A DNA stretch of 60,724 bases from Ministeria vibrans ATCC 50519 (GCA_943704425.1 CALSCP010000312.1:1-60724), one strand, 5' to 3'; shown: positions 1 through 60,724, numbered from the stretch's first letter. The notes: generated by a model not told the origin, from the letters alone. Numbers and translations are program-made.

Positions 1-90
<90 letters not shown>
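1..90. repeat. (CT)n microsatellite in the intron upstream of the FAH exon
   Basis: Pure CT dinucleotide run. Confidence 0.98.
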
Positions 91-92
<2 letters not shown>

Positions 93-154
93 TATTTTGT
101 TTGAATATTATGTTAACAGTATTTTGTCGTTTGACTTGTTTCCTATGGCTATAG

Positions 155-586
155 GAGGAAAATGCGATGGACTACGTGGCAGGCTACACGGTTGCGCACG
201 ACGTTTCAGCGCGGGACTGGCAGCTGGAGCGTAACGGAGGCCAGTGGCTTGTGGGCAAAGCTTTCGACACATTTGCACCTATTGGCCCTGCACTGGTGAC
301 GCCCGATGAGCTAGGTGACCCACACGACCTTGCCATTCGCTGCCGCGTCAATGGTGAAACAATGCAGGACTCGTCGACGTCCAAGCTGGTCTTTAAGACG
401 CGCGAGCTCATTGCGTTCATCTCCGATAAGTTCTCGCTGCTACCTGGCGACCTCATTCTCACAGGCACTCCGCCGGGCGTGGGATGCTTTCGCAAGCCTC
501 CCGTGTGGCTCAAGGCGGGCGATGTTGTTGAGTGCGAGATTGCCGGCATTGGCTGCATTTCAAACACTGTTGTGGCGCAGTCTTAA
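155..586 (+). CDS. Fumarylacetoacetate hydrolase family protein (FAHD2-like), last exon; 5' part lies outside the window
   Basis: Motifs [63 protein letters not shown] acceptor at 153-154 is in frame. Confidence 0.9.
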
Positions 587-625
587 AAATATTAATAAAC
601 AAAAATAATTAATGTGTTTGTTGGT

Positions 626-2518
626 TTACAATTGAATGGAATCTAGGACAATGCCGTCAAAGGGGAGGGAGAGGCCACAGTCGGAGGCAGCAACATCGGC
701 GGACGAACGACCCTGGTGGGCGAGCAGCAAGTGAAGACGACGGTCAGAGGGGCTCGGCAGGACGAAGGGGGCGACGCGTGGTTCGGAGCCCATGTCGTAC
801 GTGCCGTGGAGACGAAGGGCGTCGGGGTCGCACGGGGAGGCAAGGCCGTGTGTGAGTAGAATAGTGCTGTTGGGCGCAGTGGTGTAGGTGAGAACGCTCG
901 AGGTGGCGACAGGCTGCGAGTCGCACAGAGCCGGTGTTGCGCGTTTGTTTCGGTGCTCGGTGTTCCAGCAATAGCTGTTGGCGTTGACGAGGACAAGGTC
1001 GCCGTGGGGACTGAGCGCAAGCGAGGGCTGTGTGCCCACGCCAATGGCTGTAAAAGGAGTGGCAAAGGATGACGAGGGTTGCAGAGGCAAAACGAGCGTG
1101 GCTGCCATGATGGTGCTGTTGTTCTCAATGACAAAGAGCGCTTCTGTAGCGGACGGAAGGACACAGGCGCTCGAGCTTGGAACGAGCTGTGTGGTCGTGT
1201 GAACAATGTCGTTCTGGTGCCATTCATGCGACGTTTCGTCAAAAGAAACCGAGAAGAGTCGCCCAAACGAGTCAGCACCAACAAGGAGTGTGATGTTCAT
1301 GTCGTGGTTCGTGTGCGAACAGAGCGAGCGCGCGTCCTGTGCGATACAGACGGAATCCACGAGACTGTTCGAGTGGATTCGGTAAGCACATAGAGTAGAG
1401 GACGCCGAATGCGTCGCAGAGATAAAGGCGTGGTAGGGCGAGTGGGTGAGGGCCAGGGCACGGTGCGGGAGAGCGGTAGGCGGAGCGATAGAGGACGCGG
1501 TGCCGTCGTGGACTGACCACGGCTGGTACAAGGTGACGTTTGGGTTGGTGTTTTCGCTGAAGAGCAGAAGGAACGAAATGAGATGTGGCGTGACGGATGT
1601 GATGATGAGATGGGGTGCAGCGGCGCGCGGGACAGCATGCACATTGATGTTGTTGGTGGCATTGGAGTAGCTGGCGGCATACACGCTGAACTGCACCGGA
1701 TCAATGTTGATGGCAAAACGCAGGCCGAGCACAGGTTGTTCTCCGACAGCGTACGCCTGGGATACTGCCTGGATTTGAGACTGCGCAGAGGGTTCCCAGA
1801 AGAGGAAAGGGTAGGTGTTGGAGGAGACAAACTTTCCGTAGTGACTCGCGCGCATCTCCACCAAATATTTTTGCGTGTCGAGCGACGAACCGGACGGCAT
1901 GTTGTTGACTTGGAAACGATCGTAGCCAAGCGAGGCGTTGTTCGACGTGATGGCGTCCGCGGGGTCGTGTGTGACGATAAAAGTGGCGTTCCACGGTCGC
2001 CAGCGTTCTCGAAGACACTCGCGTCCCGTCGACGGCGTCGCAATGCCGTCGAGAACAAACTCGACACGGTCGCGACCGGGTGCGGTGTTGGCCTTGTGTA
2101 CAAACTCGTCGACGAGCGCCGTCCAGTTTTGGGCACGCGCAGAGCCGTCGCACGGATTCAGACTGCCCTTGAAGCACAGCGCAATGTGGACCTTGTCGGG
2201 AAAGAGGGGCTGCTGCGACCGCAAGAGATCAAGCACGTCGTCGAGGGTGAAGTAGTCGGTGCGCGTCGCTACAGGGGTGTCGTGATTGAGCACGAGGCAG
2301 CCACGGGCGTCGGTGGGTTCGACAACGCGCGTTTGTGTTGTGCAAAAAGCACTTGGCATCCAAGTGGGGTCAATTTTCCACCAGTCGACGTGAGAGGATC
2401 GCAACAGGCTGGGCCATTGACGGAGGTCGTTATACGAGTGAGCCTGGAATGAGATGAGCGATCGTGGGGAGGAGAAAGAGAACGGGATGGCGGAGACGAG
2501 AAGGAGGAGCACAATCAT
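626..2518 (-). CDS. Secreted protein with N-terminal PLC-like phosphodiesterase (GDPD/Aim6-like) domain and beta-rich C-terminus
   Basis: Single long ORF with ATG at 2518. Signal-peptide-like MIVLLLLVSAIPFSFS. AHSYND, KID and LVLNHD...FTLDDVL resemble PLC-like phosphodiesterase catalytic-His motifs. Confidence 0.6.
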   Translation of the reverse strand: MIVLLLLVSAIPFSFSSPRSLISFQAHSYNDLRQWPSLLRSSHVDWWKIDPTWMPSAFCTTQTRVVEPTDARGCLVLNHDTPVATRTDYFTLDDVLDLLRSQQPLFPDKVHIALCFKGSLNPCDGSARAQNWTALVDEFVHKANTAPGRDRVEFVLDGIATPSTGRECLRERWRPWNATFIVTHDPADAITSNNASLGYDRFQVNNMPSGSSLDTQKYLVEMRASHYGKFVSSNTYPFLFWEPSAQSQIQAVSQAYAVGEQPVLGLRFAINIDPVQFSVYAASYSNATNNINVHAVPRAAAPHLIITSVTPHLISFLLLFSENTNPNVTLYQPWSVHDGTASSIAPPTALPHRALALTHSPYHAFISATHSASSTLCAYRIHSNSLVDSVCIAQDARSLCSHTNHDMNITLLVGADSFGRLFSVSFDETSHEWHQNDIVHTTTQLVPSSSACVLPSATEALFVIENNSTIMAATLVLPLQPSSSFATPFTAIGVGTQPSLALSPHGDLVLVNANSYCWNTEHRNKRATPALCDSQPVATSSVLTYTTAPNSTILLTHGLASPCDPDALRLHGTYDMGSEPRVAPFVLPSPSDRRLHLLLAHQGRSSADVAASDCGLSLPFDGIVLDSIQL

Positions 2519-2716
2519 TGAACCGCTCAAAAATTAACAAAAAAATATAAAATTAATTATAATAATAAGAAAGATTATGAATTTAATAAAAACAAATAAA
2601 AATTATTCACACTACTAATTCTAATGATAAAACTGTATTGATCTCTTGGACTGTAGATTTGCTCTGTCGTCGTGACACCACTGACTACCTCAAACCCCTC
2701 CTCTTTAAGCGTGGCC

Positions 2717-3040
2717 ACCACTGCCGAGCATGAGCTTGTCCGAGACACCAAAGAAAAGCGCTCCTACATCGCCCTTGACTTCAACAAGGACATCCAGGTA
2801 AGCGCCACGCTCGACAACAATGATAGGAGTATTCACTTTGGCAACCTCAGCGTTGCCTCTGCACGGAGACTCTGTTCCGGCCCTCGCTCTTTCAACCCAG
2901 ACACCATCCTCGCCAGCAGCCCAGGCACGCACTGCATAGCTCCGTCATAAAGTGCGACAAGGAGGGTCCAGAAGGAACGAAGAAGGAACATTGTCCTGTT
3001 GGGTGGGACGACCACAAGCACCGAACGACTTTTTGCAGAG
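2717..3040 (+). pseudogene. Degenerate actin fragment
   Basis: TTAEHELVRDTKEKRSYIALDF matches actin [22 protein letters not shown]. In shifted frames, SVIKCDKE and NIVLLGGTT match SIMKCDVD and NxVLSGGTT. Frameshifts and deletions are present. Confidence 0.75.
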
Positions 3041-3395
3041 ACCACCATTCGCGCATGGTCCGCCAAGCTCTGCATCAGTAAACAACCGTCTTCCAAACAA
3101 CAAAAAAGAAGAAAAAAAAAAACGCCGCAGAGTCTCTCTGTTAACGCTGTCGTCTATCTCGCAGCCCGGTTCTCGGACAACCCACAGGGATATCAGAGAA
3201 TATCGACTCGGTTCTTTGTTGAAGGCTATGTAGGGAGATAGGGCCGAGAGGGGATACAGAGCCGGGAGACAAGGGAGGGTCGGGTGGCGAAATAGGGCTG
3301 GGCTCTAACAGAGAGACGAGCGGTGGGACTTCTCTGTCGAGGAGGCGAGGGGAGGTATGGCCGGGAGGAGAGACATCATTCCTCGGACCTGGTTC

Positions 3396-3448
3396 TTTTT
3401 TTTTTTTTGCGAAAATCCTAGGGCAGTAGCTTCATTGTACAAGACAAT
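3396..3448 (-). repeat. A-tailed short element (copy 1), similar to the insertion at 4516-4562
   Basis: Minus strand TTGTCTTGTACAATGAAGCTACTGCCCTAGGATTTTCGC followed by poly-A. Confidence 0.6.
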
Positions 3449-3888
3449 CTGACCATCCGAAGCGGCCGCTCCACCCCCGCATGAGCCGAGCGGATATTCT
3501 ATGAGACTCGCACGCAATAGCTCACCCAGGGCAAGTGAGACTCTCCGCAGCTGAAGGCGCCTCCTGATTATAAACCAAAAATCTCACACACGTAAAAGGG
3601 GAAAAAGGAAAGGGGATAAAGAAAGAAGGGGTAGTTGGGAGAAAGACAGACGACCCAACAAGAAAAATCCTCCCCGCCCCCTTCTTTCCCCAACATTGCT
3701 TCGCTGTGAAACTTCTTCGGTCACTTCGCTGTTGATAACAGTCAGAATCACTCCCCGGTTTTGGTGTGTGTTTCACATAATTATTGTATTATAGACCGAG
3801 ACTCTTATTTTGACTATAATTACGATAAAAATTGTGATGATGGAAGAATTAATAATAAAAATGCGATCGCTCTTTATCCTCTCTCTCT

Positions 3889-6800
3889 TCACTCTTTCAC
3901 TCCACACCCCCATCGGTACAAGTAAACCTCTCCGCTGTTGACCATTCCCGCAGTCCAGTCCTTCCAAATACGCCCCACAAGCGCAGACTGGAATGTGTTG
4001 GCAGGGTCCAGCGACTGCAGTCGATGCCGCAGCTCAACCGCAGTTAGACACTCCTCGCCCTCACGGAAGGCCCGTCGGTCGGGGCCCAGTGCGAGGACCA
4101 GCAGCTCAGTCATGCGCGTCTTGCTGCGGTCTGTTGTAGTGAATGCTTTGGTGTCTTTGAGTGCGCTTGTGATGAGTTGGCGCGCATAGACACCCTTTTG
4201 AGCCGGAGGCACTGATGGAGTGCGCTGAGTGGGCAGTGATGGTGTGAGGTCCTCGTCGGGCTCAATGAACACGCCACTGTTGCAGAAGTCGCAGAACACC
4301 AACGCATTGCCACCCAGCCAGAACACGTCTTCTTGGAGGATCGTATTGAGATTGCGCAGAGTCAGGCGCGACAGACGACCGCTCACTGTCTTGCGCGCGT
4401 CACTCAGCAACAACCCTCCAGTGCCATCCTCTGCTCCATGTCCAATCAGATGCACAATCAACAACAGTGAGTCCTGTCCAGCAATCGATCCTGCTCTCAT
4501 TGCCAGTCGATGCATTTGTTTTTTTGGAAGTCCTAGAGCAAAAGCTTCATTGTACAAGACAACATTGCCAGTCGATGCATGGCGTCCTCAATCTGACTCT
4601 TGACCACCCGATCGCCTTTCTTCCAGTCCACCACACTCTCCACATCGCACCCTCGCGCCGTCCACACGTCCTTGAGTAGTCGAGCACTCTCACGCACGCC
4701 TCGCAAGTCATCATAGTACTGAAGAGCAGTGTTGCCCGACGACTGGTAGCGACTCACTCCCACAATCAGCACAGACACATGCGAGTAGATGCCAGGAACT
4801 AACAAAGAAAATAATTAGTGCTAAACGATATTTAAAAAAGAAATCACATAACCTTCCGTTTCACCCACCACTTGTGAAGATTTAGATTGCACACCAGAGC
4901 CTGTCCAGAGTGACGCGCAAGCTCTGCTCTCACCACGTCTCCATCTCGGTACTGCTCGGGGTGCTTGGCGACACTTTCGGGAAGGAAGAGTGGACGGGAT
5001 GCGTCGGTGGGATGTGCAGGTACCACCACAGCAGAGCCGCGCCAGCCCCATCGCAGAGTGCGCGTCGACTCACACACAGTCTCAACCAACTTCGTCCACG
5101 TCGCCCCACACTTGCCTGGCGCCTCACTCAGCAACTCCACGCGAATGAACCACTCGTTGCTGTTGAGTCGAAGTCGCACAGGGACACATCCGTCCATGGC
5201 GAGTGCGTTTGTGCATCGTTGAGTCGCTTCGATGGGGCTGTCGGGCGGACATGCGCGCCACAGTGCCACCACCACCAGATGGAATGTGGCGAGGGACACG
5301 GGAAGTACCTCCCAGTCGCCGGTGGCACTGCTTGTCATCTGGTAGAGGAACAGAACAGCAGGAGCGGGCGCAGTGCTGGAGAGGAAGGGAGCGTCGTCGG
5401 GCAGCAGCATGGGCACCAACAGCAAGTCCCCGTGACGCTTCGCCAGACTCAGGTGCTCCAGACACTCCATGAACGTGCCAACATCACCCACGTCACCGCC
5501 ACAGAGTAGGGGGTCCTTGCTGTCTTTGGCTGCCGTCCACACGAGCCACTCCGCCGCTTCGAGGGGAAATCCCGCCGCAGACAATGTGCGTGACTCGTCC
5601 AGTCTCTGTAGGATTTTCTCTGTGCGAGACAGATCGGAAGCACGACCCGCCTCGACGACTTTCTTGAGCATGTCCAGGGCACGGGTGCTTGAAGCCCGTC
5701 CCCATCGCGCCAACACCACCGAGCAGAGCAGTTCTAGCGCCGCAATCAGATGAGGGATGTCAAAGACGACTGTGTCCGTCTCGCGCACATCTTGAGACGT
5801 CGCGTTCTCACGGCACACCACAATGTCCGCCGCGGACTCCAGATAGGGTACCAGTTCAGTGCGAATCATTGAGCCGTCCGAAATCAACGCAGAGAGAGTG
5901 ATGCGAGGGTCGTCGTTGAGAACGAGTGAGCCCAGATCTGACACGCGTGACATGAGCGCGATCTTCTTCTCTCGTGCGCGGCGCCCAATCAAGTCTTGCG
6001 CACACACATACTCCATGGGCAGAGTACGCTGGCGCACAGCATCATGCATCGCCTTTGAAAGTGGTCCTAGTCCGATCCTTTTCTTGCTGCCGACTGCGAA
6101 AAAGGCGAGGGAGGTGGGGCCGTTTAGTCGCATGAGGTGTTTACCCAAGACCACGCCGACGAGACGGAAGATCGCATCTGAGACTCTCTGGAGGAGAGCG
6201 GCTGGGGCTGTGTCGTCGGGGAAGGTGTCGAGGTGGGTGGCGACGATGATGACTTTGAAGTAGGAGTGCTCTGTGTCGGGAACTTGGTGCATGATCATGT
6301 GCGCCCACTTGGAAATGTGCTCGTACTGGCGCTGGGCGGTCGTTGGGTCAGACATGGCGGAGAGATCGAAGACGACGAGGTAGAGGGACTCCGAGCCCAT
6401 GAAAAGGGCCGGGAGGGAGTCGAACATCGCTTCGCCTGAGAGGGAGGGAATGAAGAGTTCGCAAGGACAAGAAAGAGAAAACGAGAGTTTAAGGGAGAGC
6501 AACGAAAAGTAGAGAGGCATCAAGGGAGGGTAGAAAAAGGGACAAAGACACAGAGAAAGTTCAAGATTCAAGACTCAGAGAGCGAGAGAAATCGTGTGCG
6601 CGTGGTTAGGGTGTGGTTAGTGTGTGTGGTTAATGTGGTTAGTGTGTGTGGTTAGTGTGGTTAGTGTGCCCATTGTGCTTCGTGTGAGTCTGTGCTCAGT
6701 GTTCAAGACTCAGAGAGCGAGAGAAACCGTGTGTGTGTGTTTAGCGTGTGTGGTCAGTGTGTGTGGTTAGTGCTTAGTGTGTGCTTAGTGCTTAGTGTGT

Positions 6801-8977
6801 GGTTAGTGCTTAGTGCGCGTAGTGTGTGCTTAGTGTGCTTAGTGTGCCCATTGTGCTTAGTGTGCGTGTGTGCTCAGTGTGCTTAGTGTGTGTGTGCTTA
6901 GCGTGTGTGAGTGTGTGAGAGTGCGTGTGCTTAGTGCTTAGTGTATGTGCTCAGTGTGCTTAGTGTGTGCGTGTGCATGAGAAGAGATACACAGACCCAG
7001 AAGACAGCAAAAAAAAGTCAAAGATGAAAAAAAAAAAAAAATGCATACCGGCAAAGTCAAAGGTCTCAAGGTCGATGTGGCCCTCGCGCAAGTCAGACTT
7101 GAGTAGAGTGAGAACGGTTTGCATAGTGGCGCTGATGATAGGCGGCTGCGTGGGTGTCTCTTTGCTGGAGAACGTCAGCTTCAGCTTTTCCATGAGGGAG
7201 GGGGTCGGGACTCGGATGTGCGGTGAGCGGCGTGTAGCAGGCGGGTTTGACGATGAGGACGAGGATGCCGAACGTGTTGCTTGTGAAGTGGGTGGCAGGG
7301 ATATCTCTGCGACAGCCGCATCTGTCACTCCGCTCTCCTCCGGCACTGAGATGAGACTTGCCACGTGGAACTCGTCCTGAGGCACTGACTTGAAGAGACC
7401 TGTACGGCCATCAAAGATCATGCGTAGTCGCTTCATGCGGGTCGCCACTGAGCGATCCTTTAGGTTGGGTAGAGGGCTACCCTGTAGGGCTGCGAGCAGA
7501 GCAGTCTTGCCGGCAAGGACAGCACCCAGAGAGAGCAATTTGATTGAGCGGTGGTGAACAGAGCCACGCTGGAGGGCAGCGTGAAATGCACATTTGTACG
7601 GGCCTATTATCACAAGTTGAGTCAAAGACAATTCAGGATCAAATACGAAACCTTTCGAGGCCTCGAACTCCAGAAAGAACGCTGTTGAATCATTCTTCCA
7701 TTGCGCGCGGTCTGCAATCGACAACGTCGTGACCAAGCAATAGATACAACCCTACTTACCAACTGAAAAAGGTTCACTTGCTCATTCTGAGTATTTTTCA
7801 AACTTACCAACTAAGACAATGTGGAGAAGAACACAAGAGTGCAAAACACAGTCCAAATCAGTCACTCACTCATTCGAACTATTCACAAAACTTACATGCT
7901 AAGACAATGCAAAGAAGAACACAGGAGTGCAAAACACAGTCCAAATCAGTCACTCACTCATTCGAACTATTCACAAAACTTACGAGCTAAGAAGACAATG
8001 CAAAGAAGAACACAAGAGTGCAAAACACAGTCCAAATCAGTCACTCACTCATTCGAACTATTCACAAATCTTACCGTCTAAAACAAAGAAGAACACAAGA
8101 GTGCAAAACACAGTCCAAATCAGTCACTCACTCATTCGAACTATTCACAAACTTACGCCCTAAGACAATGCAAAGAAGAACACAAGAGTGCAAAACACAG
8201 TCCAAATCAGTCACTCACTCATTCGAACTATTCACAAAACTTACCGTCTAAGACAAAGAAGAACACAAGAGTGCAAAACACAGTCCAAATCAGTCACTCA
8301 CTCATTCGAACTATTCACAAACTTACGCCCTAAGACAATGCAAAGAAGAACACAAGAGTGCAAAACACAGTCCAAATCAGTCACTCACTCATTCGAACTA
8401 TTCACAAAACTTACGAACTAAGACAATGCAAAGAAGAACACAAGAGTGCAAAACACAGTCCAAATCAGTCACTCACTCATTCGAACTATTCACAAAACTT
8501 ACCAGCTAAAACAAAGAAGAACACAAGAGTGCAAAACACAGTCCAAATCAGTCACTCACTCATTCGAACTGTTCACAAATCTTGCCAACTAAGACAATGC
8601 AAAGAAGAACACAGGAGTGCAAAACACAGTCCAAATCAGTCACTCGCTCATTCGAACTATTCACAAAACTTACATCCTAAGACAACGCAAAGAAGAACAC
8701 AAGAGTGCAAAACACAGTCCAAATCAGTCACTCACTCATTCGAACTATTCACAAATCTTACATCCTAAGACAATGCAAAGAAGAACACAAGAGTGCAAAA
8801 CACAGTCCAAATCAGTCACTCACTCATTCGAACTATTCACAAAACTTACCGTCTAAAACAAAGAAGAACACAACAGTGCAAAACACATTAGGTTAGCCTG
8901 CTTGTTTATTTTTCTTTTCATTTCAATCCGAACCGACCAAATACCTTTCTCTGTTTTCTTGCTTTGCTCATGTCGAC
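3889..8977 (-). CDS. ROCO-type Roc GTPase-COR-caspase-like (peptidase C14) multi-exon gene; 5' end includes the micro-exon array; this copy may be disrupted
   Basis: Roc G1 IKLLSLGAVLAGKTALL. G3 FDFAG|EAMF is joined in frame by the phase-1 intron 7048..6436. Further Roc motifs SLYLVVFDLS, G4 VIIVATHLD and FFAVGS. COR-like LEHLSLAKRHGDLLLVPMLLP. C14 domain VLIVGVSRY...LIGHG (His 4440-4438)...DFCNSG (Cys 4284-4282). The 5' boundary and the COR-caspase junction are uncertain. Confidence 0.75.
4498..4580 (-). mobile_element. 47-bp A-tailed insertion with 18-bp target-site duplication, frameshifting the caspase-like domain
   Basis: CATTGCCAGTCGATGCAT occurs at 4498-4515 and 4563-4580, so peptide MHRLAM appears twice. 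Net +65 bp. The insert ends CCAAAAAAACAA on the minus strand. Confidence 0.75.
6559..6965. repeat. Degenerate GT-rich GGTTAG/GCTTAG repeats with a duplicated block, inside the Roc intron
   Basis: TTCAAGACTCAGAGAGCGAGAGAAA occurs at ~6567 and ~6702. There are many gtggttag/gtgcttag units. Confidence 0.85.
7760..8890 (-). repeat. Tandem array of near-identical 79-88 nt introns separated by 14 three-nucleotide micro-exons
   Basis: Each unit on the minus strand reads GTAAG (once GCAAG)...CTGAT...polypyrimidine...TTAG, then 3 variable nt. Micro-exons in transcript order: 8850-52 ACG, 8762-64 GAT, 8674-76 GAT, 8586-88 TTG, 8503-05 CTG, 8415-17 TTC, 8327-29 GGC, 8245-47 ACG, 8157-59 GGC, 8075-77 ACG, 7984-86 CTC, 7896-98 CAT, 7808-10 TTG, 7760-62 TTG. 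Confidence 0.85.
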
Positions 8978-9659
8978 CTTAGAGAAGTGTATCCAGAAGG
9001 CGCAGGCCCACAACGCGACTGTTTGCACTTCGGTGTCAGGCCCCCGTCGTGTGTCACGCGCCGCTTTCGCTGGTTCAGCGAATCTGGAAAAACAGTGAGA
9101 ACTTCTTAACCTTGTTAAGCTTGTTTAAACTGTAAAGTTTCAATTTCAATCCTCTAATCGTCCCTTTCTCTGCTGAGTCTGCTCCTTCTGTCACTCATGC
9201 CACATTCAGCATCGCGCCGTAACACCTCGACACCCGTCACGACTGCAATGGCGAAAAATACGAAACCCCCAGCCAGCGACACAGACCCACTCAGCCACTC
9301 AGCGCACACTCGCCAAGAATTCAACAGCACCAAGTCCGTGCAACATTCCGAACCGCAAAGACGAAGGCGTGCTGTAACAAAACCGTTGGCGCGACTTTCA
9401 AAAGAGTTCTCAGCGCCAACGACTTCCACCATCATTCTCGAAAATCATCGCCGTGCATTGGGCGATCTCGTGCCGGTACAGCGACCCCAGCTCAATGCTA
9501 CAGGTGCCATTCAACTGGCACCCCCCGAGCTGGCCCCTCTCGCCACCGCGGTCGTGTACAACATGGCCGAGACTTACGCGGCGAAGAACCGGTTCCGTCA
9601 ATTGTTGCTTGCACAGCTCGGTTTCTTGTTGTTTTTGCCAACATTTTTGTCATCAGGAG

Positions 9660-10190
9660 AAATACCTCTTGGCACTTTTTCTGGTTTCTCTTATAGAAAA
9701 TATCCATCTTCTGTCGCAGTTTTTTCTTGATTTTGGCCACAAGAAAAATCGTCTTGGCACTTTTTCTGATTTCTCTTATAAGACGTAGATGGAGAAAAAG
9801 TGCCAGAGCTAGACACCCACACATTCAGGGATAAAAGACACAAAATTGATCAAAAATATCCAAACACGCAGAAAGTAATCGCCTCCTTTTGATTGTTTTT
9901 TGTTGTTTTTGCGGCCACAGGAGAAATCGCCTTTGGCACTTTTTCTGATTTCTCTTATAAGACGTAGATGGGAAAAAGTGCCAGAGCTAAAGAGGTATAA
10001 AATCGTGAGAAAACTGATCAAATAAGCAGAAAATGATTGCCTTCTTCTGATGTTTTTGTTGTTTTTTGCCACAGGAGAAATCGCCTTTGGCACTTTTTCT
10101 GATTTCTCTTATATAAGACGTAGATGGGAAAAAGTGCCAGAGCTAAAGAGGCATAAAAGCGTGAGAAAACTGATCAAATAAGCAGAAAAG
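9660..10190. repeat. Imperfect ~155-180 bp tandem repeat, each unit with an inverted-repeat hairpin
   Basis: TGGCACTTTTT...AAAAAGTGCCA at 9755-9805, 9934-9983 and 10088-10139. A partial left arm lies at ~9670. Confidence 0.85.
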
Positions 10191-10269
10191 CTCTTTCAGA
10201 CTAACCCTTCTCTCCCTCCTTCCCTATCGTGATTTGCGTGGGGTTTTATTGAATTGAAAAAATGCGTCT

Positions 10270-12270
10270 CTATGCGATAGACTGAGCTCGCATAAAATAC
10301 TGGAGGCCGCGCATTTGGTCTCCTCGGGTCATCGACACAAACGACAACAGCTCGAGTGTCAGCTTTGTGTCGGCAGGGTGGGTCTCCGACGAGCTCTCCT
10401 GGATGGAGAGGGCACGCTCGAGGTAGCCGCCCGCACGAGTGTGGTCTCCTTGTGCCAGCAGCACGGCGCCCAGGCTGCCCACCGTGTTGGCGATCGCCGG
10501 GTGGTTGGCGCCAAGAAGTTTCTCTTGAATGGGCAGACACCGCTGGTAGTGCGCCACGGCAGGCGCATAGTCACTTTTGGCGGAGTACGACTCGGCCATG
10601 TGCTTCAGTATCACTCCCGTTGAGGCGGTGTCGGAGCCCTTGTGAAACTCGCTGATGGTCAGCGCTCGCTGCAAGTACTGGAGCGCGCCACTGTAGTCCT
10701 TTTGAGCTAGGAGTACTTCGCCCAATCTGCCCAATATCTCTCCTGTTCGCGGATGATCGGGACTCAGGCACGCCTCTGTCAGCGTCAGTGCACGTCCAAG
10801 GTGCTCATGCGCGCGAGGGTAGTCTTCGCAATCCAGGAAAGCACAACCGATCTTGTACAGCATCTCAGCCTGAGCGGGATCATTGGCGCTGGGCTTCTCT
10901 GCGAGGGTGCAGGAGGGCAGCGCACGCTCAAAGCACTCCAGGCCACCAGTGAAGTCTCCTTGATCCTGGTGCACAATACCTATGAGGCTCAAGGTTTCGC
11001 CGGCTTGAGGGCTGTTGGGGCCATGTGCCTTCTCACGGATGGTCAGTGCACGCTTGCCGTACTCGAGCGCACGAGTGAAGTCCCTCAGTCCCCGGCACGC
11101 AGCAGCCATGTTGTGCAGCGCGGCGCCAGCGTATGCGTAGTCAGGACCATCGGACGTCTCAAAGAGAGCCCGAGCGCGCTCCGCGTACTCAAAACCACGA
11201 GGGTAGTCTTCTTGAATGAGCACCAACGAGGACAATTTGATCAAAAGCATGCTGAGCGGGAAGTCGTCGGGATCATGAATGCAAGACTGCTCGTGTTCGT
11301 AGGCGGCCAAGGCGCGCTCGCTGTGTTCAACGGCACGGGTGATGTCGCCTTGTTCCTCAAACAGGTGGGCCATGATGAGCAGTGTGTCGGCGACGTCGGG
11401 TTCAGGAGAGAATGACTCTTCGACGGCGAGAGCACGGATGTACAACTCAAGAGCACGCGCGGAGTCGCCTTGTTCGCGGATCACGTTGGCCATGAAGTAC
11501 AACGTGTCGCCTGTGAGCGGATGGTCTGGTCCAAGAGTCGCCTCGCGGAACGCCAGAGTGCGAGACGACAGCTGAAGAGCACGCGTGTTGTCGCCAAGGA
11601 CGTGGAGCGCACCCGCCATGTTCTGAACCACCTCCATGGTGAGTTCGTTGTCCGGACCAAGCAACTCTTCGCGAAAGCTCAGGGCACGAGAGTAAGACTT
11701 GAGAGCACGCGCACAATCTTGTTGCTCCTCCGACATGAAGAGATCACCAATGGCGATGAGAATGTTGGCTGACATGCCATCGCAATCGGAGCCCCCAAGA
11801 GCGCGATCGAAGTACTCAAGCGCGCGAGTCGCGTCGTTTCGGCCGGAGAACGCGCGACCAATGTTGTACAGGGTCCCGGTGACGACGCCCGGCTGAAGTG
11901 AGAGGAGCTGCACGCACAGCGGGAAGTCGAAAAGGAGCGAGTGGTCGTTGACGAGGTTGTCTTTGTTGCTCTCTTCGTAGTACGCCTCAAAAAAGACCCG
12001 TGCAGCATCAATGCCGCCATGCAACGGCTTCCGTGCATGTCGGAGCCATGCTCCGTTCGAATTTTCTCGGCGCAGCAGCAATTCCAGAGCGCGCAGAGCG
12101 TTTCGCGACGTGACGTTGATTTCGCGGTAGGATTGCCAGCCCACGTCTCTCACGGCCTGTGCGGCTGTAGAGAACGTTGCTGAGAACTCGATTGCGGATT
12201 CTGGATCAAGGCGTTCCACCACGAGACAGATGATGTCAAAGGGAAGCTTGGCGAGAGGGACGGGCGCCAT
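10270..12270 (-). CDS. F-box-like domain plus kinesin-light-chain-type TPR repeat protein (intronless)
   Basis: N-terminal LAKLPFDIICLVVERLDPESAIEF is F-box-like. About ten ~42-aa repeats of type ALxIrExxLGPDHPxTGxxLxxMAxVxxxQGDxxRALE. Confidence 0.85.
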   Translation of the reverse strand: MAPVPLAKLPFDIICLVVERLDPESAIEFSATFSTAAQAVRDVGWQSYREINVTSRNALRALELLLRRENSNGAWLRHARKPLHGGIDAARVFFEAYYEESNKDNLVNDHSLLFDFPLCVQLLSLQPGVVTGTLYNIGRAFSGRNDATRALEYFDRALGGSDCDGMSANILIAIGDLFMSEEQQDCARALKSYSRALSFREELLGPDNELTMEVVQNMAGALHVLGDNTRALQLSSRTLAFREATLGPDHPLTGDTLYFMANVIREQGDSARALELYIRALAVEESFSPEPDVADTLLIMAHLFEEQGDITRAVEHSERALAAYEHEQSCIHDPDDFPLSMLLIKLSSLVLIQEDYPRGFEYAERARALFETSDGPDYAYAGAALHNMAAACRGLRDFTRALEYGKRALTIREKAHGPNSPQAGETLSLIGIVHQDQGDFTGGLECFERALPSCTLAEKPSANDPAQAEMLYKIGCAFLDCEDYPRAHEHLGRALTLTEACLSPDHPRTGEILGRLGEVLLAQKDYSGALQYLQRALTISEFHKGSDTASTGVILKHMAESYSAKSDYAPAVAHYQRCLPIQEKLLGANHPAIANTVGSLGAVLLAQGDHTRAGGYLERALSIQESSSETHPADTKLTLELLSFVSMTRGDQMRGLQYFMRAQSIA

Positions 12271-12414
12271 GAAATTTGAAATTATTTGAATTTTTATTTA
12301 TTACGACTGCATTGATAATTCATTGATAATTTTTCTGTCAGATTGTTTCTTTTTCTGGGCCTCACAGACATCGTAGTTTTTTTTTTCTTGACTTTCTCTT
12401 TCTTTTAGCGGTTC

Positions 12415-12795
12415 CTGTGCGAGTTCCAGAAGCTTCTGTCCAGAGCCAACGGTGTCAAATTTGATATTACGGGGAACCCGATGGTCTCTGTCGAATCTAA
12501 GGAGTGGTTTCAGGCGCTGCCACTGGACATCCTGGCGCGCCTCATCTAAGTCATCTTCGTGCGCAGGTCGTCGTTGGAAGGCGGCGCATGGAAGACGTTG
12601 GTGCTCAGATTCGCTGCTTCAGATTCGCATCTGGACTTTGCTTCACAGTCGACTACCTCTCCTGTCTCCGCCATGGTCGACGTGTCCACAAGCGAGTCGC
12701 TGCAAAACAAGCTCAGTGACACCATGATTGTTCGAAAGTAAAGGAATGTCATGGCGAGTGAAAGCTCGAGCTTCTTGCCTGAACTTCGAGCCTGA
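12415..12795 (+). pseudogene. Possible decayed coding fragment (weakly BACK-domain-like) with in-frame stops
   Basis: CEFQKLLSRANGVKFDITGNPMVSVESKEWFQALPLDILARLI*VIFVRR...MIVRK*RNV... reads in one frame through several stops. Confidence 0.25.
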
Positions 12796-13012
12796 GTGTT
12801 GGCCGTTTTCGGGCAGAATTGTGTGGCATTCTTATTGCTCCTTTCTCACAGGATCCTCCGTCAGTTAGTTGGTGAATATGGATGTGAGGGACGAGCCAGA
12901 CTCCTGCAATTTTTCTTGTGTCACTTCAGTCTGGTCAGATTCGCCGAGATTCGCACACCAATCTTCAATTTGATTTCCACAGAAAACACAACAGAAAAAA
13001 AATCCCCCCCCC

Positions 13013-13022
13013 NNNNNNNNNN
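13013..13022. other. Assembly gap (10 N) flanked by poly-C
   Basis: Run of n characters. Confidence 1.
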
Positions 13023-13474
13023 CCCCCCCCTTATGAGGATATGTGTGTGTGTGTGTGTGTGAGAGGGGGGCTTTTACCCCCCTTTTCATCCCCTCTCTAT
13101 CACTCTGCGCTAACAGCCTCCCCACCCCCAATCCAAAACAGGCAGGGCGGACATACACAGCCTACACACACCGCGCGTGACACGGGAAGTATGGCCGTTG
13201 GTTACGGGTGATTTTGATCAGACGACAGGCCCTTAATTAGCCCACGATTCTCAATGTGGACTGCGCACATGACGGAGACGCCACGGGATGAGTTCGGCTA
13301 TGACGCAGACTTTAGGCTAGAGGTGCATGGTCGAGGCTCGAGCTTTCACTCAACCACTGATATCCCCGTGCTTTCCAACACTCATGCTGTTACAGAGGTT
13401 GGTTTGAATGCAGAGGAGTAGTATTTGAGAGCGATCGGAAATCAAGTGTCCCTTGTCTATTCTTTTTTTCTCAC

Positions 13475-13574
13475 GACTCGGCCCTGTGACCACCACTCTC
13501 TCCCTTGTCCCCGAGTCACGTCCCTCACTCGGCCCTGTGACCATCACTCTCTCCCTTGTCCCCGAGTCACGTCC
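13475..13574. repeat. ~51-bp direct tandem duplication
   Basis: ACTCGGCCCTGTGACCA(C/T)CACTCTCTCCCTTGTCCCCGAGTCACGTCC occurs twice. Confidence 0.9.
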
Positions 13575-14325
13575 TTCCCTCTCGAGTGATGCATCTATTC
13601 AAGTACAGGAGGCTTGTGTTCCTTTTCAGTGACGAGACGGGGTCAGGTGGTGCGATAGGCTGGGTGCCTGAGATTTCTCTGCTGTCAGGGAGTGAGGGGC
13701 GAGAGACTGGCGGAGCAGCGGGATTTCTTTCGCCACCCCAGTTTCAACAGCGAATCTCGCCACCGAGGCGTGCCTGTTAAAAACCTTGCGTACAGCCCAA
13801 GAAGCGGCGCGTTGCAGTGGTCGCGCCCTGGCAGCTGGGTCCATGTGTGTGTGTGTGACAAAGAATGAATGTGCGTTGTGTGTCTCTGCCTGTTTGAGTA
13901 AGCTAGGGAAAGGAAGAGACTGAGTGGTATCAGCCATGAGCAAATTCTTCAACTTGCAGAGCGCAGAGTGTGGACTTTGTAATGGGCAATTGATGAACTG
14001 AATTTAACTGACTCAACCTTTTTACCACCTTCTGAGCTTCTCTTTGTGGTTTTCTCTACTTCAGCTGCCACCGTCCATACGTAAGGCACCGATGCAACAC
14101 TAGCACGCTATTGCGCTGTCTTACTATTTGCCCTTAGCTTTGTGGGAGATTTTGCGTTGCTCTCCTCTCTTCTCTCTTGCCCTCCCATTATCTTGTGTCT
14201 GCGACTATCTTGTGTGCATTTGTTACTGTGGCTGTGGTGCTGCTCGAGGTAGTTGTCACGTTTTTGGAGGTTGGTGGGTGCTGATTGTTCAAGTAATACG
14301 TAAGCGAAGCGTTGTGTATTATTTC

Positions 14326-15876
14326 TTAAGTCGGCCTTCCACCAGATCCCGGACTCCCCGTTCCTCCATGGTCATGTGATGTGTTGGAACGAGCCCGCAG
14401 AAGCGTGCAAGTCACGACGAGAAAGCCACTGCTTTGGAGACGCCAGCCCAACACAAAGTCCTCCATGAAAGGCAGTTGATACGAGTAGTTGATCTTTGAC
14501 TTCTTGAGGAGTGTTACGTTCAGCAGTACAAGGACTTGAGGCGTCTTGAACAGGTAGTTATTCGATTTCACCTTGAGCTGGGATTTTGTTGCGCCCACCA
14601 TTGCGACCACGTCCTTGGCGCATGTGAGAACGGTCTCGAGTTTCATGCACGCGTCAATGAGCGATATGATATTTTCATCATCCTGCCTCCTAAATGTTTT
14701 CACGTCGTCATCAAGAAGAATGAGCTGCTCTCGCCCAAGCTGCATGGCGATGTTAACGCACATGTGACGCGCATATCCGATACCAAAGCAGAGTGGCGGA
14801 AGTGCGATGACAGCACAAATCCCCGTACATACGGCCGTGTACGCATCAAAGTCCAATGTACGACACACGACGATGACAAGATCTTTTTCCCAGTCGAATC
14901 CATCATGATTTTTTAAGCAAACCCGACCACGCTTGGAGCGACGAAACGATGGGATGAGAATCAGCCGACGAACAGAGTTATTCAGGCCTGTAATCGTCGA
15001 CGTTTCATCAACGTTCACGCACGCTGTGCACAAAGGCTCGGGAAGAGAAACATGGAGGTCAATGCCGTTTACAAATAGCTTGGCCGAGCGTGTTGGCACT
15101 TTGAAAGTAACCGCACTGGCGACTAGCGAGGTGTTTGATTCCGTCGATCGTCCCACCGCACCCGACTTCAGGGCCACATCAATGTGCGGGAGCCAGCCTT
15201 CGTCAAACGTGCACGCAACGTCAGTGTGCAGGTCAAAGAAGAGCTCCTTGAGGACCCCCGGCGTATCGGGGTCGCGAAACCAACCTTTCAAGATGTCGCA
15301 GTCCACACCGTGTTCGCATTTGCTCACGCGACTCTCTAGCTGGTTCTTCAAGTGACTGAAGTGATAGGGAGATAAATCATGCTCAGGCAGAGCGTCGAAG
15401 AGCATATCCAAGCAAAACACATCGGCACATACGGGCGGAAGATGATCGCGACACTCTTCGGCAGTAGCAAACTTAGAGAGGCGCTGGACACTGACAAAGT
15501 CGTCGATGTTGGATGCGATTTTTTCAACATCCACTTTCTTGTTCGTCATGAACTTGCCGTCGTACTTGTAAGAGCCCACTTCACACGTACTGCTTTCAAA
15601 CTCCGAAATCGATAGTGTCTTCAACGCGGCTGGAATCTCGACGTCGCAATTCACAGGATCTTCCGCAACGACAGCGCCGGGAGGAACGGTCTAAAGCAGA
15701 GCATTAGAAGAAACCTCCAGAAATTTACTTCGTCGTCGTTTGGACGTGCATGCTCATTTGCACGTTACTTACGACAGTAGCAGGACCTCCTTTGTCGACC
15801 GCCTCTTCCTCGTTCACATGATCAGCGGCACCATTACGCTCGTCATCGGTATCAGGCATCTCAAGTTTCAATTGTT
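14326..15876 (-). CDS. GREB1/TET-associated (TAGT, J-GT-like) GT-A glycosyltransferase
   Basis: Motifs ILIPSFRR, VIVVC...FDAY, VIALP...GIGYARH, LILLDDDV (DxD), PFMEDFVLGWRL and terminal HGG. Exons 15876-15773 and 15690-14326 splice in frame. Confidence 0.65.
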
Positions 15877-16700
15877 CTGTGGAAAAAAGGGGAGAAGGAA
15901 CTCGATGTCAAACAAAACAAAAACAAAGAAGTCGCGACAAAGACATAGACATAGAGACGGACACGAGCAGCTCTAGGCGAGGCAGGAAGAAATTGAACAC
16001 CCTTACGCCTTACATTCTCTAACCATTCATTTTACACTACGCGACAAAGTCACGCTCGATGGAGATGGGAAGAGCTGCGACTGATTCACAAAAAAACGAG
16101 AACGGCCCCACAAAAAAATTCCACCCATGGCCAATACGGAGCCTATAGAAACACACCAGAATACCACAAGACACGCCCCGATTTACAGAGGGCAGCGAAC
16201 AGACCGAATGTTTCGGTTCATAAAAATAATACAAAACGACTCCCACAAGAATTTTTCACCCTCAGCCAACACACAACCAACACAGCCACACCAGCCATCC
16301 AACACTCAATCCCTGCACCCATAATGTATTCTATGATTTGCAGGCGCTCGCGAACAAGGCGAATGTTTCGGTTCACAAAAAAATGAAAAAATAAGCGAGA
16401 GCGGCTCTCACAAGAAATCACCGCCCTCCGCCATGATGCATCTGACACCAACACACTACACACATACACACCCAACGTTGGTCCCACAGAAACGCCCTGA
16501 TTTGCAGGGGTTAGTAGTGTTTCGGGCTGGTCACATAAAACTCAACGGGACAACACACACACAACTGTTTAACCCACACACGTACTGTTAGACTTTGCGA
16601 TTTCTCAGAAGGCGGTTTAGATGGCAGTCTGACTTCGAAAAGTATTAAAGCAGTAAGTATATTGGAGAATGAGGTTGTTCGATCGCTCAATTCGCCGCGA

Positions 16701-19480
16701 TCACTTCAGTTCACTGCTCCCGCCCCCACCATGAACAGCCTCTACCAGCTCGCCCCAGCTACCAACGGATGTCGCCTGCGTGTCACCCCGGTCGACAGGC
16801 GCGTTCTTTTGCAATCCAGATTCGAATCGGACGCGTTTCTGCTGACCTTGCAGCGTCGCGCGTGCCTTGGGTCCACGCTCAAATGCTTTGCTGGGATGAA
16901 ACTCGTGTCGCAGACTGTCCCTGGAGTGCGCAGCAAGTTGATCTGTGGCGCGCGCGTCTTCAGAGGCCGACACTTTGGGTTGTTCGAGGAGGACCATCAA
17001 CTGTTCCTCTTCTGTGTCGACGCAGCCGGCGATGTCGTGTTTCCTGCGTCGTTTCGGGCTGTGGGCGTGAGTGCGCTGGATGGTGTGGTGCTTGTGGAGG
17101 CGGCGCGGCGGTGCGTGGTGGTCAACGCCAATGGAGTAAATAGATCGCCAGCGTGTGCGCAGGTCGCAGTAGTGCTTGTGTCTGTGCCGAGTGCGGTGGA
17201 CTACCTCGAGAGTCGGTAGCCCCATCGCCACATAAAGCAGCACGAAGAACTCGATCTCTCCGCCGCCACGTCGCACAACCACTGTCTCTTGTGGATGCGA
17301 CTCGGTTCGAGTGAGCATGCGGTTGGTGAGATTGACGCGACGACACCGGTGCTCTCCGTACCGCAGACGCACAAGCTCGTACAGCGAGTCGGTGAGTGAG
17401 TTGGAGAAGGACTGCATCTGCCTGAGAGGCACTGCCTTCCAGTCGTAGGAGAAGCGGATGAACATGGTGCAGCAGTATGCCACACTCGCCGCGTTCGTCT
17501 GGTTGAGCCGAAAGGGCGTGAAGTAGGTGCAGCTGTCGTTCTACGCAGTAGAGGTCAGGTTAGTGCCACTGGCCACCAAGAAAATAGCATACTTACGCCG
17601 ACTGAGACAGAGCAGGTGTGGAAGTCCACACTAACTGTCCACATGGGAGCGCCGCCGCCGTCGCCACTGAGCACAACCACAGGCTCACCGTCAGCTCTGT
17701 CTACCTGTCGTGCGTGAAGTGTGTGGTCGTCGACGGCAAGCCCGCTGCTACACTTGAAGAGAATGGCATCATAGACTGACTGCCGTGCGGCTGCAAAGGG
17801 GTCGTCGTGCGTTCGGTCGAAAGTGTCGGACAGTGACGATGAGCAGTCAGAGCGACGGTCCATGTCGTCCCTCCTCTCGTTCCCTTCGTCCTCTTCACCC
17901 TCCTCCTTCTCATCCTCTTCACCCCGCTCCTTCTTTTTCTCTTCCTCGGCCCTTCGTTCAGCGAGCTTTCGCCGCCGCTTCGCACTTCGGACAGCAGAGT
18001 CTCTGTACGCCTCGCTCTCGTCGTCCTCGCTGTGCCCCACCACATCCCCGTCGTCTTCATCGTCGCTTCCACGAAGAAGATGCTCGTCGGTAAAGAAGCT
18101 GGGCGGTAATCGACGCACCCCATCGCCCCTGGCCGAGCCTATTTCCACAACATCTTCTGTCTGAGAAAGAGAGGGAGAGGACAGAGGAGAGGATGTCGGG
18201 GAGGAGGGAGACAGACGTTCGCGGGCGGTCGGTGTGTGTGGAGATGTGGGTGGAGCAGGGGAGGAGGGACACGGAGGTTTGCGCGCGGCGGATGGTGCGG
18301 TTGATGTGGGTGGAGCAGGGGAGGAGGGACACAGAGGTTTGCAAGTGGTGGACGATGCGGTTGATGTGGGTGGAGCAGAGGACAAGGGAGACGGAGGTTT
18401 GCGGGCGGCCGGTGGTACGGGTGGTGTGTACGGTGTGTGTGGAGTAGAAACGCTTTTGACGTTGCGCGAGAGCATTTTGCGAGCAGACTGGCGAGGAGGG
18501 AGGGTGGAAGTGGGGGTGGTCATGCCGGTTTTGATGTGAGCATCCACAGCGACAGAACGAGCAATGTGAGATGGTGGCGTGGAGTCGACAGGATCACGAG
18601 AGAAAGAGTCTCGTGAGTGTGAAGAAGACGGGGGCAGACAGGTCGATGGTGGCAAGACGGACAGCGAAAGCTCTCGTTCGAGTTTCTGTCGCTTGGCGGC
18701 GGGTCTCTCGTCGTCGCTCTTCTCGCTCTTCTCGCTCCTGTCGGCTGTACTCATTGTGGTCGTTGTAGTCGTAGGCGTCGACGTCCAGGCGTAGAGAACG
18801 GCGATGTCACAGAGAAACCGTGCAGTGGTGGCAAATCGGTCGTCAATGTCGAGGCGCACTTCGATTTCCTTGTCATGTGTACAGTCGTCCCATTCCACGT
18901 ACTTAGAAAGACAGACCGAGCCCTTGTCGTATCTGATTGTAAAGCGGCCATCGTCTGTCTTCTTGTCGGCAACGGCATACTCCGTGGGGCTCTCGCGGTG
19001 AAGAATCAGGCACTCGTTGCCGACGCGTAGGTTCGTTGGCCAAACCAAGTGCAGTTCTCTGAAGGCTTCCTCTGTTGATTGTGAGGCCTAGGGAACAAGG
19101 GGGTGTGAGCAATAGTTGGATGGGGTGGAGTTTCGTACGCTTCTTCGGCGGAGCGCGTGAGCAGTGGAGCGTGTTTGCGAGCTGTCTTCGTCCGAGTCGG
19201 TTACTTCGTCGCTTTCTTCTTGCTGCTTCTCCTCTTCGTCCTGTTCATCATCCTCTTCTTCGTCCGAGTCGGTTACTTCGTCCCTTTCTTCTTGCTGCTT
19301 CTCCTCCTGCTTCTCCCCTTCGTCCTGTTCCTCATCCTCTTCTTCGTCCGAGTCCTCAACCTCTTCCTGGTCCTTCGTAGTGTCCATTCTCTCGGCAGGA
19401 ACAACCGCATCGTTGGGTCGAGCGCGTTTCTCTGTTTTTCCAATTGGGCTGCCAACCGGGGAATGAATTGAAGGGATCAC
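16701..19480 (-). CDS. Multi-exon hypothetical protein: acidic N-terminus, possible Tudor-like domain, Pro/Ser-rich repeats, unknown C-terminal domain
   Basis: Three collinear ORFs (19088-19480, 17555-19048, 16701-17483) with intervening GT..AG candidates. LRVGNECLILH...DDGRFTIRYDKG resembles a Tudor beta-barrel. Confidence 0.45.
18242..18420. repeat. 60-bp coding minisatellite, ~3 copies
   Basis: GATGTGGGTGGAGCAG...GGAGGTTTGC repeats and encodes PPxPSSPAPPTST units. Confidence 0.85.
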
Positions 19481-19484
19481 TTAC

Positions 19485-21109
19485 AGTGCATCCTTAGACG
19501 TGTCAAAATAGAATGCACAATAAGTGACTCTGTGAGAGAGAGAGTAGAGAGTGAGTGAGTGAGTGGCTCACCTGAGAGAGCCGCAAATGAGTCGATATCG
19601 TGACGGACATTGTCATGCAGAGAATTGGACGAGGAGCGCGGAAAGAGATGGCAGAAGAGCTCATGTTCCTTCAGTTCAACAATCGAAAAGGCACAAGAAA
19701 GCTCAACTAAACCAAAAAAAAAAAATTTGAATGAGAGTGCAAGAGAGAGAGAGAGTGAGAGTGACATACCGAGATTGGGGACAGTCGGGTGGACACGGAG
19801 GACGCCATGGGGCACATGGGTGAGGAGGGAGAGCAGCGAAAGGGACTCAACGGACGACAACACACGGAATGGATGGGTTGGTGGGGTGGTGGTCGTTGTG
19901 TTGAGGGTGATTCCGCTCTCACTCGCAGCGTATTCTTGTGTGTTGGGGAGTATAGGGAGGGGATTGAGTCGTATGTGTGTTATAGTATGAGTGGAGAGAG
20001 TGGGGTTTCTTTGGGGGGGTCTACCTTGTTTGATGAGGTTGAGGTGGTGTTGGGTGGCAGTGAGGAACTGAGGGAGCACGTTGGAAGGGAGAAGGAAGGA
20101 AAAGGAGCACTCGCGAGGGATTGAGTTGACGGCACTGCCGCCTGAGAAGGACACAAGTGACAGCTCAGAGTGCGTGTCGATGAGGGCATTGCGTAGGATC
20201 CTTGCGGCCAGTTTGAAGGGGTGTGCGCGGTACTCGTGGATCTGTGCGCCCGTGTGACCCCCTTGGAATCCCACGAGAGCACATTGGACGAGAGAGTGCG
20301 TCTCAGCCAAATCAGTCGTTGTCGTTTGACTGCTGCTCAGCGCCCGATGAAGTGTCTGCTCAAACCCACCCGCGCACCCTATGCAGATTTCATTCTCGTC
20401 TTCGCTGTCGACATTGATCATAATCTGTCAAAAAAGGCGATGGTGAATTTAGATTCTTGACCTGTTCGTCTGACTTTGGATTGCAAGAGAGACGCTGAAA
20501 TGTTTTCTGCACCGCCCATCGTGGTCTCCTCATCGGCAGTAAAGAGTAGCTCCAGAGGCGGAAGTCCGAGGGCCACTGAGTCTTCGTCGAGGAGCGCGAG
20601 ACTGTAAAAAGAGAAAATGGCAAAGTCAGAATCGACAAGTTTTTTGTCACAAAATCATACCATGCCGCAGCACCAATGCCGTCATCTGCACCCAAGGTAG
20701 CACCACGAGCTTTGAGCCAGTGTTCACCATCGTCGGCAGTGACAATGTCTGTCATGATGGGCTGCTCTGCAAAGTCAAACTCGACATCGTCGTTTTTGCT
20801 ATCGAGATTCGTTGTCTTGTCAATCGCGAAATTGCACTGCAAACGCGAACTTACCTTGTGACCATATCCATGTGGCATTGTATACACACTGACTGAGTGC
20901 CAACACCCGGCTTGCGGATGACAACGTTTCCCGCGTCGTCAGAATCCAAGTCACATTTGTGTTCGCTTGCGGAGTCTTTTGCGAAATCCATCGAGATCGT
21001 GACTGGGGCGGGGTGTCTCAGTGCACACGAGGAAGTAGCGCCAGAGGGAGGCGGGCTCGTTGAGCTGAGGGAGCAGTTTAATGTTATGGTCGAGAGTGAG
21101 TTGCGACAT
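19485..21109 (-). pseudogene. pepD: PepD-type aminoacyl-histidine dipeptidase (M20C), frameshifted near the 5' end and lacking the C-terminus
   Basis: Motifs WRYF...PRPS, DDAGNVVIRKP, IQCHMDMV, TLGADDGIG, LELLFTADEETTMGGA, INVDSED, GCAGG, GGHTGAQIH, SGGSAVNSIPRE. The frame changes at ~20970 with no intron. No HAGLEC or HSPxE tail was seen downstream. Confidence 0.7.
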
Positions 21110-44500: not shown

Positions 44501-45820
44501 GCACTTAAGCGAGGAAAGTATATTGTGGTGGTGCGCTTTGACGTCAGCCAGACAGTAAGAGACATGAGAGCGTGTGTCAGTTCGTATCATGCTACCCTTT
44601 AATATGCCTGACCCTAACCCTCTCCATGAACCTTATTAACATTATAGTCGCTTCCTTCTTGATTCTCTATTTTTTTTTCTATACGCTTCCTTCTTGATTC
44701 TCCATTTTTTTTTCTTCTATACGCTTCCTTCTTGATTCTCTACTTATTTTCTTCTATACGCTTCCTTCTTGATTCTCTACTTATTTTTCTTATATACGCT
44801 TCCTCTGCCAAACCCTAAAGCTTTTCTTTCTTCCAGGACCGCTCTCCCCACCGCTTTGTCTTCTCTGTCTACTCGGACTCTCCCGTGAAACCCACATTTA
44901 ATCCCTCCTTCAATCTACGTCGCTTCTACTCCCGCCTGTACAAACAACTTGCTGAAACTCACGGACGACCCTCCGATTTCTCCGGAAGTGGGTATGGTTC
45001 ACTCTCCCACTCTTACTCTCACTCTAATCGTAGCCAATCATTTCCTTCTAATCAATCGCTCTCACTGACCATCAATCACCCACTCTCAGTGAACTATCAA
45101 TTATTCACTTTCAATCAATGACTCTCAGTCCTGACCGTCACTCATTGCTCTTTCTCGTTCCCCTTAGTGCTCCTCAAATTCTCATGTTCAGTTGGTCTGG
45201 CGGTGGTCCAACTGAAGAACGAGTCCACGTTTTCAGATACAAAAACTCTTCGTCTCAGGTAATAACAAAAATATATCTTTTAGTGACACACACAAAATTT
45301 TCATTTGAGATTCGGCTGTTTTCTTTTGTAGCTTCATTTGAAAGAAAAGCTCAAGTTTCGTTTGAAGAATATGAAAATCTCACTTGCACTTTGTGGGAAG
45401 AAACTCTGTTACGTTCACAAAGGTACATTAAACATGTCAGAAAGAACTGTTTGTTGTCATTTGAGATTGACGATTGTTCAAATATGAAACAACTACTTGT
45501 TTGTCATTTGAGATTGACTTTCAATTATATTAAATTATTATTATTATTATTATTATTGTATATTGTAGATGTGGTTTCCGTAGAACTTCCACCACATACC
45601 AACGCGATTGTGATCCTTGAGCCTGTTTCAACAGGGCCCTATTCATTTGACTGTGACCGCTCATTCGAGGTACAACTCTATTTCTAACCCCTAATGACGA
45701 GTCCTTAGCACCCGTTTGAAATGATTCCTTTTAGCTCCAGCGCGTTGGTCGACGATTGAGTGTGGGCTCTCGTCTATTCTTTCTTGATCAAAACTCCGAC
45801 GAAAGTGACTCTGAACTTTA
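41580..45820 (+). CDS. Calpain-family cysteine protease with N-terminal acylation motif, multi-exon
   Basis: Motifs MGCGSSK, FVDPEFPP, QGKLGDCYYLSALS, AWAKIHGSY, NHA(Y), KLRNPW...EWKGRWSD, DGCFWM. A domain III-like region follows. Confidence 0.9.
44648..44805. repeat. ~36-38 bp intronic tandem repeat, ~4 copies
   Basis: CGCTTCCTTCTTGATTCTC...CTATA repeated. Confidence 0.85.
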
Positions 45821-45860
45821 AAATCATTACTTTCCCATTGTAACAACACAAATGACCTTT

Positions 45861-48800
45861 TCATTGAGAAATCAGTTCAAAATGACACACATTTCGAACC
45901 ATATGACAAATCTGCTCCACAAACCCATTCATGTCCTACAGAGAAAAAAAAAAAAAAACACACACACAATTAATCAATCGGTGTGATATCATACACACAC
46001 ATCCACACAATTGGAACCTTTTCCTGAGTAATGCAGTCTAAGAGCATTTGACGTTGCGCGGGAATGTCAGTGAGTGATGAGATCCACTCAGGAAGAAACT
46101 CTCTAAAAAACTGCTCAAATTGCGCCGAGGCAATTGCAAAGAGCTTGAAGATACAGGGCATTTAAAGAGAAAGAGTGTGTGTTAGAGCAATTAAATTAGA
46201 GCAAGAAACCATAAAACAAAATGAGAGAGAGAGAGAAGAAGGAGAAAGAAACAAAGTGAGCAAATGGCGAGACACAATAGTACTTATGGTTGCAAAAAAC
46301 GAAGTAAACTAATATAATAAATAATAGTAATAATATTTTTTTTGAGTTACCAGTGAGTGAATGTGATCCTGAACGGAATCCCATTGTCTCAACACTCTAA
46401 GAGTCAAGAGGGAATGGGCAAAAGTGGACGAAAAGGACTTGAGAAAAAAGACACTGCTTAATAGACTGACACGCGAATGAACGTGTTCCAGAGAGACACA
46501 CATAGTTGTGACTGTGTGGGGTGAGAGGACACTCAGTGAGTGTGTTTGCGAGAGAATATTGACAAGTGTCTGAAGGACGTTTCCTAATTGGCTTGAGTTG
46601 TTGCTCTGGAAATATCGCCAATTGTCCTAAATAGAGCAGAACAAATATATAAATGTGAGAGAAAAGAGCTGTAAGTGATTGATTCTGTTGCAAAATTCAA
46701 CCAGAGAAACAAAGTGACAGAGAGAAAAAACAAAAAAACACAAAGTGATAGAGAAATTGAATGAGAGTGAATCAATCTAAATAAGACACATACAAAAAGC
46801 ACACTATTTCCTTCTGTAACTTACACAGAGAAGTGACTCGATTGCTTTGATATAATCCGGAATGACCTCACAGTAAACCTCAGACTAAATAATAATAATA
46901 ATAGCAAAATATTATAATAATATTATTATTCGTAGTTGACTCATATTCGCTACCTGAACCAAAAGGGGAGACAATCGATTGACATAAATCTCGAGACAGT
47001 TTGGAATGAGTGCTTTAAACTGTTTTCCGGGCTCACTCGCGATGAGAGAGAGAACGGAAATGACTTGTCGAAGAACAGTGAGTGAATGTCCAGAGTGTTC
47101 TGTGAGAGAGACAGAGATTGAGTCAGTCACAAACAAAAGAGATATCAAACAACACCAATGAATAAGCTACGTTGTGAGAAAAGCTGAAGAAGCAACTCCA
47201 CAACAGACGAGACAATGTCAGAGCCAGCAAAGGATTTGAAAGCACTGAGAAACGCATTGAGGGTGGTGAGCAGTGCTGAGAGGAGAACAGACGAGTGTGA
47301 TTGACCGAGCGCTTGGATGAGAGCGACAAGCGCAGGAAATATGTCGCCAATTAACTAAATAGTCAGAGAGAAGTATTTAGAGTGTTGTACAAAAATGATT
47401 ACGTTAAAAACCTGATAAAGAATGCGTTTAGACTGAGTAGTCTCGCTGTCAATAAGACGCACTGAGACAGTCAGTACACATAACGCACGAACGAGACGGA
47501 GTCGCATTGAGTTTGACTCGGGAGTGAGCAGAGGAGTGAAATCACTTGATTGAGCTGCAGATTGCACGAGAGTGATCGACTTGTGAAGCAACTGACGACA
47601 AACATTGAGCCGTGCATCAAGAAGCTGTTCTTCAGGAGATGTGACGGGCCACGGAAGCACACACGTGGCCACAAGTGACTCCATCAATGCAATGTGAGCA
47701 GTGAGACCACTAGGGTGCTCGTGTGACGCGCCTCCTTCCTCATCGGATTCTGTTGTCTCTGCCAGCTCAAGCAACGTGCGAAACTCGCCTGTGTTGCACG
47801 GTAGACTGCTACGAACGGTCATGGCAAGTGAACGGATGACCTGAGCAGCAGCAATGCGAACCACCACTGACAACTAAACAGAGAAAAAAAGATTGAGAAC
47901 ATCTCTTTTTTTTTTCACGTTTCTAACAGTGTTTTGATGAATTGCAGCGGATGACCATTGGACCATTTGGGTACAGACAATGTCAAAGCTCGACTGCAAT
48001 CGAGCAAGTTGCTCGCTTTCCTGAGAGGCACTTGCGTCGCTCTGAGCGCGACTGTTGATGAGCATGAAGCGGAGACGCGCCAGCCAGGCGACCTCGGCAC
48101 GAAGCAGACCAAAGAGCTCACTGACCAGCTGTGTGTGGTGTGGACTAGTGTGGTTCGTTTGCAGTGCAAAGGTGACAAGATGCGCGACACGCTCGTGAAT
48201 TTCGACGGCAGTGAGAGCGCGCGCCACAAAGACAGAGTCATCGTCGGGTGCGCAGAGAACGTGATAGAGTGACCCGACAAGCTGGAGGAGGGTGCACACG
48301 TCGCGCGTGGAATATGGATCGAGCGAGTCCGTCGTCTCGCTGAGAAGGAGATCTGAGCAGTGCATGAAGCGGGGACAGACAATGTCGTTGAGGACTGCGT
48401 CGGGAAACATGGTAGCAATGGTTGCGATGCACTCAATGGCCGGCTGAAGCAACGCGGACCATTCTGAGTCGTCCTGAAACGCAACACCACTGGCACTCTC
48501 AGGATCACTCATGCTCGTGAGCAACGCCACCTCAGCATTGGAGTTGATGCGCAGCTCGGCAAAGGTCGCCGTCCAAGTGGTGTCGGCGCCAATGTCCTCG
48601 AGCAAGTCGGCCGAGTCGGACATGAGACAGGTGCGCAGAGTGTGTTCTGCGAGCTGAAGCACTCCGTCGCGGTAACTCGCGAGCATGTGCTCTTGTTGCT
48701 GCTGCGACGCGGCATCGTCGCGGCCTTGCACTGCCTCAAGGGTCGCACTGAGATGCTCCAGAAAGTCATTCCACATGTCGAGACAGGCAAGAAAGTGCGA

Positions 48801-50284
48801 GGCACTCTTTTGCGGGGCAAACGTGAATCGAAAAAGTCCCGCAAGGTAAACGGGCACCGAGGCGGACGCTGAGACAATTTGCAGCTGTTCAACGCGCCGC
48901 AAATGTGATGTGGAAAAATTGCGAAGAAACTCGAGGAGTGTGCATGAAAATTCTTCGTCGAGTGCAATGAGAGTCTCGTCGGTCGACGTGACCAAAGCGA
49001 GAAGGTCACAGGCAAAGACAAACACAATGGCAAGGTGATCGTTGGCCTCGCGAGGCACACGGTTGGGCGCAATAAGTGCATTGACGGCATTGAGGGCGGC
49101 GGTGGCAGTGCGTACGTGACGCTCGCTTGTGACGAAAGCCTTGACACACTCAAATGCGTGCTCGAGGAACTGTGCGTGGAGCGGGTGAAAGAGAAGCACC
49201 GACGGTGGCATCCAGGCGGCGAGTTGAAGCACACAGTCAAACACATCGCAAAGCACATTGTGTATCGGGTCTGACAGAGACGAGTCGGCGTCCGAGGTGG
49301 AGGCATCGGCAAAGGAAGCGCAACACGAGATGGCAGTCGAGGCGACCAACTGCAGGAGGGACGCCGACTGCTCGAGCATCAACGAGTGTAGTTGTGCGCT
49401 GCGCTGTGCCGACAGGGCCACCGACGTGCCCGAGGTTTGCGTCGACTTTTGACCGAATTCACGACAGACGACAGCAAGCATGCGCATTCCAATGAGTGTG
49501 CGACGGCTAGCAACGGTGTCGCTGGTGGACTCGCACAGCTGTGCCAGTCGTGCGAGAAACTCGGGGTTTGCCTCGGGCCTGTTCAAAAAGACACACTTTG
49601 AGTACACGCTTTGTTTGTGGCTCTCGCTCCAACATGCTTCTCGTTTGCGGGCGTACCATTCGAGGCGAGCCATGTCGACATTCACCTGGATGAGTTTACA
49701 CAAGACCATCGTTGAAAGTGTCTCACGTTCGCCTTCGTCCACAATGAGCTGCCACAACAGACACCGCATCACACTGTGATCGTCGCTACTCATTTGCGAC
49801 CACCATCGTTGAATGGTATTCTGAGCGAGCACAATACAACACAATTTCAAATTTCAAATTGGGCTCTCACTTCAGCAGTGTAAATCTCACCTCCAAAACG
49901 GACAGAAGATACCATTGCACGGTCTCACCACCGGACCGACGCGACAGCACCTCTATACAGAGGCCCCAGGAGACAGGGCTGTCGCGGATGTCGGCGAGTT
50001 GTCGACCTTTTCGGTTGAAATGTGTTTCGTGACAGGTCAAAATAATTATATTATTGATGACTTACCAATTTCTCCCTTTCGTTCGTTCGAAGTTGCGTTG
50101 CCATAGAACCCATCAAGAAGATCCTAAAGAGCGGAAGGACAGAGAGAGCTGGATCAGAAGAGGGTTTGAGCAGGACACATTATGTTACTGTCAGAATCGC
50201 AAGTTCTCCCTCAACGTCCGTCTGCAAACGAAACCAATATAAGATATGCAGTAAGTAAAACAAACTGCTGATGAATCCTACCAT
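45861..50284 (-). CDS. XPO6: Exportin-6-like karyopherin-beta, multi-exon
   Basis: Spliced N-terminus M|TDVEGELAILT|DLLDGFYGNATSNERKGEI resembles XPO6 (LRALESLMTEFF...TTNERKREI). Also FLRNFSTSHLRRVE, LFRFTF, FLACLDMWNDFL and EPGKQFK. Confidence 0.75.
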
Positions 50285-50406
50285 GTTGAGAGCAGAGAAG
50301 GGAAGAGAGACAAACAAAAATAAATTGATCGCGTTACGACTCGAGTAAGAACAATGATTATGATTATGATTATTATTAATTTTTATTCTCAGTCTTTTTC
50401 TTTTTT

Positions 50407-53400
50407 ATGAATCTGGAAACTTTTGAGGACGCTCCGGCTCCAGCGACGCCGACAGGAGAGAGAAGCGTTGGATGCGATGAACGCGTACCAGTACAACGCG
50501 CTGCCACACGCTCGGTGGTGTGGGCTGACGACGACGACGACGCGGAGACACATTCGAAGGTGAAACCTCAAAACGCGTCTTGTTGTGCTTTCCCCGGCTT
50601 CCTCTTGCTTTATTTCGGGCAGATTTACATGAGTGTTGTTTGGAAAGGAGGGAAGTTAGGTAAGGGTTAGCACGGGATGGGCATGAAAATGAAGAATAAG
50701 CGTTTGTTCTTCCCGTCGTTTGATTCCTGCTCCATTCCTGCTCGCTTTTCGTTTCCCAGGCATGGCTGCGTACGACAGTCGCAGTTGCGAGCTCTTTCTC
50801 ATGCCTGACCTTCCCGAAGCAGCACCATTTGATCAGCTCAAGCGCATCATGCTGCAAATTCGACCTGCTGTCGTGGTGACGAGCTGTTTTCAAGACGAGC
50901 GTCTCCTTGAGATTTTGCGCGGTAAAAAACGTATTAGCTGATGTATCAAATTCGTTGCGTTTGCGCTGTTTCTCAACCGTTTGCCACACAGCCGAAGTCG
51001 AAGGAATTCCAGATGATGAACAGGCGACTACCTTTGAGACTCTCTCCAATGCCGACTTCTCCGTTGATTCTTGTCGGCGGTACATCATTAATAATATAAT
51101 AATAATTATTATTATTATTATATTTTTACATTAATTTTCTTGTTGTTTTTTTTAGTCGCTTGGAGAATTTGCAGACCATCTCGGAAGAAGATACTGAAAA
51201 CGGGGTGCGACGTCAAGGGCTTGTTGACGCAGTGATTCCGCTGGCCATCAATGAGCAATTGGTAATAATAATAATAAGAAAAAATAATTAATAGAGAACC
51301 AAGAGCTGTACTCAATGTCAATACAAGACAATATACAAAACAAAGAGCATCACAATACTATTATTATGATTATAATTATATAATTATTATATTTTTTTGT
51401 TGTTTTTCTTACTGCTTGTACTTTTTAGATACGTGCGGGTGGAGGTCTGCTGCGCTACCTGGAAAAGCAGCGAGTGAATGTGGAGTTGGAGGATACCAAC
51501 ATGAAAGTCCCCATTGCATCCATCAAGTTGTTTACGCTGGACCATCTCATGGCCATTGATGAGAATGCTCTCTTGTACGTATTCTAATAGGGATTTAAAA
51601 CAATAATAATATTAATTAATATTATTATGATTGTTTTTTTTTTCTTTTTCTTTGTCAGCTCACTTCAAGTGTTTCATCGTGAAATACATCCCGCAACACA
51701 CAAAGCAACAACCGTCAAGGAGGGACTGTCGCTCTTTGGTGTGATGAACAAGACGGGTTCACCAATGGGTTCAAAAATGCTACGATTGTGGTTTCTGCGC
51801 CCTCTCACACAAGTTGAAGAGATTCTCAGTCGTCAGAGTGTAAGAACAAAAAGAAAACATGTTTATAAACAAATACTACTACTATTACGTGTGCGTTTTA
51901 GAAATGTAATAAAAACAGTTAATAATTATAATAATAATAATATTTTTTTGTGTTGTGGATTTCGTTCTTTTTTCTTAGGTGGTTGCTTACCTTGCTGAGC
52001 CTTGCCACCACGAGCGTTTACTGTCAATTCGCGAGTGCATGAGGGGCATCAAGAACATTTCGGTACACATATAAATTTGGGAGAACACAAAACGAACACA
52101 AAACAGTAAACGCTCAAAACCATTTCTATTTTTCTGTAGGGAGTTTTGGTGCGAATGAAGACAAGTCGAGTGAGCCCTCAGGACTGGGTACGAGCCTATC
52201 AGTCTATTCAAAACCTCGTTCTTCTACGCGATTTAGCCAAGGGCGCAGACCAGGTATACTTATTAAGAAAAAGCGGAGATCTGGAAGGGAAGTTATTATT
52301 ACTAATTGTTTTTGTAGAAGATTGGTCTGTTCCAGAAAATGGCAAAATCCTTTGGAGATCAGTTGAGTCAAGTGACCACCGTAATGGAGCGATTGGTAGT
52401 TTTTTTAATGATTGTATTCGATTTCTTTGATGCTGAATGTTTCTTTCAGGTGGACTTTCCGGAGAGCAAGTCGAATGCGCGATTTGTCGTCAAAAGTGGA
52501 GTGGATGAAAGCTTGGATGGTAACAATAAATGAAAATAATATAATAGATGAAGCCAGTTATCAAAATAATAATAAGAATAATTATTTATTATAATAATGT
52601 CGTTGATGTGAGTTTCGTTATTGGCCATACTTTGTATCTGGGTTTTACACGGATCTATTTTGCAAATTCTTTTCCTCTGGGGTGTGCAACGTTATTAATA
52701 AGTCTTTTCTTTTTTTTATCATAGATCTCAAGCGAGCTTACAATGATCTACCTGGACTCATGACATCGGTGGCACGCGAAGAAATACTCAACAATCCTGT
52801 CATCAATTCCTGCACCGTCGTTTACTTTCCTCAGGCATATTTTTTGTTGCTCGGAGGTTTTTGTTTTGATTTTGTTGGAGAGTAGATTGGATATCTTGTG
52901 GCGATCCCGAAAAGTCAAATGGTCAATGGGGAGACGGAGATTTTGCAGAGCGATGATCTTGAATTTCAGGTATATTGACAAAATACTAATAATAATATGG
53001 TGTACATTGTGTACACGATGAAAATATTGTTTTAGTTTGTGACGGAGCATGCCACTCACTACAAGAGCACGCGCACAAAAGAGATGGATGAGCGCCTGGG
53101 GGATATTCATGGCAACATTGTCGGTAATTAACATAGTTATACACTTCGTCCGTGTTCGTTGCTTCTCTGGTCATCCGTCAACCTGTCTCCAATATCTCCC
53201 TTTCACTTTCTCGCGACGTTCTTGCAGTAGCTTCGTCATTAATCTTGATATCGCTTTTCGGTTGATTCTGCATTTTTTTTTTTTTTTTTTTTTTGCGCCA
53301 GACAAGGAGACGGAGCTGATGTTTGCCCTGCAAGCCATGGTTCTTGAGCGTGCACAAATTATTATTGAAGCAGCTGACATTGCAGCGCACATTGATTGGT

Positions 53401-54772
53401 AAAAAATTCTTCCAAACATGATCCGAAATTCGAAAAAAGATTTTTTTCGCAGCTGTGCATCGCTTGCAACTGCCGCCATTGAGTTTCAAATGGTGTGCCC
53501 CGAGGTGATTGCGAGTGATACGGAGACGCGCCTGGCCATTGTAGGTGGTCGTCATGTGCTTCAGGAGTTGTGCGTGCCGACGTTCATTCCTAACGACAGC
53601 CATTTTGACGATGATTGTTGTGTGCATGTGATCTCGGGACCCAATGCGAGCGGCAAATCTGTTTATCTTAAACAAGTACGCGTCAAATAATACGTACAAG
53701 AAATTACGACTAGGGTTTATTTAATAGGTGGGATTGATTGTGCTGCTGGCACAGATTGGTGGATTTGTGCCGGCGCAGAGTGTCGTGATGACTCCCGTCG
53801 ATCGAATGTTTACCCGCATTCACACGCGTCAGAGCGTGTCCGTGATGCGCTCCTCATTTGCCATTGATCTGCAGCAGGTTACACAACGATGGAGAATCAT
53901 ATTTACTGAGTTATTTTATTTACACAATGTTTTATCAATTCTAACAAATAGGTGTCGCTTGCGGTGGAACATGCGACGCGTCGCTCGTTGGTCCTTCTCG
54001 ACGAATTTGGCAAAGGTATAGCCATAAAAATTTAAATCTACCTTATCAACCTATCACTTTACACAAAGGCACTCTGCACGTGGACGGAATTGCTCTGCTT
54101 TGTGCAACTCTACGTAATTTTCTTTCACGACGCGAAGATTGTCCAAAGGTACAAAAAAAAAAAAAAAAAAAAAAAGAAGGGAAGGCGTAAATTACGGAGT
54201 AATAATTAATAATAATAATAATTATTACTAATCTTTATTATGAATGTAAGTAGGTGGTGGCGAGTACGCACTTTCAAGAGATTGTGAAGCAAGAACTGCT
54301 CCAGCCCGACCCGCGACTGAGCTATGAAAAGATGGAAGTGCACAAGGTACGAGCAGAGCTAAGACGGCGTCTGAATGACAAGATGTGTGTTCTCGTGTAG
54401 CACACGGATCAGAATTCACGTGAGGGTATTGCATATCTGTACCACCTTGTGAGTGGCTTTGCCGACTGGTCCTACGGGTGCGAAGTGGCTCTGTTGGCAG
54501 GCGTGAGTGAGAGCGTGGTGAGCCGCGGAAGGGTGGTGACGGATGCAATGGAGGCAGGTGAGCGAGTGGAGGCAATGGACCGTGAGGGAGTGATGGAAGA
54601 GGTGAGTGCACTAGCGAGACACAAAGAAAACAAAAGAAACCCAAAAGAAATACTGGTTTGTGTTTTGAAGCGACTGCGACACAGCCAGCGACTGGTGGAC
54701 GTGTTTCTTGAGCAGAACCTCGCTGAGGTCAATGTGGCGGCCGTGCTGGACAACTTGCGAGCGTGCATTTGA
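50407..54772 (+). CDS. MSH5: MutS homolog 5 (meiotic), multi-exon
   Basis: Motifs KEGLSLFGVMNKT..PMGSKMLRLWFLRP, GPNASGKSVYLKQV, FTRIHTRQSVS...SSFAIDLQQ, DEFGKG, STHF. Confidence 0.9.
51302..51359. repeat. 58-bp dispersed repeat, copy 2 (inside an MSH5 intron)
   Basis: Matches 25916-25973. Confidence 0.85.
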
Positions 54773-54822
54773 ATGAACTTTTTTTTGTGTGTGTTGAATT
54801 TGTGTGTTTGAAAGGGATTCTT

Positions 54823-55281
54823 TTACAGGTTGGATGAATAGCGGTGGTACTCAGGGTAGTCGGGTATGGGGGAGAAATCAGGGATGGCCAGGTCCTCTTC
54901 GGTGATGGGGAGAGTGGGAGGGAGGAACCTCAGGAGCTGCTGGCAGCGATCCGGTGCAATGTAGTCGGGGAGTTCTAAACGACTCACCCACGCGTAGTCA
55001 GAATACGTGTCAATGTCGAGATTCACCTCGCCGCTCATGTAGCGCCCAAAGTAGAAGAAATCCTGGAAAAAAAAAAAGAAGAGAGTTTTAGTACCTGAGT
55101 CTCTCTCGGTCTCGCTCTGCATCTCCGTCTCATATACTGTGATGTTGGTTGAAGGGTCCTTGAAGGCACCGAGGGGAGCACTTTGAGAGAAGAAAGTAAT
55201 CATATCGTCGCTCGCGGCAAGCTGACATGCGTAAGTGGCCGCCTGGATGAAGAGACATTATTGAAGCGTTAGTACATCTCG

Positions 55282-55318
<37 letters not shown>

Positions 55319-56022
55319 AGAGGCGAGTGTGATATCTGAAGGGCATTTATGCGTACCTCTCGCAAAGAGATGTTGACGTTCTTTCCGGGCACGGCACTGG
55401 GGAGCTCCCACGTGCCCGTCTTGACCGTTTTCAGGACGAGGTACATATAGTTTTGGAGATTTCTGTTGAGTGATCTCACGTCGTTTTTCTCGTCGGCCTC
55501 CGTGACACGCGGCGCAGGGGTCCACTTGAACTGTGGTTTGGCTTGCTCGGGGGACGCTTCGCTGGCCTTGTCGTTGCCCGATTTTGACTTTTTCATCAGT
55601 GAGTGTCGCGCGAAGAAGTCCTGGAAGCTCTCGGGCGCATTCTCGACGGCGTGCAGCTTGTAGAGGTCGTACTGGCGGGTGTCGATGGGGCCATTGTCGG
55701 CGGTGATGACTGGATGGCGGGCGAGGACGCCGACGGCGCGAAGGTGCTTGAGAGACTCGTCGGTCGCCGGCTGACGGTTTGGCGCGAATTCGCTGATGAG
55801 CGGCGCGTACCGAGCGGTTCTCTTGGTCTTGTGGATGTACACGTCGAGCAGCTCGCGTGCCATGATGCCGCGCGCCACAGATTCGCGCATTTCGGCGAGA
55901 TTCTTTTCCCATCGCTCTTTCGACATCCACGAATGCATACCGCGCGACGGGAGCGTGCCCAGTGGCAGGGCAGCACGCGGTTGGAGTGCGTGTCGTGCCA
56001 ACGCGCGGTGGGCGGCGAACAT
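54823..56022 (-). CDS. MRPL46: Mitochondrial ribosomal protein mL46-like (Nudix fold), multi-exon
   Basis: Transit peptide MFAAHRALARH. Motifs PRVTEADEKNDVRSLNRNLQNYMYLVLK...WELP, APLG, and DYAWVSRLEL. Confidence 0.8.
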
Positions 56023-56114
56023 TGCAAAATAAATGAATTATGAATAGACATCAGTTTTTTTTTTTACATTAACTTGTTCAATCGATTCTATAACTCTCTC
56101 TCTCTCTCATTCAC

Positions 56115-60466
<4,352 letters not shown>

Positions 60467-60724
60467 GGAAGAGGAACGAGAGAAAGGCACACACAGAGAG
60501 AGAGAGAGAGAGAACCAGGTCAGGTTTCGGGCAGATATTTCTCTCTCTCTTGTTCTTTCCCTCTCTCTATCATTTTGTTTCTTTTTACCCTCCTCTCTCT
60601 GTCTATCTGTATCTCACTTTGTTCTTTTTACCCTCCTCTCTCTGTCTCTCTCTGACTGTCTCTGTCTGTCTCTCTCTGCTTCTCTCTGTCTCTCTCTGTC
60701 TCTCTCTGTCTCTCTCTCTCTGTC

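Follow-up and report, generated by a model that had tools for sequence, protein, structure and literature searches.

A probable family of spliced three-base exon arrays in Roco-like and kinase genes of Ministeria vibrans

Comparison with described systems

The micro-exon genes (MEGs) of Schistosoma contain exons of about 6–36 nt with introns that do not form a homogenised repeat, and encode secreted products which vary by exon skipping. The locus analysed here resembles them in its runs of very short symmetric exons (multiples of three), by which a segment can vary without a frameshift. It differs in that the exons are 3 nt long, the introns form a satellite and the encoded segment is an internal linker of LRR-Roco or LRR-kinase proteins; the only variation seen is genomic, with no skipping observed, and the locus was not assigned to the MEGs. 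In recursive splicing, a long stretch is taken out in steps at ratchet points (AG directly followed by GTAAGT), where an acceptor adjoins a strong donor; these points leave either nothing or a discarded exon, whereas three coding bases are kept at each step here. Isolated 3-nt exons, such as those of human MAP4K5 and RPS24 and the micro-exons of Drosophila and plants, show that the spliceosome can include a three-base exon. These exons stand singly between ordinary introns, in contrast to the 13–45 in a row found here.

The brown-algal ROCO genes contain LRR exons of 72 bp in phase 2, each encoding one whole LRR, and alternative transcripts have been documented for them (PMC3341825, PMC11378527). 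They share with the present locus the LRR-Roc-COR family and tandem exons with introns of a single phase, and exon duplication and shuffling have been proposed to diversify the receptors (PMC3341825, PMC11378527). Here, by contrast, shuffling involves a 3-bp unit in phase 1 that is situated behind the LRR part and does not encode a unit of the fold. Introners, or introner-like elements, are described as near-identical spliceosomal introns present in many copies per genome (PMC3609843, PMC3879977). They are dispersed among unrelated genes, whereas the present units are tandem and belong to one gene family, and were not classed as introners. A literature search found no report of consecutive 3-nt exon runs, and in none of the compared systems do homogenised introns in tandem occur together with three-base coding exons in succession.

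The reading which we consider likely is that of a family of spliced 3-nt-exon linkers whose arrays turn over by unequal recombination, the copy analysed here being a 5'-truncated relic. Each repeat unit would represent one short spliceosomal intron plus one three-base exon, and the array would belong to a family specific to this genome, whose intact members would encode a variable linker with 13–45 exons and introns all in phase 1. The linker would connect a short LRR module at the N-terminus with a conserved exon preceding either a Roc-COR-caspase-like or a coiled-coil kinase module.

The array and its relatives in the genome

The window, that is the whole stretch of 60,724 nucleotides analysed, contains an apparent 88-base satellite which can be read as short introns alternating with three-base exons (Table 1). 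As proposed in an earlier sequence-only reading, exactly 14 AG-NNN-GYAAG junctions were counted between 8854 and 7755 on the minus strand, with GTAAG as donor in 13 of the 14 and GCAAG in one (at 8585). Each unit carries spliceosomal hallmarks, namely GT/GC-AG borders, an invariant core with CTGAT, a pyrimidine tract and a TTAG or CAG end. The twelve repeat-type introns are 79–88 nt each, and the chain ends, again as proposed, in two non-repeat introns of the same geometry, of 45 nt (7807-7763) and 48 nt (7759-7712). Alignment of the units also bore out the triplets, of which there are eight distinct ones among the 14 micro-exons, as the most variable part, with column entropy highest at the three exon positions and close to zero across most of the intron. 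Tandem Repeats Finder reported a period of 88, 12.6 copies and 90% matches for the array. Of the 27 motif matches in the 60-kb window, 14 fall in the 1.1 kb of the array, and the remaining 13 equal the shuffle prediction for 60 kb. The pattern is not a by-product of the repeat, because non-repeat introns flanking the arrays at both ends keep the AG-NNN-GT geometry.

Table 1. Features of the array and the adjoining gene in the window
Feature	Position	Strand	Basis or remark
Proposed first intron (8944-8853) and first exon with ATG (8971-8945)	8853..8971	-	Excluded from the gene
Repeat part of the array	7763..8887	-	One unit tail, 12 full repeat-type introns and the 45-nt non-repeat intron, split by 3-nt exons
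Fourteen 3-nt exons	7760..8852	-	First bases 8852, 8764, 8676, 8588, 8505, 8417, 8329, 8247, 8159, 8077, 7986, 7898, 7810, 7762
In-frame stop TGA of the spliced chain	8675..8762	-	Base 8762 plus bases 8676-8675, in the family phase
Last chain intron, 48 nt, non-repeat	7712..7759	-	Conserved in C1260
Exon, 60 nt, entered in phase 1, encoding RAQWK	7652..7711	-	Motif follows the chain in intact paralogues
Intron, 48 nt, in-frame	7604..7651	-	Joint 7602-7652 in runs X1, X2 and X5; also removed in L047
Exon, P-loop (GxxxxGKT) and DxxG, first half of a Roc-like GTPase	7048..7603	-	Motifs
Intron, 613 nt	6435..7047	-	Joint 6434-7048 in X1, X2 and X5
Exon, remainder of the GTPase and COR-like region	4847..6434	-	Fold model, pLDDT 77

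Using a two-unit query, the repeat was found on about a dozen or more other contigs of the 29.7-Mb assembly, and parsing of the fetched loci gave chains of 3–40 strict AG-NNN-GTAAG units with variable triplets at no fewer than 8–9 other loci. The genome scan called for by the earlier reading gave 187 matches to a three-junction pattern, compared with 34 in a reversed control; among the matches listed (100 of the 187), all lay in arrays except two simple repeats. Where pairs of units had identical 35-nt flanks on both sides, the triplet differed in 137 of 172. Two unit types were distinguished, one of 85 nt (window, C1600, C1049 and C1260) and one of 77 nt (C73, C43, C915 and C2647), with the core around CTGAT invariant in all arrays of both types.

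In intact copies, 13–45 three-base exons join a short N-terminal LRR exon to the conserved RAQWK exon, in the order of three micro-exons with unique introns, the repeat, two non-repeat introns and the RAQWK exon. The upstream LRR-type exon is conserved in these members and ends one base into a codon, and the exon after the chain is followed by a Roc-COR-caspase-like module in some of them and by a coiled-coil kinase module in others. The check for arrays in ROCO paralogues was positive for C1260, C1049, C73 and C173, where relatives of the three large frames of the window lie directly downstream on the same strand. The downstream module on C915 (L038) consists of a coiled coil and a protein kinase (Pfam Pkinase, E 2.6e-19), and on C43 (L037) the only downstream exon read, that after the chain, encodes a coiled coil. 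Orphan or truncated arrays were also present on C1600 and C2854. It should be noted that the arrays on L034, L039 and L031 hold runs of N and those on C73, C2854 and C2414 reach contig ends; unit counts are therefore lower bounds. A metagenome scaffold from the same or a very close organism (L050:630-650) has, compared with L033, a GC donor after the first micro-exon (AAG) where the assembly has GT.

The near-identity of the introns, and a common short TAAG-like inverted motif at the unit ends, would also be expected if the units were introner-like mobile intron copies and the triplets target-site remnants. This is very improbable, as the copies occur almost only in tandem arrays of one gene family rather than dispersed in unrelated genes, and adjacent identical triplets are not in excess (25 compared with 22 expected). 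When the unit core was scanned against metagenome sequence, just two single matches came up, both unrelated and due to chance. Multi-unit higher-order duplicates instead favour unequal recombination; in the window array, a two-unit block is duplicated along with its private intron variants.

Joined three-base exons, reading frame and the window copy

Contigs of the runs X1, X2 and X5 (RNA-like) and X11 (DNA-like) were placed on window positions 4500-10400. The run types are a guess of the tool used; X1, X2 and X5 behave as RNA because canonical minus-strand joints are present in them and missing from X11. Within an X2 contig, the letters between the two sides of a joint were, after reverse-complementing, the last five triplets of C1260 in genomic order, and within an X5 contig they were the last ten, preceded by the atypical intron end found at that C1260 unit. 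Both contigs map to the window with mismatches, and their triplets equal those of C1260. The Logan contig L047, found by a protein search with the GTPase exon of the window, has flanks at least 99% identical to C1260 and shows a partial upstream intron tail, 13 fused triplets, the retained last chain intron, the RAQWK exon and two introns correctly removed. The last chain intron was removed in the X2 contig and retained in the X5 contig as well as in L047. None of the fused-chain joints occurred in the DNA-like run X11, which is the basis for regarding the fused chain as probably absent from genomic DNA.

As 5, 10 and 13 exons were joined in genomic order in three data sets, the splicing is considered real, and the identification of the units as spliceosomal introns and the triplets as exons, with these micro-exons included in spliced RNA, is established in RNA contigs for the closest paralogue C1260 only. 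The triplets of the window itself were not found joined in any RNA contig, and protein searches for RNA contigs with the window's own exon and with the LRR exon gave no window-specific spliced product. The RNA-like coverage of 7760-8945 is low and partly paralogue-derived. An X5 loose end at window position 8074 carries a 39-nt unmatched stretch, which reads as about 13 typical triplets before a retained intron and is probably a fused chain from an incompletely assembled array. Compared with L034, L047 has one base fewer just before the P-loop codons (L047:240-250), so that its called open frame is shifted; either a mistake in assembly or a genuine frameshift of that strain could account for this.

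Scripted joining of the LRR exon, the chain and the next exon gave uninterrupted open frames through 13 (L033), 45 (L037) and 43 (L038) micro-exons, and in these three loci the chains qualify as coding micro-exons, with an open frame between flanking coding exons. The flanking exons fix the frame so that all introns are in phase 1, and each 3-nt exon therefore completes one codon with its first two bases and opens the following codon with its third. Two parts of the sequence-only reading had to be revised in consequence: the exons are not single codons, as each triplet straddles two, and the array of the intact copies is not N-terminal but an internal linker between the LRR exon and the effector. 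A TTT/TCT difference at the chain start between paralogues, which would alter a residue if the triplets were codons, is synonymous in the phase-1 frame. Stops in the family frame numbered 1 against 5.6 expected (P about 0.02), or against 3.0 under order shuffling (P 0.14), a depletion which is only suggestive of coding as the statistics are weak.

The earlier reading took the array for an N-terminal cassette of a ROCO protein, made up of single-codon exons, from which regulated or stochastic skipping would build a hypervariable peptide within one organism. Since all the micro-exons are 3 nt, any subset keeps the frame, and the near-identical donors and acceptors make cross-pairing conceivable. 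We nevertheless regard this as unlikely, as the phase is 1 rather than 0, the position is internal and the exons follow an unbroken genomic order in all three independent contigs. These show gap-free inclusion with no unit-skipping joint, although contigs are assembled and could hide rare isoforms, and the chain of L047 is not derivable from the assembled array by skipping.

Downstream of the chain, the RAQWK motif was found with minor variation in the paralogues examined (L033, L034, L037 and L038), and is followed in the window by a Roc-COR-caspase-like gene (Table 1). The contigs with the joint 7602-7652 derive from a paralogue and not from the window copy, and neither this joint nor 6434-7048 was present in X11; a window-specific RNA contig matches 7074-7353 with zero mismatches. 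The Roc label given from sequence alone was supported by fold and by language-model features but not by Pfam. The 21 best structural matches of the COR exon model were all Roco, LRRK1 or LRRK2 entries, with a probability of 1.0 against C. tepidum Roco, LRRK1 and LRRK2, and the language-model (Atlas) features of this exon point to COR-A/Roc. A Pfam search of the window open frames, with E values up to 1 admitted, detected neither Roc nor COR nor caspase, and a PDB sequence search with the Roc/COR and caspase-like frames gave no match. At the level of the modelled fold, the window protein is predicted to be a ROCO protein (Roc GTPase followed by COR). Across seven homologues, the HG and C-x-S-G columns of the caspase-like exon do not vary, and Peptidase_C14 appeared in 28 of 30 Atlas matches, at 0.95; the structure model of this exon (pLDDT 46) was too poor for a fold search. 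The label of a putative caspase-like (C14) C-terminal domain comes from the invariant His/Cys motifs and the Atlas features only.

Between the window and C1260, the COR exon has a Ks of 0.136 and a Ka/Ks of 0.25. Downstream of the array, the window retains intact open frames, which are constrained and transcribed. The contig C2467 was ruled out as an allele of the window, being only 68% identical. The COR-like exon has 69 matches over about 45 contigs of the genome (e.g., C1344:12023-13660 and C916:9710-11344), which indicates a large Roco expansion. L045 and L046 are WD40-type Roco paralogues in both of which the micro-exon array is absent; being 99% identical to C1344 and C916, they belong to the same organism and were ruled out as a related species without arrays.

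The 5' side of the window copy differs from that of the intact members. Unit homology begins at 8887, inside a unit, so the proposed first intron (8944-8853) is chimeric, combining unique DNA with the tail of a unit; of the bracket 8944/7712 that had been suggested for the array, the GT at 8944 exists but lies in unique sequence. The first exon thought to end at 8945 was not upheld, no minus-strand RNA joint being found there. Read from its ATG at 8971 (phase 0), it is in a frame other than that of the GTPase exon and meets a stop near 7622. The GTPase frame offers no ATG there and has a stop codon at about 8981, and on the plus strand a GT..AG intron of about 8892-8982 spans the proposed exon. 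Further plus-strand GT..AG introns were present in RNA-like contigs at 9132-9209, 9875-9961 or 9875-10117, 9993-10072 and 10161-10280. The resulting spliced transcript (8892-10281) is antisense to the proposed first exon and overlaps the 3' end of a minus-strand TPR gene (stop at 10270). The search for LRR homology was negative over the entire 60.7-kb window, and upstream of the array lie unique DNA and a 156-bp repeat common with C2854, then the unrelated TPR gene. This tandem repeat (window 9861-10189; L035:5817-6695; L039:788-1283) adjoins both the window array and the C2854 array fragment, with copies on C2647.

Within the chain, two adjacent GAT exons together form a TGA, the first contributing its final base and the second its initial two, in the frame fixed by the family frames and by the open frame 6960-7736. 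With this stop and no upstream coding exon, the window chain does not qualify as coding in the sense applied above; skipping of one of the two GAT exons would remove the stop, a point in favour of the skipping cassette. The window copy is probably a 5'-truncated member whose array no longer codes, a relic. Its gene may still be used with another 5' end, as the downstream frames are intact and constrained.

It is a reasonable, though not the favoured, possibility that the window array is inert, with transcription starting at or after it, or the stretch being removed or never transcribed, and the units serving only as satellite and recombination substrate. The missing LRR exon and usable upstream start, the in-frame stop, the plus-strand spliced RNA over 8892-10281 and RNA-like depth that is low or zero in several bins of 8046-9030 are in line with this, as are the orphan and truncated arrays elsewhere (C1600 and C2854). 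On the other hand, all 14 donors and acceptors are intact and the downstream gene is transcribed and constrained. An inert array is compatible with the favoured reading of a truncated family member, the sole difference being whether RNA polymerase crosses the array. Under the favoured reading, the array would most likely be a relic within the 5' untranslated region of a paralogue that continues to be transcribed, or would lie upstream of that paralogue.

Turnover of the arrays

The chains of the window and C1260 have only the final two triplets in common, despite their low coding Ks. The comparison of triplet order across copies, as suggested by the sequence-only reading, showed that L047 differs from C1260 although the flanks are nearly identical. 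The L047 chain contains the same few triplets as the assembled C1260 chain, in an order which is not an ordered subset and is not obtainable by skipping. L047 could represent another strain, an allele or an unassembled paralogue, the difference in order having been made by unit rearrangement. Gain, loss and reordering of units are supported, and with them the proposal that arrays are rearranged among near-identical introns.

The intron consensus of the window is 91% identical to that of C1049, where pS is 0.51, and the introns are thus more alike between paralogues than are synonymous sites. The 77-nt type is 96–99% identical between genes with different effectors. The LRR exon before the 77-nt arrays is likewise 96–99% alike between L032 (C73, Roc-COR-caspase) and L037–L039 (C43, C915 and C2647; coiled-coil). 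Sequence comparison suggests that the LRR-plus-array module may have been exchanged recently between different effector genes.

Such intron conservation, together with the CTGAT core invariant across arrays, might also be expected if the array had no coding role and hosted small RNAs in its introns, as SNHG14 does with its tandem snoRNAs, with the tiny exons irrelevant. There is very little likelihood of this: a search of Rfam over the array gave no match at E up to 1, folding was modestly better than shuffles (z -2.0, -1.6 and -1.0) in a manner not common to both unit types, and a long open frame is preserved along the chains from one coding exon to the other. Neither a known family nor a conserved box or stem, by which an intron-encoded snoRNA array would be recognised, was found. 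The likeness of the introns fits recombination that homogenises them within and between arrays, or constraint on the introns, or both. From the triplet diversity beside homogenised introns we infer that selection may act on the encoded linker.

In the favoured reading of a spliced linker family, the introns would be recognised individually (intron definition) and the three-base exons joined in genomic order, as seen for C1260. The units would be duplicated, lost and reordered through unequal recombination between near-identical introns, and the length and sequence of the linker would thereby change much faster than by point substitution, which is partly shown by the chains compared above. A more speculative extension, which we hold to be possible but doubtful, is that the homogenised arrays form a germline recombination device that rewrites a receptor linker three bases at a time and swaps the LRR head and array between Roc-COR-caspase and kinase effector genes; the swap is proposed because arrays in different genes are 96–99% identical. 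Truncated and orphan arrays, that of the window among them, may be by-products of such a device, and rare skipping may add isoform diversity within one cell as a weaker addition to it.

To our knowledge, no other coding sequence is split as extremely as one with a run of as many as 45 successive three-base exons would be. Such runs test the minimal exon size where introns are recognised one by one. The array genes evade gene finders and read aligners and look like an 80–88-bp satellite, and annotated proteins of the family are therefore probably wrong. The biological weight of the window copy itself is lower, because this copy lacks its 5' part and coding through the array has probably ceased. 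For the expanded LRR-Roco/LRR-kinase family, the combination of near-identical introns and divergent exons offers a concrete system for intron recombination diversifying candidate receptors, and extends the 72-bp exon shuffling of the brown algae down to the single-codon scale.
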